A DNA stretch of 64,000 nucleotides from an uncultured Actinomycetota bacterium. GTDB taxonomy: Bacteria; Actinomycetota; Actinomycetes; Propionibacteriales; Nocardioidaceae. Shown here piece after piece: positions 1 through 64,000 of this stretch; position 1 is the stretch's first letter, and each line of letters begins with the position of its first letter. The position numbers were made by a program, and so were the translations under genes. The notes below the pieces were generated by a model, which worked only from the letters and a program-made list of their open reading frames with translations, had not been told where the DNA came from and ran no database searches. Location: contig CAWFII010000016.1 in the NCBI GenBank assembly GCA_963815825.1, positions 14,932 to 78,931 on the forward strand. The letters are read 5' to 3'.

Positions 1-1026
1 GTCCTCGAGCGCCACCTCCACGGAGCCGGCCACCCAGGCATGGATCCCGTGCCCCGCGAGCAGCGAGACCGCCTTGTCGGCATCCTCCGGCGCGGTCAGC
101 GAGACCATGCCCACGCCACAGTTGAGCGTCCGCTCGAGATCCTCCCGACTCACCCCACCGGTCCGTCCCACCAGGGAGAACACCGGGGGCAGCGACCACG
201 TCGTCCGGTCCAGGCGGGCGGAGAGCTCCACGGGCAGCACGCGCTCGAGGTTGGCGGCGAGGCCGCCCCCGGTGATGTGGGACATTGCGTGCGTCTCGGT
301 GTTCTTGGCGAGGTCGAGACACGGCTTGGCGTAGATCCTCGTCGGCTCGAGCAGCTCCTCGCCGAGGGTGCGACCGAGGTCGTCGACGTGCTGCTCGAGG
401 CGGAGCCTGCCCTGCTCGAGGAGCACGTGCCGGACCAGGGAGTAGCCGTTGGAGTGCAACCCGCTGGAGGCCATCGCGATCACCACGTCGCCGGGACGCA
501 CGCGACCGGGACCGAGGAGCTGGCCGGCCTCGACCACGCCGGTGGTGGAACCGGCCACGTCGTACTCGTCAGGGCCCAGCAGGCCGGGATGCTCGGCGGT
601 CTCGCCACCGATCAGCCCGCAGCCCGCCGCGACACAGGCCTGCGCGATGCCCTTGACGATCGCCGCGATGCGTTCGGGCACGACGCGACCGGTCGCGATG
701 TAGTCGGTCAGGAAGAGCGGCTCCGCTCCGCAGACGACGAGGTCGTCGACCAGCATGCCGACCAGGTCGAACCCGATGGTGTCGTGCTTGTCGAGCGCCT
801 GCGCGATCGCGACCTTGGTCCCCACGCCGTCGGCCGAGCTGGCCAGCAGCGGCTGCTTGTAGGACTTCAGGGCGCTGGCGTCGAAGAGCCCCGCGAAGCC
901 GCCGATCCCCCCGATCATCTCCGGGCGGCGGGCCTGGTCGACCCAGACCTTCATCAGCTCGACGGCTCTGTCGCCGGCCTCGATGGAGACCCCGGCCTGT
1001 TCGTACGTCGCTCCGCTGCTGTTCAT
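1..1026 (-). CDS. purM: Phosphoribosylformylglycinamidine cyclo-ligase (AIR synthetase), 3' end runs off the window
   Basis: Not in the ORF track because no stop lies in the window. Manual translation from ATG at 1026: MNSSGATYEQAGVSIEAGD...DGVGTKV...GGETAEHPG...SSGLHSNGYSLVR...HITGGGL, all PurM motifs. Directly downstream of purF. Confidence 0.96.
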   Translation of the reverse strand, partial: MNSSGATYEQAGVSIEAGDRAVELMKVWVDQARRPEMIGGIGGFAGLFDASALKSYKQPLLASSADGVGTKVAIAQALDKHDTIGFDLVGMLVDDLVVCGAEPLFLTDYIATGRVVPERIAAIVKGIAQACVAAGCGLIGGETAEHPGLLGPDEYDVAGSTTGVVEAGQLLGPGRVRPGDVVIAMASSGLHSNGYSLVRHVLLEQGRLRLEQHVDDLGRTLGEELLEPTRIYAKPCLDLAKNTETHAMSHITGGGLAANLERVLPVELSARLDRTTWSLPPVFSLVGRTGGVSREDLERTLNCGVGMVSLTAPEDADKAVSLLAGHGIHAWVAGSVEVALED

Positions 1027-1084
1027 GCTGGGGCCACTTCTCCTCGTCGGACCACGTCGTGGTCGGTGGGTCGGGGCCAGGACC

Positions 1085-2659
1085 TCACGGTCGGCCGAGA
1101 GAATCGGGCGCACCGCCGCCGGCCAGCGAGACCTCGAGACCATCGACGTCGAGCAGCGGTGCGATCTCGAGCAGGTGCTTGCCGAGGAACTCGGGCTCGG
1201 GCAGCTTCACGGGATAGACACCGTCGAAGCAGGCCCGGCAGAGCTTGTCCTTGCTGACCGAAGTCGCCTCGACGAGCTGGTCGAGGGAGATGTAGGCCAG
1301 CGAGTCGGCGCCGATCGAGGAGCAGATCTCCTCGGTCCCGAGCCCGTTGGCGATCAGCTCGGCGCGGGTGGCGAAGTCGATGCCGTAGAAGCAGGGCCAC
1401 TTCACCGGCGGGCTGGCGATCCGGACGTGCACCTCACGGGCGCCCGCCTCGCGGAGCATCCGCACGAGCGCTCTTTGGGTGTTGCCGCGCACGATGGAGT
1501 CGTCGACCACGACGAGGCGCTTGCCCTCGATCACGTCGCGCAGCGGGTTGAGCTTGAGCCGGATGCCGAGCTGGCGGATGGTCTGGCTCGGCTGGATGAA
1601 CGTGCGGCCGACGTAGGAGTTCTTCACCAGTCCCATGCCGTAGGGGATCCCGCTCGCTTCGGCGTACCCGATGGCGGCGGGGGTGCCCGACTCGGGCACC
1701 GGGATGACCAGGTCGGCGTCGGCCGGGAAGTCCCGGGCCAGGCGGCGACCGATCTCGACGCGGACGCTGTGGATGCGCTGGCCGGAGATGCGGGTGTCGG
1801 GACGGGCCAGGTAGACGAACTCGAAGAGGCAGCCCTTGGGCGCGGCCTCGGCGAAGCGGCGGGTCCGTAGGCCGTGCTCGTCGACGGCGACCATCTCGCC
1901 GGGCTCGATCTCGCGGACGTAGGAGGCACCGACGATGTCGAGGGCCGCGGTCTCGCTCGCGATCACCCAGCCGCGCTCGAGGCGGCCGAGCACGAGCGGG
2001 CGGATGCCTTGCGGGTCACGGGCGGCGTACAGCGTGGACTCGTCCATCCAGACGAACGAGTAGGCGCCGCGGAGCTTGGGCAGCAGCTCGACCGCGCGTT
2101 CCTCCAGCGAGCTGTCCGGGTGGTGGGCGAGCAGCGCAGTGACCAGGGAGGTGTCGTTGGTGCTGGTCTCGAGCTTGCGAGCGCTGATGTCGAGCTCGTT
2201 GCGCTCGATCGGCATCTCGGCGACGAGCTGCTGGAGCTCGCGGGTGTTGGTCAGGTTGCCGTTGTGGCCCAGTGCAATGGAGCCGTCGGCAGTGGGACGG
2301 AACGTCGGCTGGGCGTTGTGCCAGGTGCTGGCGCCGGTCGTGGAGTAGCGGGCGTGGCCGACGGCGACGTGGCCCTTGAGTGCGGCCAGGGTGGACTCGT
2401 CGAAGACCTGGGAGACCAGGCCCATGTCCTTGTAGACGAGGATCTGATGGCCGTTGCTGACCGCGATCCCCGCTGACTCCTGGCCACGGTGCTGCAGCGC
2501 GTAGAGGCCGTAGTACGTCAGCTTGGCGACCTCCTCGCCGGGAGCCCAGACACCGAAGACACCGCAAGCGTCCTGGGGTGCGCGGTCCTGGGGGTCGAGG
2601 TCATGGGTCAGGCGGCCGTCTCCACGACGGCGGCCCCCTTGAGTCTCCGGGGTGGCCAC
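1085..2659 (-). CDS. purF: Amidophosphoribosyltransferase
   Basis: ACGVFG N-terminal nucleophile Cys after a propeptide, LQHRGQESAGI, GHARYSTTG, PRPP-binding VVVDDSIVRGNT, PCFYGID. Leaderless-type -10 TACACT 7 nt before the GTG. Confidence 0.98.
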   Translation of the reverse strand: MATPETQGGRRRGDGRLTHDLDPQDRAPQDACGVFGVWAPGEEVAKLTYYGLYALQHRGQESAGIAVSNGHQILVYKDMGLVSQVFDESTLAALKGHVAVGHARYSTTGASTWHNAQPTFRPTADGSIALGHNGNLTNTRELQQLVAEMPIERNELDISARKLETSTNDTSLVTALLAHHPDSSLEERAVELLPKLRGAYSFVWMDESTLYAARDPQGIRPLVLGRLERGWVIASETAALDIVGASYVREIEPGEMVAVDEHGLRTRRFAEAAPKGCLFEFVYLARPDTRISGQRIHSVRVEIGRRLARDFPADADLVIPVPESGTPAAIGYAEASGIPYGMGLVKNSYVGRTFIQPSQTIRQLGIRLKLNPLRDVIEGKRLVVVDDSIVRGNTQRALVRMLREAGAREVHVRIASPPVKWPCFYGIDFATRAELIANGLGTEEICSSIGADSLAYISLDQLVEATSVSKDKLCRACFDGVYPVKLPEPEFLGKHLLEIAPLLDVDGLEVSLAGGGAPDSLGRP

Positions 2660-2707
2660 GCGGCTGAGTGTACGTGTCGGCGGGGGTGGATCCCGACGGG
2701 GCGCGGG

Positions 2708-4186
2708 CTACTCCCGGCCTGCCAGGTAGGACAGCACCGAGAAGGCCGCCGCCAGCGAGAAGAAGGCACCGCCGACGGTCGGGGAGAACAGCATCGGCGC
2801 CGTGGTCAGCAACAAGATGTCGAACCCCCGGACGATGCTGCCGTAGAGGTTCGTCGGCACCCCTCCCGCCGGGGTGGTCACCAGCGGGCGGCTGTAGTCC
2901 GGCGGGCGTCCGGTCACCCAGCGCACCGCACCGGCCAGAGCGCAGGCGCCGACGGCGAGGCCGAGCACGATCGAGTCGGCCCAGGTGAGGGCGAGCCCGT
3001 GGCCGAGCGCCGGGAAGGTGGCGAGCCCGAAGAGCAGCATCGCCGTACCCGGGACGGCGAGCGCGCTCTGCCGGGTGACGGAGACCGGGAACGGCATCGC
3101 CCGGGCCAGGCTCGGCGTACGGGTCACCACGCGGAGCCCGGTCAGCAGCGGCAGCCCCGCCGCGAAACCCGCGAGGGCGCTGACCAGGACCACCACGCGT
3201 CCGGCGCCGGCGGCCTCGGCCGCGTAGGGAACCACCACCGCGGCCGCGAGAAGCACCACGGCCTGCGGGCTGCGCCTGAGCCTGCTGAGGTCGCACCAGA
3301 CGAGCGCTGCGCGGCCGCTCGGGCCACCGCGACGGGAGCGCACCGCGTCATGGGCGTTCCACCGGTGGGCGAGCAGCACGTCGTAGACCAGAGCCAGGTC
3401 GAGGGTGGCCAAGGCCCCCGACAGCCCCGGGGCGAGCGAGCCGCCGGGGGCGACGTCGTGCGTGCGGAGGCGGCCGAGACGGCGTACGGCGAGCAGCAGC
3501 ACCGCGAGGCCGGCGAGCCCGACGACCGTCACCACGAGCCACCCTCCGCCGGGCAGCGAGGAGGGCGGCGCCGACGTCGGGCCGACGTGCACGGCCACGC
3601 CGACGAGCGCCATCCAGACCAGCAGGCCGAGGAGCCACGTCAGCAGCCGGGCACCGGTCCCCCGCCCGGCCTGCGACAACGCAGCCAGTCCCACCCCCGC
3701 GAGCGCCAGCACCGAGACGGCGCCGGTGAACGCCAGCAGCGGGGCCGGTCCGAAGCCCCCGAGCGTGCTGGCTCCGGCTGCGAGCAGGCCCCCCGTGAGA
3801 GCAGCCAGCGCGGCGGTCCAGAGCAGGCGCGGGCGCAGCACGGCGGCCCGGTCGATCGGCGTACCCAGGAGCCACGAGCCGACCGCCGGTGGCACGAACA
3901 CGGGACCGAAGAGCCGCGCGACCGAGAGCACCAGCGCCAGCACGCTCAGCCCCACCAGCCAGGGAAGCAGGGTGCGGGCCTCGTGGCACCCTCCCGTGGT
4001 GCACCGCTCGTCACTGACGAGGCGGAGGTTCACCACGACGCTGACCACCATCGACCCGAGCAACGACGTCGCGAAGACCAGCACGTAGGCATCGCCCAGG
4101 GCGTCGATGATCTTGGTGTCCACCCGACCGTGACGCCAGTGCCGGATGTCGCCGCGGAGCTCGCGGACCTCGCTCCTGCCGCTCAT
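2708..4186 (-). CDS. Multi-pass membrane protein, DUF6297-like putative ABC permease
   Basis: Many hydrophobic segments; coupled to the upstream ABC ATPase; resembles the actinobacterial DUF6297 family from memory. Confidence 0.7.
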   Translation of the reverse strand: MSGRSEVRELRGDIRHWRHGRVDTKIIDALGDAYVLVFATSLLGSMVVSVVVNLRLVSDERCTTGGCHEARTLLPWLVGLSVLALVLSVARLFGPVFVPPAVGSWLLGTPIDRAAVLRPRLLWTAALAALTGGLLAAGASTLGGFGPAPLLAFTGAVSVLALAGVGLAALSQAGRGTGARLLTWLLGLLVWMALVGVAVHVGPTSAPPSSLPGGGWLVVTVVGLAGLAVLLLAVRRLGRLRTHDVAPGGSLAPGLSGALATLDLALVYDVLLAHRWNAHDAVRSRRGGPSGRAALVWCDLSRLRRSPQAVVLLAAAVVVPYAAEAAGAGRVVVLVSALAGFAAGLPLLTGLRVVTRTPSLARAMPFPVSVTRQSALAVPGTAMLLFGLATFPALGHGLALTWADSIVLGLAVGACALAGAVRWVTGRPPDYSRPLVTTPAGGVPTNLYGSIVRGFDILLLTTAPMLFSPTVGGAFFSLAAAFSVLSYLAGRE

Positions 4187-4193
4187 GGCCGGC

Positions 4194-4868
4194 TCACCCC
4201 ACGGACCCCACGTCGACCACGCGGTCGGCCACCGCCTCGACGAGCAGCGGGGCGTGGCTGGCCATCAGGACGGCCAGGCCCTCGGCCTTCTCGCGTCGCA
4301 ACCGCTCCGCCAGCCACTCCAGGCCCGCGGCGTCGAGGCGCTGCTCGGGCTCGTCGAGGATCAGCAGCCGCCGCGGCCGCACGAACGCGCTGGCCAGGGC
4401 CAGCCGACGCTTCTGTCCCGAGGAGAGCGTGCCCGGCAGCTGTCCTGACTGCGGCAGCAGCCCGACCTCGTGCAGCACGTCGTCGACGACCGACTCGGCA
4501 TCAGGGACCCGGTGTGCCTTGGCGAACAGGTCGAGGTGCTCGACGACGCTGAGGTCGGGAAAGAAGTCCATGTCGTCCATCACGACGGCCAGGTCCGAGC
4601 GCACCTTCGGCGAGCGCTCGTCCAGCGCCTGACCATCCAGCTCGATCGTTCCGGACGTCGGCTTGTCGGCGCCGGTGATGCAGCGCAGCACCGTGGACTT
4701 CCCGGCTCCGTTGCGACCGACGAGCGCGACAGCGGTGCCGGCCGCGACATCGAGGTCGAGGCCGTTGACGACGTCCACCTCCCCGAACCGCCGCACCAGC
4801 GCACGGACCTGGAGCAGCGCGGGTGTGGCCGTACGCTCCTGCTGCTGCTTGTTCTTGCTCGAACCCAC
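4194..4868 (-). CDS. ABC transporter ATP-binding protein
   Basis: Walker A GRNGAGKST, signature LSSGQKRR, Walker B LLILDEP, H-loop SH. Start chosen at GTG 4868 (approximate). Confidence 0.93.
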   Translation of the reverse strand: MGSSKNKQQQERTATPALLQVRALVRRFGEVDVVNGLDLDVAAGTAVALVGRNGAGKSTVLRCITGADKPTSGTIELDGQALDERSPKVRSDLAVVMDDMDFFPDLSVVEHLDLFAKAHRVPDAESVVDDVLHEVGLLPQSGQLPGTLSSGQKRRLALASAFVRPRRLLILDEPEQRLDAAGLEWLAERLRREKAEGLAVLMASHAPLLVEAVADRVVDVGSVG

Positions 4869-4994
4869 GACGGTCAGCGTCGCAGACGGACCCCACCGAG
4901 CCAGAGTCCCCCCGGACACCCCCCACGCCGACCGGGCAGTTCGAGCACGGTCCGCACGATCGCCCTCCCGCGGACTGCCCGCTCGGCGTCGGGG

Positions 4995-5789
4995 CTAGTC
5001 GGGCCGGCCGGGCCACAGGGCGGCACACGCGGTGAGCGCCCGTTCCAGGGTGACCGGGTCGGCGGCGACCACGAGGCCCGCCGATGTCGTGCGCGCTCCG
5101 TAGGGGGTCCCGTCCCGGTGGGACGCGGCGCCCCCGGCCTCGCGGAGCATCAACGTGCCGGGAAGGTGGTCCCACGGGTTGGTGTGCCCGTAGAGGACGT
5201 AGTCGGTCTCGCCCTCGAGCAGCTTCGGGTAGTCCACACCGCAGCAGATCCACGTCCCGATCAGCGTCGGCAGTCCCTCGGGCTGGCGACCGCGCCGCGA
5301 CCAGATCGAGGTCGCTCCCTGGGGCTGCTCGCCGGCCGGCTCGCGGAGGACCGGCTCGCCGTTGCGTCGTACGCCGCCACCCTGCTCGGCGACCCACGCG
5401 GTCTCGTGCTCCGGCTGCCAGATCCAGCCGCGCACCGTCTCGCCGTCGATGACCTCGCTGACCATCACGGCGTGGTCGGGCGAGCCGTTGACGAAGTTCT
5501 TGGTGCCGTCGACGGGATCGACCGTGAACCCGTGCCCGGCGGCCCGGAACCGGTTCATCAGGTCCTTGTCCTCCGCATAGGCCTCCTCGCCGAGCACGAC
5601 GGCCTCGGGGTAGGCCTCGAGCAGCGCGCGGGTGATCAGCTCCTCCGCCTCGTGGTCGGCGACGGTGACCAGGTCGCCGGGTCGCTTCTCGTCGATCTGG
5701 GACGCCGACAGCGAGCGGAAGCGCGGCGTGATCACCTCGGCCGCTACGGACCTCAGCAGCTCGAGGACCTCCTCGGTCGCGAGAGGCAC
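4995..5789 (-). CDS. Inositol monophosphatase family protein
   Basis: DLVTVAD, GEE, VDPVDGTKNF and WD motifs. Confidence 0.92.
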   Translation of the reverse strand: MPLATEEVLELLRSVAAEVITPRFRSLSASQIDEKRPGDLVTVADHEAEELITRALLEAYPEAVVLGEEAYAEDKDLMNRFRAAGHGFTVDPVDGTKNFVNGSPDHAVMVSEVIDGETVRGWIWQPEHETAWVAEQGGGVRRNGEPVLREPAGEQPQGATSIWSRRGRQPEGLPTLIGTWICCGVDYPKLLEGETDYVLYGHTNPWDHLPGTLMLREAGGAASHRDGTPYGARTTSAGLVVAADPVTLERALTACAALWPGRPD

Positions 5790-5792
5790 GAC

Positions 5793-7139
5793 TCAGCCCG
5801 CCAGGTTGACCAGGAGCAGGGCCTCGGCCAGGCAGACCCGCTCGAACTCGGCGAGGTGCAGGCCCTCGTTGGCGCCGTGCGCGCGGGTGTCGGGGTCCTC
5901 GACCCCGGTGACGAGCACGCTCGCCTCCGGGAAGCTCTCCAGGAACTCGGCGATGAACGGGATCGACCCACCCACGCCCATGTCGATCGGACGGACGCCG
6001 TCCCATGCCTGCGCGAACGCGTCCCGCGCCGCGTCGTACGCCGGACCGGTCGCATCGATCTTGGTCGGCTCACCGGTGTCGACCACGGTGAAGCTCAGCT
6101 CGGCACCCCAGGGCACGTGGGCCTCGAGGTGCTTCCGGAGGCACTCGAGGGCGTTCTCGCTCGTGTCGCCGGGGGCGATCCGGAGGGAGATCTTGGCGCG
6201 GGCGCTGGCTACGAGGGTGTTGCTGGCGCCGTCCACCTTCGGTGCGTCAAGGCCGGTGATCGTCAGGGAGGGCTTGGTCCACAATCGCTCGACCGAGGAT
6301 CCGGTGCCGATGAACTGCACGCCCGGCGCGATGCCCGACTCCGCGAGCAGGCGCTCCTCGGGGTAGTCCACGTCGGCCGCAGAGGTCGAGTGCAGCCCGG
6401 CGACGGCCACACCGCCCTGCTCGTCGTACAGCGAGGTGATCAGTCGACTCAGCGCCATCAGCGCGTCCGGCACGAGACCACCCCACATCCCGGAGTGGAC
6501 CGCATGGGTGAGGGTGCGTACGCCGATGTCGACACGGACCAGCCCGCGGAGGCTGGTGGTCAGTGCCGGCACGCCGATGTCCCAGTTGCTGGAGTCGGCG
6601 ATCACGATCACGTCCGAGCGGAGGGTCTGCTTGTGCTCGCGCAGCAGGTCGGCCAGCGTGTCCGAGCCGACCTCCTCCTCGCCCTCGATGAACATGGTCA
6701 CGCCGACGTCGAGGTCCTCGCCGAGGGTCCGGATCGCGGCCAGGTGGGCCACGATGCCGGCCTTGTCGTCAGCAGCGCCACGCGCGTAGAGGCGCCCGTC
6801 GCGCTCGGTGGGCTCGAAGGGCGGGGAGTCCCACTCGGCATGGTCGTTCTCGGGCTGTACGTCGTGGTGGGCGTAGAGCAGGACGGTCGGCTTCCCTGCG
6901 GGAGCCGGCTTGCGCGCGATCACAGCAGGAGCGCGACCGTCCTCGCAGGCACTGACGATCCTGGTGTCCTCGAAGCCCTCGGCCCGGAACAGCTCCGCCA
7001 CGGCCTCGGCGCTGCGCTGGACCTCGGCTGCGCGGGACGGGTCGGCGCTGACCGACTCGATGCGCACGAGGTCCTCGAGGTCCTGGCGGATCCGGGGGAG
7101 CTCGGCCTGCAGCCTCGAACGCAGCTCGTCGATGTCCAT
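5793..7139 (-). CDS. M20 family dipeptidase/metallopeptidase
   Basis: LLYAHHDVQP, ARGAADDKAG, IEGEEE, GGSIPF, HGANE motifs. -10 TAGGGT 6 nt before the ATG. Confidence 0.93.
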   Translation of the reverse strand: MDIDELRSRLQAELPRIRQDLEDLVRIESVSADPSRAAEVQRSAEAVAELFRAEGFEDTRIVSACEDGRAPAVIARKPAPAGKPTVLLYAHHDVQPENDHAEWDSPPFEPTERDGRLYARGAADDKAGIVAHLAAIRTLGEDLDVGVTMFIEGEEEVGSDTLADLLREHKQTLRSDVIVIADSSNWDIGVPALTTSLRGLVRVDIGVRTLTHAVHSGMWGGLVPDALMALSRLITSLYDEQGGVAVAGLHSTSAADVDYPEERLLAESGIAPGVQFIGTGSSVERLWTKPSLTITGLDAPKVDGASNTLVASARAKISLRIAPGDTSENALECLRKHLEAHVPWGAELSFTVVDTGEPTKIDATGPAYDAARDAFAQAWDGVRPIDMGVGGSIPFIAEFLESFPEASVLVTGVEDPDTRAHGANEGLHLAEFERVCLAEALLLVNLAG

Positions 7140-7300
7140 GGCTCGACCCTATGGCGTCGATCCGGTGGCCGCCGAACTGCCTCCTGCGCTCCCCCACGCT
7201 GAGCTTCACGGGGCTCACACAGCGCCAGGACAGGGCCCGCGGAAGTTGGGTGCCGATGCTGCACGGGAAGCACCTCGCCGAGGTGCCTGGAAGGAGAAAC

Positions 7301-7735
7301 ATGAAGTCACGCACCAAGGTCAGGACCGCAGTGGCAGGAGGTGCTCTCCTCCTCGCAGGTTTCGGTGGGGGCGCCGTGCTCGCGGCCACGGGCTCCGCCT
7401 CGGCCGCCACCACGGCGGTCGGCAGCGGCGTCAGCACAGCGGTCAGCAAGATCGACCCGACCAAGAGCATCAGGTCGGACGAGCACCTGCTGACCGGCAC
7501 CACAGCGAGCAAGGTCACGGCCGCCGCGCTGGCGAAGTACCCCGGAGCCACCATCCAACGGGTCGAGACCGACTCGGACGGCGTCTACGAGGCGCACGTC
7601 GTCACCAGCGACGGAGCGCAGGTGATCGTGCAGGTCGGCAAGGACTTCGCCGTGACCGGCACCCAGACCGGCGGGCACGGTGGCGGGCACGAGGGCGGGC
7701 CGGGTGACGGGCCTCAGGGAGGCCAGGGCGTCTGA
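7301..7735 (+). CDS. Secreted PepSY-like protein with a Gly/His-rich tail
   Basis: RBS AAGGAG, signal-peptide-like N-terminus, ALAKYPGATIQRVETDSDGVYEAHV resembles a PepSY repeat. Confidence 0.65.
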   Translation: MKSRTKVRTAVAGGALLLAGFGGGAVLAATGSASAATTAVGSGVSTAVSKIDPTKSIRSDEHLLTGTTASKVTAAALAKYPGATIQRVETDSDGVYEAHVVTSDGAQVIVQVGKDFAVTGTQTGGHGGGHEGGPGDGPQGGQGV

Positions 7736-7809
7736 CCGGCCGGAGTGGGTGCCCTGCCGTCGGATGGCGGCGGCAGGACACCAGCTCAAGGCGGAGGCCG
7801 AGCCGGTGC

Positions 7810-8163
7810 TCAGTCGAGCAGCGGGAGGTACGGCGAGAGATCGGCCCGCTGGCCTGAGGCCCTGATCCGTCCATCGGCGAGCGCGCTCGCCCAGCTCACC
7901 TCTCCGGTCGCGAGCGCGACCCAGGTCGCTCCGTCCAGCTCGACCACCGCGGGCGGCGTACCCCTGGTGTGGCGGACGCCCGGGATCACCTGGGCAGCGG
8001 CGTACGGCGGCACGCGGACCTCCACCGAGTGACCCGGCGCCTTGATCGACAGCACGGCCAGGAAGTGCTTGCTCAGCAGCTTCAGGTCGGCTCGGCTGGG
8101 TTCGTCACGGGCCAGCGCCTCGGCCACGGCTGCCGGGTCCTGGAGCTGGAGGTGGCTGGGCAC
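7810..8163 (-). CDS. Bacterial sterol-carrier-like (SCP orthologue) protein
   Basis: PGHSVEVRVPPYAAAQVIPGVRHTRGTPPAVVE...SGQRADLSPYLPL. This family commonly lies between purL and purF in actinobacteria. Confidence 0.85.
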   Translation of the reverse strand: MPSHLQLQDPAAVAEALARDEPSRADLKLLSKHFLAVLSIKAPGHSVEVRVPPYAAAQVIPGVRHTRGTPPAVVELDGATWVALATGEVSWASALADGRIRASGQRADLSPYLPLLD

Positions 8164-8172
8164 CCCAGCACG

Positions 8173-8337
8173 CTATCCGGCTGCACGCAGAATGGTGTCA
8201 GCGCGCAGGGTGGTCCCGCAGCGCGGGCAGTGCGCCGTGTGGCACAGCTCCAGCGCTTGGCCACAGCCACAGGTCGACTCGGTCGCTTGGAAGGTCGAGG
8301 TCGTCGGACCAGTCGGCCTCTGGATCAGCGTCGTCAC
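8173..8337 (-). CDS. 54-aa Cys-rich small protein (CxC-x6-C-x4-CPRC), possible Zn-binding
   Basis: RBS AGGAGG 6 nt before the GTG at 8337. MTTLIQRPTGPTTSTFQATESTCGCGQALELCHTAHCPRCGTTLRADTILRAAG. Confidence 0.7.
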   Translation of the reverse strand: MTTLIQRPTGPTTSTFQATESTCGCGQALELCHTAHCPRCGTTLRADTILRAAG

Positions 8338-8544
8338 GGTGCACCTCCTGTGGCCGGTCCGGCGTCGGGCGTGCAAGGCATTCGTCGCCGACCCCAACTT
8401 TGGATGTTCTGCTTCGGGGGCAGGGTCTCGGTGCCTTCATATCTGGGGGGCTGGAACGGCTCGGTTGCCTGTGGTCGACGTGGCATCCGAGGTTCTGAAA
8501 CTATTTCGAATTCCCTTCCACAGCAGGGGATTCTCGACCTGGGG

Positions 8545-8567
8545 TTGTCAGTGGTCGGTGCTTGAAT
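8545..8567 (+). promoter_or_regulatory. PafBC/RecA-NDp-like DNA-damage promoter
   Basis: TTGTCAGTG-N8-TTGAAT, 6 nt before ATG 8574. Consensus tTGTCRgtg-N8-TAnnnT, with one mismatch in the -10. Confidence 0.6.
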
Positions 8568-8573
8568 TCACTC

Positions 8574-9980
8574 ATGACCACCCACCCCGACCAGGCAAAC
8601 CAGGCCCCGCACGGGTCCGGTGTCGTCGGTGTGTTGGACCGCGTACGGCGTGAGATCAGCGGCCTGTCCGGGACGTTGTGGGCGGTGCGTGCCCGTGGTG
8701 AGCTGATGGACGGGGTCGCGGCGATCGAGGCACTCAAGTCGACCCTGGACGCGGTCGAGCTCGAGGTCGTCCGGGAGCTCGACGCCACCGGCGCGGTGAA
8801 ACCCGCCGGGTGGGCCTCCACGCAGGACTTCGTCACCGCGGTGGCCGGTGGACACAAGGGCACCGGACCCGCGACCGTCCGCCTTGCGGCTGCGGTCGAG
8901 GAGCCGCTGCTCGCCCCCGTCGCGGCAGCCATGGGTGACGGGTGGCTCTCGACCGCGAAGGCCCACGTCATCGAACGCGCCATCGACACCCTGCCCGGCA
9001 ACCGGGACCTCCGGCAGCGCGGCGTGGCCTTCCTCCTCGGTGAGGCCAAGGCACTCGATGCGACCGAGCTGAAGAAGCTCACCCGCCACCTGATTTCCGT
9101 GGTCGACCCCGACGGGGAAGAACGCCGTGCCGAACGTGAGCTCGACCGCCTCGAACGAGCCGCCCACCACGACCGCTACCTGACCATCACCGACGACCAG
9201 GCAGGCGGAGCCTGGATCAAAGGCAGGTGCAGCAGCGAGGACGCAGAGCTGGTCAAGGCGACCCTGATCCCGCTCGCCGCACCCCACCCCGCCGCCGGAC
9301 CGGTGTGCGACCCGCCCACGTGTGCGGTCCCCGGGTGTGGCCACGACGGACGCGACCCCCGCGACCACGGCGCCCGTCTCCTCGACGCCCTCGTCGAGGG
9401 GTGCCGCAGGTTGCAGAGCGCCGAGGTGCTCCCGGAGTCCCACGGCGCCGTCCCGCGGCTCACCCTGACCATGACCTACGAGGCTCTCCGCGACAGCAGT
9501 GGTTTCGCCACCACTGAGACCTGGGGCGAGCTCTCCGCCTCCGCGATCCGCCGGATCTGCTGCGACGCCCACCTGATCCCCGCCGTCCTCGGCACGGCCT
9601 CGGAGGTCCTCGACGTCGGCCGCACCCAGCGCCTGGTCACCGCAGCGATCTGGAAGGCTCTGGTCGCCCGAGACGCCCACTGCCGGTTCCCGAACTGCCG
9701 ACGACCACCGGTGATGTGCCACGCCCACCACCTGCGCCACTGGGCCGACGGCGGGAGCACGTCGCTGGACAACCTGATCCTGCTCTGCGGACACCACCAC
9801 CGCCTCATCCACGTCGAACCCTGGACCATCCACCGCGTCGGCCCCGCAGCCTTCGAGCTCCACCCACCACCCGGCACCCGCCGCTGGCGGCGCCCCGACC
9901 GGTCACTTCCCGACCACGCAACACCCGACAAGTCACCGCCCGACAGCGCAGGGCCCGACCGCTCACTTCCCGACGGGTGA
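8574..9980 (+). CDS. DUF222 (13E12-repeat family) protein with C-terminal HNH endonuclease
   Basis: ICCDA-x-LIPAVL...LDVGRTQRL, RDAHCRFPNC, CHAHHLRHWADGGSTSLDNLILLCGHHHRLIH. Confidence 0.93.
   Translation: MTTHPDQANQAPHGSGVVGVLDRVRREISGLSGTLWAVRARGELMDGVAAIEALKSTLDAVELEVVRELDATGAVKPAGWASTQDFVTAVAGGHKGTGPATVRLAAAVEEPLLAPVAAAMGDGWLSTAKAHVIERAIDTLPGNRDLRQRGVAFLLGEAKALDATELKKLTRHLISVVDPDGEERRAERELDRLERAAHHDRYLTITDDQAGGAWIKGRCSSEDAELVKATLIPLAAPHPAAGPVCDPPTCAVPGCGHDGRDPRDHGARLLDALVEGCRRLQSAEVLPESHGAVPRLTLTMTYEALRDSSGFATTETWGELSASAIRRICCDAHLIPAVLGTASEVLDVGRTQRLVTAAIWKALVARDAHCRFPNCRRPPVMCHAHHLRHWADGGSTSLDNLILLCGHHHRLIHVEPWTIHRVGPAAFELHPPPGTRRWRRPDRSLPDHATPDKSPPDSAGPDRSLPDG
9894..9974 (+). repeat. 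Six CCCGAC-N9 units at 15-nt period (PD-xxx pentapeptides) at the HNH gene 3' end
   Basis: cccgaccggtcactt, cccgaccacgcaaca, cccgacaagtcaccg, cccgacagcgcaggg, cccgaccgctcactt, cccgac. Confidence 0.8.
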
Positions 9981-9990
9981 TGGGAGATGG

Positions 9991-10407
9991 TCAGCCGCGA
10001 CCCTCCGTGGTGACTCCCGTCAGCCGCAAGACGACCCGCAACCCCTCAGGGGTCCCGGGCCAGTGCCGCTCGAGCGCCACCGGTCCAGCGCTACGCACCA
10101 CCGAGCGCAGCACCCAGACGACGAGCAGGATGTCGTCGGCGTACCCCGCGACCGGGATGAAGTCGGGGACCAGGTCGATGGGCAGCACGAGGTAGGCGAG
10201 CAGCAGCCCGAGTCGCCACCTGAGGCCACGCGGCAGTGACGGGTCGGCGGCGAGGCGCCGGACCAGCCGCACCACGTCGGGGAGCAGCCGGACTCCGTCA
10301 CGCAGTCGGGTCGGCTCACCGGCCCGCCTGCCTGCGACGTAGAAGGCGAGGATGACGACGAGCCAGACGACCACCAGTCCAGCCGCAACCCCCAGCAGCG
10401 TCCTCAC
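9991..10407 (-). CDS. YkvA/DUF1232 family membrane protein
   Basis: LLLAYLVLPIDLVPDFIPVAGYADD motif. Confidence 0.92.
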   Translation of the reverse strand: MRTLLGVAAGLVVVWLVVILAFYVAGRRAGEPTRLRDGVRLLPDVVRLVRRLAADPSLPRGLRWRLGLLLAYLVLPIDLVPDFIPVAGYADDILLVVWVLRSVVRSAGPVALERHWPGTPEGLRVVLRLTGVTTEGRG

Positions 10408-10600
10408 GATGGTGGGGCACCGCGGCGTCGTACCACCTGGCGGACGCTGGTCGTTCTCATGGCCCCGAGACTAGGACGCACCGAGAGCCGACCACCGCAC
10501 CGGTCGGCGCGTCGGTATGTGACACCGAGACATGGGCTGGGCACACCGTGTGGCGAGACCGGACATTGCGACCGCATCGGGCCTTGCGGACACTACGAGC

Positions 10601-12004
10601 ATGAGTTCTCGGATCTTCATCACCCTGCTCAGCGCAGCCGCCACAGCCTCGACGTTGCTCCTCGTGCCGAGCGCCGCAGGCGCCAGCACCACCGCCGCTA
10701 CCCCGCCCGCGGCGTCGGCCGCTCGAGGGCACTGCGCCGGACAAGGGCGGATCGCCGTGCCGCGCGCCGAGAAGCAGAAGCTGTCCTGCCTCGAGGACCT
10801 CACCACCGCGAGCACGACCAAGACCGGCCACACCAATCCCAACGACTGGGCGGGGCTGAACGCGCCCGGCACCCGCAACCCCAGCGGCGTCCCGGGGATC
10901 CAGGTCGACGGCTACTTCCCGGACACCTCGACGTCGAACACCAACAACGGCTGGAACCACGATGCCCAGTTCGTGATCCGCCTGCCAGACCGCTGGAACG
11001 GCAAGCTGGTGGTCAGTGGTGCCCCGGGGACGCGCACCCAGTACGCCGGGGACTTCCTGTTCAGCGACTGGCTGCTGGCCCGGGGCTACGCCTACGCGAT
11101 GACCGACAAGGGCAACAACGGGAGCTCGTTCCAGAACGACGGGGCGACGCCGGGAGACGCCGTCGCCGAGTGGAACAGCAGGGTCACCCAGCTGACCCGC
11201 GCCACCAAGACCGTCGCCCGCCAGACCTACCGACGGGCTCCCCGGCGTACCTACCTCTTCGGCATCTCCAACGGTGGCTACCTCACGCGCTGGCAGCTGG
11301 AGAACCGGCCCCGACTCTACGACGGCGGCATCGACTGGGAGGGCACCTTGTTCCGTGCGGCCGGTCCCAACCTGTTCACCTACCTCCCGACCGCACTGCG
11401 CAGCTACCCCCAGTACCGCGCCGGGGACGAGACCGCCCACCGGCGGATGCTCGCTGCCGGCTTCGCGCCCGGCTCGGAGTTCACCTGGGACTACCACTAC
11501 AGCGTCTACTGGGACCTCACCCAGCGGCTCTACCGCGAGGAGTTCGACCCGTCGTACGACGGGGCACTGAACGCCGGCATCCCGTTCTGCCAGTCGGGGA
11601 CGCCGAGCTGCGATGCCGACTACGACTACTCAGGGCGGCCGTCAGCCCACGCCGCCATGCGGAAGGTCCAGCTGACCGGCAACCTGCGGCGCCCGATGCT
11701 GACCCTGCACGGCACCCTCGACGCCCTGCTGCCGATCGCAACGGACTCCGACGTCTACACCAAGATGATCAGCAACCGGCACCACGGCCGGTTGCACCGC
11801 TACTACCGGATCGCCGGAGGGACCCACGTCGACGGCCTCAACGCCACCTTCGGAGACCGGGTCCGCCCGATCCTGCCGTGCGCCCGCACCGCGTTCATCG
11901 CGCTGACGTCCTGGGTCGAGCACGACCGGCAGCCCCCGCGCAGTCGCACGGTGGCGCGTCCCGGGGCGGGTTCGGACACGACGAACACCTGCGCCCTGCG
12001 GTAG
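10601..12004 (+). CDS. Secreted alpha/beta hydrolase (tannase/feruloyl esterase or 3-hydroxybutyrate oligomer hydrolase-like)
   Basis: Signal peptide; QFVIRLPDRWNGKL, nucleophile GISNGG, LHGTLD and GGTHVD catalytic-triad-like motifs. Confidence 0.8.
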   Translation: MSSRIFITLLSAAATASTLLLVPSAAGASTTAATPPAASAARGHCAGQGRIAVPRAEKQKLSCLEDLTTASTTKTGHTNPNDWAGLNAPGTRNPSGVPGIQVDGYFPDTSTSNTNNGWNHDAQFVIRLPDRWNGKLVVSGAPGTRTQYAGDFLFSDWLLARGYAYAMTDKGNNGSSFQNDGATPGDAVAEWNSRVTQLTRATKTVARQTYRRAPRRTYLFGISNGGYLTRWQLENRPRLYDGGIDWEGTLFRAAGPNLFTYLPTALRSYPQYRAGDETAHRRMLAAGFAPGSEFTWDYHYSVYWDLTQRLYREEFDPSYDGALNAGIPFCQSGTPSCDADYDYSGRPSAHAAMRKVQLTGNLRRPMLTLHGTLDALLPIATDSDVYTKMISNRHHGRLHRYYRIAGGTHVDGLNATFGDRVRPILPCARTAFIALTSWVEHDRQPPRSRTVARPGAGSDTTNTCALR

Positions 12005-12105
12005 GTCGCTGCCGGACGGGCCGGAAGCGGCTACGTCCCTGCACGTCGACACCGACCTCGTCGACCGCGGGTTGACCTCGTGCCGGGGCGCACACCCCCT
12101 GGGGG

Positions 12106-14418
12106 TCAGGCCAGCGCGGCGGGCAGGGTCGCCGACCAGGCTGCCCGCAGCTCCTCCACCGTGACGTCGAAGGCACCGTGCACCGAGAGCGAGTCCCCGT
12201 GGGTCTCACCGAGCGAGGTGATCGGTACGCCGAGCTCGGCAGCGAGCTCGAAGATCCGCTCCTCGTCCTCCGGATCGACGGTGACCACCACCCGCGCCGT
12301 CGACTCGCTGAACAGCGCCACGAACGCGTCGCCACCGGCCACCCCGGCCAGGTCCACCCTCGCCCCGATCCCGTGGCGCAGGCAGGACTCGACCAGGGTC
12401 TGGGCCAGACCTCCGTCCGAGAGGTCGTGGGCCGAGGAGAGGACTCCGGTCGCCGCGACGAGGAGCTCGCTCAGCGCGCGTTCCGCCGTCAGGTCGACCC
12501 GGGGCGGCAATCCGCCGAGGTGCTCGTGCCGGACGTGCGCCCACTCCGAGCCGGACAGCTCCTCACGGGTCTCGCCGAGCAGGAGCACCCGGTCGCCGAC
12601 GGAGGCGAAGCCCGTGGGGGTGCGTCGGGTGACGTCCTCGATGACCCCCAGCACGGCCACGACCGGCGTGGGCAGGATCGCGGTGTCACCGGTCTGGTTG
12701 TAGAGACTGACGTTGCCACCCGTGACCGGGATCCCGAGCTCGACACAGGCGTCCTTGAGCCCGCGGCAGGCCTCGGCGAACTGCCACATCACGGCCGGGT
12801 CCTCCGGGGAGCCGAAGTTCAGGCAGTCGCTGATCGCCATCGGGGTCGCTCCGCCGGTCGAGACGTTGCGATAGGACTCGGCGAGCGCGAGCTGTGCCCC
12901 GGCGTACGGGTCCAGCAGGGCGAACCTGCCGTTGCAGTCCGTGGACAGGGCGACGCCCAGGTTGGTGTCCGGGTCGATCCTGATCATCCCGCTGTCACTG
13001 GGCTGGGCGAGCACGGTGTTGCCCTGCACGTAGCGGTCGTACTGGTCGGTGATCCACGACTTGTCGCACAGGTTCGGGCTCCCGACCAGGTCGAGGAGGG
13101 TCTCCCGGAGCTCCGCGCCGGAGGCGGGACGCGCCAGCTGCTCGGCGGTGTCGGCCTGAAGCGCATCCTGGCTCTGCGGGCGGGCGAACGGTCGGCGGTA
13201 GGTCGGTCCGTCGTGAGCCACCGAGCGGGGCGGTACGTCGACCACCCGCTCGCCGTGCCAGTCGATGAGCAGGCGGTCACCGTCGGTGACCTCGCCGACC
13301 ACCACCGCCTCGACGTCCCACTTCTCGCAGATCGCCAGGAACGCCTCGACGTCGGCAGGCTCGACGACCGCCATCATCCGCTCCTGCGACTCGCTCATCA
13401 AGATCTCCTCCGGCGCGAGCGTGGAGTCGCGCAGCGGCACCCGGTCCAGCTCGACGTGCATGCCGCCGTCCCCGGCGCTGGCCAGCTCGCTGGTCGCGCA
13501 GGACAGTCCCGCACCACCGAGGTCCTGGATTCCGGCGACCACACCGGCATGGAAGAGCTCGAGGGTGCACTCGATGAGCAGCTTCTCCTGGAACGGGTCG
13601 CCGACCTGGACGCTGGGGCGCTTGGCCGGGCCCGTCACGCCGTCCGCTTCTTGGGAGAAGGTCTCGCTGGCCAGGACGCTGACGCCCCCGATGCCGTCCC
13701 CGCCGGTGCGGGCGCCGTAGAGGATCACCTGGTTGCCCACGCCGCTGGCCTTCGCGAGGTGCAGGTCCTCGTGGCGGAGCACGCCGACGCAGAGCGCGTT
13801 GACGAGCGGGTTGCCGGCGTAGGAGGCGTCGAAGACCGCCTCTCCCCCGATGTTGGGCAGGCCGAGACAGTTGCCGTAGCCCCCGACGCCGGCGACGATC
13901 CCGGGCAGGACCCGGTGGGTGTCCGGCGCGTCCAGAGGACCGAAGCGCAGCGGGTCCATGACCGCCACGGGGCGGGCGCCCATGGCGAGGATGTCGCGGA
14001 CGATCCCCCCGACGCCGGTGGCAGCACCCTGGTACGGCTCGACGTAGGAGGGGTGGTTGTGGCTCTCGACCTTGAACGTGACCGCATAGCCCTGTCCGAT
14101 GTCGATGACGCCTGCGTTCTCGCCGATTCCGGCGAGCATCTTCCCCGCCCGCGTCTCCTGCGGGATCTCGGAGAACTGGGCGAGGTGCACCTTGCTCGAC
14201 TTGTAGGAGCAGTGCTCGCTCCACATCACCGAGTACATCGCCAGCTCGGAGCTCGTCGGCCGGCGGCCGAGGATCTCGCGGATCCGGGCGTACTCGTCGG
14301 CCTTGAGGCCGAGCGCAGCCCAAGGCTGCTCCCGTTGCGGATCGGTGCCGGCCACGGCGACGGTGTCGAGTCCGGTCACCCTGTCGACGTCGGGCACGGG
14401 AAGAGTGGTCTCGGGCAC
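12106..14418 (-). CDS. purL: FGAM synthase large subunit
   Basis: [60 protein letters not shown]. -10 TAGATT 6 nt before the GTG. Confidence 0.98.
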
Positions 14419-14507
14419 CCGCTCAATCTACCGGCGGGCCCAGCCACGGTGTCGCTGGGCAGGCCGGCATCACCAGACCCTCGTCGTCCGGGCATTCTCC
14501 GGGTCGA

Positions 14508-14527
14508 GAATTACAAGTTTGTAATTC
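14508..14527. promoter_or_regulatory. AT-rich perfect inverted repeat GAATTACAA-GT-TTGTAATTC (putative operator)
   Basis: 9-bp perfect arms in the divergent purL / cell-wall hydrolase intergenic region. Confidence 0.6.
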
Positions 14528-14597
14528 AACTAATCGTCTGTTACTGGTGTGACATACGGGGTTAGGGTGGCGAAGTTTTCCGACATTCCAGGAGATT

Positions 14598-16031
14598 ATG
14601 ATGCCGCGCCGTGCCCCGTTCAGGACCTTTTCGCGGACTCGTCCCTGGCTGGTACCACCGGTGGCTGCCGTGCTCGCGCTGCTGGTCTCCGGCACCCTGC
14701 TCACCGCCCCCACCCAGGCGGCCGCCAACCCGGTCACGCCGGGCAACTTCCGCGGCCTCGGCTTCGACCAGTGCGAGGCACCGAGCCAGAGCGCGATGAG
14801 CACCTGGATCGCCAAGTCTCCGTTCCGCGCGGCGGGTATCTACATCTCGGGCGCTTCCCGCGCCTGCCAGCGCCAGTCCAACCTCTCCGCCACCTGGGTG
14901 CACAACCAGCTCGCAGCGGGCTGGCACCTGATGCCGATCACCCTCGGGCCGCAGGCATCGTGCTCGACGCGCTACCCCCGGTACGGGAAGAACATCGACC
15001 CGACGATCAATCCCAGCACGACCAACACCTACGCGGCCGCCCGGACCCAGGGTGTGCTGGAGGCCCGCAAGGCCGTGACCGCGGCGCGCAACCTCGGCAT
15101 CGTCGCCGGCAGCACGCTGTTCTACGACCTCGAGGCGTTCAACATCAAGCACTCCACGGCGTGCACCTGGTCAGCCCTGTGGTTCCTGAGCTCCTGGACC
15201 CAGGAGCTGCACCGCTACCGCTACGCCTCCGGCATCTACTCCAGCGCTGCGTCGGGTCTGAAGATCGTCGATGACGCGCGGGTGCGTCCGGGCAACACCG
15301 TCACGATGCCCGACCAGGTCTGGATCGCCGACTGGAACGGCAAGGCCAGCACCTACTCCTCCTACATCCGCAACGACGGCTGGAACCCCTACGGTCGCGC
15401 GCACCAGTACCAGGGCGGGCACAACGAGACGTGGGGCGGCGTGACCATCAACATCGACCGCAACTACCTCGACCTGCGCACGCCCACGCTGCCCGGGGCG
15501 GCCGCTCCCGCTCCCGCGCCCACGACTCCGTCCGACGGCGTTCGCTACACCGGCAGCTCTCTGGCCGACCCCAGGTGCGCACCGTCGACGATCAGCAGGT
15601 CCTCCTACGTGACCACGAGCGCCACCTCGTCGACCGGCCTGATCGTGCCGCTGCAGTGCGTGCTCAAGCAGCAGCACCTCTACCCGTACTCCGTGACGGG
15701 GACGTGGAACGCGCAGACGACCTCGGCGCTGCATGCCTTCCAGAGCCGGGTGGGCCACCCGGTTCGCAGCTACGCCAGCCAGAACGACTGGGTGAGCCTG
15801 ATGGTCGCTGGCAACGGCGCGCACCGCCTCAAGCGCGGCGTCCGGGGAGCCGACGTGGTGATGGTGCAGCGCGCGATGAACGCGGCAGCGGCGCCCCACC
15901 TCCGGGTGACCGGCTACTACAACCGGGCCACTGCCCGGGCCGTCGGTGCCTACCAGCACCGGTTGGGGATGCGCACGACCAAGAGGGTCAGCGCTCCCAC
16001 CTGGAGCATGCTCCGGGCCGGGCGTCGCTGA
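14598..16031 (+). CDS. Secreted DUF1906 (GH25-like) glycoside hydrolase with C-terminal peptidoglycan-binding domains
   Basis: Signal peptide; GLGFDQC, AGIYISG, LFYDLE, SGIYSS, QYQGGHNETWGGVTINIDRN; PG-binding-like LKRGVRGADVVMVQRAM. RBS AGGAG. Confidence 0.85.
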   Translation: MMPRRAPFRTFSRTRPWLVPPVAAVLALLVSGTLLTAPTQAAANPVTPGNFRGLGFDQCEAPSQSAMSTWIAKSPFRAAGIYISGASRACQRQSNLSATWVHNQLAAGWHLMPITLGPQASCSTRYPRYGKNIDPTINPSTTNTYAAARTQGVLEARKAVTAARNLGIVAGSTLFYDLEAFNIKHSTACTWSALWFLSSWTQELHRYRYASGIYSSAASGLKIVDDARVRPGNTVTMPDQVWIADWNGKASTYSSYIRNDGWNPYGRAHQYQGGHNETWGGVTINIDRNYLDLRTPTLPGAAAPAPAPTTPSDGVRYTGSSLADPRCAPSTISRSSYVTTSATSSTGLIVPLQCVLKQQHLYPYSVTGTWNAQTTSALHAFQSRVGHPVRSYASQNDWVSLMVAGNGAHRLKRGVRGADVVMVQRAMNAAAAPHLRVTGYYNRATARAVGAYQHRLGMRTTKRVSAPTWSMLRAGRR

Positions 16032-16038
16032 CCGAGGC

Positions 16039-16707
16039 TCAGGCCTCGACCAGCGCGGCGACCGCACTGGCGAAGAAGCCGAGCCCGTCTGTCCCGGGCC
16101 CGGTCAGCTCCTCGACGGCGTGCTCGGGGTGCGGCATCAGCCCGACCACGTTGCCGGCCTCGTTGGTGATCCCGGCGATCGCCCGCTGGGAGCCGTTGGG
16201 GTTGCCGACGTAGCGGGCCACCACTCGCCCTTCACCCTCGAGGGTGTCCAGCGTGTGCTGGTCGGCGACGTAGGAGCCCTCGCCGTTCTTGAGCACGATG
16301 GTGATCTCCTGACCCGCCGCATAGTGGGTCGTCCAGGGCGTGCGGTCGTTCTCGATGCGCACCACCTGGTCGAGGCAGCCGAACTTGCGGTGGTCGTTGC
16401 GGATCAGCGCCCCGGGCAGCAGGTGGGACTCGCACAGGATCTGGAAGCCGTTGCAGATGCCCAGGACGGGCATCCCGGCCCTGGCCGCGGCGATCACCTC
16501 CGTCATGACCGGAGCGAACCGGGCGATCGCGCCGCAGCGCAGGTAGTCGCCGTAGGAGAAGCCGCCCGGCAGCACGACCGCGTCCACTCCGCCGAGATCG
16601 TGGTCGCCGTGCCACAGTGCGACCGGGTCGGCGCCCGCGAGGCGTACGGCGCGTTGCGCGTCGACGTCGTCGAGGGAGCCGGGGAAGGTGACGACCCCGA
16701 TCCTCAC
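16039..16707 (-). CDS. purQ: FGAM synthase glutaminase subunit
   Basis: [37 protein letters not shown]. Confidence 0.98.
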
Positions 16708-16949
16708 GGAAGGACCCGCACCGCGTAGTCCTCGATGACCGGGTTCGAGAGCAGCGTCGCCGCCATCTCGTGCACCTGGGCGAGGCGCTCGTCGGTCGCC
16801 TCCCCGTCGAGCTCGAGCTCGAAGCGCTTGCCCTGCCGGACCTCGCTCACGCCGTCGAAGCCGAGTCGCGGCAGCGCGCCCTGGACCGCCTTGCCCTGCG
16901 GATCGAGGATCTCGGGCTTGGGCATGACGTCGACGACGACACGGGCCAC
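16704..16949 (-). CDS. purS: FGAM synthase PurS subunit
   Basis: [15 protein letters not shown]...[10 protein letters not shown]; overlaps the purQ start. Confidence 0.97.
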
Positions 16950-17047
16950 GGGAGGCCCCTTTCGCTCGGGTGCACGGGGACGGTCAGTCTATCGATGGTG
17001 CCGGCACGACGGCCCGCACCCTGGTGGCCCTCGAGCGCGGGCGGGTC

Positions 17048-17236
17048 TCAGCGCGCGCCGCGAGCCGCCACGACGCCGAGGGCGATGCCGAAGCCGGCGA
17101 GCGCCGGGCCGACGAGCGCCCAGTACTCGACGCCGCTCATCGTGCTCCCCTTGAGGATGTTCAGCCCCTGCAGGGTCCAGACGACGCCGACGACGACCAT
17201 CAGGCCACTCAGGGCCAGAGCGAGGATGCGTCCCAT
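17048..17236 (-). CDS. Small two-TM membrane protein (62 aa)
   Basis: MGRILALALSGLMVVVGVVWTLQGLNILKGSTMSG...; TGATG-coupled to the upstream SRPBCC gene. Confidence 0.75.
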   Translation of the reverse strand: MGRILALALSGLMVVVGVVWTLQGLNILKGSTMSGVEYWALVGPALAGFGIALGVVAARGAR

Positions 17237-17697
17237 CAGCTCGACCTCGAAGCCAGGATGCGCGCTGCCTTGCGAAGGTCGCCGCGGACGGCGAACACAC
17301 CTGCGCGGGTCGCGGCCCAGCCGACCGGCCGGAGGAGTCCCCGGCCGCGGACACCGAAGGTCACCTCCACGGTGCAGCCACCCGAACGGGGGGAGAAGCC
17401 GAGGGTGAGGTCGGCCTCGATGGCCTTCCAGCGACCTGTCTCGGCCCAGAGCACGTCGGTCTCCATCTCGGTGATCGTCATCTCGGGGTCGATCCCCGCC
17501 GAGGTGAGGTCGCGCCAGCGCATCCCCACGCGTGGCTCGCCGTCGTCGAGCATCTCGACCGCCCGCAGCGACGACTGCCACTCCGGCCGGTTGCGAGGGT
17601 CGGCGAGATAGGCGAAGGCCACGTCCACCGGCACGTCGTACTCCACCGCGGGGCTGCGGGATCCGGTCGGACCCCGACCGGACGTCCCGGGCGTCAT
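17236..17697 (-). CDS. SRPBCC/polyketide cyclase-like protein
   Basis: VPVDVAFAYLADPRNRPEWQSSL motif; coupled to the purC stop. Confidence 0.8.
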   Translation of the reverse strand: MTPGTSGRGPTGSRSPAVEYDVPVDVAFAYLADPRNRPEWQSSLRAVEMLDDGEPRVGMRWRDLTSAGIDPEMTITEMETDVLWAETGRWKAIEADLTLGFSPRSGGCTVEVTFGVRGRGLLRPVGWAATRAGVFAVRGDLRKAARILASRSS

Positions 17698-18602
17698 CAG
17701 AACCGCTCCCCGGTGAGCATCTCGAACGCCTCGACGTAACGCGCCCGAGTGCGGTCGATGATCTCCGTGGGAAGCGCCGGCGGCGCGGCTCCGGACGAGC
17801 GGTCCCACCCGCTCGCCTCGGAGAGCAGCCAGTTGCGCACGATCTGCTTGTCGTAGGAGTCCTGCGCACGACCGGGCTCCCAGTCCGCGGCCGGCCAGAA
17901 GCGGCTGGAGTCAGGGGTGAGCACCTCGTCGGCCAGGACCGTGGTCCCGTTGCCGCCGCTGTCGCCGGCCACCGGCATCAGCCGTGAGCCGAACTCGAGC
18001 TTGCTGTCGGCCAGGATGATGCCGCGCTCGCGGGCCAGAGCCTCGGCGCGCGCGTAGACCGCCAGGGTCAGCTCGCGCAGCTCCGCGGCGGCCGGGGCGC
18101 CCACGTCGGCGACGACGCTCTCGTAGGAGACGTTCTCGTCGTGCTCACCGAGGGCAGCCTTGGTGGCGGGGGTGAAGATCGGCGCAGGCAACCGGCTGCC
18201 GTCCTGCAGCCCCTTCGGGAGCACGATGCCGCAGACCTCACCCCGGGCCTGGTAGTCCGACCAGCCGGACCCGGTGAGGTAGCCCCGTGCCACGCACTCA
18301 ACCGGATACATCGCCAGCTGCTCGCAGACGATGGCCCTCCCCTTGACGGCCTCGGGGACATCGGTCGACCGGACGTGGTTGGGCACGATGTCGGCGAGCT
18401 GGGTGAACCACCACAACGACATGCGGGTGAGGATCTCGCCCTTGTCGGGGATGGTGCTCTCCAGCACGAAGTCGTACGCCGAGATCCGGTCGCTCGCGAC
18501 CATCAGCAGGCTGTCGTCCTCGAGCCGGTAGAGGTCACGGACCTTGCCGGAGTGGATGTGGGTCGCGCCGTCGATGACTGGAGCGTCGGGGATGTTGTGC
18601 AC
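17697..18602 (-). CDS. purC: SAICAR synthetase
   Basis: HSGKVRDLY, SDRISAYD, ECVARGYLTGSG, ILADSKLEFG, DEVLTPDSSRFW, DKQIVR. Confidence 0.98.
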   Translation of the reverse strand: MHNIPDAPVIDGATHIHSGKVRDLYRLEDDSLLMVASDRISAYDFVLESTIPDKGEILTRMSLWWFTQLADIVPNHVRSTDVPEAVKGRAIVCEQLAMYPVECVARGYLTGSGWSDYQARGEVCGIVLPKGLQDGSRLPAPIFTPATKAALGEHDENVSYESVVADVGAPAAAELRELTLAVYARAEALARERGIILADSKLEFGSRLMPVAGDSGGNGTTVLADEVLTPDSSRFWPAADWEPGRAQDSYDKQIVRNWLLSEASGWDRSSGAAPPALPTEIIDRTRARYVEAFEMLTGERF

Positions 18603-18642
18603 GCCGCCACCCTACAAACGCCTCCCGGTTCCCCGGACGTGG

Positions 18643-18680
18643 CTGTGGGGTGTGCCGGCGATCGCCGGCACACCCCACAG
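18643..18680. terminator. Perfect 38-nt palindrome, probable terminator of the KAIL-peptide gene 1
   Basis: ctgtggggtgtgccggc-gatc-gccggcacaccccacag, 13 nt after the stop of 18693-18842. Confidence 0.7.
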
Positions 18681-18692
18681 GTCGAGCAGGAT

Positions 18693-18842
18693 TCAGAGAA
18701 TGGCCTTCAGAATGGCCTTCTGCTCGTGCTTGGTGTCCTGCTTGGCGTCTGCGGCTCCACCGGCAGCACCGATCGAGGAGACGGCGAGGGCAACGGTCGC
18801 CGCGAGGAGTGCGCCGCGGACGGTGCGGGTCTTGATGCTCAT
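18693..18842 (-). CDS. 49-aa secreted peptide precursor (KAIL peptide 1)
   Basis: MSIKTRTVRGALLAATVALAVSSIGAAGGAADAKQDTKHEQKAILKAIL*. RBS GGGAGG, own promoter and terminator, and a paralogue at 46881-47021. Confidence 0.85.
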   Translation of the reverse strand: MSIKTRTVRGALLAATVALAVSSIGAAGGAADAKQDTKHEQKAILKAIL

Positions 18843-18899
18843 GGTGGGGTTCCCTCCCGTAGTTCCGGACCCCCAGGGGTGGGGTCCGGCTGTACATTC

Positions 18900-18929
18900 A
18901 GTCTACGGGCATTTGTCCGTTTTGTCCAA
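18900..18929 (-). promoter_or_regulatory. Sigma70/HrdB-like promoter of KAIL peptide 1
   Basis: Minus strand TTGGAC-N18-TAGACT, overlapped by the direct repeat GGACAAAAC/GGACAAATG. Confidence 0.55.
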
Positions 18930-19165
18930 AAGTTTGAGAAGGTCAGCCTCGAAACTGTGGGAGGGGCCGCCCCGAGATCCGGAGCGGCCCCTGGCACGTG
19001 CACTGGGCAGATTCAGCGCAGCGCGTCTCAGACGCTCGATTCCGCCCAGTCCGACATGTGCACGAGTCTCCGAGATGCGCCCGGCCGACGAACCTCCGGC
19101 ACCGGACAGAAGCGAGCAAACCAGAATCTAGATGACAGAGCACTCCGGCCACAACCCCCAGAGAG

Positions 19166-19191
19166 TCTGATTCAGGACAACCTGAATCAGA
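19166..19191. terminator. 11-bp inverted repeat overlapping the purB stop (terminator or operator)
   Basis: tctgattcagg-acaa-cctgaatcaga. Confidence 0.5.
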
Positions 19192-20605
19192 GGATGGCCC
19201 CCGGGGTGTAGCTCGCCGACTCAGGATCGGATGCCAGCGCTGCCTCGACCTGGCGCACCACCGAGGCGACCTGCTCCCGAGCCACTCCGGTGAACTCGAT
19301 CGGCTCCGAGACCAGTGCCTCGATCCGGGCGCGGTCCAGGCCGAGCCGTCCATCCCCCGCGAGCCGCGCGAACAGGTCGTTGTCGGTGCGCCCCTGACGC
19401 ATCTCGAGGGCCACGGCCACGGCGTGCTCCTTGATCGCCTCGTGCGCCTCCTCGCGACCCACGCCGTTGCGCACCGCCGCCATCAGCACCTTGGTCGTGG
19501 TCAGGAACGGGAGGTACCGGTCGAGCTCGCGCTGGACGACCGCAGGAAAGACCCCGAACTCGTCGAGCACCGTCAGGAACGTCTGGAACAGCCCGTCGGC
19601 GGCGAAGAACGCGTCCGGCAGCGCGACGCGGCGTACGACGGAGCAGGAGACGTCGCCCTCGTTCCACTGGTCCCCGGCCAGCTCGCTGACCATCGAGAGG
19701 TGGCCACGGAGGACGACGGCGAGGCCGTTGACCCGTTCGCACGAGCGCGTGTTCATCTTGTGCGGCATCGCGGAGGACCCGACCTGGCCCTCCTTGAAGC
19801 CCTCGGTGACCAGCTCGATCCCGGCCATCAGGCGGATCGTGGTGGCCAGGTTGGACGGACCGGCGACCGTCTGGACCAGGGCCGAGACCACGTCGAAGTC
19901 GAGCGAGCGCGGGTAGACCTGGCCCACGCTCGTGAGCACCTGGTCGAACCCGAGGTGGTGCGCCACCCGCTGCTCGAGCTCGGCGAAACGCGCGGTTGAG
20001 CCGTCCAGGAGGTCGAGCATGTCCTGGCCGGTGCCCATCGGCCCCTTGATCCCCCGCAACGGGTACCGGGCCAGCAGGTCGTCGATCCGGCCCAGCGCGA
20101 GGAGCATCTCGTCGGCCACGGAGGCGAACCGCTTGCCCAGCGTGGTGGCCTGGGCGGCCACGTTGTGCGAGCGACCGGCCATCACCAGGGCCTCGTGCTC
20201 GGTGGCCAGGCGCGCCAGCCGGGCGAGCGCGGCCAGCACCCGCTTGCGGATCAGCCCCAGTGACGCCCTGATCTGGAGCTGCTCGACGTTCTCGGTGAGG
20301 TCGCGCGAGGTCATCCCCTTGTGGATGTGCTCGTGGCCGGCCAGCGCGCAGAACTCCTCGATGCGCGCCTTGACGTCGTGGCGGGTGACCCGCTCGCGCG
20401 CGGCGATGCTGGTGAGGTCCACCTGGTCGACCACGGCCTCGTAGTCGGCGATCACCTCGTCGGGCACGTCGATGCCCAGGCTCTGCTGGGCGGTCAGGAC
20501 CGCGATCCACAGCTGCCGCTCCAGCACGATCTTGTGCTCGGGCGACCAGAGCTCGGCCAGGTCGGCCCCGGCGTACCGGGTGGCCAGCACGTTGGGCACG
20601 GTCAT
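19187..20605 (-). CDS. purB: Adenylosuccinate lyase
   Basis: IHKGMTSRDLTEN, GRSHNVAAQ, fumarate-lyase signature GSSAMPHKMN. Confidence 0.97.
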   Translation of the reverse strand: MTVPNVLATRYAGADLAELWSPEHKIVLERQLWIAVLTAQQSLGIDVPDEVIADYEAVVDQVDLTSIAARERVTRHDVKARIEEFCALAGHEHIHKGMTSRDLTENVEQLQIRASLGLIRKRVLAALARLARLATEHEALVMAGRSHNVAAQATTLGKRFASVADEMLLALGRIDDLLARYPLRGIKGPMGTGQDMLDLLDGSTARFAELEQRVAHHLGFDQVLTSVGQVYPRSLDFDVVSALVQTVAGPSNLATTIRLMAGIELVTEGFKEGQVGSSAMPHKMNTRSCERVNGLAVVLRGHLSMVSELAGDQWNEGDVSCSVVRRVALPDAFFAADGLFQTFLTVLDEFGVFPAVVQRELDRYLPFLTTTKVLMAAVRNGVGREEAHEAIKEHAVAVALEMRQGRTDNDLFARLAGDGRLGLDRARIEALVSEPIEFTGVAREQVASVVRQVEAALASDPESASYTPGAIL

Positions 20606-20619
20606 CGGGCCTGCGTCAC

Positions 20620-21873
20620 TCACTTGGTTCCCTCCTCGACCACCGAGGCGGCGATGTCGGTGCGCCACTGGGCGCCTGCAAAGCTGATCGAGGAGACGCC
20701 CTCGTAGGCCCTGGTGCGGGCGGTCGCCACGTCGCTGCCGACTGCGGTCACCGCCAGCACCCGGCCACCGGCCGTCACGAGCGCGCCGTCGCGGCGCGAC
20801 GTGCCCGAGTGGATCACGTCGACGTCGGTCTCGGCGGCCAGCTTCTCCGTCCCGGTGATCACGTCGCCCTTGCTGGAGGACTCGGGGTAGCCCGCGCTGG
20901 CCATCACCACGGCCACGGCACCACCGTCCTTCCAGCGCGGGGGTTCCACCTCGTCGAGGGTCGCGTCCGCGGCGCCCTTGAGCAGTGCCCCCAGCGGCGA
21001 GTCGAGCAGCGCCATCAACGGTTGGGTCTCGGGGTCACCGAACCGCGCGTTGAACTCCACCACCCGCAGGCCCCGGGAGGTCAGCGCGAGGCCGGCGTAG
21101 AGCAGTCCCGCGAAGAGGGCACCCCGGTGCGCCATCTCGTCGACCGTCGGCTGCAGCACCCGTTCCAGCACGTCGGCCACCAGGTCGTCGGGAGCCCAGG
21201 CGAGCGGGGTGTAGGCACCCATCCCCCCGGTGTTGGGCCCCTGGTCGCCGTCGAAGACCCGCTTGAAGTCCTGAGCCGGTTGCAGCGGGTAGACGGTCCT
21301 TCCGTCGGTGATCGCGAACAGCGAGACCTCGGGACCGTCGAGGAACTCCTCGATCACGACCCGGTCGCACAGCGCGGCGTGCGCGACCGCCTCGTCGCGG
21401 TCGTCGGTCACCACCACGCCCTTGCCCGCGGCCAGGCCGTCGTCCTTGACGACGTAGGGCGGTCCGAAGGCGTCCAGCGCGGCGGCGACCTCGTCCTCGG
21501 TGTCGCACACGTGCGCCATGGCTGTCGGCACCCCCGCAGCGGCCATCACGTCCTTGGCGAAGGCCTTCGACCCCTCGAGCTCGGCTGCCAGCCGGGAGGG
21601 ACCGAAGCAGCTGATCCCGTGCTCACGCACGGCGTCGGCGACTCCTGCCACCAGCGGCGCCTCCGGCCCGATGACGACGAGGTCGACCCCCAGCCGAGCG
21701 GCCAGCCCGGCCACGGCCGCACCGTCCATCGGGTCGACGTCATGAAGGGTCGCGACCTCGGCGATACCCGGGTTGCCCGGAGCGGCGTGCACCTCGCTGA
21801 CCGCGGGGTCGCGGGAGAGCGCGAGCGCGAGCGCGTGCTCGCGCCCACCGGTTCCGATCACGAGGGTCCTCAC
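20620..21873 (-). CDS. purD: Phosphoribosylamine-glycine ligase
   Basis: LVIGTGGREHAL, APGNPG, GPEAPLVAGVAD, KDDGLAAGKGV, NTGGMGAY, EFNARFGDPE, GGRVL. Confidence 0.98.
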   Translation of the reverse strand: MRTLVIGTGGREHALALALSRDPAVSEVHAAPGNPGIAEVATLHDVDPMDGAAVAGLAARLGVDLVVIGPEAPLVAGVADAVREHGISCFGPSRLAAELEGSKAFAKDVMAAAGVPTAMAHVCDTEDEVAAALDAFGPPYVVKDDGLAAGKGVVVTDDRDEAVAHAALCDRVVIEEFLDGPEVSLFAITDGRTVYPLQPAQDFKRVFDGDQGPNTGGMGAYTPLAWAPDDLVADVLERVLQPTVDEMAHRGALFAGLLYAGLALTSRGLRVVEFNARFGDPETQPLMALLDSPLGALLKGAADATLDEVEPPRWKDGGAVAVVMASAGYPESSSKGDVITGTEKLAAETDVDVIHSGTSRRDGALVTAGGRVLAVTAVGSDVATARTRAYEGVSSISFAGAQWRTDIAASVVEEGTK

Positions 21874-21940
21874 GTTCGCCGATCCTATCGACGGCGCCCG
21901 GTCCTGCGTCGGGGGCGCCCGGTCGAGCCGGAGCCGGGTC

Positions 21941-22741
21941 TCAGGCGCGTCGGAGCGAGGCGACCCGCCACCCGGTCGCTGCCACCGCCAGGACGAGGAC
22001 CCCGGTCGCACGCGCGCTGAGCCCGAGACCTGCGTGGCGGGGCCACTCGCCGAGCAGGGCGACGGCCGACTCGCCGAACGGTCCGGTCAGGACGTACGCC
22101 GCCCAGAAGGTCGCCACCGCGTTCGTCCCGAACCCGTAGTAGCCCACCGCGAGCAGCACGAGCATCGTGCCCAGCGCGATGACCGACCCCCCGTGGCCCG
22201 GCGGGAGGACAGACCCCACCAGCCCACCGAACGACCTCCCGAGCGCGAACGCGAGGAGCACCGCCAGCCAGTAGAAGGCCTCACGTCGACGGGTCACGAC
22301 CGTGTGGATCGACAGCGTGCGCTCGGTCCGGTACCAGCCCGTCAGGAGCCCTGCGAGACCGAGCGCGCAGAGAGCGCCGGCCGTCGCCGGGCCGATGTGG
22401 AGGGTCTCGACGAGGTTGTCCGCGACCAGTGAACCCACTGCGCTGACCACGACGACCGTGAGCCAGTAGACCGGCGCCACGTGACGTCGCAGCGAGATCT
22501 GCGCACCCAGCTGCGTCACCAGCAGGACGCCCATGATGGCGGTGGTCGGCACCAGTCCGAGGACCAGGTCTCGGGCGAGGAAGTGCGTGGCGGCGCCGCC
22601 GAGGGTGCTGCTGAGGATCTTCAACAACCAGAACACCACGGTGACCTCGGGTGCCTTGCTGGAGAGCAACCAGGTCCAGGGGCTCTCCCAGGACGCCCGT
22701 GCGCGCAGGGCGAAGTCGTTCGAGAAGGGACCGGACGTCAT
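21941..22741 (-). CDS. COG4705/DUF347-repeat membrane protein, diverged
   Basis: PEVTVVFWLLKI, ERTLSIHTVVTRRREAFYWLAVL, FWAAYVLT motifs. Confidence 0.8.
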   Translation of the reverse strand: MTSGPFSNDFALRARASWESPWTWLLSSKAPEVTVVFWLLKILSSTLGGAATHFLARDLVLGLVPTTAIMGVLLVTQLGAQISLRRHVAPVYWLTVVVVSAVGSLVADNLVETLHIGPATAGALCALGLAGLLTGWYRTERTLSIHTVVTRRREAFYWLAVLLAFALGRSFGGLVGSVLPPGHGGSVIALGTMLVLLAVGYYGFGTNAVATFWAAYVLTGPFGESAVALLGEWPRHAGLGLSARATGVLVLAVAATGWRVASLRRA

Positions 22742-22763
22742 GTCCGCGAGGATGCGTCGGTCT

Positions 22764-22780
22764 ACCTGAAGCTCACCTGA
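22764..22780 (-). promoter_or_regulatory. OmpR-type direct repeat TCAGGT-N5-TCAGGT upstream of the COG4705 gene
   Basis: Minus strand tcaggt-gagct-tcaggt, then 9 nt, CATCCT, 7 nt, ATG. Confidence 0.7.
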
Positions 22781-22788
22781 CCGCGCGG

Positions 22789-24111
22789 TCAGGTCCTGGG
22801 AAGCGTCAGCGTGAAGGTCGTCGGAGCCGACGGCGAGGTCACCCGCACGCCGCCACCCAGCGTCTGCGCGACCCGTCTCGCCAGAGCGAGTCCCAGCCCC
22901 GCACCACCGCTCGAGGCACTCCGTGCCCCGGCGTCGAAGAGAGTCTCCGGATCACCGGCCACGCCGGGCCCGTCGTCGGAGACGTGGAGGTCGACCGTCC
23001 GTGTCCTGACCTCGGCGCTGAGGATCACGCTCGAGCTCGCGTGCCGCAACGCGTTGTCGACCAGCGGGGACAGCGCGCGGACCGCCATCTCGGTGGTCGC
23101 AGCGAGCGTGACCTGTCCGTGCGCCTCGTCGATACGGACGTGCAGCTCGGGGTGCTGCCCCAGGTGCCCGTCCACCGCGGCCAGGGCGACCTCCCGGAGC
23201 GTGGTGCGGGTGCCGGAGTGGTCCCCCCCGCGGGCGATCGCCAGCAGCGTGGAGATCGTGCTGCTCATCGTGTCGACGAGCTCGACGATCCGGTCCAGAT
23301 GGACCGCTGCGGCTCCAGTCGGGGACTTCATCAGCGCGAGCTCTGCCTCCCCGCGCACTCCGGTCAACGGCGTACGCAGCTCGTGCGCGAGCTCGGAGGT
23401 GAGCAGCTGCTCGCCGCGCAACGCACCGGCGACGCGGTCCAGCAGCACGTTCAGGGTCCGTCCCAGATGAGCGATCTCGTCGTGTGCGCCGGGGTCGTCG
23501 AAGCGGGCGTCGAGCGCCTGCTCGCTCCACTCGTCAGCCAGCGCGGCCATGGCCTCGACCGGCGTGAGGGTGCGGCCCGCCGTCCACGCCGCGACCGCCG
23601 TGGCACCCGCCGTGACGAGCAGACCGAGCGCCACCAGCCCGACGAGGATCTCGGTGCGGGTCGACTCGTAGGGCTCGAGGCTCTTGGAGACGACGAGTAC
23701 GCCGGTCGTGGGTGCCGGCCCCCTGATCGAGACCGGGGCCGCGAGGAAGACCCGGTCGCCCACCTGCGCCCGCGTCCGAGTCGTGACGGTGCCGAGCCGG
23801 TCGGCAGCATCGCGGACCCGGTCGCTCGCTCGGGGCCCGTCCAGCTTGGTGCCGTTGCCGTCGTAGAGCCAGGTGGTGTCGTCGATGCTGTCGTCGGCCG
23901 TCTCCAGTGCCAGCGCCGGTCCGTCGGGATTGCTCTCCACACCAGCGGTGATGACCGCGAGTCGGTCCGCCAGCGCCGAGTCGACGCTGTTGCGCGTCAC
24001 GGCGTTCAGCGCGAGCACGACCGTCCCGATCATGGCCACCATCGCCACCGCGGAGACCAGTGCGGTCGTCACCACGATCCGCCTGCGCAAGCTTCTGCGG
24101 GGGCGCCTCAT
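22789..24111 (-). CDS. Sensor histidine kinase (2 TM, HAMP, HisKA, HATPase)
   Basis: H-box LAHELRTPL, N-box LVDNALRH, DDGPG, GAGLGL. Confidence 0.95.
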   Translation of the reverse strand: MRRPRRSLRRRIVVTTALVSAVAMVAMIGTVVLALNAVTRNSVDSALADRLAVITAGVESNPDGPALALETADDSIDDTTWLYDGNGTKLDGPRASDRVRDAADRLGTVTTRTRAQVGDRVFLAAPVSIRGPAPTTGVLVVSKSLEPYESTRTEILVGLVALGLLVTAGATAVAAWTAGRTLTPVEAMAALADEWSEQALDARFDDPGAHDEIAHLGRTLNVLLDRVAGALRGEQLLTSELAHELRTPLTGVRGEAELALMKSPTGAAAVHLDRIVELVDTMSSTISTLLAIARGGDHSGTRTTLREVALAAVDGHLGQHPELHVRIDEAHGQVTLAATTEMAVRALSPLVDNALRHASSSVILSAEVRTRTVDLHVSDDGPGVAGDPETLFDAGARSASSGGAGLGLALARRVAQTLGGGVRVTSPSAPTTFTLTLPRT

Positions 24112-24770
24112 CTGAGTGCGAACCCGACCCCTCGGACCGTCTCCAGCGAGACAGGGGAGTCCACGGCCGCGAGCTTGACCCGCAGCCGGCGGATGTAGGA
24201 GTCGATGGTGTTCTCACTGACCATGGCGCCGTCCGGCCAGCCGGCCGCCACCGCCGCACGGCGCCTGACGACGGTCCCGGGCTCGGCGGCGATCGCTGCC
24301 AGCATCCGGAACTCGGTCGGGGTCAGGCGCGCCTCGAGGTCCCCGTGCCGCACCGCGTAGCGGTCGGGGTCCAGGTGCAGGCCGGAGACCAACGAGGGCA
24401 CCGGGCGACTGCGCTTGTGCAGCGCCTCGATGCGGACCATCACCTCGGACAGGGCGAACGGCTTGGACACGTAGTCGTCCCCGCCGGCGTGGAACCCGGC
24501 GACCCGGTCGTGCACGGCGTCCAGGGCGGTCAGGAACATCACCGGCGCGTGCTGGCCCTCGTTGCGCAGCGCCTGGCACACGTCGCGCCCGTCCGCATCG
24601 GGCAGTCCGATGTCGATGACCAGCACGTCCACCCCGGAGGAGGGGGCCAGGTGGAGCAGAGCCTCCCGGCCGTTGCGCGCGACGACCACGTCGTAGCCGT
24701 TCATCCGCAGCGCGTCGGCGAGCACACGACGCACGGAGGGGTCGTCCTCCACGATCCCGACCTTCGTCAT
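24108..24770 (-). CDS. OmpR-family response regulator
   Basis: IVEDD, DIGLPDADG, GGDDYVSKPF, winged-helix LTPTEFRML...NTIDSYIRRLRVKL...TVRGVGF. Confidence 0.96.
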   Translation of the reverse strand: MTKVGIVEDDPSVRRVLADALRMNGYDVVVARNGREALLHLAPSSGVDVLVIDIGLPDADGRDVCQALRNEGQHAPVMFLTALDAVHDRVAGFHAGGDDYVSKPFALSEVMVRIEALHKRSRPVPSLVSGLHLDPDRYAVRHGDLEARLTPTEFRMLAAIAAEPGTVVRRRAAVAAGWPDGAMVSENTIDSYIRRLRVKLAAVDSPVSLETVRGVGFALR

Positions 24771-24822
24771 GTGTCCATCGTGCCCCAGGTCAGGTGGAGT
24801 TTCCCCCACATCTGACCGACGT

Positions 24823-24839
24823 TCAGGTGCCGGTCAGGT
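24823..24839 (+). promoter_or_regulatory. OmpR-type direct repeat TCAGGT-N5-TCAGGT upstream of the glycosylation operon
   Basis: tcaggt-gccgg-tcaggt, then 9 nt, CATGGT, 6 nt, ATG 24861. Confidence 0.7.
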
Positions 24840-24860
24840 TCTTCGCTGCATGGTCGTTCC

Positions 24861-26447
24861 ATGCCCACCTCGCTCGATCGGCCACCTGTGTCACCGGTCG
24901 TCGCCGAGCAGGTCCCGCAGTCGTCGTGGCGCGGGGTCCTCCGGGTCGCCCGACGGCATCCCGTGGGCGCGATCGCCGCGATCGTCGTCGTACTGCGCCT
25001 TCCGCTGCTGGACCAGGCACCGAGCCCGGACGAGGCCGGCTTCTTGATGGTGGGCGGCCACTGGCACGCCGGCGGGACCTCGCTCTACGGGAACTACTGG
25101 GTGGACCGGCCCCCCCTGCTCATCACGATCTTCCGGCTGGCGTCCCTGACCGGCGGGCTGGTGCCGCTCCGGCTGATCGGCGCTCTCGCAGCGGTCGCGG
25201 TCGTCACGGGTGTGGCCCACGTCGCGCGTCAGCTGGACGGGGACCGGGCAGCAGCGTGGGCGGGGCTCGCGGCAGCCTCCTGGTGCGTGAGCCCGCTCGT
25301 GGGAGCGGAGATGGTCAACGGCGAACTGCTCGCTGCCCCGTTCGTCATCTGGGGCATCGCCGCGATGCTGCACAGCCTGAGGTCCGAGGGGCCAACGCGG
25401 AGCTTCCAGCTCGCAGCAGCGGCGGGAGCCGCGTTCGTCGCGGCGCTGCTGGTCAAGCAGAACATCGCCGACGTCGGGGTCTTCGCGGCCACCGTGCTCC
25501 TGGTGGCGTGGCGACGACGTGAGCTCACCTTCGCCCAGGTACGCCGCCTGGCTCTGGCGTTCGGCGCCGGCAGCGTGGGCCTGCTGCTGATGATGTCCGG
25601 CTGGACGCTGCTGCACGGGACCTCGTTGACCGGTGTCTTCGACGCGATGTACCCCTTCCGCATCGAGGCCGGCCGGGTGATGGCCGGCGCGACCACCCAC
25701 CAGGCGGTGACGGGGCGACTCTGGGCCCTGCTCACCTCCTGGGCGCTCAGCGGCGGGGTCGCGGTGCTGGTGGTCTCCGCCTGGGCGCTCCTCACCCGTC
25801 GCGTGCACGGCGCCGTGGCCTGGGCACTCGGCGCCACCATCCTCTTCGAGATCGCCTCGGTGCTGCTCGGTGGCAACTACTGGAACCACTACCTCGTGCA
25901 GCTCGTCGCACCACTGTCGGTCACCGTCGGCGTGCTGGCGGCCAGGCGGCAGCTCTGGGCCAGGCCACTGGTCTCGGCACTGGCGGTGCTCGCCGTCGTG
26001 GCGTGGGTCCTCGCCCTGCCACCGCGGGTGGACTCGCTGGCCTCGAGCGTCGGGCACTCCATCGGCGCGGCCTCCCGGCCGGGCGACACGATCGTGACGG
26101 TCTACGGGCACTCAGACGTCACCCAGTCCTCGGGACTCGACTCCCCCTACCCCTACCTGTGGAGCCTGCCGCTCAAGACGCTCGACCCCGACCTCGCCCA
26201 GCTCGACCGGGTGCTGGGCGGGCCAGACGCCCCCACCTGGTTCGTCACCTGGAGCCATCTCCCGACCTGGGGCGTGCACAGCGGAGCCACTGCCGATCTG
26301 GTCGCGCACGACTACCACCCGGTGGCCGTGCTCGCCGGACGCACGGTCTACCTCCGCAACGGGATCCGGCGCAGCACCCCTGTGCTCGACGGGATCCCGT
26401 CCACCAAGCCACTGTTCTCCACCTCCCTGAAGGGACTCATCCGATGA
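24861..26447 (+). CDS. GT-C fold (GT39/PMT-like) membrane glycosyltransferase
   Basis: SPDEAGF acidic loop, LYGNYWVDRPPLL, many TM helices; first gene of the GT2-GtrA-PAP2 operon. Confidence 0.75.
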   Translation: MPTSLDRPPVSPVVAEQVPQSSWRGVLRVARRHPVGAIAAIVVVLRLPLLDQAPSPDEAGFLMVGGHWHAGGTSLYGNYWVDRPPLLITIFRLASLTGGLVPLRLIGALAAVAVVTGVAHVARQLDGDRAAAWAGLAAASWCVSPLVGAEMVNGELLAAPFVIWGIAAMLHSLRSEGPTRSFQLAAAAGAAFVAALLVKQNIADVGVFAATVLLVAWRRRELTFAQVRRLALAFGAGSVGLLLMMSGWTLLHGTSLTGVFDAMYPFRIEAGRVMAGATTHQAVTGRLWALLTSWALSGGVAVLVVSAWALLTRRVHGAVAWALGATILFEIASVLLGGNYWNHYLVQLVAPLSVTVGVLAARRQLWARPLVSALAVLAVVAWVLALPPRVDSLASSVGHSIGAASRPGDTIVTVYGHSDVTQSSGLDSPYPYLWSLPLKTLDPDLAQLDRVLGGPDAPTWFVTWSHLPTWGVHSGATADLVAHDYHPVAVLAGRTVYLRNGIRRSTPVLDGIPSTKPLFSTSLKGLIR

Positions 26448-27214
26448 AGACCATCGTCGTCATCCCGACCTATGACGAGGCCGACAACATCTGTGCGGTC
26501 CTCGACGCCGTGCTCGTCGCGGCACCGACGACCGACGTGCTCGTCGTCGACGACAGCAGCCCCGACGGGACTGCTGCCCTGGTCCGGTCACATCCCCAGC
26601 ACCTCCGACGCGTCTTCCTCCTCAGCCGCAGCGACAAGGACGGTCTCGGGGCCGCCTACCGAGCCGGCATGACCTGGGCACTGGCGCGCGGGTACGACGC
26701 GGTGGCGCAGATGGACGCCGACCTGTCCCACCCACCGGAGCGGCTCCCCGTCCTCCTGGCGGCCCTCGAGGAGGCCGACCTCGCCGTGGGCTCGCGCTAC
26801 GTCCGCGGCGGAGCGGTCCAGGACTGGCCGTGGAGCCGACGCGCCATCTCCTGGGGCGGCAACCTCTACGTGCGCCTCGTGCTCGGCCTGCCGGTCCACG
26901 ACACGACCGCGGGTTTCAAGGCGTTCCGTCGCGACGCCCTGCTCCGGATCGGCGCACTGGAGTCGGAGTCGAACGGCTACAGCTTCCAGATCGAGAACAC
27001 CTGGCGCGCGAGCAGGCTGGGACTGCGGATCGTCGAGGTGCCGATCACCTTCACCGACCGCAACTCGGGCCAGTCGAAGATGTCGAGCTCGATCGTGCGC
27101 GAGGCGGTCCTCAGGGTGCTGGTGTGGCGGTGGCGGGAGCTCGCCGGCCGGGCCACGCCTCCCACAGCCACGCCGGCCGAACGTCTGACGGAGCGACATG
27201 ACGTCGCGGTCTGA
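26444..27214 (+). CDS. Polyprenol monophosphomannose synthase (GT2, Ppm1-like)
   Basis: VIPTYDEADNI, VVDDSSPDGT, GLGAAYRAG, QMDADLSH, GSRYV, DTTAGFKAFR, GYSFQIE. Confidence 0.9.
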   Translation: MKTIVVIPTYDEADNICAVLDAVLVAAPTTDVLVVDDSSPDGTAALVRSHPQHLRRVFLLSRSDKDGLGAAYRAGMTWALARGYDAVAQMDADLSHPPERLPVLLAALEEADLAVGSRYVRGGAVQDWPWSRRAISWGGNLYVRLVLGLPVHDTTAGFKAFRRDALLRIGALESESNGYSFQIENTWRASRLGLRIVEVPITFTDRNSGQSKMSSSIVREAVLRVLVWRWRELAGRATPPTATPAERLTERHDVAV

Positions 27215-27673
27215 GGCGCTCGTCCAGCGCCTCGCCTCCCCCGAGGTGCTCACCTTCCTGGCCGTCGGTGGGGTCGGGTACGTCGTCGACGTGGTCACCT
27301 TCAACGTGTTGCGTGGCACGGCCACGCTCGGCACGACGGACCCGTCGTACGCGCGCGTCCTGGCGGTCGCGGTGGCCATGGTGGTCACCTACCTGGGGAA
27401 CCGGATGTACACCTGGCGCGGCCAGGCCAGCGGGGACCGCCGCCGCGAGATCGGGCTGTTCATCCTCTTCAACCTCGTCGGGCTCGGCATCTCGGTCGTC
27501 ACCCTGGTGCTCTCCCACGACGTCCTGGGACTCACCAGCCGCCTTGCGGACAACCTCTCGGCCAACGTCGTGGGCCTGGCCCTCGGCACGCTCTTCAGAT
27601 ACTGGTCCTACCGGAGGTTCGTGTTCGCCACCCCCGTGAACGCCCAGGAGCAGCACCTCCGGGCGAGCCCCGC

Positions 27674-29685
<2,012 letters not shown>

Positions 29686-29878
29686 CTACACCCCTCCATC
29701 GGCAGGCGCCGAGTCGACTTCTGGGACCGGGCTGCCCCGGAGACCACGAAGGCCCGGGTGCAACAGCACCGGGCCCATTGCGACCTCACGCTACCAAGGG
29801 TCGAGCCTCGTCGACCATTCCGCTCCCAGGTTTGTCCGAGTTGCGACGGCCTCTCGCGGCTGCCTCTACAGTGTCGGC

Positions 29879-30781
29879 GTGGATCCCCTCCTGCTGATCA
29901 CCAACTCCGAGGCCGGGGGTGGCCTGAACGAAGGCCTCGAGGTCGCCCTGGCGGTGCTCCGCGAGGACGCCGACGTGGAGGTCGCCTCGACCGGGAACCC
30001 CGGCGAGCTCGACGGTGTCCTGCACCGGGCCGGTTGCCGCTCGATCGTGGTTGCCGGAGGTGACGGGAGCCTGCACGCGGTGGTGAAGGCACTGCACCGC
30101 CGCCACGAGCTCGCCAGGCGCACGCTCGGCCTGATCCCGCTAGGAACGGGCAACGACTTCGCGCGCACGCTCGGGATCCCCCTCGACCCGGCCGAGGCCG
30201 CCGCGGCCCTGCTGAGCGGAGAGCCCCGCCCGATGGATCTCATCGTCGACGAGCTCGGCGGTGTGGTGGTCAACAGCGTGCACGCCGGCGCCAGCGCCCA
30301 GGCGAGCCGCCGCGGGGTCCGCTGGAAGGAGCGACTCGGCCCGTACGGCTTCGGGATCCTGGGTTATCCCATCGGAGCCGTGATGGCCGCGGTGCGGCCG
30401 CCGTTCGTCCGGCTGCGTATCGAGGCCGACGGGGAGCTGATCTCCGACATGGACCAGCACATCTTGATGATCGCGGTGGGCAACGGTGCCAGCGTCGGCG
30501 GCGGCACCGAGCTCACGCCCGAGGCGGACCCGGAGGACGGCAAGCTCGACGTGATGGTGTCGTTCGCCACCGGGCCGATCGAGCGCCTCGCCTACGTGTG
30601 GAAGCTGCGCACCGGCGACCACGAGGAGCGGTCGGACGTGATCACCAGGCGGGTCACCCAGGTGACGGTCTCCGGCGAGGACTTCTTCCTCGCCGCCGAC
30701 GGCGAGATCAGCGGCCCCGAGCGTCGTCGCTCCTGGCACCTCGAGAAGGCGGCCTACTCGATGATCGTCCCGCGCACCTAG
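29879..30781 (+). CDS. Diacylglycerol/lipid kinase family (YegS-like)
   Basis: VAGGDGSL, IPLGTGNDFAR, GGG, DGKLDV, ADGE. -10 TACAGT 6 nt before the GTG. Confidence 0.9.
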   Translation: MDPLLLITNSEAGGGLNEGLEVALAVLREDADVEVASTGNPGELDGVLHRAGCRSIVVAGGDGSLHAVVKALHRRHELARRTLGLIPLGTGNDFARTLGIPLDPAEAAAALLSGEPRPMDLIVDELGGVVVNSVHAGASAQASRRGVRWKERLGPYGFGILGYPIGAVMAAVRPPFVRLRIEADGELISDMDQHILMIAVGNGASVGGGTELTPEADPEDGKLDVMVSFATGPIERLAYVWKLRTGDHEERSDVITRRVTQVTVSGEDFFLAADGEISGPERRRSWHLEKAAYSMIVPRT

Positions 30782-30794
30782 GCAGCAGCTCGTC

Positions 30795-32480
30795 CTAGTC
30801 GTCGGCCTCGTCCAGCCCGGCGCCCTCCACGACCGGCCGGAACTTCTCGACCCGCGCGTCACCGGCGTCGGCGAAGTAGTCGCCCGGCGTGGTCTCGTCG
30901 GAGCCGTTGTCGACCTTCATCGCGTTCAGGACGGCCGAGACGACCACGGAGATGATGAGGTTGGCCGCGAACGCGGTCAGCGCGATGTAGCCCATCTGCC
31001 CGATGCCGGGGATCAGGTCCAGCGAGCCGCCGAAGTGCTTCCCGGTCACCGGGTTGAGCACGTTGTATGCCTCGACGGTGCCGTAGACCATGCCCACGGC
31101 CCAACCGGCCAGCAGCGCCCACTTGTGGAACCAGCGGGTGTAGAGGCTGAACACGATCGCCGGGAACGTCTGCAGGATCCAGATGCCGCCGAGGAGCTGG
31201 AAGTTGATCGCGTTCTGCTTGTCCAGGGTGAGCACGAAGACCAGCGCGAACCCCTTGACCGCGAGCGAGGCCAGCTTGGAGACCTTGGCCTCCTGGGCGT
31301 GCGTGGCGTCCGGCTTGAGCCACTCCTTGTAGATGTTGCGGGTGAAGGTGTTGGCCGCCGCGATCGACATGATCGCCGCCGGCACGAGCGCCCCGATGGC
31401 CACGGCCGCGAAGGCCACGCCGGCGAACCAGGACGGGAAGGAGTCCTCGAAGAGCTGCGGGATCACCAGCTGGGGGTTGGGCTTGCCGTCGACGCCGATC
31501 GGCTTGGTGCCGGCCGCGATCGCGACCCAGCCGAGCAGGGCGAGCAGGCCGAGCACGAAGGAGTACGCCGGCAGGATCGAGGCGTTGCGCCGGATCGTCG
31601 TACGGCTCTCCGAGGAGAGGGTCGCGGTGACCGAGTGCGGATACATGAACAGTGCCATCGCCGAGCCCAGGGCGAGTGAGGCATAGGCCCACATCTGGCC
31701 GTCGCCGGGGATGAAGGCGCCGTTCGGCTTGCCGGTGGCCTCGTTGGTGGCCGACATCTTGTCCGCCGCGGCACCGAAGACCGCCTCCCAGCCACCGACC
31801 TTCGTCGGCAGGTAGAGCACCGCCACGATGATCACCAGGTAGATCAGCGCGTCCTTGACAAACGCGATCACCGCCGGCGCGCGCAGTCCCGAGGTGTAGG
31901 TGTAGGCCGCCAGCACGACGAACGCGATCAGCAACGGCAGGTCCTTGGCCAGCCAGTTCTCACCGCTGCCGAGCCCGACCACGTCGAGGACCGCCTGGAT
32001 TCCGACGAGCTGCAGTGCGATGTAGGGCATCGTCGCGAGGAACCCGGTCACGGCGACCGCGAGCGAGAGCACCCGGGAGTCGTAACGTCCTCGGACGAAG
32101 TCGGCGGTGGTCACGTAGCCGTGCCGGTGGCTGACCGACCACAGCCGCGCCATGAAGATGAAGATGATCGGGTAGAGGATGATCGTGTAGGGCACCGCGA
32201 AGAAGCCGGCCACCGAGCCCAGCGCGAACATCGCCGCCGGGACGGCGATGAAGGTGTAGGCCGTGTAGAGGTCCCCGCCGAGCAGGAACCAGGTCACCCA
32301 GGTGCCGAACTTGCGCCCACCGAGACCCCATTCGTCGAGGGACTCGAGGGTGTCGCCCTTCTGGAAGCGGGTGGCCATGAAGCCGAGCACCGTGACCACG
32401 ATGAAGAGCAGGATCAGCACCGCGAGCGCGACGCCGTTGATGCCACCGCCGGCAGCCAGCGGCGTCAGGAGGGGGCTCAT
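30795..32480 (-). CDS. Sodium:solute symporter (MctP-like monocarboxylate uptake permease)
   Basis: EWGLGGRKFG, GGDLYTAYTF, TMPYIALQLVG; downstream of DUF3311. Confidence 0.9.
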   Translation of the reverse strand: MSPLLTPLAAGGGINGVALAVLILLFIVVTVLGFMATRFQKGDTLESLDEWGLGGRKFGTWVTWFLLGGDLYTAYTFIAVPAAMFALGSVAGFFAVPYTIILYPIIFIFMARLWSVSHRHGYVTTADFVRGRYDSRVLSLAVAVTGFLATMPYIALQLVGIQAVLDVVGLGSGENWLAKDLPLLIAFVVLAAYTYTSGLRAPAVIAFVKDALIYLVIIVAVLYLPTKVGGWEAVFGAAADKMSATNEATGKPNGAFIPGDGQMWAYASLALGSAMALFMYPHSVTATLSSESRTTIRRNASILPAYSFVLGLLALLGWVAIAAGTKPIGVDGKPNPQLVIPQLFEDSFPSWFAGVAFAAVAIGALVPAAIMSIAAANTFTRNIYKEWLKPDATHAQEAKVSKLASLAVKGFALVFVLTLDKQNAINFQLLGGIWILQTFPAIVFSLYTRWFHKWALLAGWAVGMVYGTVEAYNVLNPVTGKHFGGSLDLIPGIGQMGYIALTAFAANLIISVVVSAVLNAMKVDNGSDETTPGDYFADAGDARVEKFRPVVEGAGLDEADD

Positions 32481-32776
32481 CGGTCACCGTCCCGGTCGGC
32501 CGGGGTGACGTGGCCGGTCGTGCCCGGGCCCGGCTTGCGCGCGGCCAGCACGAGCCGGTGCGCGGTGTAGGTGAGTCCGGCGCAGAGGAAGACCCACATG
32601 AACTGGTACCAGAAGAAGAACGGGAAGCCCCACAGTCGCGGTGTGTCGCGGTTGTAGCTGCTCACCCAGAGGAGGGCGATCACGGGGATCACGAGCAGGA
32701 CGCCGGCCACGGCCAACATCGTCTTGTTCGTCGGAGGGACGCCGTCAGCCCCGCCCGAGCGGTTCAGATCTGCCAT
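32477..32776 (-). CDS. DUF3311 small membrane partner of the symporter
   Basis: YNRDTPRLWGFPFFFWYQFMWV; overlaps the symporter start. Confidence 0.88.
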   Translation of the reverse strand: MADLNRSGGADGVPPTNKTMLAVAGVLLVIPVIALLWVSSYNRDTPRLWGFPFFFWYQFMWVFLCAGLTYTAHRLVLAARKPGPGTTGHVTPADRDGDR

Positions 32777-32823
32777 GGCACGGGACTCTAGACCGGATGC
32801 CGGCCCGGTCACACCCCCCGGGC

Positions 32824-33249
32824 TCAGGTGAGCTCTGCGTGTCCCTCGGGGCTGGAGTCCCGGAGGAACTGGTCGCAGCGCTCGTGCTCGGGCTGCTCGC
32901 CGATGCGAGCTGCAGCCTCGGCGAGGGCGGCCAGCGCCCGGAGGAAACCGCGGTTCGGCTCGTGCTCCCAGGGCACCGGGCCGTGGCCCTTCCAGCCGTT
33001 GCGGCGCAGCATGTCCAGACTGCGGTGGTAGCCGACCCGGGCGTAGGCGTAGGCGGTGACGTCGTCCTCGTCGGCGTCAGCCAGCGACTCCTCGGCCAGG
33101 GTGGCCCAGGCCACGGGAGACTCGGGGTGTCGGCGTACGACGTCACGAGCCTGCGCGCCCGACTCGATCTCGGCCGCCGCCGGGTCCGTCGGGAGCAGGG
33201 TGGGAGGGGGACCGGCGATCAGGTCTCTGCCGATGTGTGAGTCGCTCAT
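32824..33249 (-). CDS. DUF3151 family protein
   Basis: AYAYARVGYHRSLDMLRRNGWKGHGPVPWEHEPNRGFLRAL. Confidence 0.92.
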   Translation of the reverse strand: MSDSHIGRDLIAGPPPTLLPTDPAAAEIESGAQARDVVRRHPESPVAWATLAEESLADADEDDVTAYAYARVGYHRSLDMLRRNGWKGHGPVPWEHEPNRGFLRALAALAEAAARIGEQPEHERCDQFLRDSSPEGHAELT

Positions 33250-33280
33250 GGCTCGATGGTCCCTGACAGCCCCTTCCGCT

Positions 33281-34648
33281 TGTAACGCGGGGTTATGGAC
33301 CGTAGACCCGCGGTGTACGCCGCACTACCAGTCCACTGCCCCGCACCAGATCATCGAGGGCGCGAGGCGGTAGGGCCCGAGGCGGTACGGCCCGAGGCGG
33401 TGACGGCTCAGCGCGGTGACGGCTCAGGCGCGCCGGCGCAGACGCTGGCCCTCGAGCTCGCGGGCGGTGCGAGCGAGCCGATCGGGGAGCACGTCGCCGA
33501 AACGAGCGACGGTCACGGCGTACTCCGCGAGCAGGCGGGCCCTGGCGCGGGCCCGAGCAGCTCCGAAGAGGTCGTCCCACACCAGCCGGGACATGCCCAG
33601 CCCCTGGGCGCAGATCTCCTGCTGGCGCCTCTTCTCCTCCCAGACGACGTCCCCCGCAGGGCGTAGGGCGAAGCCGCCCTGCTCGGGCCTGGAGTACTTC
33701 ACCCGGCCGTCGAACTCGAAGACGTGACAGCCGACCCTCAGGTCGGTCCAGTAGACGCGACCCCCCACCCGGACGGGGAACTGGGTGTGCGGCTCGCCGA
33801 TCCCGAGCTCGTGGACGAGCAGCCGGGAGAGTGACTCACCAGGCGTCTCGGCCCCCGCATCGGCCAACGCGACAGCGGCGCGCGCGACCGTGATCCCGGG
33901 CCAGGACCGCTGCCCGGCCAGCTCAGCGTGGAGGTCGAGCACGGAGAGGCCGTGTGCGAGCGCATGGTCCGCGGCCACCAGCGCGTGTCCGAGCCCGTGC
34001 TCGCGACCGAGATCGACGACCGTGCGCGCCACACCTGTGACGGGGAGCATGCCGGCCACCGCGAGGGTCGGGATGCGTTTGCCGAGGTGGTGCTTCACGC
34101 CGTGCTCGGTGCGTGAACCGCCCACCCCGGGGCGGGTGATGTGCACCAGCGGGTGCCGTGGCCGGAGCAGTGGCAGTCCGTGCGATCGCGCCGCGGAGTC
34201 GTGGCTCAGCATGTGCGGCTGGGTCATCGTCAGGTGCGCGGCGCGGTCACGCAGCGCCATCTGCCCGGTGTGCGCGTCGAGCGCCTCCCAGGTCGTCCGC
34301 TCGACATAGACGCCGCGGCGGACGACGACCCACGCGCCGTCGACGGCCGTGAGCGTCTTCAGCTCACGCTCCGAGTAGTCGGCCTCGACGGCCTGGCGCC
34401 GGGACACCAGGCCCCCCTGGCGTGCCGCCACTGCGGCGAGGTGCGGTCTCATCCCGGCAGCGTCGTGCCGCGTGGGGAGGCTGGTCGAGGCCAGTCCCTG
34501 TGGTGTGCAGCGGGTACGCCGACCCGGTCCCTGTGGACGCGAGCCGGCGACACGCGTGACGTCCGGCTCGACACCCGATCTCCTGCGGTGTTGTGGACCG
34601 TGAGTGCGTCGTACGCGACGTGTGCACGGTCCATAACCCCGCGTTACA
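33281..34648. mobile_element. Putative non-canonical mobile unit: AbiEi/DUF559-like gene bounded by 23-bp perfect inverted repeats
   Basis: TGTAACGCGGGGTTATGGACCGT at 33281-33303 and its exact reverse complement at 34626-34648. No transposase and no clear target-site duplication. Confidence 0.55.
33424..34452 (-). CDS. AbiEi-antitoxin-N-terminal-like / DUF559-type nuclease-domain protein, copy 1
   Basis: N-terminal wHTH-like QGGLVSRRQA...WVVVRRGVY, LSHDSAA, VTGVARTVVDL, AETPGES, C-terminal TDL...EFDGRVKY. Confidence 0.8.
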   Translation of the reverse strand: MRPHLAAVAARQGGLVSRRQAVEADYSERELKTLTAVDGAWVVVRRGVYVERTTWEALDAHTGQMALRDRAAHLTMTQPHMLSHDSAARSHGLPLLRPRHPLVHITRPGVGGSRTEHGVKHHLGKRIPTLAVAGMLPVTGVARTVVDLGREHGLGHALVAADHALAHGLSVLDLHAELAGQRSWPGITVARAAVALADAGAETPGESLSRLLVHELGIGEPHTQFPVRVGGRVYWTDLRVGCHVFEFDGRVKYSRPEQGGFALRPAGDVVWEEKRRQQEICAQGLGMSRLVWDDLFGAARARARARLLAEYAVTVARFGDVLPDRLARTARELEGQRLRRRA

Positions 34649-34669
34649 GCGGGGAGGCGAGCGGGGGGG

Positions 34670-35701
34670 TCAGCCGATCGAGTGCCCGGTCGCGCGCAGG
34701 TTCTCGCAGGCGGTGACGACGCGGGCGGCCATGCCGGCCTCGGCAGCCTTGCCCCAGGCGCGGGGGTCGTAGAGCTTCTTGTTGCCCACCTCGCCGTCGA
34801 TCTTCAGGACACCCTCGTAGTTGGCGAGCATGTGGCCGGCGACCGGGCGGCTGAAGGCGTACTGGGTGTCGGTGTCCACGTTCATCTTGATCACCCCGAA
34901 GTCGACCGCGGCGGCGATCTCCTCGGCGCTGGACCCGGAGCCGCCGTGGAAGACCAGGTCGAACGGCTTGGCGTCCTGGTCGAGGCCGAGCTTCTCGCAG
35001 ACCGCCTGCTGCGCCTTCTGCAGGATCTCCGGGCGGAGCTTGACGTTGCCGGGCTTGTACACGCCGTGGACGTTGCCGAACGTCAGCGCCGTCATGTAGC
35101 GGCCGTGCTCACCGGTGCCGAGCGCCTCGACCGTGGCGAGCGCGTCCTCGGTGGTGCTGTAGAGCTTGTCGCCGGCTCCTCCCTCGACGCCGTCCTCCTC
35201 GCCGCCGACCACGCCGATCTCCACCTCGAGCACGATCCTGGCCTCGGCGGCCTTCTTGAGCAGGTCCTGGGCGATCGAGAGGTTCTCCTCCAGCGGCACC
35301 GCGGAGCCGTCCCACATGTGTGACTGGAACAAGGGGTCCTCTCCGTTGCGCACCCGCTCGAGCGAGATCTCCAGAAGCGGCCTGACGAAGCCGTCGAGCT
35401 TGTCCTTCGGGCAGTGGTCGGTGTGCAGCGCGATGTTCACGGGGTACTTCTTCGCCACCTCCCGCGCGAACGCGGCGAACGCCACCGACCCGGAGACCAT
35501 GTCCTTGATCGTCGGGCCGGAGAGGTACTCGGCACCGCCCGTGGAGACCTGAATGATCCCGTCGCTGCCGGCTTCGGCGAAGCCGGCCAGCGCGGCGTTC
35601 AGGGTCTGCGAGGACGAGACGTTGATGGCCGGGAAGGCGAAGGCGTTCTGCTTGGCGGCATCCAGCATCTCGGCGTACTTCTCAGGCGTTGCGATCGGCA
35701 T
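34670..35701 (-). CDS. fbaA: Class II fructose-bisphosphate aldolase
   Basis: ALHTDHC, SHMWDGS, EIGVVGGEEDG, FGNVHGVYKPG, VFHGGSGS, KMNVDTD, KLYDPR. Confidence 0.97.
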   Translation of the reverse strand: MPIATPEKYAEMLDAAKQNAFAFPAINVSSSQTLNAALAGFAEAGSDGIIQVSTGGAEYLSGPTIKDMVSGSVAFAAFAREVAKKYPVNIALHTDHCPKDKLDGFVRPLLEISLERVRNGEDPLFQSHMWDGSAVPLEENLSIAQDLLKKAAEARIVLEVEIGVVGGEEDGVEGGAGDKLYSTTEDALATVEALGTGEHGRYMTALTFGNVHGVYKPGNVKLRPEILQKAQQAVCEKLGLDQDAKPFDLVFHGGSGSSAEEIAAAVDFGVIKMNVDTDTQYAFSRPVAGHMLANYEGVLKIDGEVGNKKLYDPRAWGKAAEAGMAARVVTACENLRATGHSIG

Positions 35702-35835
35702 GGTGCGGTCTCCTCGGAGTCCTCAGGTGTGCGGCACGGGGCGCTTCAACCCTAATGGCTGATCCGGCCACCCGCCCGGGTCGACCGTGGAAGAATCTAG
35801 GAGCCAGCCGCTCGAGACACCAGCACCGGAGTGAC

Positions 35836-36831
35836 ATGCCCGGCACATCCACCACAGCACAGCGGCGCGACCCGGCCCACTCGCTGGTCCTCGCCCGGGC
35901 CCTCGCCCGGCTCCTCGCCCGGCTCCGCGCCCAGGTCCCCGCCTCGGTCCTCGTCCTCGGGCTGGTCCTGGTGGGCGGATGCGGGGTTCCGGGCACGTCG
36001 GACACGCCCGCGGGCCGAGCCTCCTCCTCGAAGGGCACCGACCCGGGCGGGACCGGCCAGGGCGACATCGACCAGGACGGCATCCACCGGGGCGGGACCG
36101 ACCCGGGCGACAGCGACCAGACCGGCACCGACCCGGGCGGTGACGCGGACGAGACTGCCCGCGCCGCACCGGATCCCGGCTACCAGGCACCCCAGGTGGG
36201 CCAGTGCCACCGGCTCAGCTTCGCCCAGTCGCGGGCCTCGGTGGCCGCAGGCCAGCGGGTCAGCTGCGCGAAACCGCACCAGGCGGTGGTGGCCTACGTC
36301 GGCTACCGCCCCCGGGCCGTCACCCCCGGGACCCCGGTCGCGAAGCGCCGGGCGCTGGGCAGGCAGGTCTGCGAACCCGCCTACCGACGCGTGGTCGGCG
36401 GCACGCTCGTCGATCGGGCGACCTCGCTGCTCACCTGGACCTTGTTCACGCCCGACCGGGCGCAGCTCGCACGCGGGGCCCGCTGGGTGCGCTGCGACGT
36501 GCTGGCCCGCAGCGGCAGCTGGCTCGTGCCCCTCCCGACCGCCGTGCCGATGCTCGGTGCGGGCGTGCCGGAGCAGCTGCGTGTGTGCCAGGACGCCGCC
36601 GGTCTCGACGTCTCGTGCGGCGGCCCGCACGCGTTCCGGGTCGAGGCCGCCTACCAGGAGACCGGCACCGCCTACCCCACGATCCCCGCATACCCGGCAG
36701 TGGCGCGCACCCGCTGCCTGCAGCTCACCAAGAAGTACGGCGGCTACTGGCAACCACCGAGCATCACGGCCTGGCAGTCCGGGGACCGCTTCATCCGGTG
36801 CCTGTCCGCGAAGGCCGACACACTCGGCTGA
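35836..36831 (+). CDS. Septum-formation-family lipoprotein with low-complexity pentapeptide linker
   Basis: Lipobox-like LVGGC, PQVGQC...VSCAKPH, ARWVRCD, CGGPHAF, WQSGDRFIRC Cys pattern. Confidence 0.75.
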   Translation: MPGTSTTAQRRDPAHSLVLARALARLLARLRAQVPASVLVLGLVLVGGCGVPGTSDTPAGRASSSKGTDPGGTGQGDIDQDGIHRGGTDPGDSDQTGTDPGGDADETARAAPDPGYQAPQVGQCHRLSFAQSRASVAAGQRVSCAKPHQAVVAYVGYRPRAVTPGTPVAKRRALGRQVCEPAYRRVVGGTLVDRATSLLTWTLFTPDRAQLARGARWVRCDVLARSGSWLVPLPTAVPMLGAGVPEQLRVCQDAAGLDVSCGGPHAFRVEAAYQETGTAYPTIPAYPAVARTRCLQLTKKYGGYWQPPSITAWQSGDRFIRCLSAKADTLG

Positions 36832-36841
36832 GGCCGGCCAG

Positions 36842-37507
36842 CTAGCCCCGCCAGGCGGCGTCGAGGTCGGCGTACCGCCCGATCCACGCATGCATCGCGA
36901 TCGCAGCCGCGGCAGAGGCGTTGATCGACCTGGTCGAACCGAACTGGGCGATGGAGAACGTCCCGTCACAGACCTCTCTCGCCTCCTCGGAGAGACCGGG
37001 CCCCTCCTGGCCGAACAGGAAGCAGACCCGACGGGGAAGGTCCCAGGTCTCGAGGTGCTCTGAGCCGGGAAGGTTGTCGACCCCCATGAGCTGCACCCCC
37101 TGCTCGTGCATCCGGGCGGCCAGGTCCGCCACGGTCGGGTGGTGGCGCACGTGCTGGTAGCGGTCGGTGACCATCGCCCCGCGCCGGTTCCAGCGCCGCT
37201 TGCCGACGATGTGCACCTCGCGCGCGAGGAACGCGTTGGCCGTGCGCACGATCGTCCCGATGTTGAAGTCGTGCTGCCAGTTCTCGATCGCGATATGGAA
37301 GTCGTGCCGCCGGGTGTCGAGATCGGCGACGATGGCCTCCAGCGTCCAGTAGCGGTACCGGTCCACGACGTTGCGCCGGTCCCCCTCGGCCAGCAGCTGT
37401 GCGTCGTACTGCACCCCCTTCGGCGCTGGACCGACCCAGGGTCCGACCCCGATCTCCTCAGGACCGTGCGGCATCGGGTCGTACGGCGCGCGCTGCTCGT
37501 CACTCAC
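36842..37507 (-). CDS. TrmH/SpoU family RNA methyltransferase
   Basis: ENWQHDFNIGTIVRTANAF, FGQEGPGLS, SINASAA. Confidence 0.93.
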   Translation of the reverse strand: MSDEQRAPYDPMPHGPEEIGVGPWVGPAPKGVQYDAQLLAEGDRRNVVDRYRYWTLEAIVADLDTRRHDFHIAIENWQHDFNIGTIVRTANAFLAREVHIVGKRRWNRRGAMVTDRYQHVRHHPTVADLAARMHEQGVQLMGVDNLPGSEHLETWDLPRRVCFLFGQEGPGLSEEAREVCDGTFSIAQFGSTRSINASAAAAIAMHAWIGRYADLDAAWRG

Positions 37508-37547
37508 AGCGGCAAGAGTAGGACGCCCGCACCGAGAGGGACCGCGG

Positions 37548-37564
37548 TCAGCATGCAGTCAGGT
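37548..37564 (+). promoter_or_regulatory. Third copy of the TCAGGT direct-repeat box (TCAGCA-N5-TCAGGT), upstream of dedA
   Basis: Followed by 9 nt, TAGCCT, 6 nt, GTG; same geometry as the boxes at 22764 and 24823. Confidence 0.55.
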
Positions 37565-37641
37565 CGACCCCGATAGCCTCGGGTGGTGATCCCCACCCCA
37601 TCGCTGCTGGTGCAGCGCCCGCGCCTGCGCTCGGACCACGG

Positions 37642-38316
37642 ATGAGCACCCTGCAGCCGCTGCTCTTCGGCATCAAGTGGATGGACCCCAACTGGCTGCT
37701 CGACCAGTTCGGCACCGGGTTCTTCTGGGTGTGCCTGGTGATCGTGCTGGTGGAGTGCGGACTGTTCTTCCCGTTCCTTCCGGGCGACACCTTGCTGTTC
37801 GCGGTCGGGCTCTTCATCGCCAGCCGTGACGGGATCGTCCCGGGACCGCACGCGACCGATCTCCCGCTCGCGATCCTGCTGCTCATCGCAGCGGCCTTCG
37901 CGGGCAACGTGCTCGGCTACGAGATCGGACGCTGGATCGGCCCCCCGCTCTACGAGCGCAACGGCAGGATCCTCAAGCGCAAGTACTTCGAGCAGACCGA
38001 GGCCTTCTTCGAGAAGCACGGCAACAAGGCGCTCGTGATCGGCCGGTTCGTGCCGTTCGTGCGCACCTACATCACGGTGGTGGCAGGCGTCACCCGGATG
38101 AGGCGGGACCGGTTCTTCGTCTGGAGTGCGGTCGGTGCAGCGCTGTGGGTCGTCGCGATCACCCTGATGGGCTACTTCCTGGGCCGCAGCTTCCCCAGCC
38201 TCGGCAACAACATCGACAAGGCCATCATCGTGATCCTGGCGGTGTCGGTGGTCCCGATCGCCTGGGAGTGGTGGCGTCACCGGCGACAGAGCGCCGCTGA
38301 CGTCCGCAAGCCCTGA
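37642..38316 (+). CDS. dedA: DedA/VTT family membrane protein
   Basis: ECGLFFPFLPGDTLLF, FFEKHG, GRFVPFVRT. Confidence 0.93.
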   Translation: MSTLQPLLFGIKWMDPNWLLDQFGTGFFWVCLVIVLVECGLFFPFLPGDTLLFAVGLFIASRDGIVPGPHATDLPLAILLLIAAAFAGNVLGYEIGRWIGPPLYERNGRILKRKYFEQTEAFFEKHGNKALVIGRFVPFVRTYITVVAGVTRMRRDRFFVWSAVGAALWVVAITLMGYFLGRSFPSLGNNIDKAIIVILAVSVVPIAWEWWRHRRQSAADVRKP

Positions 38317-38341
38317 CCAGGCGGCTCCCGCCGGGCAGCAG

Positions 38342-38902
38342 CTAGCGCTGCGCAGCGTCGAGCTGAGCCTTCGTCAGGACCGGGCGCACCTCGAGACCCA
38401 CGTCGGCGAGCGGGTTCTCACCGGCCGGGCTGCGGTCGATCGCGCAGACGACCGTGTCCACGACGGCCCCCGCCTCGCGTAGCGCGCGCGTGGCGTCGCG
38501 CACGGCACCGCCGGTGGTGATCACGTCCTCGACCAGGGTGACTCGTCGGCCAGCGACCTCCGGGCCTTCCGCGAGCTTGTTGGTGCCGTAGGTCTTGGCC
38601 TGCTTGCGCACGAACAGCGCCGGCAGGCCCGTGCGGGAGCTGAGCACCGTGGCGATCGGGACACCGCCGAGCTCCAACCCACCGAGGAGCTCGGTGTCGT
38701 CCGGCACGAGGTCGACCATCTGCTCCACGACGCGCGCGAGCAGCGCGGGATCGGCCTCGAATAGGTACTTGTCGAAGTACTCCGACGCGACCTGGCCGGA
38801 TCGAAGCGTGAACTCACCGGTGAGGCGGCAGCAGGAGTCGACGTCGCGCGCGAGGTCAGGATCAGTCGAGGGGGTGCCGGTGGTGGGGCCTGTCGCAACC
38901 AT
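38342..38902 (-). CDS. pyrE: Orotate phosphoribosyltransferase
   Basis: FTLRSGQVASEYFDK, GLELGGVP, RKQAKTYGT, LVEDVITTGG. Confidence 0.93.
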   Translation of the reverse strand: MVATGPTTGTPSTDPDLARDVDSCCRLTGEFTLRSGQVASEYFDKYLFEADPALLARVVEQMVDLVPDDTELLGGLELGGVPIATVLSSRTGLPALFVRKQAKTYGTNKLAEGPEVAGRRVTLVEDVITTGGAVRDATRALREAGAVVDTVVCAIDRSPAGENPLADVGLEVRPVLTKAQLDAAQR

Positions 38903-38912
38903 GCGGCGGAGG

Positions 38913-39599
38913 CTACCCGCTCTTCGGAATCGTCTTGACCAGGTGTCCGAACGCGATCATCCGCTCGTCGGTGTGGAAGATCTCCGAGCACGTCGTGAGG
39001 GTGATCAGCCGCTGGCCCCGCTCCTGGGCCGGCTCGACGCCGCCCGGCTGCGGGTTGTCCGGCACCGCGTCGAGCACCCAGACACCGGTGAACGGGATCA
39101 CCAGACGGTTGGGGTTCGTGTCCACGCGGTAGACGTAGCTCGCGTCCACCGTCTCGACGAAGACCGTGTCACCCGGTCGCAGCTCCGGCATCCGTTTGAG
39201 CGGCTCCCCGTGGGTGACCCGGTGGGCGGCCAACGCGAAGTTGCCGACCTGCCCCGGGTCGGCCGTGGAGGGGAAGTGCCCGAAACCCTTGGCCAGCACG
39301 TCCGTCGTGACTCCCTCGAGGACCGGGACCACGTAGTTCTTGCCGAACCTGGGGACGCGGATGAGCGCCGATGCCTTCCCCTTCGGCACGTAGGCGGGCT
39401 TCAGCCGCTGCAGCCTGGTGCCCTTCTCGGTCCACTGCGCCCGGAGCTCCTTCGTCACGGTGGCCTGGTGGTTCTGCGAGACGTAGTTGGTCCCCCAGAA
39501 CTGCCAGGCGACCCAACCGATCATCGCCAGACCGCCCAGCATCATCGTCACGCCGACCCACTGGGTCACGCGGCGACCGGCGGTTCGGACAGAGGGCAC
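38913..39599 (-). CDS. Class E sortase
   Basis: N-terminal TM, PGQVGNFALAAHR, catalytic LITLTTCS followed by R. Start placed at GTG 39599 behind AATACT. Confidence 0.88.
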   Translation of the reverse strand: MPSVRTAGRRVTQWVGVTMMLGGLAMIGWVAWQFWGTNYVSQNHQATVTKELRAQWTEKGTRLQRLKPAYVPKGKASALIRVPRFGKNYVVPVLEGVTTDVLAKGFGHFPSTADPGQVGNFALAAHRVTHGEPLKRMPELRPGDTVFVETVDASYVYRVDTNPNRLVIPFTGVWVLDAVPDNPQPGGVEPAQERGQRLITLTTCSEIFHTDERMIAFGHLVKTIPKSG

Positions 39600-39672
39600 C
39601 GGACCAGTATTCCGGACAGGCGGTCGGCGTCGGCGCGGACCTGCAGAACACGCGACCGCTAAGTTCGGTCGG

Positions 39673-40851
39673 GTGAGGGCACAGCGAACCAGCAAGGCGG
39701 CCGGGCGGCTGCACGGCGTGCGCAGCACGATCTTCGCGGAGATGTCGGCGCTCGCCGTCCGCACCGGGTCGGTCAACCTCGGTCAGGGCTTTCCCGACCG
39801 GGACGGACCTGCATCGGTGGTCGAGACGGCGTACGCCGCCATGAAGGCCGGCCGCAACCAGTACCCACCCGGGCACGGTTCACCTGATCTCGTGGACGCC
39901 ATCCGCCGGCACCAGCAGCGCCACTACGGCCTCGAGCTGGCGCCTGACCAGGTGGTCGTGACCACCGGCGCCACCGAGGCCATCGCAGGGGCGATGCTGG
40001 GCCTGGTCGACCCCGGCGACGAGGTGGTCGTGTGTGAGCCGTACTACGACAGCTACCGGGCCATGATCCAGTTCGCGGGCGGCGTACGACGACCCGTGAC
40101 CCTGCGCGCCCCCGGCTACCGTCTCGAGGTCGCGGAGCTCGAGGCAGCGGTCACCGACCGGACGCGCCTGATCCTCCTCAACAGCCCGCACAACCCGACC
40201 GGCCGTGTGCTCGACGCAGCGGAGCTGGCCGGTGTCGCGGATGTCGCCCGGCGCCACGACCTGGTGGTGGTCACCGACGAGGTCTACGAGCACCTCACCT
40301 TCGACGGCAACGCGCACGTCCCGATCGCCACGCTCCCCGGGATGTCCGACCGGACCCTGACCATCTCCAGCTCGGGGAAGACGTTCTCCTTCACGGGGTG
40401 GAAGATCGGCTGGGCCACCGGTCCGGCCGACCTGGTGGCTGCGGTCGAGGGCGCCAAGAACTGGCTGTCGTACTCCTCGGGGGCGCCGTTCCAGCCTGCG
40501 ATCGCCCATGCGCTCGACCACGAGGAGAGCTTTCACGAGCAGCTCCGCGAGGATCTCGCCCGTCGACGCGACTACCTCTGCGAGGGCCTCGACTCCCTCG
40601 GCATGAAGGTGCACGTCCCCCAGGGCACCTACTTCGTCACCACCGACGTGTCGGCGCTCGGTCATGCCGACGGGCTGGCGTTCTGCACGGCGATGGCCGA
40701 CCGGGCACAGGTGGTGGCGATCCCGACCCAGGTGTTCTACGAGGACGGCTCACCCTGGGGCCGGCACCTGATCCGATGGGCCTTCTGCAAGGACCAGGAC
40801 GTGCTCGCCGAGGGGATCAGGAGACTGCGCGCGAGTGACCTGCGCGCCTGA
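39673..40851 (+). CDS. PLP-dependent class I/II aminotransferase (DapC/YbdL-like)
   Basis: VNLGQGFPD, NSPHNPTG, DEVYEHL, SSGKTFSFTGWKIGW. Confidence 0.92.
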   Translation: MRAQRTSKAAGRLHGVRSTIFAEMSALAVRTGSVNLGQGFPDRDGPASVVETAYAAMKAGRNQYPPGHGSPDLVDAIRRHQQRHYGLELAPDQVVVTTGATEAIAGAMLGLVDPGDEVVVCEPYYDSYRAMIQFAGGVRRPVTLRAPGYRLEVAELEAAVTDRTRLILLNSPHNPTGRVLDAAELAGVADVARRHDLVVVTDEVYEHLTFDGNAHVPIATLPGMSDRTLTISSSGKTFSFTGWKIGWATGPADLVAAVEGAKNWLSYSSGAPFQPAIAHALDHEESFHEQLREDLARRRDYLCEGLDSLGMKVHVPQGTYFVTTDVSALGHADGLAFCTAMADRAQVVAIPTQVFYEDGSPWGRHLIRWAFCKDQDVLAEGIRRLRASDLRA

Positions 40852-40863
40852 CCGGCGGACCAG

Positions 40864-42198
40864 CTACCAGACTCGCGGTGGCCCTCCGGAGGGCGGGAAC
40901 TGCCCTGCTCCCGAGCTCTGGTCCCCCGGGTTCTGGTCCCCCGGGCTCTGGTCCCCCGGGTTCTGGTGCCCCGGGTTCTGGTCCCCCGGGTAGTGGCCCC
41001 CCGGGTACTGGCCCCCTGGACCCGACGGCGGCATCGGCCTCAGGTCCCGGTGCGCGAACCAGGCCCGCGCACGCGCACTGAACAACCCGACGATCACGAG
41101 CACAGCCGCTGCCTGGTGCAGCACCCCCACCGGGAAGGTGGCGAAGCCGACCAGCAGGGTCACCGCCGAGCTCGCGGCGAGCAACCAGCGCGCCCAGTCG
41201 TGGCGGCGCCAGGTGAACCAGGCCAGCACGCAGGCGCCCAACGCCCAACCCAGGAACATCAGGCAGCCGATCCAGAGAGCCGGCAGGAGCATGTCGGGCT
41301 GGAGGTTGGACTGTTGCCACGCCGGGGTGACCACCAAGGATTCGACGACGCGGTCCTCGTTCGCCACCAGGGCGACGATCCCACCGGCGACGGCCAGCGC
41401 GACGACGCCCGAGAACACCCAGGTCAGGATGCAGGCGACCTTCACTGTCACCGGCACGACGTTGCCAGGAACCAGATCGGTGTAGGCCGGGGGGATCCAG
41501 GGACCAGGCGGGACCGTCGCGACCGGGCGTTCCCCGAAACCGCTCGTCGCCACGGGGTCGGGAGACGCGGTCGCGGTGGAGAGCTCCGAGGCCGCCGGTG
41601 CTGTCCCGTTCCCCGCCCCGGCCCTCGGTCCGGCATCAGCAGGGTCCGACTGCGGCGGCTCCTGCTCGTGGCTCCTGGTGCGGTCCTCCGGCGAGGGCAT
41701 CGACTCCTCCCAGGGACCTGGATGCGACCGCTTGGGCGGAGTGGCCGACGGGCCGACCTCACGGACCTGCCGTCCTGCGAACCAGTCGCGGGCGGGGCCG
41801 CTCCACAGCATCAGCGTGGCGGCGGCGACCAGCGCGCCCATCAGGCCGCCGGTCAACGGCGCGGTGAGCAGGATGGGGACCGCGAGGATGCTCAGAGCCA
41901 GCCGCGCCGGACGGCTCCGCTGCAGGGCGTAGATCCCGAGCACCGCCGCCGCGGCTGCGCACGCGGCGGCGACCATCAGGCCGACGCGCATCACCGCCAA
42001 CGCGTCGCCGACGCTGAGCCCGAGTCCCTCCCCGGTCGGGGAGGCGAGCATCTTGACGACCTCGTCGCGCATCTCGACCGACCGCAGGTTCGCGAAGGTG
42101 TCGAAGACGGAGAGGACGAGCAGGACCGAGCCCACGATCACGAACCCGCCGGCCATGGTCAGCTGCCGTGGGCGCGCGGATCGATCGGTGTCACTCAT
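40864..42198 (-). CDS. Conserved membrane protein (two TM clusters, Pro-rich linker, repetitive C-terminus)
   Basis: Hydrophobic N- and C-terminal bundles; PGDQN repeats. Function not recognised. Confidence 0.75.
   Translation of the reverse strand: MSDTDRSARPRQLTMAGGFVIVGSVLLVLSVFDTFANLRSVEMRDEVVKMLASPTGEGLGLSVGDALAVMRVGLMVAAACAAAAAVLGIYALQRSRPARLALSILAVPILLTAPLTGGLMGALVAAATLMLWSGPARDWFAGRQVREVGPSATPPKRSHPGPWEESMPSPEDRTRSHEQEPPQSDPADAGPRAGAGNGTAPAASELSTATASPDPVATSGFGERPVATVPPGPWIPPAYTDLVPGNVVPVTVKVACILTWVFSGVVALAVAGGIVALVANEDRVVESLVVTPAWQQSNLQPDMLLPALWIGCLMFLGWALGACVLAWFTWRRHDWARWLLAASSAVTLLVGFATFPVGVLHQAAAVLVIVGLFSARARAWFAHRDLRPMPPSGPGGQYPGGHYPGDQNPGHQNPGDQSPGDQNPGDQSSGAGQFPPSGGPPRVW
40916..41020. 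repeat. 15-nt VNTR, 7 units (consensus ytctggtcccccggg), encoding PGDQN-like repeats
   Basis: Directly visible tandem array. Confidence 0.9.
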
Positions 42199-42232
42199 GA
42201 GTCCATTGAACCAAGGGGACCGCCCGAACCGG

Positions 42233-44815
<2,583 letters not shown>

Positions 44816-44866
44816 GGTGCTCCTTCCTCCGGTGGGTGATCTCCTGTGTACCCCAACCATGCCAAA

Positions 44867-44887
44867 GTTGAGTCCATTCCCCTCAAC
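44867..44887. promoter_or_regulatory. HAIR (HspR) operator upstream of clpB
   Basis: GTTGAGT-N7-CCTCAAC versus consensus CTTGAGT-N7-ACTCAAG. Confidence 0.8.
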
Positions 44888-45032
44888 TCTGCAACCCGCC
44901 ACGGGTCTCGTGAGCCGCCACCTGGGCGATGTCGTTCACGGCGTGTTTGGACGGACGGCTGACGAAACGTGCCCATCGTCCCTAGAGTTCCCTTGTGCCT
45001 TCGTGCACGTTCGTCCTGGAGGGAGGCGAGGC

Positions 45033-45176
45033 ATGGCCACGCCACTCGCCCCCGCGCTCACGGTGTCTCACCCGGTCCCTCACCCGGCCGGCCCTCGCGG
45101 CCGTGGTCTGCCCAGCCCCACCCCGCCCCGCCCCACACTGGTGCATGTCTGCGTGCGCACGGTCGCGCACGAGTAG
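45033..45176 (+). CDS. 47-aa Pro-rich small ORF preceding the hybrid kinase
   Basis: Strong RBS GGAGGGAGG; MATPLAPALTVSHPVPHPAGPRGRGLPSPTPPRPTLVHVCVRTVAHE*; promoter-like CTGACG-N18-TAGAGT upstream. Confidence 0.45.
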   Translation: MATPLAPALTVSHPVPHPAGPRGRGLPSPTPPRPTLVHVCVRTVAHE

Positions 45177-45192
45177 CCGGAGGGGAGTCGAC

Positions 45193-46617
45193 GTGGCGGG
45201 GACCCCGGGAGCGGTGGGCAGTGCCGAGCCGATGCGCGTCCTCGTCGTCGACGACACCCCCGACCTGCGCGTGCTGATGCGGATGGCCCTGGAGCGGTCC
45301 GGAGACTTCGTGGTGGTGGCCGAGGCGGAGGACGGCAACGGCGGCGTACAGGCAGCGGCGGCCGAGCAGCCAGACGTCGTGTTCCTCGACATCGCGATGC
45401 CGGTGATGGACGGGCTGGAAGCCCTGCCGATCGTGCGTGCGGTGTGCCCCATGGCGACCATCGTGATGCTCTCCGGCTTCGGGGCTCCGGAGATGACCAG
45501 CCGGGCGATGGCGGGGGGAGCCGATGGCTACATCCAGAAGGGCCAACCGCTGAGCGCCCTGCTGTCACAGGTGCGCACCCTCGTCGCCCGGGCGGATTCC
45601 AGGCGTCGAGGGCGCGCGGCGTCCGCGACCGACGCTCCCGTTGCGGACGAGCCCGTCACGGAGGAGCCCGCTGCGGACGAGCCCGTCGCCGACCCCTTGG
45701 ATCTCGCGCCCTTCGGGTTCCTGCACGTGCGCCACGGTCGCATCGTGCGCGCCAACCGGGAGGCGTGCCGCCTCCTCAGTGGCCTCACCCGGCCGGCCGA
45801 GCTCGAGTCGGTGGCTCCGGAGCTCGCCGCTCGCCTCCTCGACCGCCCCGGACAGGAGAACCTCGAGATCGTCGAGGTCGGCGACCCGCCCCGCAGGGTG
45901 GCAGCGACGGTGCGCCACACCGGGGCCGACCACCTGGTCTACCTCCAGGCACAGTCGAGGGACGAGGCGAACCTGCTCCGGCGCGCGATCGCGACCGCCG
46001 CCCACGAGATCCGTGGCCCGGTCGGGGTGCTGATGGGGGTCGCCGAGACCCTCGGGCTGCACCGCCACGAGCTCAGCGATGCCGAGCACGAGCACATGAT
46101 GGACGTCATCGGACGACAGACCCGGGTGCTGGACAACATCACCGCCGACCTGCTCGCAGCGGGTCAGGCCCGGCACGGCAACCTCGCACTGCAGCTGGAG
46201 CGGATGGACGCGACCGCCCTGGTGCGGCTGGTCATCGACGACACGTTCGATCTCGAGCTGGTCGAGGACGGTCCGGCCCACGTGCTCACCGATCCGCTGC
46301 GGTTCCAGCAGATGCTCAGCAACCTGCTCACCAATGCCCACAAGTACGGCGCAGCGCCGTACCTGGTGCGGGTCACCTCGCAGGGAAGCCAGGTCCGCAT
46401 CGACGTCGAGGACAGCGGTTCCGGAGTGCCTGAGGCATTTCGGCGGCGGCTTTTCACCGAATACGCGCGGGCACCCGGCACCACCGCCCGCGGGACCGGT
46501 CTGGGCCTTTTCGTGGTGCGCGCACTGGCCGAGGCGCAGGGCGGCAGCGTCGGCTACTCGCCGCGCGAGCCTCACGGGTCGGTGTTCACGCTGCGACTAC
46601 CTTCGGCCGCGACCTGA
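45193..46617 (+). CDS. Cytoplasmic hybrid signalling protein: N-terminal receiver domain plus C-terminal histidine kinase
   Basis: VLVVDD, FLDIAMP, YIQKG (REC); AAHEIRGPV, LLTNAHKYG, DSGSGVP, GTGLGL (HK); no TM segment seen. Start is GTG 45193 or ATG 45232. Confidence 0.88.
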   Translation: MAGTPGAVGSAEPMRVLVVDDTPDLRVLMRMALERSGDFVVVAEAEDGNGGVQAAAAEQPDVVFLDIAMPVMDGLEALPIVRAVCPMATIVMLSGFGAPEMTSRAMAGGADGYIQKGQPLSALLSQVRTLVARADSRRRGRAASATDAPVADEPVTEEPAADEPVADPLDLAPFGFLHVRHGRIVRANREACRLLSGLTRPAELESVAPELAARLLDRPGQENLEIVEVGDPPRRVAATVRHTGADHLVYLQAQSRDEANLLRRAIATAAHEIRGPVGVLMGVAETLGLHRHELSDAEHEHMMDVIGRQTRVLDNITADLLAAGQARHGNLALQLERMDATALVRLVIDDTFDLELVEDGPAHVLTDPLRFQQMLSNLLTNAHKYGAAPYLVRVTSQGSQVRIDVEDSGSGVPEAFRRRLFTEYARAPGTTARGTGLGLFVVRALAEAQGGSVGYSPREPHGSVFTLRLPSAAT

Positions 46618-46880
46618 GCAGACCCACCAGCCACACTGCTCGTCTTGCGCCCCTTCCGACTACAGGCGTTACACAAATCGTGCATTCGACGCACTCACGT
46701 CCCGACGCCCAGGTCCACCCCTGATCTCACAAAAATCCAAAAATCTGCCCGTTCGGGCATTTGATTTGTCCGGTTATATCGGACTCGCCCGATAAAGATG
46801 ACCCGAAATGATCATCGCCCAAATGGCGGCTTGACGGATATGAATGGGGACATCCCCTGTTACTACCCTAGGAGTTACAA

Positions 46881-47021
46881 ATGAGCAGGATTCGCGTGCG
46901 CGTCACTACCGTTCTCGCCGCAGCACTGGTGTCCGTCGTCGCCATCGGCGTCGTGGCTCCCGCAGCCACGGCGGCAGCACCGCAGAAGACCCAGAAGGCG
47001 ATCCTGAAGGCGATCCTCTGA
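46881..47021 (+). CDS. 46-aa secreted peptide precursor (KAIL peptide 2)
   Basis: RBS AGGAG; MSRIRVRVTTVLAAALVSVVAIGVVAPAATAAAPQKTQKAILKAIL*; paralogue of 18693-18842. Confidence 0.85.
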   Translation: MSRIRVRVTTVLAAALVSVVAIGVVAPAATAAAPQKTQKAILKAIL

Positions 47022-47046
47022 CCCTCGGGCTCATCGGCGTTCCCGG

Positions 47047-47080
47047 CGCCCACCCGGACCTCTCGAGGTCCCGGTGGGCG
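47047..47080. terminator. 16-bp stem (1 mismatch) between the convergent KAIL peptide 2 and Abi-alpha genes
   Basis: cgcccacccggacctc-tc-gaggtcccggtgggcg. Confidence 0.6.
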
Positions 47081-47142
47081 TCGGTCTTCTCGGGGGCACC
47101 CGGGTCGCTCCTGGGGGTCGCTCCTGCGGGTCACTCCTCGGG

Positions 47143-48045
47143 TCACTCCTCGGGGATCTCGTGGAGCGGCAGCGTCGGTCCCTCGTCCGGATCCACCAGG
47201 GAGGCCCGGCAGAAACCGGCGCCGAACGGTGTCAGGTGGATGCTGCGGCGCACCACCTTGGGGAACCGCACCGAGTGCATCGCCTCGAGGACGTCGGGCT
47301 GGGCCTCGACCACCTGGTACTCCATCGGGTCCTCGAGCTGCTCGCGGGAGAACCAGATCAGACCCAGCCGGAACAGGTTGTTGAGGTAGGCCGGCACCTC
47401 GTCGAGATAGCGGCACCCCGCTCTCGCGCCGATCATCGACATGCCCGGCGCCACCAGCGCCGAGCTGACCAGCCCCACCGGCCCACCGGTGCGCACGTCG
47501 ACCGAGGGCTGGGGCCCACCGCGCAGGAGCAGCAGGAGGATGCGCGCCTCGTCCGGTGCCAGGTCGTCGAGGATCCGGGCGTACGCCGGGTGCGTCCGCT
47601 CGTCGCTCCAGACATCCCGGGAGCGCTGCAACAGGCTCTCGCCCCGCTCGCGCAACGTCGGCTCCGGCTCCTCGTGCTGCTGCGGGGTGGTGTCGGCGAG
47701 CACGACCGAGGACAGCGAGACGCTGGCATCCAGGAGCGCCTTCGGGATCGGGACCCCCGCCGAGACGGCGCGCGCCACGTCGCTGACCGTCCTGCTGGCC
47801 TCGGCGACGTCACGTGCCACTTCCTGGACCAGCTCCCCCGCGGTCTGAGGATCGGTCAGGGCGCGCACGACGAGCCTGCTCGAGCGGACGCCGGAGCCCA
47901 AGCCCCAGGCGGCCGAGCGCAGCGCCGCCGTGGCGGCGATCCGTGCCATGCCCGGCAGGGCCTCCGCCGCCTCGTCCCACAGGGCGGGGGGCGTACGGCG
48001 CGGACCTCGCCCGTTGCCTGCGTCGTCGGACCCGTCCACGTTCAT
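47143..48045 (-). CDS. Abi-alpha/DUF4393 family protein
   Basis: HPAYARILDDLAPDEARIL...YLNNLFRLGL...LTPFGAGF pattern; RBS GGAGG; overlaps the DUF445 stop. Confidence 0.75.
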   Translation of the reverse strand: MNVDGSDDAGNGRGPRRTPPALWDEAAEALPGMARIAATAALRSAAWGLGSGVRSSRLVVRALTDPQTAGELVQEVARDVAEASRTVSDVARAVSAGVPIPKALLDASVSLSSVVLADTTPQQHEEPEPTLRERGESLLQRSRDVWSDERTHPAYARILDDLAPDEARILLLLLRGGPQPSVDVRTGGPVGLVSSALVAPGMSMIGARAGCRYLDEVPAYLNNLFRLGLIWFSREQLEDPMEYQVVEAQPDVLEAMHSVRFPKVVRRSIHLTPFGAGFCRASLVDPDEGPTLPLHEIPEE

Positions 48046-49361
48046 GTCGCTCCTCCCACCCCGAAGATCGCCAGGTGCAGCATGCCACCGCCGAAGCCCA
48101 TGATCGCCCCGTGCGCGTACAGCATCCACTCATCCTCCTTGATCGCGGAGCGCATCATCTCCACGAAGTCACGGGGTGGGAGCTCCTTGGTCCGATTGGC
48201 GATCAGGGAGTAGATCTTCTCCGACTGGCGCCGGCTGAACTCGGGGTCCCGGAAGGGCGCGATGGTGCGGTCGACTGCCTCGAGGGCGACCGCCTCCCGG
48301 ATGCTGTCGAAGCGTCGGCTGCCGACCGCGATCCGCACCGCACCGCGCAGCGGACCGGCGGCGTTGTCGATCGCGGGTCGCATCGCCTCGGCCAGCATCT
48401 GCTGGGTGCGGTCGCCACGTGGCCCCTCGAGGAGGAAGTCACCGATGTTCTCGAGGGTGATGACGTCCTCGGCGATGATCTGGGCGTACACCTCGGCGGC
48501 CTCGTCCTGACGGCGCAGGAAGAGACCGTGCACCCAGATGCCGAGGATGCGCCGCGGCTCCGGCGGCTCGAAGATCAGCCACATGCCCAGCGCATTGGTC
48601 ACCCATCCCACGACCACACCGAGGACCGGCAGCAGCCACCACTGCGCGAACCAGTGGTCCACGACCGCAACGGGGACGCCGAGCGCGAACCCGAAGACGA
48701 ACCCGAACGCCACCATCAGGTTCAGCTCGCGCTGGCCGAAGTCGCGGAAGATCCGCACCACCAGGGCGGGGTTCTTCTGGAAGTGGTTGATCACCATGAT
48801 CTTCGGGTCCAGCAGCTGGTCGATGTGCTCACCGATCTCGTCCGTCACGGTGCGGACGACCCCCGGCAGCTGCGACTGGACCCTGGCGATGACCGTTGCA
48901 CGACCCCGCGCGGGAAGATCCCGCCACAGGTCCGGGGACTCGCGCCGCATGATCTTCTCGATCATCGCCGGCATCTCCGGCTCGAAGACCTGGACGATGT
49001 GCTCGGCGATCTGGTCGGGTTCGAGCTGCTGGTAGAACTCTTTCGGCGTTCCCAGCTTGGCGATCGCCTTGTCCACGGCGATGCTGCCCATCTTCGCGGC
49101 CCGGGCGGGGACGATGCCCTGCCATCCGAGGCCGCCCTGCAGGATCCCCGGCACCTCCTGGAGCTTGCGGGGCAGCACGCGGGAGAGCTGTCGCATGCCG
49201 GGGACACGGACACCACGGAAGCGCACCGGCGAGAACAGCATGACCAGTCCGGTCCAGTTGATCAGCCACCCCACGATGCCGGTGAAGACCGGCACGGAGA
49301 GCAGGTGCAGCCAGTCGACACGCTGGAAGAGCCAGTCGATCTCCAGCGGCCAGGCAGGCAT
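48042..49361 (-). CDS. DUF445 family membrane protein
   Basis: IVGWLINWTGLVMLF, WQGIVPARAAKMG, internal repeat VGWVTNALGMWLIF, EDEWMLYAHGAIMG. Confidence 0.85.
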   Translation of the reverse strand: MPAWPLEIDWLFQRVDWLHLLSVPVFTGIVGWLINWTGLVMLFSPVRFRGVRVPGMRQLSRVLPRKLQEVPGILQGGLGWQGIVPARAAKMGSIAVDKAIAKLGTPKEFYQQLEPDQIAEHIVQVFEPEMPAMIEKIMRRESPDLWRDLPARGRATVIARVQSQLPGVVRTVTDEIGEHIDQLLDPKIMVINHFQKNPALVVRIFRDFGQRELNLMVAFGFVFGFALGVPVAVVDHWFAQWWLLPVLGVVVGWVTNALGMWLIFEPPEPRRILGIWVHGLFLRRQDEAAEVYAQIIAEDVITLENIGDFLLEGPRGDRTQQMLAEAMRPAIDNAAGPLRGAVRIAVGSRRFDSIREAVALEAVDRTIAPFRDPEFSRRQSEKIYSLIANRTKELPPRDFVEMMRSAIKEDEWMLYAHGAIMGFGGGMLHLAIFGVGGAT

Positions 49362-49475
49362 CGACGCCCCTCTCTGCGGTGTCGAGAGGTTAACGGCTCT
49401 CGCTGGACGAGGTCACTCGGATCGGGAAAACCCACGGTGGTGACGATCCGGGCGAAGGGGCCGCGTTACGCAGGG

Positions 49476-50642
49476 TCAGTCGAGGCGCTCACGCATGGCC
49501 CCGACCATCCTGGAGGCCACGGCGTCCCAGGTGAAGTTCTCCCGGACCCGCTCCCGCCCTGCCCGTCCCATCTCAGCGGCAGCCTTCGTGTCGGCGAACA
49601 GGCCGTCAACTGCCGCGGCGACTGTCTCGGGGTCGAGCTCCGAGACCAAGGTGCCGGCCACGCCGTCAGAGACCAGCTCCGGCATCGAACCGGTCGTCGG
49701 GGCCACCACCGGGAGGCCGTACGCCATCGCCTCCAGGATGACGTTGGGCATCGGGTCGTATCGGGGCATGAGGACGAAGACGTTCGCCTCACGATGGAGC
49801 CGTTCCATTTCAGCGTCCCCGGCCGCGGTCGATCGGTCGACCCTGCCCACCCAGCGCAGGCCGTCCTCAGGGCCGCCCTCGGGGGCGTCCTCGGGGGGAG
49901 GTCCGACCACCGTCAGTGTCGCGTCGGGGTGCCGCTCACGCAGCAGCCGCCACGAGTCCATGATGAGCGGCAACCCCTTGCGCTCCCACTCGAACCCGAT
50001 GAACAACAGCCGAGGGGTCGACCAGTCACGGTCTACGACAGGTTCCGGGATGACGAGGTTGTTCACGCCCGTTCCGACGACCACCACCTTCGCAGGATCT
50101 TGCCCGAAGTCGGCCACGAACGAGTCGGCCAGCCACTGGCTCATGGGCATGATCAGGTCAAGGCCGTCCAGGACTGCCTGCTCGTGGCGCATCATCGCCT
50201 TCACGTGACCAGCGCTCGAATCCGCGAGGAAGACACCCGCCCGCGAGAACAGAGCGAGGTTGGAGTCGTGGAACGAGGTCCTCAGCCTCGGGCGCAGGGA
50301 CTTCGCCTGCCGCGTGAAGTCGTAGTAGGCACCGATCTGAAGCAGTGCGTCAGGCTCGGGGTCGATCCGGGCCAGGGCCCGCGACGCCAACAGCTCGGAG
50401 CGTCGGCGTACCAGTGCGCTGAACTCGTACCGCTCTCGCCAGATCCGGCGCGAGGGAGCGATGGAAGCCACCTTCGCCACCGTACGGAACGCCGGCGGCG
50501 GATCGGCGTTGACTGCCCCCAGCAGGACGTCGCGGCGCCGCAACGCGTTGAACAGGTGGGCCGAGGCGCCCGACCACGTACGGCGATCGAAGGGCGGGCC
50601 CATCACCGTGCCCAAGATGCTGAGTCGCTCGCTCACAGCCAT
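49476..50642 (-). CDS. Family 4 glycosyltransferase
   Basis: LFIGFEWERKG, ILEAMAYGLPVV, GTLV motifs of GT-B/GT4. Confidence 0.88.
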   Translation of the reverse strand: MAVSERLSILGTVMGPPFDRRTWSGASAHLFNALRRRDVLLGAVNADPPPAFRTVAKVASIAPSRRIWRERYEFSALVRRRSELLASRALARIDPEPDALLQIGAYYDFTRQAKSLRPRLRTSFHDSNLALFSRAGVFLADSSAGHVKAMMRHEQAVLDGLDLIMPMSQWLADSFVADFGQDPAKVVVVGTGVNNLVIPEPVVDRDWSTPRLLFIGFEWERKGLPLIMDSWRLLRERHPDATLTVVGPPPEDAPEGGPEDGLRWVGRVDRSTAAGDAEMERLHREANVFVLMPRYDPMPNVILEAMAYGLPVVAPTTGSMPELVSDGVAGTLVSELDPETVAAAVDGLFADTKAAAEMGRAGRERVRENFTWDAVASRMVGAMRERLD

Positions 50643-50796
50643 GTGTCGTCCCTTCGTTCGTGGGAGCACAGGCTAGCGGGGCAGCGGCGCGCGCGGGCTC
50701 GCCCGAACGCACGCGTCGGAGGAAGCTGCAATGCCGGCCCGGCCGGAACGCTGAGGTCGACCGCCGTGCTCGGCGACCCGCAGTAGGGTCCGACAC

Positions 50797-51711
50797 ATGA
50801 TCGCCGTCAGAGCACACGCACAGCGACCACTACCCCGCGCAAGGGCGTGGGCCTGGCTGCTGCTCATGCGTCTGTCCGTCGTGCTGGGCCGGCGCGGGTA
50901 CTACCGCGTCTGCGGCTGGGCGCGGCGCTACGGCGACAAGGTGGTCGTCCGTGTGAGCGACGACACCGAGATCGTCGTGCCGGTCGGCGACATCTACTGG
51001 AACACGCTGCTCGAGGTGGACTACGAGCCGGAGGTCGCCCGGGCACTGTCGCGCCACGTCGACGAGAGCACTCACTTCCTCGACTGCGGTGCGAATGTCG
51101 GCTACTGGAGCATGGTGGTCCGCAACCTGTGTGCCAGCGTGATCGCCGTGGAGGCGAGCCCGCACACGTTCCGGCGACTCGAGGAGAACGCAGAGCTCAA
51201 CCACGCTGACCCACACCGTGTGGTGCTGCTGAACCGAGCGGTGTGGAGCGAGTCGGGCCACGAGCTGTCCATCCGCGAGCACGAGGTCCACCACGCCGCC
51301 GCCTCAGTGACCGGTGAGGCAGTGGGCTTCGACAGCCGCGACTGGCACCAGAGCAACGTGAAGTCGGTCTCCATCGCCGACCTCGTTCGCGACTACCTGC
51401 CCCACGACGCGAGCCCCGTGGTGGTCAAGCTCGACGTCGAGGGGGCCGAGCGCGAGGCACTGGACGGGGCGGAGGCGGTCGCCGGGTCACGTCCCATGTT
51501 GTTCGTCTACGAGGACCACGGGAGCGACCCGCAATGTGTCGTCACCCGTCATCTCCACGACCTCGGCTACCGCACCGCCGATCTGTCCAGCGGGGAGCCG
51601 ATGGAGGTCTCCGACGTCGCGCGGGCCAAGGTCGATTCAGGCATCGGCTACAACTTTGCGGCGTACAAGCCTGGCTCGTGGGACTGGAACCCCACCGGCC
51701 AGACGCTCTGA
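50797..51711 (+). CDS. FkbM family SAM-dependent methyltransferase
   Basis: FLDCGANVGYWS, VEASP, VKLDVEGAE. Confidence 0.9.
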   Translation: MIAVRAHAQRPLPRARAWAWLLLMRLSVVLGRRGYYRVCGWARRYGDKVVVRVSDDTEIVVPVGDIYWNTLLEVDYEPEVARALSRHVDESTHFLDCGANVGYWSMVVRNLCASVIAVEASPHTFRRLEENAELNHADPHRVVLLNRAVWSESGHELSIREHEVHHAAASVTGEAVGFDSRDWHQSNVKSVSIADLVRDYLPHDASPVVVKLDVEGAEREALDGAEAVAGSRPMLFVYEDHGSDPQCVVTRHLHDLGYRTADLSSGEPMEVSDVARAKVDSGIGYNFAAYKPGSWDWNPTGQTL

Positions 51712-51740
51712 GCCCGCGGCGCACGCGATGACGCCCGCCC

Positions 51741-52193
51741 TCAGCGGTGGGGGTCGAAGGGGCTGATCGCGCCGGAGAAGCGGATCGCCGGCAGGTTCGG
51801 CCGGCGCTCCCGGAGCGAGGTCATCGTCATCTCGAGGGCGGACTGGAGCTCGGCCACCTGCTGGCGCAGCTCGCCGTTGCGGGCGCGGAGTGCGCTGACC
51901 TGGTGCTCGAGCTCGAGGATGCGGCGTACGCCCTCCAGCCCGATGCCGGAGGCGGTCAGCTCGGCGACCGCCCGGAGGAGCTCGATGTCCCGCAGGGAGT
52001 AGCGCCGACCACCCCCACCGGTGCGTCCGGGTGAGACGAGACCCGCACGGTCGTACTGGCGCAGCGTCTGCGGGTGCAGCCCGGTCAGCTCGGCGGCCAC
52101 GCTGATCACGTACACCGGAACGGTCGGTCCCGGCACCCGCGGACCGCGACCGGGGCTACGCCGAGGGCCGGGCGTCTCACCTGTGGGCGCCAT
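51741..52193 (-). CDS. hspR: Heat-shock repressor HspR (MerR family)
   Basis: YVISVAAELTGLHPQTLRQYDRAGLVSPGRTGGGGRRYS...GIGLEGVRRIL; last gene of the dnaK operon. Confidence 0.96.
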   Translation of the reverse strand: MAPTGETPGPRRSPGRGPRVPGPTVPVYVISVAAELTGLHPQTLRQYDRAGLVSPGRTGGGGRRYSLRDIELLRAVAELTASGIGLEGVRRILELEHQVSALRARNGELRQQVAELQSALEMTMTSLRERRPNLPAIRFSGAISPFDPHR

Positions 52194-53356
52194 CAGGCAC
52201 CTCCTGCGAACAGCCGGGCGCGGGGGTCTGCGCCGGCCCGCGCCTCCCGGTAGGCCTGCACGGCCTCACGCGTCGCGTCGTCGAGTGTGTCCGGGACCTG
52301 GACGTCGACGGTGACGAGGAGGTCACCCTTGGACCCGTCCTTGCGGGTCGCCCCTCGGCCACGGACGCGCAGCACTCGGCCGTTGGGCGTGCCGGCCGGG
52401 ATCCGCAACGTGACCGGGGCTCCACCGAGCGTGGGCACCTTGATCTCCGCGCCGAGTGCGGCCTCGTCGAAGCTCACCGGGACCTCGAGCGTGAGGTTGT
52501 CGCCCTTGCGGCCGAAAAGCCGGTGCGGACGGACCGCCACGCTGATCAGCAGGTCGCCGGGAGGACCGCCGTTCTCACCACTGGCACCCTTGCCCTTGAG
52601 CCGGATCCGCTGACCGTCCTTGACGCCTGCGGGGATGCGCGCCGAGACCGTCCGCTTGGAGAGCCCCCGCCCCGACCCGTGGCACGTGGGACAGGCCTGG
52701 TCGTAGACCAGCTGTCGGCCGTGGCACTCCGGGCAGGTCTCGTTCATCGAGAAGCCGCCGCCGACGGAGCTGACCACCGAGCCGGCGCCCTCGCAGGTCG
52801 GGCACACGTGTGGCCGGGTGCCCGGCTTGCCACCGGTGCCCGAGCAGGTCGGGCACGGGGCGTCCGAGCTCAGCCGGAGAGTGATCGTCGTCCCCGCCAG
52901 CGCGTCGGCGAACTCCAGGGTGGTCTCGGTCTCCAGGTCGGCACCGCGGGCCGGCCGCGGGGCCGAGGACCGGCCGAATCCGCCGCCTCCGGCACCTCCG
53001 CCCCCGCCACTGCGGTTGAAGAGATCACCGAACAGGTCGGAGATGTCGAAACCGCCAGCCCCACCGGTCTGGCCGCCGCGGAAGTCACCACCGAACCCGC
53101 CCGGGAAACCGCCGCCCGCGAACGCGGAGCGCATCTCGTCGTACTTCGTGCGCTTCTCGGCGTCACCGATCACGTCGTAGGCCTCCGCGATCCGCTTGAA
53201 CCGGTCCTCGGCAGCCTTGTCCCCGGGGTGGCCGTCAGGGTGGTTCTCGCGCGCGAGCTTGCGATAGGCCTTCTTGATCGCCGACTGGTCGGCGTCCTTG
53301 GGCACCCCGAGGACCTTGTAGAAGTCCTTGTTGACCCAGTCAGCGTTGCCGCTCAA
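52193..53356 (-). CDS. dnaJ: Chaperone DnaJ
   Basis: J-domain HPD, G/F-rich region, CxxCxGxG zinc fingers. Confidence 0.97.
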   Translation of the reverse strand: MSGNADWVNKDFYKVLGVPKDADQSAIKKAYRKLARENHPDGHPGDKAAEDRFKRIAEAYDVIGDAEKRTKYDEMRSAFAGGGFPGGFGGDFRGGQTGGAGGFDISDLFGDLFNRSGGGGGAGGGGFGRSSAPRPARGADLETETTLEFADALAGTTITLRLSSDAPCPTCSGTGGKPGTRPHVCPTCEGAGSVVSSVGGGFSMNETCPECHGRQLVYDQACPTCHGSGRGLSKRTVSARIPAGVKDGQRIRLKGKGASGENGGPPGDLLISVAVRPHRLFGRKGDNLTLEVPVSFDEAALGAEIKVPTLGGAPVTLRIPAGTPNGRVLRVRGRGATRKDGSKGDLLVTVDVQVPDTLDDATREAVQAYREARAGADPRARLFAGGA

Positions 53357-53398
53357 TGTTCACCCCTCCTCCCAGGGTCCAGACGTGTGGCGAAGACT

Positions 53399-54060
53399 TC
53401 AGCTCTCGGGATCCAGCACGGTGACCTTCGCAGCGCGCAGCACGCGCTCGCCGATCCGGTACCCCGCGTGCGCCACCACGTCGACCGTGGTGGTCGTGAC
53501 ATCGGGCGAGTGACCGTGCATCAGGGCCTCGTGCAGCTTCGGGTCGAACTCGTCCCCCTTGGCGCCGTACTTCGTCAGCCCCAGCGCGGCCACGATGCGC
53601 TCCAGGGAGTCCGCGACGGCCTTGAAGCCGCCTGCGATCTCTTCGTGCTCACGTGCCCGGTCGATGTCGTCGAGCACCGGGAGCAGCCCGCTGAGCACCG
53701 AGTACGTGGCGTTCTGCTGGACCAGCTCGCGGTCGCGCTCGACGCGACGCTTGTAGTTCAGGAACTCGGCCTGCAGCCGCTGGAGGTCGAGCGTCCGCTC
53801 GGCCAGCGCGGTCTGCGCCAACGCGAGCTCGTCGCTCGCCGCCAGGTCGTCACCCCCGGGCACCGGGGCGGGCTCGTCGGCGACGTCGCCGAAGCTCCCG
53901 GACTCGTCAGGGTGGGCCTCGGGGTCGCCCCCGGGGCGCCGGGCCCCCGGGCGGGGAGCCGCAGTCGCCTGCGACTCCCCCACCGGCTGGTCAGCACCCA
54001 GGTCAGGTTCGGTCCCGAGATCGTCCTCGACCCCTGTCGGCTCCTCGTCGGGTGCGGAGG

Positions 54061-54064
<4 letters not shown>
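53399..54064 (-). CDS. grpE: Nucleotide exchange factor GrpE
   Basis: [43 protein letters not shown]. Confidence 0.96.
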
Positions 54065-55941
<1,877 letters not shown>

Positions 55942-56029
55942 GTGTTCCTACCTCCGTGTGTGATACGTCTGTGGGTCCGTTCGGGACCACGACGCGATGG
56001 TTGCCTGCTGCGGTTCTCATGTCAAACAA

Positions 56030-56050
56030 GTTGAGCCTGTTGGACTCAAG
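56030..56050. promoter_or_regulatory. HAIR (HspR) operator upstream of dnaK
   Basis: GTTGAGC-N7-ACTCAAG. Confidence 0.85.
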
Positions 56051-56156
56051 TCTGCACGATGGTTCCAACCGCTCGACACCGGGTCTTGTTCCCGTGTCGC
56101 CTGATCGATCTTGCGCCGGTGTTCTCAAACCGGTCCGGTACCGGCAGGCTTGCCCC

Positions 56157-57596
56157 ATGCCGACCCCCACGACCGTCGTCCTCTTCGGCGCCACCGGCGA
56201 CCTCGCGCAGCGCAAGCTTCTCCCCGGGCTGCTGCACCTGTTCCAGTCCGGCCTGATGACCGAGGTGCAGCTCGTGGGCACCTCGCTCGACGAGCACGAC
56301 CGCGACTCGTTCGTCGAGTTCGCCCGCAACGCGGTCGCCGAGTACGGGGGCGAGGGTCCCGACCCCCACGGGTGGCCGGAGTTCGCCAAGCGGCTGCACT
56401 GGGCTCCGGGCAAGGGCGGTGCCGAGGCGCTCCGCGCCACCGTCGCCGACGCGGAGGCCCAGTTCGACAGCGACGACCTGCGACGGCTCCACTACCTCAG
56501 CGTCCCGCCCAAGGCGGCCCTCCCGGTGGTGCACCTGCTGGGCGAGGCGGGACTCGTCGACCGCAGCCGGATCATCATGGAGAAGCCGTTCGGGACGGAC
56601 CTGGCTTCGGCACGAAGGCTCAACGGCGAGCTCCACGAGATCTTCGCGGAGGAGCAGATCTTCCGGATCGACCACTTCCTGGGCAAGGAGGCAGCCCAGA
56701 ACATCCTGGCCTTCAGGTTCGCCAACGGGCTGTTCGAGCCGATCTGGCACCGCAACCACATCGACCACGTCCAGATCGACGTCCCGGAGCAGCTCGGGCT
56801 CGCGCAGCGTGGGGACTTCTACGAGTCCACCGGCGCCTACCGGGACATGGTCGTCACGCACCTCTTCCAGGTGCTTGCCTTCACCGCGATGGAGCCCCCG
56901 ACCGCGCTGGAGCCCTACGCCATCGGGGAGGAGAAGAACAAGGTCTTCCGGTCGATGCTGCCGATCGAGCCCTCCGACGTGGTGCGGGGCCAGTACGTCG
57001 GCTACCGCGACGTACCGGGGGTGGCGCCCGACTCCGAGACCGAGACCTTCATCGCCCTGAAGTGCTACGTCGACAACTGGAGGTGGGCGGGGGTGCCCTT
57101 CTACCTGCGCACCGGCAAGCGACTGGCCGAGGGGGCCCGGATCATCTCGATCGCCTTCCGCGAGCCCCCACGCTCGATGTTCCCGCCCGGATCCGGTGTG
57201 GGGGACAACGGTCCTGACCACCTCACCTTCGACCTCGCCGACGAGTCGCGGATGTCGCTGTCCTTCTACGGCAAGCGGCCCGGCCCCGGGATGCGGCTGC
57301 AGAAGCTGTCCATGCAGTTCGCCATGCACGAGACCGACTGGGCCGGGGCCGGGCTGGAGGCGTACGAGCGGTTGATCTACGACGCAGCGAGAGGGGACCG
57401 GACGCTGTTCACCACCGCGGAGGGCATCGAACGACTCTGGGAGATCTCGACTCCGCTGCTGGACAACCCACCCGTCGTACGCCCCTACCAGGAGGGCTCC
57501 TGGGGTCCCAACCGGGTGCACCAGCTGATCGCCCCGCGGGCCTGGCGGCTCCCGTTCGAGCGGGGCTGGCGCGACCCCAACGCCGTGGGCTCCTGA
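56157..57596 (+). CDS. zwf: Glucose-6-phosphate 1-dehydrogenase
   Basis: FGATGDLAQRKL, MEKPFG, RIDHFLGKE, RWAGVPFYLRTGK, AYERL. Confidence 0.96.
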   Translation: MPTPTTVVLFGATGDLAQRKLLPGLLHLFQSGLMTEVQLVGTSLDEHDRDSFVEFARNAVAEYGGEGPDPHGWPEFAKRLHWAPGKGGAEALRATVADAEAQFDSDDLRRLHYLSVPPKAALPVVHLLGEAGLVDRSRIIMEKPFGTDLASARRLNGELHEIFAEEQIFRIDHFLGKEAAQNILAFRFANGLFEPIWHRNHIDHVQIDVPEQLGLAQRGDFYESTGAYRDMVVTHLFQVLAFTAMEPPTALEPYAIGEEKNKVFRSMLPIEPSDVVRGQYVGYRDVPGVAPDSETETFIALKCYVDNWRWAGVPFYLRTGKRLAEGARIISIAFREPPRSMFPPGSGVGDNGPDHLTFDLADESRMSLSFYGKRPGPGMRLQKLSMQFAMHETDWAGAGLEAYERLIYDAARGDRTLFTTAEGIERLWEISTPLLDNPPVVRPYQEGSWGPNRVHQLIAPRAWRLPFERGWRDPNAVGS

Positions 57597-57668
57597 TCTG
57601 GGTCCCGCTCAGCCGACGTCGTGGGAGGACCGAGGAATAGTCGGCCCCCCGAGCTTGTAGGAACAGGT

Positions 57669-58517
57669 ATGGCTACTGTCCCGAACCTGACCCTCAACGA
57701 CGGCAACACCATCCCCCAGCTCGGCTTCGGTGTCTTCCAGGTCCCACCTGCCGACACCGCCCGCGTCACCGGCCAGGCGTTCGACGCCGGCTATCGACAC
57801 ATCGACACCGCACAGATGTACGGCAACGAGCGAGGCGTCGGCGAGGCGATCCGCGCCTCCGGCATCCCTCGCGACGAGCTGTTCATCACCAGCAAGCTCA
57901 ACAACAGCTTCCACGAGCCCGCCGCGGCGCGCGACGCCTTCGAGAAGACCCTGGCCGACCTCGGCCTCGACCAGATCGACCTCTTCTTGATCCACTGGCC
58001 GCTGCCGACCCGCTACGACGGCGACTTCGTGTCCACCTGGAAGACCATGATCGAGTTCAAGGAGGACGGGCGCGCGCGGTCCGTCGGCGTCTCCAACTTC
58101 CAGCCCGACCACCTCGCCCGGTTGGCGCAGGAGACCGACCTGGTCCCCGCCGTGAACCAGATCGAGGTGCATCCCTACCTCACCAACGAGGTCGCCCGCA
58201 CCGCCAGCCGCGACGCCGGCATCCTGGTCGAGGCCTGGTCGCCCATCGCGCAGGGCGGCGTGCTCGATGACGCCACCATCGTCAAGATCGCCGAGCACGT
58301 CGGCCGTACGCCGGCACAGGTGACGCTGCGCTGGCACATCCAGCGAGGGGACATCGTCTTCCCGAAGTCCTCCACCCCGGAGCGGATCGAGGAGAACTTC
58401 GCGCTCTTCGACTTCGAGCTCGACGACCAGGCGATGGACGCCATCAGCGCGCTCGACCGCGGCGAGGAGGGCCGGACCGGCCCGAACCCCGACGAGTTCG
58501 ACATGATCCCCGACTGA
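57669..58517 (+). CDS. Aldo/keto reductase (2,5-diketo-D-gluconate reductase-like)
   Basis: IPQLGFGVFQ, GYRHIDTAQMYGNE, DLFLIHWP, GVSNF, NQIEVHP, FPKS. Confidence 0.93.
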   Translation: MATVPNLTLNDGNTIPQLGFGVFQVPPADTARVTGQAFDAGYRHIDTAQMYGNERGVGEAIRASGIPRDELFITSKLNNSFHEPAAARDAFEKTLADLGLDQIDLFLIHWPLPTRYDGDFVSTWKTMIEFKEDGRARSVGVSNFQPDHLARLAQETDLVPAVNQIEVHPYLTNEVARTASRDAGILVEAWSPIAQGGVLDDATIVKIAEHVGRTPAQVTLRWHIQRGDIVFPKSSTPERIEENFALFDFELDDQAMDAISALDRGEEGRTGPNPDEFDMIPD

Positions 58518-58554
58518 GCAGCCCTCGGCGAGACGATCCCGCGGGCCGGGCGGG

Positions 58555-59112
58555 TCAGCCGATCGTGACGAGCACGACGTTGCTGCCCTTCTTGGCCTGC
58601 GGGTCGTACATCCGCAGCCGCTGCTCCCCGGTGCGCGCGGTCTGGATGTAAGTCGCGTAGGTGCCGACCCGCACGGTCGCCTGCACCCCGAAGTCGCGCC
58701 ACTGGGCGTCGGTGTAGCGCTGCACCTCCAACGTCACGTTGTCCGCACCCTGGTAGGTCCCGGTCAGGTTCACCCGCTCCATCGGACGGGCCTTGACCGG
58801 AGAGATGTCGAGCTGGACGTCCTGGCGCTTGCTGGTGTCCTGGGTGGCACTGGGTTCCGCGGTCGGTGCGTCCTCAGCGCTGTCCTGTCCGGGAACGGGG
58901 AGTGCGGTCGTCGGCAGCGGTGCCCGCGGCGTGGCGGGATCGGCTCCCACCGGGCCGGCCGACTGTCCCTCGTCGAGGCCGAGCGCACGGACCACGAGCG
59001 TCGTCCCGAGCGCGATGACGATGCCGATCACCACCACCACGCCCACCGCCTTCAGCAGCGCCGCGCGGACCTGCGCGGAGCGCTCGCCGTCGTCCTGCTC
59101 GTCGTCGTCCAT
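58555..59112 (-). CDS. Hypothetical membrane-anchored protein with a beta-rich C-terminal domain
   Basis: Single TM (AVGVVVVIGIVIALG), Pro/Thr linker, then a C-terminal domain. Confidence 0.65.
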   Translation of the reverse strand: MDDDEQDDGERSAQVRAALLKAVGVVVVIGIVIALGTTLVVRALGLDEGQSAGPVGADPATPRAPLPTTALPVPGQDSAEDAPTAEPSATQDTSKRQDVQLDISPVKARPMERVNLTGTYQGADNVTLEVQRYTDAQWRDFGVQATVRVGTYATYIQTARTGEQRLRMYDPQAKKGSNVVLVTIG

Positions 59113-59231
59113 TCCGCCCCGCAGTCCTCTCACCTCGGCCCGTGACCCGGCCTCGAGAGTACCCACCCCCTCGGCGGTCGCCACACGAAACCCGCTCCGC
59201 GGACCGGCCCCCCGGTGTCCCCGGGGGACTG

Positions 59232-59261
59232 CCGGTTTCCCCGGTCGGCCGGGGAAACCGG
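59232..59261. repeat. 13-bp perfect hairpin, adjacent to a degenerate GTTGTAC hairpin, upstream of AbiEi copy 2
   Basis: ccggtttccccgg-tcgg-ccggggaaaccgg; then gttgtacggcgatcc...ggatcgc. Confidence 0.7.
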
Positions 59262-59411
59262 GGGTTGTACGGCGATCCTTTGCCCCCCAACCCCGGGGAT
59301 CGCTGCTCCACCCCACCCCTTTTGCGTCCACACCCGGACACGGGCCGCGGCGGATCCCCAGATGATCCTTCCGTACGACGTACGCCCCGGCGCTGAGCCC
59401 ATCCTCGTCTC

Positions 59412-60362
59412 ATGCACGATGAACTTCGGTCGATCTGTGATGCCCATGGTGTCTTCCTGCGCCGCGACGCGCTCTGCTTGGGATACGACGACCGTGCGCT
59501 GTCCAGAACGATGAGGGCGGGCACGATCACCCGAATCCGTCACGGAGCCTACGTCTTCTCCGAGCGGTGGCGCGGCCTCGATGATCCCGGTCGGCACCTG
59601 CTCCGAGCGCGCGCCGTACTTCGAACCGCGCAGTCGCAGGTCGCGCTCTCGCACACGACGGCCCTGCTCGTGATGGGCGTACCGGTGTGGGATCTGTCCC
59701 TCGACGAGGTGCACCTCACGCGTCTCGATGGACGGGCAGGGCGTCGCGAAGCCGGCGTGGCGCAGCATCGCGGACGCATCATCCCTGGCGACGTTCGGGC
59801 TTGCGGCGAGCTCCTCGTCACCTCTCCGACACGCACCGCGCTCGACCTGACCACGATCACCGACGTCGAGCACTGCCTGCCCGTCGTGGATCACCTGCTG
59901 CACGACAAGGCGGTGACCAAGGCAGACCTGCGCACCCGTGCCGCAGGGATGACGTTCTGGCCGGGCACACTCGCGACAGACCTCACGATCCGCCTCGCTG
60001 ACGGTCGATCCGAGTCCGTCGGTGAATCAAGAGCCAGTCACCTGTTCTGGCGCGAAGGCCTGCCAAAGCCCCAGCTGCAATACGAGATCGTCAACGCTCG
60101 CGGCGAATGCGTCGCGAGAGTGGACTTCGCCTGGCCGGAGTACGGCGTCTTTCTGGAGTTCGACGGCAAGGCGAAGTACGAGAAGCTGCGGAAGGAACGC
60201 GAGTCGGTTCTGGACGTCGTACTCCGTGAGAAGAAGCGTGAGGAGATGATCTGTCGCCTCACCGGCTGGCGGTGCGTTCGCATCACGTGGGCCGATCTCT
60301 ACCAGCCGCACGCGACAGCCCGATACATCCGCTCGGTGCTCGCGGGCGGCCCAGTTCACTGA
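59412..60362 (+). CDS. AbiEi-antitoxin-N-terminal-like / DUF559-type nuclease-domain protein, copy 2
   Basis: HGVFLRRDA...IRHGAY, LSHTTA, VTSPTRTALDL, SESVGES, ARVDFAW...LEFDGKAKY; homologous to 33424-34452. Confidence 0.82.
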   Translation: MHDELRSICDAHGVFLRRDALCLGYDDRALSRTMRAGTITRIRHGAYVFSERWRGLDDPGRHLLRARAVLRTAQSQVALSHTTALLVMGVPVWDLSLDEVHLTRLDGRAGRREAGVAQHRGRIIPGDVRACGELLVTSPTRTALDLTTITDVEHCLPVVDHLLHDKAVTKADLRTRAAGMTFWPGTLATDLTIRLADGRSESVGESRASHLFWREGLPKPQLQYEIVNARGECVARVDFAWPEYGVFLEFDGKAKYEKLRKERESVLDVVLREKKREEMICRLTGWRCVRITWADLYQPHATARYIRSVLAGGPVH

Positions 60363-60377
60363 GACAAGTCGGATGGA

Positions 60378-60425
60378 GTTGTGCACCGATCCCTGTCCCT
60401 GTGGGGTGAAGTTTCGGTGCACAAC
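60378..60425. repeat. REP-like hairpin GTTGTGCACCGA...TCGGTGCACAAC downstream of AbiEi copy 2
   Basis: 12-bp perfect arms with a 24-nt loop. Confidence 0.75.
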
Positions 60426-60463
60426 GTCAGGATTCACCGGTCAGCCGGGGAAACCTGCGTCGG

Positions 60464-61539
<1,076 letters not shown>

Positions 61540-61543
<4 letters not shown>

Positions 61544-62607
61544 GACAGCCTCGGGGAGATGTCCTGCGCCCAGATCTGCCGGCGCTCGTCGGGCGGGATG
61601 TGGCAGGCGACGAAGTGACCGACACCGCCGTCGATCAGGTCGGGCCGGTCGGACATGCAGGCCGATCCGACCCGCGGCTGGTAGTCGCAGCGTGGGTTGA
61701 AGGCGCACCCGGCCGGCACCTTGATCAGGCTCGGCGGGGTGCCCTTGATCGGCAGCAGCCGATCGGTCGGCGCCTTGTCGAAACGCGGCATCGAGCTGAG
61801 CAGCCCCCACGTGTAGGGGTGCTCAGGAGCGTTGAACAGCTTCTCCGCCGTGCCGTACTCGGCAGCACGTCCGGCGTACATCACCATGATGTCGTCAGCG
61901 AGCTCCGCGACCACTCCCAGGTCGTGGGTGATGATCACGACTGCGGAGTTGAACTCCTGCTGCAGGTCGCGGATCAGGTCGAGGATCTGCGCCTGCACGG
62001 TCACGTCGAGCGCGGTGGTCGGCTCGTCGGCGATGAGCAGGTGCGGGTCGCAGGAGAGCGACATCGCGATCATCGCCCGCTGGCGCATCCCACCCGAGAA
62101 CTGGTGGGGGTAGGCGTCGACGCGCTTGCCCGGCTCAGGGATGCCTACCCGGTCGAGCATGTCGATCGCGTGCGCCCGTGCAGCCTTCTTGGAGACCGAG
62201 TTGTGGATCCGGTAGGCCTCGATGATCTGGTTGCCCACCGTGTAGAACGGGTGCATCGCCGAGAGCGGGTCCTGGAAGATCATCGCCATCTTCTTGCCGC
62301 GCAGCTTGCGCACGACCTCGGGGTCGGCGCCGACGAGCTCCTGGCCCTCGAGCTTGATCGATCCGGTGATGTGGGCGTTGCTCGCCGTGTGCAGCCCCAT
62401 CACGGCCATGCTCGTCACGGACTTGCCCGAGCCGGACTCACCGACGATGCCGAGCGTCTGACCACGGTCGAGGTGGAAGGAGAGCCCGTCCACGGACTTC
62501 ACCACTCCGTCGTCGGTGGTGAAGTGCACCCGGAGGTCGTCGACCTCGAGGTGGTGGGCACCGGTGGTGCCGGGTGATCGCGTGGTCGCGGGCGTCACCG
62601 TGGTCAT
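61540..62607 (-). CDS. Oligopeptide ABC transporter ATPase (OppD/BldKD-like)
   Basis: [31 protein letters not shown]. Confidence 0.93.
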
Positions 62608-63617
62608 CTGGTCCCCACTCTCGGGTCGATCACGGCGTACAGCAGATCGACCAGCAGGTTCATCACTGCCACGGCGACGGCGGTGATCAGCACCACGGCG
62701 AGCACCTGCGGGAGGTCGTTCGACTTGGTGCCCTGGATCGCGAGCTGGCCGAGCCCGGGCAGTCCGAACACGGTCTCGGTGAGCACGGCGCCACCGATGA
62801 GCAGCCCGAAGTCGAGGCCGAAGATCGTCACGATCGGGGTCAGCGCTGCCCGCAGTCCGTGCTTGACCACCACCCTGCGTTCCTTGAGACCCTTCGCCCG
62901 CGCCGTGCGGATGTAGTCCTCGCCCATGGTCTCCAGCATGCCCGCACGGGTGAGTCGCGCGTACTGCGCGGAGAACAGCAGGGCAAGCGTGATCCACGGC
63001 AACAGCAGGGCATGGGCCCACTTCGCCGGATTCTCGGTGAGGCTGACGTAGGACGCACCCGGTGGCGTCCAGCCGAGCTGATAGCTGAAGAAGGCCAAGG
63101 AGACGAGGCCCGTCCAGAAGATGGGGAGCGAGACGCCGGCCAGCGCGATCGTCATGGCGACGCGGTCGAAGACGGAGCCCTTCTTCAGGGCTGAGAGCAC
63201 CCCGGTCGAGACGCCGAAGATCAGCCAGATCACGGCCGCACCGCCGGCCAGGGACATGGTCACCGGGAACCGGCGCTGGATCTCGGGCAGCACGGGGCTC
63301 TTGTTGCGGAACGAGTAGCCCAGGCACGGAGCCGGGCACTTCTCGACACCGGCGCCGATGTCGTACTCGGTGCCGGCGACGACACCCTTCACCCACCGGC
63401 CGTACTGCACCGGGACGGGGTCGTAGAAGCCCAGGCGCTGGGCGGTCTGCTCGACCGTGGCACCGGTCGCCGAGCGGCCGACGTAGCGCGTCGCGAGCGT
63501 CTCCGGGGTGGCGCCCGCGAGCCGCGGCATCAGGTAGAAGATCGCGAACGTGATCATGGTGATCACGATGACGAGCCCGACCGCCGCGATGAGGCGCCGG
63601 ATGATGTAGCTGATCAA
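62604..63617 (-). CDS. Oligopeptide ABC transporter permease (OppB/BldKC-like)
   Basis: YIRTARAKGL EAA motif, ETVFGLPGLG. Confidence 0.93.
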   Translation of the reverse strand: MISYIIRRLIAAVGLVIVITMITFAIFYLMPRLAGATPETLATRYVGRSATGATVEQTAQRLGFYDPVPVQYGRWVKGVVAGTEYDIGAGVEKCPAPCLGYSFRNKSPVLPEIQRRFPVTMSLAGGAAVIWLIFGVSTGVLSALKKGSVFDRVAMTIALAGVSLPIFWTGLVSLAFFSYQLGWTPPGASYVSLTENPAKWAHALLLPWITLALLFSAQYARLTRAGMLETMGEDYIRTARAKGLKERRVVVKHGLRAALTPIVTIFGLDFGLLIGGAVLTETVFGLPGLGQLAIQGTKSNDLPQVLAVVLITAVAVAVMNLLVDLLYAVIDPRVGTR

Positions 63618-63629
63618 GACTTCGGCTCC

Positions 63630-63676
63630 GTGGCCGGCCCCGTCCGAGATGTCGTTCCAGGGACGGGACCGGCCAC
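63630..63676 (-). terminator. Intra-operon stem-loop between the binding-protein and permease genes
   Basis: 16-bp stem whose single mismatch is a G-U pair on the transcribed (minus) strand. Confidence 0.6.
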
Positions 63677-63723
63677 GATTGCCTTCACCTACCTTCGGTG
63701 TCGTTGAGGAGGTGCAGGAGCTG

Positions 63724-64000
63724 CTACTTCACACCCATGGCGGTGTAGTCGTAGTAGCCGTACGCCTCGTTGACGAACACGTTGGTCGCGTTCTTCGATC
63801 GGAGGAGCACTGCCTTGGCGTAGACGCCCGGGTAGATGACTGCTTCCTCCATGACTCGCTTGTCAATGGCGCCCCAGATGGCGTCGCGCTTGTCGGTGTC
63901 GAGCTCGACGATGGCCTGGTCGATCATCTTGTCCACCTCGGGAATGCGGACCGAGGTGTTGGACGAGCCACCGGTCTCCCGGATGACCCGGCTGTCGACG
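63724..64000 (-). CDS. Oligopeptide-binding lipoprotein (family 5, BldKB-like), C-terminal part only
   Basis: VDKMIDQAIVELDTDKRDAIWGAIDKRVMEE...YDYTAMGVK; upstream of permease and two ATPases. Confidence 0.8.
   Translation of the reverse strand, partial: VDSRVIRETGGSSNTSVRIPEVDKMIDQAIVELDTDKRDAIWGAIDKRVMEEAVIYPGVYAKAVLLRSKNATNVFVNEAYGYYDYTAMGVK

What the first reader, a model, noticed from the sequence alone, without database searches (positions are those of the whole stretch)
18693..18842. Unannotated secreted micro-peptide family: two paralogues ending in QKAILKAIL-stop (copy 1)
Seen: this 49-codon ORF (MSIKTRTVRGALLAATVALAVSSIGAAGGAADA|KQDTKHEQKAILKAIL) and a 46-codon ORF 28 kb away (46881-47021, MSRIRVRVTTVLAAALVSVVAIGVVAPAATA|AAPQKTQKAILKAIL) are both missing from the ORF track. 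Each has an RBS, a basic N-region, a hydrophobic core, an A-x-A site and a downstream hairpin. The only strongly conserved part is the terminal nonapeptide, and it is written with different synonymous codons (CAG AAG GCC ATT CTG AAG GCC ATT CTC TGA versus CAG AAG GCG ATC CTG AAG GCG ATC CTC TGA), which indicates selection on the protein. Established: a signal peptide plus a short conserved C-terminal mature peptide is the layout of Phr/PapR/AimP-type peptide signals in Firmicutes. Inference: this is an actinobacterial secreted peptide signal, or a cationic amphipathic (KAIL)2 surfactant/antimicrobial. I do not recognise it as a described family.
Basis: partly seen in the sequence, partly recalled or inferred. 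Interest (0 to 1): 0.9.

Follow-up and report, generated by a model that had tools for sequence, protein, structure and literature searches.

The report
Secreted AIL-repeat mini-peptides of Marmoricola
Two tiny genes in this soil actinobacterium (Marmoricola) belong to an undescribed, clade-wide family of exported mini-peptides that carry 1-12 copies of the tripeptide Ala-Ile-Leu, which looks like a multi-copy precursor of a short extracellular peptide, possibly a signal, though nothing shows yet what it does.

Summary
Both ORFs exist exactly as described: 18842..18693 on the minus strand and 46881..47021 on the plus strand. They are real genes. Each has its own promoter region, RBS, Sec-type signal peptide with an AxA site, and a strong terminator hairpin.

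Relatives occur in 47 of 103 genomes of one GTDB genus (Marmoricola). They occur in 0 of 343 genomes from 59 other genera of the family. Within the genus they fill almost one whole subclade.

There are two syntenic paralogues, 19-44 kb apart. T1 lies directly upstream of purC. T2 lies between clpB and an Abi_alpha gene.

The conserved module is the tripeptide AIL, not (KAIL)2. Copy number runs from 1 to 12. Spacers run from 0 to 5 variable residues. AIL nearly always ends the protein. Units inside one gene differ only by synonymous codons.

The multi-unit arrays are neither cationic nor amphipathic, which weakens the antimicrobial/surfactant reading. A multi-copy exported propeptide that yields short peptides ending in AIL fits best, by analogy with tandemly duplicated Phr propeptides.

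No receptor is linked. The REC-kinase, Abi_alpha and flagellar links all failed the tests. Expression data could not be obtained. The function is unproven.

The parts
18693..18842 (-). T1 paralogue (copy 1), 49-aa AIL pro-peptide gene. Signal peptide = codons 1-33 (18744-18842, ending AADA|K). Variable linker = KQDTKHEQK. Two AIL units and the stop lie at 18693-18719.
   Evidence: Orthologues lie at the same purB-(M28)-T1-purC position in more than 30 genomes.
18900..18928 (-). Sigma-70-type promoter of T1: TGGACA-17 nt-TAGACT. It overlaps the family's conserved upstream word GGACAAAACGGACAAATG (18910-18927).
   Evidence: One search found 1 promoter-like site against 0.1 expected. The word TGTCCG/CGGACA occurs in 23 of 35 family upstreams against 2.6 expected.
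18865..18889 (-). 5'-UTR stem-loop (CCGGACCCC...GGGGGTCCGG) just upstream of the RBS. It is probably an mRNA-stabilising 5' hairpin (inferred).
   Evidence: fold. A hairpin of the type GGACC-GNCG-GGGTCC recurs at this position in most T1 orthologues.
18850..18858 (-). Ribosome-binding site GGGAGGGAA, ending 7 nt before the ATG.
   Evidence: GGAGGGAA is conserved in T1 orthologues.
18643..18680 (-). T1 terminator hairpin: a 17-bp GC-rich stem with no U-tract.
   Evidence: -46.6 kcal/mol, z = -6.2. An equivalent hairpin follows every T1 orthologue.
18609..18614 (-). TAGGGT -10 box, with 6 nt between it and the purC GTG (18600-18602). purC appears to be leaderless with its own promoter, so T1 is a separate transcription unit (inferred).
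   Evidence: The string gtttgTAGGGTg(N5-6)GTGCACAAC is conserved in relatives.
46881..47021 (+). T2 paralogue (copy 2), 46-aa AIL pro-peptide gene. Signal peptide = codons 1-31 (46881-46973, ending ATA|A). Linker = AAPQKTQK. Two AIL units and the stop lie at 46995-47021.
   Evidence: MSRIR(I/V)R-type orthologues lie at the clpB / Abi_alpha-DUF445 locus in about 20 genomes.
46768..46817 (+). Conserved T2 upstream elements: the palindrome GTCCG-N7-CGGAC (46768-46784) and GATGACCCGAAATGATCATCG (46797-46817). These are a candidate operator and promoter; the factor that binds them is unknown.
   Evidence: the same elements are seen in T2 and third-locus orthologues. The sigma-70 consensus scan found no promoter here.
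46870..46874 (+). RBS AGGAG, ending 6 nt before the ATG.
   Evidence: AAGGAG is conserved in T2 orthologues.
47045..47082 (+). T2 terminator hairpin. The next gene (Abi_alpha, 47143-48129) is convergent.
   Evidence: -43.6 kcal/mol, z = -4.5. for the neighbouring gene.

Best explanation
The two ORFs belong to a vertically inherited, clade-specific family of Sec-exported mini-propeptides.

Shown:
- Each gene is a self-contained unit: promoter region, strong RBS, ORF and strong terminator, plus a 5' hairpin in T1.
- The ORF encodes a classical signal peptide with a conserved AxA site.
- A short, poorly conserved, Pro/Lys/Gly-rich linker follows.
- After that come 1-12 tandem Ala-Ile-Leu units separated by 0-5 variable residues.
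- The last unit almost always ends the protein.

Inferred:
- After signal-peptidase cleavage, the pro-region is released outside the cell.
- Extracellular proteases cut it, most simply after each Leu.
- This gives 3-6-residue peptides that all end in AIL-COOH (KAIL, NKAIL, DKAIL, QDAIL and so on).
- Copy number then sets the dose.
- These peptides act as a diffusible ligand for a conserved, unlinked target. The most likely reading is an autoinducer-like extracellular cue, either re-imported or sensed at the envelope.

My confidence that this is a real, exported, AIL-unit-based peptide family is about 0.8. My confidence in the full chain, including a signalling role, is about 0.35-0.4.
For: Reality and selection:
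- The AIL-x-AIL-stop pattern occurs in 42 of 103 genus genomes, with 0 hits to the reversed control.
- With free spacers and counting only hits that end in a true stop codon, it occurs in 47 of 103 genomes (27 of 53 high-quality).
- It occurs in 0 of 343 genomes from 59 other genera.
- Only 16 cluster representatives were found among 1.8 billion proteins.
- dN/dS is 0.30 for T1 and 0.34 for T2, at dS 0.8-1.06.
- Units inside one gene differ by synonymous codons while AIL stays invariant.

Clade-wide retention:
- Using identity of the neighbouring core gene as a proxy for phylogeny, nearly all genomes at 73% identity or more carry the peptide. The exceptions are two incomplete MAGs and a few genomes with only partial-length matches.
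- 32 genomes have two or more copies. Where both lie on one contig they are 19-44 kb apart, on opposite strands in all but one genome (G369).

Unit modularity:
- G352 T1 has 12 units (period 6). G181 has 5, 6 and 7 units at three loci (period 5). G355 T1 ends AILAILAIL. G175 T2 has 3 units. Spacers seen include K, R, H, KK, KR, NK, DK, NH, KVS and TIS.

Export layout:
- The n-region, h-region, helix breaker and A-x-A are conserved in both paralogues, although their signal peptides otherwise differ.

Precedent:
- Exported pheromone propeptides with tandemly duplicated active units are known (PMC11343458, PMC5199041; PMC5850478 for eukaryotic polyprotein signals).

Possible maturation enzyme:
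- A secreted PA+M28 aminopeptidase gene sits directly upstream of T1 in 12 genomes.
Against: - There is no evidence of transcription, translation or a secreted peptide.
- No dedicated signal-peptide predictor was available.
- No receptor or transporter is linked to either locus. The neighbours are housekeeping or core genes: purB/purC, clpB, and Abi_alpha in 90 of 103 genomes regardless of the peptide.
- The REC-kinase next to copy 2 is missing from that locus in several genomes.
- No RNPP_C-type receptor was detected in the genome. That test's controls were weak.
- Known peptide pheromones usually diversify between strains. Here the unit is invariant across species and paralogues, which points instead to a conserved structural or enzymatic target.
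- The cleavage-after-Leu rule is inference only.
- The M28 gene is absent from this genome altogether.
Confidence: 0.4

Rival explanations
1. Ligand of an envelope protein that reads hydrophobic C-termini, not cell-to-cell signalling. The exported peptides would present a free AIL-COOH end to, for example, a PDZ-domain protease (HtrA, Ctp or site-2-protease type) or another conserved envelope enzyme. They would then act as activator, inhibitor or decoy.
For: AIL sits at the extreme C-terminus in nearly all members. The unit is invariant across species and paralogues, as expected for a conserved housekeeping target. No linked receptor was found. That PDZ domains recognise hydrophobic C-termini is established knowledge, for example DegS with YxF; this is cited from memory.
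Against: No PDZ-protease gene is linked. Internal units would still need cleavage to expose a C-terminus. Nothing was tested directly.
Confidence: 0.15
2. Cationic amphipathic membrane-active peptide (surfactant, wetting agent or antimicrobial), as the first reader proposed for (KAIL)2.
For: The canonical octamer KAILKAIL has a helical hydrophobic moment of 0.59. The 14-16-residue mature peptides carry a net charge of +2 to +3, similar to mastoparan. The gene architecture suggests high expression.
Against: The lysine is not conserved: R, H, G, NH, DK, KQD and no spacer all occur. Arrays with period 5 or 6 have a moment of 0.03-0.07 at 100 degrees and are nearly neutral. Only about 8 residues could form a helix, and prolines lie upstream. 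No immunity or ABC-transporter genes are adjacent.
Confidence: 0.1
3. Small bitopic membrane protein. The N-terminal hydrophobic segment is an uncleaved anchor. The short AIL tail lies on the outer face of the membrane and modulates a membrane protein, in the manner of MgrB or AcrZ.
For: Size (44-62 aa) and N-terminal hydrophobic helix. Many bacterial small proteins work this way (general knowledge).
Against: The A-x-A motif with a Pro/Gly helix breaker at -4 to -6 is conserved in both paralogues, although the h-regions differ. Nothing in an anchor role would select for this. Expansion to 12 external units is hard to fit with a fixed partner interface.
Confidence: 0.1
4. Leader peptide of a transcription attenuator. 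Ile/Leu codons at the end of a short ORF, followed by a terminator, would control read-through into purC.
For: T1 is always directly upstream of purC on the same strand. A strong hairpin starts about 13-60 nt after the stop.
Against: T2 and the third-locus copies have no co-directional downstream gene. purC has its own conserved -10 box next to its GTG start. The fold shows no alternative anti-terminator pairing. purC is not an Ile/Leu pathway gene. A conserved signal peptide is unexplained. There is no Rfam match.
Confidence: 0.03
5. Not functional genes: chance ORFs or non-coding RNA elements.
For: They are very short. Copy 1 is not called in the protein collection. There are no expression data.
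Against: The reversed-pattern control gave 0 hits in more than 500 genomes. Start, RBS, frame and stop are conserved, with in-frame indels and synonymous substitutions. The family is retained almost everywhere in one clade, at two syntenic loci.
Confidence: 0.02

Closest known systems
Phr / PapR / NprX / AimP propeptides of RRNPP(A) quorum sensing in Bacillota, including Phr propeptides with tandemly duplicated pheromone units (PMC11343458, PMC5199041)
   Same: A 40-60-aa precursor. A Sec-type signal peptide with an AxA site. A short pro-region. The conserved part lies at the C-terminus. The copy number of the short unit varies within the precursor. A basic residue often precedes the unit (that Phr peptides share this feature is recalled from memory).
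   Different: There is no sequence homology and the phylum is different (Actinomycetota). No adjacent TPR receptor gene exists, and no RNPP_C hit was found in the genome. The unit is invariant across species rather than diversified into pherotypes. The genes sit among housekeeping genes, not on mobile elements or next to regulators.
Eukaryotic polyprotein precursors of signalling peptides, such as yeast alpha-factor and neuropeptide precursors (PMC5850478)
   Same: A signal peptide is followed by tandem copies of one short peptide separated by short spacers rich in basic or acidic residues. Repeat number varies between lineages.
   Different: Here the organism is bacterial and export is by Sec. 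The units are far shorter (3 conserved residues). No Kex2-type dibasic sites are consistently present. This is an analogy only.
Short cationic amphipathic helical peptides, such as mastoparan-like or designed KLAK/KIAGKIA-type antimicrobial peptides
   Same: The canonical KAILKAIL tail has a comparable hydrophobic moment and charge.
   Different: Charge and amphipathic periodicity are not conserved across the family. The helical part is too short. No immunity genes are present.
Amino-acid attenuation leader peptides (ilv/leu leaders)
   Same: A short ORF ends in Ile/Leu codons, is followed by a strong hairpin, and lies upstream of a biosynthetic gene (T1-purC).
   Different: The peptide has a signal peptide. 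The downstream gene is unrelated to Ile/Leu and has its own promoter. T2 has nothing downstream. No anti-terminator structure was found.

Membership tests
Sec/SPase-I exported pre-peptide | A basic n-region, a hydrophobic h-region of 10-15 residues, and a polar c-region with small residues at -3 and -1 (AxA) | tested here: met
   Read directly in 35 or more family members. T1 has M-x-x-K-x-R...ALLAVTVALAV...PAAGGAADA|. T2 has MSRIRIRV...APAATA|. No SignalP-type predictor was available, so the cleavage itself is inferred.
RRNPP(A) pheromone propeptide (Phr/PapR/NprX/AimP/SHP) | The gene is adjacent to, or in an operon with, its cognate cytoplasmic TPR receptor | tested here: not met
   T1 is flanked by purB (or M28/acylphosphatase) and purC. 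T2 is flanked by clpB (sometimes a REC-HisKA-HATPase hybrid) and Abi_alpha/DUF445. No TPR or HTH gene lies within about 1.5-6 kb in any locus examined.
RRNPP(A) pheromone propeptide (Phr/PapR/NprX/AimP/SHP) | The genome encodes an RNPP-type receptor | tested here: inconclusive
   PF18768 (RNPP_C) gave no match in the window's own genome. The tool's control genomes did not behave as a clean positive control, and the genome is 92% complete.
RRNPP(A) pheromone propeptide (Phr/PapR/NprX/AimP/SHP) | The mature active peptide derives from the C-terminal part of an exported precursor, with tandem duplication of the unit possible | tested here: met
   The architecture matches: conserved C-terminal AIL units in 1-12 copies. 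Actual maturation was not tested.
RRNPP(A) pheromone propeptide (Phr/PapR/NprX/AimP/SHP) | Import by an Opp permease and binding to the receptor | not testable with these tools
   This requires genetics and biochemistry.
Cationic amphipathic antimicrobial/surfactant peptide | Net positive charge and amphipathic periodicity conserved across the family | tested here: not met
   The hydrophobic moment at 100 degrees is 0.59 for KAILKAIL but 0.03 (G352 array) and 0.07 (G181 array). Side-chain net charge is +2 over 68 residues and +1 over 24 residues. The K position is replaceable by R, H, G, NH, DK or nothing.
Cationic amphipathic antimicrobial/surfactant peptide | Linked immunity, export or modification genes | tested here: not met
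   None were found in any locus.
Attenuation leader peptide | The terminator can alternate with an anti-terminator that overlaps the ORF end, and a co-directional regulated gene lies downstream | tested here: not met
   The fold shows only the terminator hairpin. T2 and third-locus copies face a convergent gene or unrelated genes. purC keeps its own -10 box.
Any curated protein or RNA family (Pfam, NCBIfam, Rfam) | A significant profile match | tested here: not met
   Pfam gave no hits. The best NCBIfam hit had E = 0.12 and scored below its cut-off. Rfam gave only sub-threshold noise.

The most novel reading that the evidence does not exclude
The AIL peptides are the first Sec-exported, multi-copy linear oligopeptide pheromone of an actinobacterium. 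Precursors with 1-12 units would be cut into 3-6-residue peptides ending in AIL. These would be sensed by a conserved, unlinked receptor and coordinate population behaviour across a whole Marmoricola subclade. Unit number would serve as an evolvable dose control.
Probability: 0.25. Interest if true: 0.8.

Novelty: new variant of a known kind. Interest (0 to 1): 0.55.

Why it matters
Cell-to-cell signalling in Actinomycetota is known mainly from gamma-butyrolactones and other small molecules. As far as I know and could find, ribosomal, Sec-exported linear peptide signals of the Firmicute type have not been described there.

This family is tiny, easy to synthesise, and strongly conserved within a clade. 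It is present in cultured strains: an Arabidopsis leaf isolate, Marmoricola sp. Leaf446, and Nocardioides aurantiacus. It also comes with a natural series of unit numbers (1, 2, 3, 5, 6, 7, 12). The question 'what does a secreted peptide ending in AIL do?' can therefore be tested directly.

Even if the peptides turn out to be envelope ligands rather than signals, they are a clear case of a lineage-specific small protein that gene callers and family databases miss. They also show that the true functional unit of such a protein only becomes visible through comparative data.

Tried and rejected
1. Flagellar late-regulon membership. The words TGTCCGATTT and GTCCGAA upstream of the peptide genes also occur upstream of fliC and the flgN-flgK operon in this genome. 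However, the genus-wide fliC promoter is CTCA-N15-GCCGATGA, and the peptide genes lack it. The shared word is upstream of fliC in only the three of 30 fliC loci examined (G000, G364, G157). Flagellin and peptide presence are not associated: 15 genomes have both, 32 peptide only, 24 flagellin only, 32 neither, against 17.8 expected to have both.

2. REC-histidine-kinase hybrid as partner of copy 2. It is absent from the T2 locus in several genomes (L020, L028, L110, L113-L115).

3. Abi_alpha/DUF445 as partner. It is present in 90 of 103 genomes regardless of the peptide.

4. RNPP-type receptor in the genome. No hit was found.

5. Known families. Pfam, NCBIfam and Rfam gave nothing. The only literature hit for 'KAILKAIL' was irrelevant.

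7. Word search for the shared upstream words in the own genome. It gave a handful of sites: fliC, a membrane histidine kinase at C22:270264, a PBP-like gene and an alcohol-dehydrogenase-like gene. No coherent picture emerged.

8. Context of divergent metagenomic members (P0016, P0010). The contigs were too short. P0016 still shows the purB-peptide-purC arrangement.

9. Earlier scan notes gave no independent evidence on this family.

Full report
**1. Observation**

- Copy 1 lies on the minus strand (18842..18693, 49 codons).
- Copy 2 lies on the plus strand (46881..47021, 46 codons).
- The two end in the same QKAILKAIL-stop, written with four synonymous differences.
- A back-translated (KAIL)2 pattern finds only these two sites in the window, with 0 hits in 100 shuffles.
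- It finds only these two sites in the whole 3.77-Mb assembly.
- Neither peptide matches any Pfam or NCBIfam model.
- The T1 region has no Rfam match.
- The string KAILKAIL appears in no relevant paper.

**2. The genes are real and form a family**

*Distribution*
- A search of 301 genomes of the family found exact KAILKAIL-stop only in the window's own genus. Record titles name that genus as Marmoricola.
- Relaxing the pattern to AIL-x-AIL-stop gave 42 of 103 genomes of the genus, with no hit to the reversed control.
- The same pattern gave 0 of 343 genomes from 59 other genera.
- Allowing 1-3 spacer codons and counting only true stop codons gives 47 of 103 genomes (27 of 53 high-quality).
- An exhaustive profile search of 1.8 billion representative proteins returned only 16 clusters.

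*Clade and copy number*
- I used identity of the neighbouring core gene (Abi_alpha, present in 90 of 103 genomes) as a rough phylogenetic ruler.
- The carriers are essentially all genomes at 73% identity or more.
- The exceptions are two incomplete MAGs and a few genomes with only partial-length matches. More distant genus members lack the peptide.
- The family therefore looks like a single gain, retained almost universally in one subclade.
- 32 genomes have at least two copies. When both are on one contig, they lie 19-44 kb apart, on opposite strands in all but one genome (G369), as in the window.

*Loci*
- T1 (copy-1 type, MN(F/I)K(S/T)R...) always sits directly upstream of purC on the same strand.
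- Upstream of T1 is either purB or a secreted PA+M28 aminopeptidase.
- T2 (copy-2 type, MSRIR(I/V)R...) sits between clpB and a convergent Abi_alpha-DUF445 pair.
- A few genomes have a third copy elsewhere.

*Annotation*
- Some members are annotated 'hypothetical protein' in RefSeq: WP_156384262.1 in Marmoricola sp. Leaf446 and WP_170169870.1 in Nocardioides aurantiacus.
- Cultured carriers therefore exist.

**3. Gene anatomy**

*T1 in the window*
- A sigma-70-type promoter, TGGACA-17-TAGACT (18928..18900).
- A 9-bp 5'-UTR hairpin (18865-18889).
- A strong RBS.
- The ORF.
- A 17-bp GC-rich terminator hairpin (18643-18680; -46.6 kcal/mol, z = -6.2).

All of these recur in the orthologues.

*purC*
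- purC keeps a conserved TAGGGT box, with 6 nt between it and its GTG start.
- It therefore appears to be a separate, leaderless unit.

*T2*
- An AAGGAG RBS.
- A -43.6 kcal/mol terminator.
- Conserved upstream elements: a GTCCG-N7-CGGAC palindrome, then GATGACCCGAAATGATCATCG.

*The peptides*
- Both paralogues encode a basic n-region, a hydrophobic core, a Pro/Gly break and an A-x-A site.
- Their signal peptides otherwise share little sequence.
- This is the pattern expected for cleaved Sec signal peptides. Cleavage is inferred, because no predictor was available.

**4. The functional unit is AIL, not (KAIL)2**

This is the main revision. Across the family the residue between the last two units is K, R, H or G. 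The spacer can also be KK, KR, NK, DK, NH, KVS, TIS, or nothing.

Unit number varies:

| Units | Example |
|---|---|
| 1 | P0016 (NAILRR) |
| 2 | most members |
| 3 | P0005; G175 T2 (SAILKRAILKRAIL) |
| 5 | G181 and G361 T1 (KAIL-NHAIL-NHAIL-DKAIL-DKAIL) |
| 6 | G181 T2; G355 T1 (ending ...SAILAILAIL) |
| 7 | third-locus copies |
| 12 | G352 T1 (NAILKQ-DAILKA-... -DAILKAIL) |

- In G181 all three loci are expanded.
- Within one array, the units differ by synonymous codons (GCC/GCG, ATC/ATT, CTG/CTC/TTG) while Ala-Ile-Leu stays invariant.
- Whole-gene dN/dS is 0.30 (T1) and 0.34 (T2), at dS 0.8-1.06.
- AIL almost always ends the protein.

**5. Consequences for the interpretations**

*Amphipathic antimicrobial or surfactant reading*
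- The canonical octamer is amphipathic, with a moment of 0.59 at 100 degrees.
- Arrays with period 5 or 6 have moments of 0.03-0.07 and are nearly uncharged.
- Family-wide selection therefore cannot be acting on a cationic amphipathic helix.

*Multi-copy propeptide reading*
- Variable copy number, with variable spacers around an invariant short unit and a free C-terminal unit, is what a multi-copy propeptide looks like.
- The simplest rule that gives every unit the same product is cleavage after Leu. This yields peptides of type x(0-3)-AIL-COOH.
- Tandem duplication of the active unit is documented for Phr propeptides (PMC11343458, PMC5199041) and for eukaryotic polyprotein signals (PMC5850478).

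*Against strict RRNPP membership*
- No receptor gene is adjacent in any locus.
- PF18768 finds nothing in the genome (weak control).
- The unit does not diversify between species.

**6. Partner and regulon tests that failed**
- The REC-HisKA-HATPase hybrid upstream of copy 2 (Pfam) is missing from the T2 locus in several genomes.
- Abi_alpha is a core gene of the genus, independent of the peptide.
- Upstream words shared with fliC and flgN in this genome suggested a flagellar link. The genus-wide fliC promoter (CTCA-N15-GCCGATGA) is absent from the peptide genes.
- Flagellin and peptide are not co-distributed: 15 genomes have both, against 17.8 expected.
- The attenuator idea fails. T2 has no downstream gene, purC has its own promoter, and no anti-terminator fold exists.
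- The PA+M28 aminopeptidase next to T1 in 12 genomes is a candidate trimming enzyme. It is absent from this genome.

**7. Verdict**

*Shown:* a real, selected, clade-wide family of small genes with a Sec-type leader and tandem AIL units, at two conserved loci.

*Inferred:*
- export and proteolytic release of short peptides ending in AIL;
- action as an extracellular ligand, most likely a signal (about 0.35-0.4).

*Rivals:*

| Rival | Confidence |
|---|---|
| Envelope ligand for a C-terminus-reading protein | 0.15 |
| Amphipathic membrane-active peptide | 0.10 |
| Uncleaved small membrane protein | 0.10 |
| Attenuator | 0.03 |
| Artefact | 0.02 |

*Limits:*
- No signal-peptide predictor was available.
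- No phyletic profiling for receptors was possible.

The family has no curated or published description that I could find. It resembles a known kind of system, exported multi-copy propeptides, in a phylum where that kind is not established.

Noticed in passing
window 18600-18614 (- strand): purC (17697-18602) seems to be leaderless. A conserved TAGGGT -10 box lies 6 nt upstream of its GTG start, here and in most relatives (gtttgTAGGGTg...GTGCACAAC).
   Followed up: partly
window 19187-19201 (- strand), 3' end of purB: PurB itself ends ...YTPGAIL-stop (GGG GCC ATC CTC TGA), the same AIL-stop as the peptide gene 345 nt downstream. Relatives have PGAIL, PGSIL, PGDIL or PGDII. This could be coincidence, or a hint that T1 arose from a duplicated purB 3' end.
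   Followed up: partly
L007:3716-5473 and the T1 loci of 11 other genomes (e.g. L003, L004, L008, L009, L012, L016, L029, L031, L038, L040, L043): A secreted PA-domain + peptidase M28 aminopeptidase gene lies directly upstream of the T1 peptide gene in many relatives. In L007 an acylphosphatase gene lies between them. No homologue exists anywhere in the window's own genome. It is a candidate pro-peptide trimming enzyme.
   Followed up: partly
window 18910-18927 and 46768-46817; own genome C28:45508 and C28:46456: A shared cis-element built on GTCCGA/TCGGAC (TTGTCCGATTTAT..., (T)AGTCCGAAAT) occurs upstream of both peptide paralogues in many species. It also occurs upstream of fliC and the flgN-flgK operon in this genome. 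In one T2 orthologue (L020) both arms of the palindrome change together (GTCCC...GGGAC). The binding factor is unknown.
   Followed up: partly
own genome C28:25500-49800; loci L060-L089: A complete flagellar gene cluster with a FliA/WhiG-type sigma factor lies next to fliC. The genus-wide fliC promoter consensus is CTCA-N15-GCCGATGA. Flagellin is patchy in the genus (39 of 103 genomes).
   Followed up: partly
window 46746-46759: A small hairpin, TGCCCG-TT-CGGGCA, flanked by T-runs on both strands, lies between the REC-kinase gene and copy 2. It could be a bidirectional terminator-like element for the kinase gene.
   Followed up: no
L111 (G361:C28) versus L103 (G181:C1): The third-locus 7-unit copy in G361 has lost its signal-peptide frame, compared with the intact G181 copy. 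This is either a frameshift pseudogene or a MAG assembly error.
   Followed up: no
L042 (G357): A divergent T2-like copy (…APQAILHAIL) lies beside a stand-alone receiver-domain protein, next to the principal sigma factor gene. This is a different context from the usual clpB/Abi_alpha locus.
   Followed up: partly

What the first reader, a model, noticed from the sequence alone, without database searches (positions are those of the whole stretch)
33281..34648. AbiEi/DUF559-like gene enclosed by perfect 23-bp inverted repeats and inserted into conserved synteny
Seen: TGTAACGCGGGGTTATGGACCGT (33281-33303) and its exact reverse complement (34626-34648) bracket a single gene. Each repeat is the 5' arm of an imperfect hairpin (GCGGG...CCCGC on the left). 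No transposase, no AbiEii toxin and no obvious target-site duplication. Established: DUF3151 and fba are near neighbours in the actinobacterial purA-fba-pyrE-clpB block, and inverted REP pairs flanking a gene are the REPIN/RAYT architecture. Inference: these supposed antitoxins may be the catalytic or maintenance proteins of a REP-associated selfish element that uses a PD-(D/E)xK-type domain (TD...EFDG) instead of a HUH transposase.
Basis: partly seen in the sequence, partly recalled or inferred. Interest (0 to 1): 0.72.

Follow-up and report, generated by a model that had tools for sequence, protein, structure and literature searches.

The report
Nuclease gene framed by own palindromes
A DNA-binding nuclease gene in a soil actinobacterium lies between two copies of a 70-base palindrome that is also scattered through the genome; across about 100 related genomes the palindromes occur only where the gene does, as in the REP/RAYT partnership of proteobacteria but with an unrelated enzyme, and I found no published description.

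Summary
The 23-mers are the outer arms of two complete 70-nt imperfect palindromes (33281-33350, 34579-34648) around a 342-aa gene. Its predicted fold is an AbiEi-like DNA-binding half plus a Vsr-like PD-(D/E)xK nuclease domain.

The palindrome is a dispersed repeat: about 8 further type-A units in this genome. It is nevertheless tied to this gene family.
- 68 of 78 homologues from Nocardioides/Marmoricola species have such flanking inverted repeats; 0 of 74 displaced controls do.
- 17 of 19 distant paralogues have flanking repeats of their own sequence.
- Three protein clades carry three matching repeat types.
- In 101 same-genus genomes the repeat motif is abundant only where the gene is present. 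The four exceptions are a pseudogene, a deletion scar and two incomplete genome bins.
- At least four independent gene losses leave no repeats.
- Single units have been gained since this genome split from its relatives.
- No RAYT-type transposase exists in the genus.

The gene is not a recent insertion. It has sat beside fba across many species, sometimes inverted.

Best reading: a REP/RAYT-like partnership built on a non-HUH nuclease. The association is shown. Binding, cutting and mobilisation by the protein are inferred.

The parts
33281..33350 (+). Left palindromic unit (type A), 70 nt. Its conserved outer arm TGTAACGCGGGGTTATGGACCGT faces outward, towards the DUF3151 start codon 32 nt away. 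The inner arm is degenerate.
33424..34452 (-). 342-aa gene: an AbiEi-like DNA-binding half (about residues 1-200) plus a Vsr-like PD-(D/E)xK nuclease domain (about 205-295) and C-terminal helices. E206, D237, E246, D248 and K252 are conserved in 77-80 of 80 homologues.
34579..34648 (-). Right palindromic unit (type A), 70 nt, inverted relative to the left one. Its conserved outer arm lies 21 nt from the fba stop codon. It is 91% identical over 79 nt to the solitary copy on genome contig C41.
34499..34537 (-). Two sense-strand boxes upstream of the gene: ACCACA (34504-34499, 5' end at -52) and GTCCACA (34537-34532, -85). They resemble the actinobacterial DnaA box TTGTCCACA (recalled from knowledge) and the GTCCA(C/T)AAC of the palindrome arm. 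They may be an operator or promoter element.
33357..33430 (.). Short tandem repeats between the left unit and the gene's stop codon: three copies of a 15-nt AGGGC(G/C)CGAGGCGGT-like unit and two of GCGGTGACGGCTCAG. Role unknown.
32824..33249 (-). DUF3151 gene, a conserved neighbour. It is not part of the element and marks its boundary.
34670..35701 (-). Class II fructose-bisphosphate aldolase gene, a conserved neighbour. Homologues of the nuclease gene lie next to fba in 49 of 80 loci, on the same strand and just downstream of it in 39 of them.

Best explanation
The locus is one half of a gene-plus-repeat partnership. The gene is chromosomally fixed, single-copy and largely inherited at one locus. 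It encodes a sequence-specific DNA-binding nuclease: an AbiEi-type winged-helix head fused to a Vsr-like PD-(D/E)xK domain. It is framed by two outward-facing copies of its own 70-74-nt palindrome. That palindrome has conserved termini (TGTAACGCGGnGTTA ... TAACnCCGCGTTACA) and a lineage-specific interior kept palindromic by compensatory changes. Solitary copies of the same palindrome sit in intergenic DNA close to gene ends. Shown here: the physical framing, the matching of repeat type to protein clade, the co-occurrence and co-loss of gene and repeats, the gain of single units, and the absence of any RAYT-type transposase. Inferred: the protein binds the conserved ends of the palindrome, as duplex, cruciform or single-strand hairpin, and probably its own upstream GTCCACA boxes. 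It nicks there with the Vsr-like domain. This activity generates new copies or keeps existing ones alike, with host repair or replication completing insertion, because a hydrolytic nuclease cannot transfer strands by itself. Functionally it resembles a REP/RAYT system built on an unrelated enzyme.
For: Architecture: 68 of 78 homologues (44-91% identity, one per species) have a flanking inverted repeat scoring >=20; 0 of 74 displaced controls do (maximum 18.5). 62 of 80 end exactly at TGTAA...TTACA. 17 of 19 distant paralogues (30-39% identity, several families of the order) have flanking repeats of unrelated sequence, against a control maximum of 15.5. Type matching: the A, B and C protein clades are framed by A, B and C units. 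All 7 B genes have B units on both sides and lie at a second syntenic locus. Genome-specific interiors are shared by gene-flanking and dispersed copies, for example TTATTGCATGTG in G061 and TTATTGATTCTG in G063. Co-occurrence: in 101 genus genomes, 35 with the gene have a median of 19 motif hits and 66 without have a median of 2 (Mann-Whitney p 2e-14; 5e-8 after removing 4 arms per gene copy; Fisher p 8e-12). The exceptions are G052 (pseudogene), G015 (deletion scar), and G093 and G087 (76-78% complete). On an fba+DUF3151 tree the gene needs at least 4 well-supported changes, and gene-less sisters (G021, G005, G013, G018 and others) have only background counts. Mobility: the unit at genome contig C39:46922 is absent from the orthologous site in G007 and G098. 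At the C27 site G098 has no unit, G007 has one and G000 has two. Protein: pLDDT 91; Foldseek finds AbiEi 6y8q (E 7e-5) and I-Bth0305I 3r3p (TM 0.73), Vsr 1cw0 and 1vsr. The putative catalytic residues are conserved. Palindromy: 82% of cells pair against 64% when shuffled; 24 of 35 pairs show compensatory change; 0 of 500 shuffles reach the observed value. No Y1_Tnp in 101 genomes. A second paralogue in this window is framed by a different repeat that has 17-21 copies in the genome.
Against: No experiment or read-level evidence shows binding, cutting or movement by this protein. PD-(D/E)xK nucleases are not known to transpose DNA on their own. The palindromes also frame ordinary genes (enoyl-CoA hydratase, HAD hydrolase, Sir2) and lie next to gene ends in general, so part of the framing could reflect a general intergenic preference. 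Co-loss would also be expected for a regulator and its binding sites. G000 holds about 22 type-B units but no type-B gene in the assembly, which is 91.6% complete. Four gene-bearing genomes have no dispersed copies beyond the flanks. The tree used for independent losses comes from two linked genes and may not be the species tree.
Confidence: 0.55

Rival explanations
1. Regulator and regulon. The protein is an autoregulated DNA-binding protein, possibly with a repair or defence nuclease activity. The palindromes are its operators, kept by selection at its own gene and at target genes. The protein does not mobilise them.
For: The N-terminal half resembles AbiEi, a known autorepressor. Conserved sense-only GTCCACA boxes lie at about -88 and -60 in 73 of 80 loci. 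Co-occurrence and co-loss fit a regulator with its sites. Units lie close to gene starts and stops.
Against: Units are discrete 70-74-nt blocks of fixed length with 35-bp arms and compensatory covariation, far larger than an operator. They appear as whole insertions at sites that are empty in sister genomes. Most follow stop codons rather than promoters. Within a genome their interiors are alike and between genomes they differ, which points to copying rather than independent origin. The nuclease residues are strictly conserved.
Confidence: 0.2
2. Autonomous IS-like element. The gene plus both palindromes transposes as one unit, and the solitary palindromes are its gene-less derivatives or footprints.
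For: There are terminal inverted repeats with sharp TGTAA...TTACA ends. The family occupies several different loci: the fba locus, the B locus and others, with 31 of 80 not near fba. The gene lies in both orientations relative to fba, 39 against 10. The gene tree conflicts with the flank tree: G000 and G007 share 91% identity in this protein but 86.6% in fba, which suggests lateral replacement.
Against: There is one copy per clade per genome and never multiple identical copies. The locus is the same across dozens of species. There is no target-site duplication. Solitary units share nothing with the interior of the element. Units are gained singly.
Confidence: 0.12
3. Invertible cassette. The flanking inverted repeats exist to flip the gene, as a programmed inversion or phase switch.
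For: Both orientations occur at the same locus among species. [quoted passage not shown]
Against: No recombinase gene is adjacent. The promoter-side boxes lie inside the invertible segment, so flipping would not switch expression in an obvious way. This does not explain the dispersed copies or the co-loss. Assembled contigs from metagenome runs showed no inversion joint, though that test is weak.
Confidence: 0.05
4. Coincidence. A generic REP-like repeat, spread by some other mechanism, happens to lie on both sides of this gene.
For: The same units frame unrelated genes and fill gaps between convergent genes.
Against: 68 of 78 against 0 of 74 controls; 17 of 19 distant paralogues with their own repeats; strict type matching; co-occurrence.
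Confidence: 0.03

Closest known systems
REP/REPIN-RAYT systems ('REPtrons') of Proteobacteria (PMC3116915, PMC3337134, PMC5581495; listed)
   Same: A single-copy, largely vertically inherited gene is framed by inverted copies of a palindromic repeat. The same repeat is dispersed in extragenic DNA of that genome. Different gene clades pair with different repeat types, several pairs can share one genome, and the repeats disappear when the gene is lost.
   Different: The enzyme is unrelated: there is no HUH/Y1 domain anywhere in 101 genus genomes, and the fold is AbiEi-like plus Vsr-like PD-(D/E)xK. The units are long (70-74 nt), nearly perfect palindromes that move singly; a doublet arose by two separate insertions. 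Copy numbers are low (tens). The host is an actinobacterium.
AbiEi antitoxin of AbiE type IV toxin-antitoxin systems (S. agalactiae AbiEi, PDB 6y8q)
   Same: The N-terminal half has the AbiEi fold (Foldseek E 7e-5) and a weak AbiEi_4 Pfam match. NCBI names homologues 'AbiEi family antitoxin domain-containing protein'. There are repeated boxes upstream of the gene.
   Different: There is no AbiEii nucleotidyltransferase partner gene. A C-terminal nuclease domain is added. The upstream boxes are direct, not inverted. The name 'antitoxin' is very probably a misnomer here.
Vsr / DUF559 / I-Bth0305I-type PD-(D/E)xK nucleases
   Same: The C-terminal domain matches the I-Bth0305I catalytic domain (3r3p, TM 0.73), Vsr (1cw0, 1vsr) and PvuRts1I by fold. 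It carries a D...ExDG..K signature with conserved E206, D237, E246, D248 and K252.
   Different: There is no sequence-level match to Pfam DUF559, to NCBIfam or to any PDB chain. It is not next to a cytosine methyltransferase, as Vsr is, and not inside an intron or intein, as homing endonucleases are.
IS200/IS605 and other hairpin-ended elements
   Same: Subterminal hairpins define the ends and there is no target-site duplication.
   Different: There is no TnpA or TnpB. The gene is single-copy at a fixed locus. The two ends are copies of the same palindrome rather than distinct left and right ends.

Membership tests
REP/RAYT (REPtron) | Gene encodes a Y1 HUH tyrosine transposase (Pfam Y1_Tnp, PF01797) | tested here: not met
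   No PF01797 match in G000 or in any of 101 genus genomes, while 6 of 14 control genomes gave a match. The protein's fold is AbiEi-like plus Vsr-like.
REP/RAYT (REPtron) | Gene flanked by inverted copies of a palindromic repeat | tested here: met
   (68 of 78 against 0 of 74 controls).
REP/RAYT (REPtron) | The same repeat is dispersed extragenically in the same genome, with repeat type matching gene clade | tested here: met
REP/RAYT (REPtron) | Single copy per genome, mostly vertical inheritance at a conserved locus, repeats lost with the gene | tested here: met
   The gene tree is partly incongruent with the flank tree.
REP/RAYT (REPtron) | REPIN doublet (two inverted REPs) is the replicating unit | tested here: not met
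   The doublet on genome contig C27 arose by two separate single-unit gains. Doublet spacers are unrelated.
AbiE type IV toxin-antitoxin (AbiEi) | AbiEi winged-helix N-terminal domain | tested here: inconclusive
   Pfam AbiEi_4 scores 20.9 bits, below the cut-off of 25. Foldseek finds 6y8q at E 7e-5 over about 196 columns. Some homologues carry precomputed PF13338 or PF09407.
AbiE type IV toxin-antitoxin (AbiEi) | Adjacent AbiEii nucleotidyltransferase toxin gene | tested here: not met
   The neighbours are fba and DUF3151, and the same or other housekeeping neighbours in 80 homologous loci.
PD-(D/E)xK, Vsr-like / DUF559 | Restriction-endonuclease-like fold with conserved acidic and lysine residues | tested here: met
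   Foldseek 3r3p (TM 0.73, probability 1.0), 1cw0, 1vsr, 4oky. E206, D237, E246, D248 and K252 conserved in 77-80 of 80. Activity was not tested.
PD-(D/E)xK, Vsr-like / DUF559 | Match to the Pfam DUF559 model (PF04480) | tested here: not met
   No hit even at E<=10.
Insertion sequence / transposon | Known transposase, target-site duplication, multiple copies of the whole element | tested here: not met
   No transposase. No duplication beyond a palindromic 2-nt extension. The interior is unique in the genome.
Programmed inversion cassette | Both orientations within one population, plus a dedicated recombinase | not testable with these tools
   Only assembled contigs of metagenome runs were available. 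Both orientations do occur between species. No recombinase gene is adjacent.

The most novel reading that the evidence does not exclude
AbiEi-head/Vsr-fold nucleases are a second, non-HUH class of enzymes that create, move and homogenise their own REP-like palindromes. The family is large in Actinobacteria (5,513 representative clusters at E<=1e-3) and each clade is paired with its own palindrome. That would make these widely mis-annotated 'antitoxins' the actinobacterial counterpart of RAYTs, and a new catalytic route for miniature mobile DNA.
Probability: 0.35. Interest if true: 0.9.

Novelty: new variant of a known kind. Interest (0 to 1): 0.78.

Why it matters
REP/RAYT is so far the only well-described case of a long-lived, vertically inherited partnership between a single-copy enzyme gene and a population of short repeats. 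A second, independently evolved case with a hydrolytic nuclease would have three consequences. It would show that such partnerships are a general outcome of genome evolution. It would give a function to thousands of proteins now labelled 'AbiEi antitoxin domain-containing' or 'hypothetical'. It would also explain the origin of palindromic intergenic repeats in high-GC actinobacteria. The system can be tested directly, because cultured carriers exist: Marmoricola sp. Leaf446, Nocardioides aequoreus NRRL B-24464, N. zeae JCM 30728, N. pocheonensis Gsoil 818 and N. guangzhouensis 130. Sequence-specific nicking of long palindromes could also be useful as a tool.

Tried and rejected
- **Rfam:** a scan of 33150-34750 at E<=5 gave only a chance snoRNA hit, so the units match no known RNA family. 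A passing thought that the type-B unit contains a hammerhead-like CUGAUGAG was dropped for the same reason.
- **Sequence searches of the protein:** NCBIfam gave nothing. PDB gave nothing useful by sequence or by profile. Pfam at E<=10 gave only AbiEi_4.
- **Integron attC cassette:** rejected. The ends do not fit the RYYYAAC/GTTRRRY boxes, the two units are inverted rather than direct, and there is no integrase.
- **Split single hairpin:** I considered whether the gene had inserted into one pre-existing palindrome. Rejected, because each flank is a complete unit with both arms.
- **Gene-less derivative:** the C27 doublet is not a derivative of the cassette; its spacer is unrelated to the cassette interior.
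- **Target-site duplication:** none was found in 62 loci.
- **Excision or inversion junctions in public runs:** only short assembled contigs were available. The two 'joints' (33312>34626 and 33313>34620) have 28-34-nt sides with other letters between them, and are other unit copies or strains, so this was uninformative.
- **Orientation of units relative to gene ends:** the ORF-based test was too noisy in a high-GC genome to conclude anything.
- **Type-B gene in G000:** not found. The B locus of G007 has no clear counterpart in the G000 assembly.
- **Literature:** searches on DUF559, AbiEi_4, RAYT/REPIN plus Actinobacteria, and AbiEi plus Vsr found no description of this arrangement. The only trace is one table row on inversion targets.
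Full report
**1. The observation**

The 23-mer TGTAACGCGGGGTTATGGACCGT is exact at 33281-33303 (+) and 34626-34648 (-). No shuffle of the window gives a match with up to 3 mismatches. The repeat finder extends the inverted repeat to 81-nt arms at 77% complementarity.

Aligning all genomic copies shows what each arm is: a complete unit of about 70 nt. A unit has a strongly conserved 5' arm, a loop of about 24 nt and a more degenerate 3' arm. The two units in the window are 33281-33350 and 34579-34648. Both fold as hairpins, at -33 kcal/mol (z -3.2) and -49.2 kcal/mol (z -6.0).

Between them lies one ORF (33424-34452, minus strand, 342 aa). DUF3151 (32824-33249) and class II fba (34670-35701) lie outside, on the same strand.

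**2. The protein**

- Pfam sees only a sub-threshold AbiEi_4 match at residues 5-50 (20.9 bits against a cut-off of 25). It gives no DUF559 hit even at E<=10.
- NCBIfam and PDB sequence or profile searches give nothing.
- An AlphaFold2 model built on 13 homologues is confident (pLDDT 91.2, pTM 0.86).
- Foldseek against the PDB matches the first 200 or so residues to the AbiEi antitoxin of S. agalactiae (6y8q, E 7e-5). It matches the C-terminal domain to the I-Bth0305I homing-endonuclease catalytic domain (3r3p, target TM 0.73), Vsr (1cw0, 1vsr) and PvuRts1I.
- In 80 homologues E206, D237, E246, D248 and K252 are kept in 77-80 sequences.

The protein is therefore a DNA-binding head fused to a probably active PD-(D/E)xK nuclease. 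No AbiEii toxin gene is nearby, so 'antitoxin', the name NCBI gives homologues, is very probably a misnomer.

**3. The repeat is dispersed**

The assembly (G000, 3.77 Mb, 43 contigs, 91.6% complete) holds type-A arms at eight places besides the window: contigs C27 (a doublet), C36, C39, C41, C13 and C12. It also holds about 22 copies of a sister family, type B (TGTAAATCGGGGTTATGGACGCTCATCAAGGC).

Similarity between the window's element and these copies is confined to the units. The gene and the spacers are unique. Units lie in intergenic DNA, typically a few to about 40 nt from a stop or start codon.

The comparative data show that the repeat is nevertheless linked to the gene.

**4. The link to the gene family**

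(a) Framing.
- In 12 same-genus genomes every close homologue is framed the same way.
- In 80 homologous loci from named Nocardioides/Marmoricola records (44-91% identity), 68 of 78 testable loci have a flanking inverted repeat scoring at least 20. None of 74 windows displaced outward by 1 kb does (maximum 18.5), and gene-internal controls reach at most 15.
- 62 of the 80 loci end precisely at TGTAA...TTACA. The outer ends lie -144 to -221 nt from the start codon and +65 to +178 nt from the stop. Similarity ceases outside them, and there is no target-site duplication.

(b) Matching of repeat type to protein clade.
- The conserved core is TGTAACGCGGnGTTA. The next 15 nt or so are lineage-specific.
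- A second protein clade (about 50% identity) sits at a different locus that is syntenic among genomes. In 7 of 7 genomes it is framed by type-B units.
- A third clade (G014, G017; 46-50% identity) is framed by TGTAACGCTCCGTTAC units that also occur dispersed in those genomes.
- Genome-specific interiors are shared by the gene-flanking and the dispersed copies of the same genome. Examples are TTATTGCATGTG in G061 and TTATTGATTCTG in G063, which by matching contig coordinates is Marmoricola sp. Leaf446.

(c) The palindrome itself is under constraint.
- Many units are 74-nt near-perfect palindromes with quite different interiors.
- On 17 such units, 82% of cells pair, against 64% after shuffling and 31-44% with slid partners. 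24 of 35 pairs show changes on both sides. No shuffle of 500 reaches the observed covariation.

(d) Co-occurrence.
- In 101 genomes of the genus, the 35 that carry the gene (E<=1e-45) have 3-50 motif hits, median 19. The 66 without it have a median of 2. That background comes mostly from an unrelated palindrome, TGTAACTCCGAGTTA.
- Mann-Whitney p is 2e-14. It is 5e-8 after subtracting four arms per gene copy. Fisher p is 8e-12.
- The four gene-less genomes with at least 6 hits are G052, which has a frameshifted pseudogene with in-frame stops; G015, which has a deletion scar; and G093 and G087, which are 76-78% complete bins.

(e) Independence of the losses.
- On an fba+DUF3151 nucleotide tree of 25 genomes, carriers and non-carriers are interspersed. 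At least four changes are forced by well-supported branches: G008 against G021, G098 against G010, and G000/G006/G023 against G005/G013/G018.
- The gene-less sisters have only background counts.
- Caveat: these two markers are linked to the locus and may not give the species tree.

(f) No alternative enzyme. No Y1/HUH transposase (PF01797) is found in any of the 101 genomes, while 6 of 14 control genomes gave a match.

(g) Replication within this genome and beyond.
- The second paralogue in the window (59412-60362, 32% identical) is framed by a different composite repeat: GGTTTCCCCGG-N4-CCGGGGAAACC plus a GTTGTG...CACAAC hairpin. That repeat has 17-21 copies in G000 and 0 for the reversed control pattern.
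- Of 19 distant paralogues (30-39% identity) from several families of the order, 17 have their own flanking inverted repeats, against a control maximum of 15.5.

**5. History of the locus**

The gene is not a recent insertion into G000. In 49 of 80 loci it lies next to fba.

The older arrangement in the genus appears to be fba, then an MFS transporter gene on the opposite strand, then DUF3151. In another family of the order (G035) fba and DUF3151 are directly adjacent.

Where the MFS gene is present, its stop codon is the TAA inside the outer TGTAA of the downstream unit. Three gene-less genomes (G015, G004, G021) retain CGCGTTACAGCTG at that spot. These are deletion scars, not virgin target sites.

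In 10 of the 49 fba-linked loci the gene is inverted relative to fba. The segment has therefore flipped, or re-inserted, during evolution.

The protein evolves about five times faster than fba (median end branches 0.30 against 0.067). Yet G000 and G007 share 91% identity in this protein and only 86.6% in fba. The gene tree groups G000, G007 and G098 against the flank tree. This suggests occasional lateral replacement of the cassette at the same locus. I did not pursue it further.

**6. Units move, and move singly**

Ten G000 unit sites were compared with G007 and G098. Most are shared.
- The unit downstream of the etfA-like gene (contig C39:46922) is absent from the orthologous gap in both relatives.
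- At the C27 site between two convergent genes, G098 has no unit, G007 has only the right one and G000 has both.

The 'doublet' is therefore two independent insertions, each with its conserved arm next to a stop codon. It is not a REPIN-like replicating pair. Outward-facing pairs of units also frame ordinary genes in relatives (enoyl-CoA hydratase, HAD hydrolase, Sir2), which is part of the case for caution.

**7. Upstream boxes**

In 73 of 80 loci the 130 nt before the start codon carry TCCACA. There are 104 sense copies and 4 antisense copies, against 0.02 expected per 130 nt inside the genes. They cluster at about -88 and -60.

Several read TTGTCCACA, which I recall as the actinobacterial DnaA-box consensus. 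The palindrome arm contains the related GTCCA(C/T)AAC. In the window the boxes are at 34532-34537 and 34499-34504. Whether they bind this protein, DnaA or a sigma factor is unknown.

**8. Interpretation**

The best-supported reading is a REP/RAYT-like partnership built on an unrelated enzyme.

Shown:
- framing of the gene by its own palindrome;
- matching of repeat type to protein clade;
- co-occurrence and repeated co-loss;
- gain of single units;
- palindrome covariation;
- conservation of the nuclease residues;
- absence of RAYT.

Inferred:
- the AbiEi-like head reads the conserved palindrome ends;
- the Vsr-like domain nicks there;
- this activity produces or homogenises copies, with host repair or replication finishing the job.

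A hydrolytic nuclease is not known to transfer strands, so the mobilisation step is the weakest link. I put 0.55 on the functional partnership and 0.35 on the protein being the mobilising enzyme.

Rivals, in order of weight:
- regulator plus regulon (0.2);
- autonomous IS-like cassette (0.12);
- invertible cassette (0.05);
- coincidence (0.03).

**9. Prior knowledge**

I found no paper describing this arrangement. The only trace is 'DUF559 domain-containing protein' in a table of families enriched among predicted programmed-inversion targets (PMC9881135), which is presumably a by-product of these flanking inverted repeats.

Earlier notes of this scan report the same layout in at least 47 other genomes. 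One later check of a different branch upheld the observation but priced the bold reading low, after a co-occurrence test failed there. I treated these as leads only. In this genus the co-occurrence test came out clearly positive.

The wider family is large: 5,513 representative clusters at E<=1e-3 and 2,359 at E<=1e-10.

Noticed in passing
window 59225-60460 (gene 59412-60362, +): A second AbiEi-like/Vsr-like paralogue (32% identical) is framed by a different composite repeat: GGTTTCCCCGG-N4-CCGGGGAAACC plus a GTTGTG...CACAAC hairpin. That repeat has 17-21 copies in the G000 genome and 0 for the reversed control pattern. This is a second gene-repeat pair in the same genome.
   Followed up: partly
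G000 genome, e.g. C3:23347, C9:8430, C27:147456, C36:32011 (outside the window): About 22 type-B units (TGTAAATCGGGGTTATGGACGCTCATCAAGGC) occur in G000, but no type-B gene is in the assembly (91.6% complete). The B locus of G007 has no clear counterpart. Either these are orphan repeats after gene loss, or the gene lies in an assembly gap.
   Followed up: partly
window 34499-34537; loci L091-L170, -130 to -1 of the gene: Sense-only TCCACA boxes, often TTGTCCACA and so DnaA-box-like, lie at about -88 and -60 upstream of 73 of 80 homologues. There are 104 sense and 4 antisense copies.
   Followed up: partly
L054, L056, L067 (G016, G008, G019) and L055, L061, L063 (G015, G021, G004): The neighbouring MFS transporter gene ends on the TAA inside the unit's terminal TGTAA. 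Gene-less genomes keep a 10-13-nt remnant (CGCGTTACAGCTG) there, which is a deletion scar.
   Followed up: yes
L071, L075, L085, L086 (G061, G063, G019): Outward-facing unit pairs also frame ordinary small genes: enoyl-CoA hydratase at the same locus in two species, a HAD hydrolase and a Sir2 deacetylase.
   Followed up: partly
window 33357-33430: Tandem 15-16-nt repeats (AGGGCNCGAGGCGGT three times, GCGGTGACGGCTCAG twice) lie between the left unit and the stop codon, the last one overlapping the stop. No role is apparent.
   Followed up: no
most genus genomes, e.g. G017:C1:873402, G079:C1:447624: A single-copy perfect palindrome, TGTAACTCCGAGTTA, is conserved in many genomes of the genus whether or not they carry the nuclease gene. 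It is the main source of background hits and may be an operator of an unrelated regulator.
   Followed up: no
G000 contigs C13:49150 / C14:14034 and C39:9237 / C42:6011: In each of two pairs of contigs, the two contigs carry identical sequence around a type-B unit. This is either assembly redundancy (strain mixture; contamination 3.46%) or a recent duplication.
   Followed up: no
gene 33424-34452 against fba 34670-35701, compared with G007 (L090): The fast-evolving nuclease is 91% identical between G000 and G007, while the adjacent, slow-evolving fba is only 86.6% identical. The gene tree and the flank tree disagree. This hints at lateral replacement of the cassette at the same locus.
   Followed up: partly

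What the first reader, a model, noticed from the sequence alone, without database searches (positions are those of the whole stretch)
59232..60425. Second AbiEi-like gene with its own flanking hairpins and the same 9-mer exactly 79 nt upstream
Seen: copy 2 is flanked by GTTGT(A/G)C-ended hairpins (59264-59297 degenerate; 60378-60425 with 12-bp perfect arms) that differ in sequence from those of copy 1. Both genes carry GCGTCCACA on the sense strand ending exactly 79 nt before the ATG (34540-34532 and 59324-59332), although the proteins are clearly diverged. TCCACA resembles the core of an actinobacterial DnaA box. Inference: a conserved cis-element for autoregulation or replication-linked control, and element-specific hairpins co-evolving with each protein.
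Basis: partly seen in the sequence, partly recalled or inferred. Interest (0 to 1): 0.62.

Follow-up and report, generated by a model that had tools for sequence, protein, structure and literature searches.

The report
DnaA-box promoter on palindrome-bracketed nuclease gene
The shared 9-letter motif is real: it is one of two sites resembling the replication initiator's binding site (DnaA box), held at fixed distances in front of a large family of palindrome-bracketed nuclease genes and of unrelated DNA-handling genes, which suggests these genes are wired to chromosome replication.

Summary
GCGTCCACA ends 79 nt before both ATGs because it is the distal of two conserved boxes. TCCACA starts at about -85 and -58. 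The proximal consensus is GTTnTCCACAGG, which fits the DnaA-box consensus. In 78 Nocardioidaceae loci, 53 carry the -58 box and 17 the -85 box. A second subfamily carries one inverted box (rc GTTATCCACAGG) at about -48. The same boxes occur at this genome's dnaA/oriC region. They also precede DUF4192, DUF222-HNH, SSB-like, ComF-like and ParA-like genes. They persist in a genome with no detectable member of the nuclease family. A host factor, most likely DnaA, is therefore a better candidate binder than the encoded protein.

The "element-specific hairpins" are arms of dispersed palindromic repeat families, one per paralogue. Inverted copies bracket promoter plus ORF in 60 of 68 nuclease loci and in 0 of 28 control loci. 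Each repeat family co-occurs across genomes with its own paralogue. The whole block is missing from the same site in two relatives.

The protein has an AbiEi-like DNA-binding part fused to a Vsr-like nuclease fold. The genome has no AbiEii toxin and no RAYT. The scan had noted both features before on other genomes. I found no publication. Binding and transcript starts are untested.

The parts
59232..59261 (+). Hairpin A, outer part of the upstream arm (CCGGTTTCCCCGG-TCGG-CCGGGGAAACCGG). It belongs to a dispersed family with 23 copies in this genome at up to 3 mismatches.
   Evidence: dG -19.4, z -5.3
59264..59291 (+). Decayed hairpin B of the same repeat unit (family consensus GTTGTCGGGCGAAGCATCACCCCACAAC).
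   Evidence: z -0.4: not a significant hairpin here
59292..59323 (+). Tail of the repeat unit (..GGGGATCGC..CCACCCC..CCCTTTT). Homology to the dispersed copies runs up to the distal box.
   Evidence: alignment of about 20 dispersed copies
59324..59332 (+). Distal DnaA-box-like site GCGTCCACA of copy 2. TCCACA starts at -85 from the ATG. There is no canonical proximal box at -58 in this copy; TCCCCAG at -65 is off-register.
59400..59405 (+). -10-like hexamer CATCCT (nAnnnT), 6 nt before the ATG. No Shine-Dalgarno sequence precedes the ATG, so a leaderless start is inferred.
   Evidence: sequence; the same placement recurs in homologues; inference only, no transcript data
59412..60362 (+). Copy 2 gene, 316 aa: an AbiEi-like wHTH plus AbiEi C-domain fused to a Vsr-like PD-(D/E)XK nuclease fold.
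60378..60425 (+). Hairpin B' of the inverted downstream arm (GTTGTGCACCGA..TCGGTGCACAAC). The tail of this arm ends at the stop codon.
   Evidence: z -5.0
60430..60459 (+). Hairpin A' of the downstream arm, 4 nt after the stop codon of the convergent ABC ATPase gene.
   Evidence: z -4.4
33424..34452 (-). Copy 1 gene, 342 aa, 32% identical to copy 2.
34532..34540 (-). Distal box GCGTCCACA of copy 1 (TCCACA at -85). Its orthologues carry boxes at both -85 and -57.
34459..34464 (-). -10-like hexamer GACGCT, 6 nt before the ATG of copy 1.
   Evidence: sequence; inference
34577..34657 (-). Upstream arm of copy 1. It is itself a hairpin (GGGGTTATGGACCGTG..CACGGTCCACAAC) and belongs to a second dispersed family with 11 copies.
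33272..33352 (-). Downstream inverted arm of copy 1 (81 nt, 77% complementary to the upstream arm).

Best explanation
The 9-mer is the distal member of a two-box operator built into the promoter of this gene family.

Layout. In the canonical form, a strong proximal box (GTT[G/A]TCCACAGG, with TCCACA at -58) and a weaker distal box (..TTCGCGTCCACAGG, with TCCACA at -85) lie upstream of a -10-like hexamer placed 6-7 nt before the ATG. I infer from this that the mRNA is leaderless, which puts the boxes at about -57 and -85 from the transcript start.

Binder. The boxes match the DnaA-box consensus and this genome's own dnaA/oriC boxes, and they also precede unrelated genes. I therefore propose that the replication initiator DnaA, not the encoded protein, binds them. 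This would couple expression to DnaA and replication status. The sign of regulation is unknown. The 1-nt positional precision suggests a contact with RNA polymerase.

Cassette. The promoter plus ORF sits between inverted copies of a palindromic repeat unit that is specific to each paralogue and also scattered through the genome. The encoded AbiEi-like DNA binder fused to a Vsr-fold nuclease is the likely partner of its own repeat family, by analogy with REPIN-RAYT systems.

Shown here: motif conservation and position; motif identity with the oriC-region boxes; occurrence at unrelated genes; the bracket and its control; gene-repeat co-occurrence; the empty sites; the protein fold.

Inferred: DnaA binding, the leaderless start, the direction of regulation, and any nuclease action on the repeats.
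For: Position:
- Sense-strand TCCACA occurs in 27 of 30 loci of relatives, mostly as pairs 27-28 nt apart at about -85 and -58.
- 10 of 12 copy-1 orthologues have boxes at canonical positions.
- In 78 species-representative loci the positions peak sharply at -58 (53 of 78 within -62..-52) and at -85 (17 of 78). Almost none lie elsewhere within 240 nt.
- The proximal logo is gGTTnTCCACAGG, with the two T's conserved.
- The C8/C22 subfamily has a single inverted CCTGTGGAT(A/G)AC at about -48 in 24 of 29 loci.

Host factor:
- The dnaA-flanking region carries GTTGTCCACAGGT, TTTGTCCACAGGT and GTCGTCCACAGGA.
- 13 of 19 perfect TT[AG]TCCACA sites in the genome are followed by G, against 34% background, and most lie in non-coding-like sequence.
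- The same box lies at 57-58 or 85 nt before DUF222 (4 genes), DUF4192, SSB-family, ComF-like and ParA/CpaE-like (double box) genes, and at 88 nt before an HhH-GPD gene.
- DUF4192 genes of relatives carry the same double box.
- G040 has no family member at E<=0.01, yet its DUF4192 gene has two perfect boxes.
- Residues of the recognition helix and wing are group-specific.

Bracket:
- An inverted repeat (score >=20) links the flanks in 27/29, 12/12 and 21/27 nuclease loci, against 0/28 DUF4192 control loci, and in 75 of 78 further loci.
- The arms end just outside the box and the stop codon.
- Hairpin A is found almost only in genomes with a copy-2 orthologue, and the copy-1 hairpin tracks the copy-1 orthologue, with different distributions.
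- The block is syntenic in 7 genomes. It is absent, hairpins included, in G007 and G014.

Fold: AF2 pLDDT 92; AbiEi 6y8q and Vsr 1vsr/1cw0 at probability 1.0/0.98.
Against: - No binding or expression data exist.
- The window's own boxes (GCGTCCACA) match only TCCACA plus one flanking base of the 9-bp DnaA consensus, and both window copies lack the strong proximal box. DnaA control of these two particular genes may be weak or lost.
- Box centres at about -57 and -85 are not classical activator positions.
- The -10-like GAAGGT/GAGGGT before DUF4192 could instead be a Shine-Dalgarno sequence.
- The genome-wide distance histogram is modest: 8 hits at 56-58 nt, 3 of them near-identical DUF222 copies, and 3 of 60 permuted control motifs scored as high or higher because of repeats.
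- Co-occurrence counts come from related genomes and are not independent.
- Another factor with a DnaA-like specificity cannot be excluded.
Confidence: 0.58

Rival explanations
1. An unidentified transcription factor of Nocardioidaceae, not DnaA, recognises TTnTCCACAGG. It would control a regulon of DNA-transaction genes that includes these nuclease cassettes. On this reading the resemblance to DnaA boxes is partial mimicry or competition.
For: The trailing G(G) and the extended distal form CCGgTTCGCGTCCACAGG go beyond the 9-bp DnaA consensus. The fixed 1-nt geometry relative to the start codon is typical of dedicated activators.
Against: The dnaA/oriC-region boxes of this genome carry the same trailing GG. 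Position 3 varies (G/A/C/T), as in DnaA boxes. My literature searches turned up no candidate factor.
Confidence: 0.2
2. The boxes are an autoregulatory operator bound by the gene's own AbiEi-type winged helix, as AbiEi represses the abiE operon.
For: The N-terminal part matches AbiEi by Pfam and by fold. AbiEi antitoxins are known autorepressors that bind repeats in their promoters (established knowledge; Hampton et al. 2018, not re-read here).
Against: The same boxes at the same distances precede unrelated genes and flank dnaA. They persist in G040, which has no family member. The box is invariant across paralogues of 25-32% identity, whereas the recognition helix and wing differ between groups. 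The boxes are direct repeats or a single site, not AbiEi-type inverted repeats.
Confidence: 0.1
3. The box is chiefly a DNA-processing site: the inner terminus of the repeat arms, where the nuclease binds or cuts during copying of the repeat or cassette. Its promoter role would be secondary.
For: In the copy-2 family the dispersed 105-nt units run up to a decayed box (..CCGnTT[C/T]GTCC) and homology stops there. The inverted downstream arm also ends in ACTTGTC at the stop codon. Hairpin arms of the copy-1 superfamily contain GCGTCCACAAC / GGTCCACAAC.
Against: In copy 1 and many other loci the arm ends 10-40 nt outside the box. The C8-type repeat units contain no TCCACA. The box also occurs before genes that have no bracket (DUF4192: 0 of 28 bracketed).
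Confidence: 0.08
4. The 9-mer match is a coincidence between two GC-rich upstream regions.
For: GCGTCCACA occurs 40 times in the genome, about as often as composition predicts.
Against: The same offset in two paralogues has p of about 2e-3. The positional peak appears in 53 of 78 and 17 of 78 independent loci, against a background of about 1.3e-4 per position.
Confidence: 0.01

Closest known systems
DnaA acting as a transcription factor at DnaA boxes in promoters (E. coli dnaA, nrdAB, guaB, mioC; the B. subtilis DnaA regulon that responds to replication stress)
   Same: A 9-bp TTnTCCACA-type box, identical in form to the organism's oriC boxes, lies in the promoter regions of the initiator gene and of DNA-metabolism genes. 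Strong and weak boxes are paired.
   Different: The boxes sit at a fixed distance, to within 1 nt, from an apparently leaderless start. The targets are dominated by multi-copy nuclease cassettes (AbiEi-Vsr, DUF222-HNH) and DUF4192. I found no description of this for Actinobacteria. Binding is not shown.
REPIN-RAYT systems (REP-associated tyrosine transposase genes flanked by their cognate REP palindromes) of Proteobacteria
   Same: A single-copy, vertically inherited gene lies between inverted copies of a palindromic repeat that is also dispersed, often just after stop codons. There is one repeat family per paralogue, and gene and repeat family co-occur across genomes.
   Different: The enzyme is an AbiEi-like wHTH fused to a Vsr-fold PD-(D/E)XK nuclease, not an HUH/Y1 transposase. 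No Y1_Tnp gene was found in this genome. No activity on the repeats is shown.
AbiEi antitoxin of type IV AbiE toxin-antitoxin systems (S. agalactiae AbiEi, PDB 6y8q; M. tuberculosis Rv2827c)
   Same: The N-terminal winged helix plus the following domain match by Pfam (AbiEi_4) and by fold (Foldseek probability 1.0).
   Different: There is no AbiEii toxin next to the gene or anywhere in the genome. A C-terminal Vsr-like nuclease domain is added. The promoter carries DnaA-type boxes, not AbiEi inverted repeats.
Vsr endonuclease / DUF559 and Vsr-like homing endonucleases (for example I-Bth0305I)
   Same: The C-terminal approximately 120-140 residues have the Vsr fold (1vsr, 1cw0). D238, E249 and K255 are invariant and D251 is nearly invariant, in a D..ExDG..K motif. 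The gene block is present or absent at a fixed site in different genomes.
   Different: Pfam DUF559 does not reach significance for either window protein. The gene is not inserted within another gene or an intron. The bracket of dispersed palindromes has no counterpart in homing endonuclease genes.

Membership tests
DnaA box / DnaA-regulated promoter | A 9-bp site matching TT(A/G/T)TCCACA (relaxed actinobacterial form YYRTCCACA) | tested here: met
   The family proximal-box logo is gGTTnTCCACAGG, and perfect GTTGTCCACAG / GTTATCCACAG occur in many loci. The window's own sites (GCGTCCACA) match 7 of 9 positions of the strict consensus (TTGTCCACA) and 8 of 9 of the relaxed consensus.
DnaA box / DnaA-regulated promoter | The same motif is clustered at the organism's oriC / dnaA region | tested here: met
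   Nine or more boxes flank dnaA on contig C18 at about 74.3-76.6 kb. They have the same extended form, including the trailing GG.
DnaA box / DnaA-regulated promoter | DnaA protein binds the site and alters transcription | not testable with these tools
   This needs EMSA or footprinting, ChIP-seq and reporter assays.
AbiE type IV toxin-antitoxin system (AbiEi antitoxin) | An N-terminal AbiEi-type winged helix-turn-helix | tested here: met
   PF13338 scores 30.6 bits (cut-off 25) for copy 2 and 20.9 bits (below cut-off) for copy 1. Foldseek matches 6y8q at probability 1.0.
AbiE type IV toxin-antitoxin system (AbiEi antitoxin) | An adjacent, co-transcribed abiEii nucleotidyltransferase toxin gene | tested here: not met
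   The neighbours are hairpins, a convergent ABC ATPase gene and a divergent membrane-protein gene. PF08843 finds nothing in the genome, which is 91.6% complete.
REPIN-RAYT (REPtron) | The gene is flanked by inverted copies of a repeat family that is also dispersed in the genome | tested here: met
   At family level 60 of 68 loci are bracketed, against 0 of 28 controls, and 75 of 78 further loci.
REPIN-RAYT (REPtron) | The enzyme is an HUH Y1 (IS200/IS605-like) transposase | tested here: not met
   The fold is AbiEi plus Vsr. PF01797 was not found in the genome.
REPIN-RAYT (REPtron) | Gene and cognate repeat population co-occur and are vertically inherited | tested here: met
   Hairpin A counts are 23/45/33/19/17/9/8/5/4 in G000 and the eight genomes whose best copy-2 match is at least 48% identical (at least 54% in seven of them). 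Counts are 0-3 in the rest. The copy-1 hairpin has 18 copies in G007 (91% orthologue) and none in G013 or G018. Synteny holds in 7 or more and in 10 or more genomes for the two copies. The genomes are related, so these counts are not independent.
Vsr / DUF559 PD-(D/E)XK nucleases | Vsr-like fold with conserved acidic catalytic residues | tested here: met
   1vsr matches at probability 1.0 and 1cw0 at 0.98 over the C-terminal domain. D238 and D251 are nearly invariant; E249 and K255 are invariant. Catalysis was not tested.
Vsr / DUF559 PD-(D/E)XK nucleases | Significant match to Pfam PF04480 (DUF559) | tested here: not met
   There is no hit at E<=0.01 for either window protein. Only a different gene, at C13:57777-58019, matches.

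The most novel reading that the evidence does not exclude
Nocardioidaceae, and probably other Actinobacteria, may have an undescribed DnaA-controlled promoter class. It would place selfish or domesticated nuclease cassettes under control of the replication initiator. The cassettes are AbiEi-Vsr genes, each with its own dispersed palindrome family and acting as a RAYT-like 'caretaker' built on an unrelated enzyme. DUF222-HNH genes, DUF4192, an SSB paralogue and competence genes would belong to the same class. Repeat propagation and DNA transactions would then be timed to replication state.
Probability: 0.3. Interest if true: 0.85.

Novelty: new variant of a known kind. Interest (0 to 1): 0.66.

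Why it matters
This family has thousands of members and 2-9 copies per genome, and is annotated only as 'AbiEi antitoxin domain protein'. It has no known function and no toxin partner. Three results make its biology directly testable:
- Its promoter carries initiator-type boxes at single-nucleotide-fixed positions.
- The same boxes mark other DNA-handling genes.
- Each paralogue travels with its own dispersed palindrome family.

These give concrete experiments: DnaA EMSA and ChIP, reporter fusions, and nuclease assays on the cognate hairpins. If DnaA binds, this would be the first DnaA regulon described in Actinobacteria that I could find. It would also link replication control to the spread of REP-like repeats, whose origin in this phylum I found undescribed.

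Tried and rejected
- Box as a -35 element of a sigma-70-type or alternative-sigma promoter: rejected. No conserved -10 lies 16-19 nt downstream (information-content scans). The consensus scan finds no promoter. The C8 subfamily carries the box inverted.
- Structured RNA or riboswitch leader: no Rfam match at E<=1.
- Intrinsic terminators: none by consensus. The hairpins lack T-tracts, though many dispersed copies sit 3-15 nt after stop codons.
- Cassette inversion between species: I first misread locus orientation. After correcting for strand, all seven syntenic loci have the same orientation, so there is no evidence of flipping here.
- Copy 2's 'second box' ATCCCCAG: it lies at -65, not at the canonical -58, so I dropped it as a box.
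- Sequence search against solved structures gave nothing useful. Only the fold search was informative.
- Genome-wide histogram of box-to-start distance: it peaks at 57 and 85, but the peaks rest on few independent genes and some permuted control motifs score as high. I treat it as supportive only.
- Literature: no paper holds both DUF559 and AbiEi. Searches for an actinobacterial DnaA regulon or TCCACA promoter class found nothing relevant. These searches were not exhaustive.
Full report
**Observation**

GCGTCCACA lies at 59324-59332 on the + strand and at 34540-34532 on the - strand. In both cases 79 nt separate it from the ATG (59412 and 34452). The ORFs are 316 and 342 aa and share 32% identity. 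The ATG of copy 2 is unambiguous, because the frame opens only 15 nt upstream.

The downstream hairpin at 60378-60425 is real: 12-bp perfect arms, z -5.0.

The 9-mer is not rare in the genome: 40 copies against about 47 expected. The case therefore rests on position and conservation.

**The motif is conserved and positional**

The genome is 3.77 Mb, 70% GC and 43 contigs. The closest named relatives are Nocardioides and Marmoricola.

tblastn finds four full paralogues. There is also a decayed one and one true Pfam-DUF559 gene.

- In 30 loci from 41 related genomes, 27 carry TCCACA on the sense strand. Most have two boxes 27-28 nt apart, at about -85 and -58.
- Ten of 12 copy-1 orthologues have boxes at canonical positions.
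- In 78 further loci, one per species, positions peak at -58 (53 of 78 within -62..-52) and at -85 (17 of 78). Almost nothing else lies within 240 nt, and only three boxes are antisense.
- The proximal logo is gGTTnTCCACAGG, with both T's conserved. This fits the DnaA-box consensus TTnTCCACA.
- The distal box is usually ..TTCGCGTCCACAGG.
- The other subfamily (paralogues on C8 and C22) has a single inverted box, CCTGTGGAT(A/G)AC = rc GT(T/C)ATCCACAGG, at about -48 in 24 of 29 loci.

'Exactly 79 nt' is therefore the canonical distal position. Both window copies have lost the proximal box. Copy 2's TCCCCAG lies at -65 and is off-register.

**Promoter geometry**

A hexamer of the form nAnnnT sits 6-7 nt before the start codon: CATCCT in copy 2, GACGCT in copy 1, CATGNT in the C8 set and TAGAAT before DUF222. 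A conserved GGGCA lies at -16..-12. No Shine-Dalgarno sequence is evident.

From this, and from the known frequency of leaderless mRNAs in Actinobacteria, I infer leaderless transcription. The boxes would then be centred near -57 and -85 from the transcript start.

There is no conserved -10 at sigma-70 spacing after the box. There is no Rfam family and no consensus promoter or terminator.

**Who binds the boxes?**

- The dnaA gene is flanked by boxes of the same extended form: GTTGTCCACAGGT, TTTGTCCACAGGT and GTCGTCCACAGGA.
- Of 19 perfect TT[AG]TCCACA sites in the genome, 13 are followed by G, and most lie in non-coding-like sequence.
- The same box lies 57-58 or 85 nt before unrelated genes: four DUF222 genes, DUF4192, an SSB-family paralogue, a ComF-like gene and a ParA/CpaE-like gene with a double box at 85/57. 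An HhH-GPD gene has it at 88 nt.
- DUF4192 genes of relatives carry the same double box.
- G040 is 99% complete and has no member of the nuclease family at E<=0.01. Its DUF4192 gene still has GTTGTCCACAGG and GTTATCCACAG.
- The recognition helix and wing of the wHTH differ between paralogue groups, while the box does not.

Together these points favour a host factor with DnaA specificity over autoregulation by the encoded protein. The genome-wide distance histogram is only modestly above the permuted controls. I treat the regulon as supported mainly by the comparative data.

**The hairpins**

All flanking repeats belong to dispersed families.

For copy 2 the unit is about 105 nt. It comprises hairpin A, hairpin B (GTTGTCGGGCGAAGCATCACCCCACAAC) and a tail that ends in a decayed box (..CCGnTT[C/T]GTCC). 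This genome has about 20 copies, many starting 3-15 nt after a stop codon.

Copy 2 lies between one unit (59232 to about 59329) and an inverted unit (60459 back to the stop codon).

Copy 1 lies between 81-nt inverted arms of a second family. The C8 and C22 paralogues lie between inverted tandem arrays of about 32-nt units.

An inverted repeat links the two flanks in 27/29, 12/12 and 21/27 nuclease loci, against 0/28 DUF4192 control loci from the same genomes, and in 75 of 78 further loci. The arms end just outside the box and just after the stop codon.

**Co-occurrence and mobility**

Hairpin A (up to 3 mismatches) has 23, 45, 33, 19, 17, 9, 8, 5 and 4 copies in G000 and the eight genomes whose best match to copy 2 is at least 48% identical (at least 54% in seven of them). 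The remaining genomes have 0-3 copies.

The copy-1 hairpin has 18 copies in G007, which holds a 91% orthologue and no hairpin A. It has none in G013 or G018, which lack the orthologue but hold 19 and 33 copies of hairpin A. This is a double dissociation, although the genomes are related and so not independent.

The copy-2 block lies between the same ABC ATPase and membrane-protein genes in seven genomes, in one orientation. In G007 and G014 those genes are 105 and 12 nt apart, with no hairpins between them. The indel is therefore the whole block 59232-60459.

**The protein**

The AF2 model has pLDDT 92. Foldseek matches AbiEi (6y8q) over the first approximately 195 residues and Vsr (1vsr, 1cw0) over the C-terminal domain.

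D238, E249 and K255 are invariant and D251 is nearly invariant. The genome holds no AbiEii toxin and no Y1 transposase. The protein is therefore neither an AbiE antitoxin nor a RAYT.

**Comparison and novelty**

The operator works like DnaA-regulated promoters. The cassette resembles REPIN-RAYT systems but uses an unrelated enzyme.

I found no paper describing either feature. Earlier notes of this scan describe both the bracket and a DnaA-box promoter class on other genomes. I used them as leads and re-tested the claims here.

**Verdict**

The cis-element is real and conserved. It is most likely a DnaA-type site (confidence about 0.6). The hairpins are arms of paralogue-specific dispersed repeats. 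Binding, transcript start and nuclease activity remain to be shown.

Noticed in passing
G000 contigs C23:~15785(-), C25:~28525(+), C25:~9494(-), C12:~3(+): Three near-identical 444-455-aa DUF222 (13E12-type, HNH-like) genes, plus a fourth diverged one, each carry a perfect GTTGTCCACAGAT box 57 nt before the ATG and a TAGAAT hexamer 6 nt before it. They look like a second multi-copy nuclease element using the same promoter class.
   Followed up: partly
G000 contig C40:16863-16891(-): A double box (TAGTGTCCACAGGC and TCCGGTCCACAGTG) lies at 85 and 57 nt before a 356-aa ParA/CpaE-like ORF. The geometry is the same as in the nuclease family.
   Followed up: partly
G000 contig C4:32184-32571: Three tandem copies (period 179 nt) of a segment that each contain a full hairpin A + B + tail unit. 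The dispersed unit has been amplified in tandem together with flanking sequence.
   Followed up: no
G000 contigs C13:50237-50328, C14:15121-15212, C27:11114-11205: A-B-A' doublets without a gene: two hairpin A copies flank one hairpin B (GTTGTGCACGGAAACTTCGGTGCACAAG). The C13 and C14 copies have identical flanks, so they may be an assembly duplicate.
   Followed up: no
G000 contig C8:~81.4-82.9 kb (locus L079) and orthologues L080-L085, L095: In this orthologue group the inverted tandem arrays enclose the nuclease gene plus a 58-aa ORF on the opposite strand (MSKLNEDRVAQANKYAKLPAQIRPEDM...). The ORF has no Pfam match. The downstream arm lies about 135-315 nt after the stop codon in all of these loci.
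   Followed up: partly
No associated nuclease paralogue was identified in this genome.
   Followed up: no
window 33357-33430: Between the stop codon of copy 1 and its downstream arm lie short tandem repeats: three 15-nt units (AGGGCGCGAGGCGGT-like) and two 16-nt-spaced units (GCGGTGACGGCTCAG).
   Followed up: no
G000 contig C13:57777-58019(-): This is the only gene in the genome that matches Pfam DUF559. It is bracketed by two direct copies of a palindromic unit (TGCCGCCTGAAACGGC.GAACGCCC.ACGAAC..) and has an inverted GGGCTGTGGACGG upstream.
   Followed up: partly
G023:C22:103765-104711 (locus L008): The copy-2 orthologue in G023 is split into two frames (residues 1-233 and 230-316). It is probably a frameshifted pseudogene that still keeps both boxes and 17 hairpin A copies in its genome.
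   Followed up: no
G000 contigs C18:24721-24806, C2:60373-60416, C23:54490-54534, C27:150282-150349: Clusters of 3-5 DnaA-type boxes lie away from dnaA. They could be DnaA-titrating sites or further regulated promoters. The neighbouring genes were not identified.
   Followed up: no
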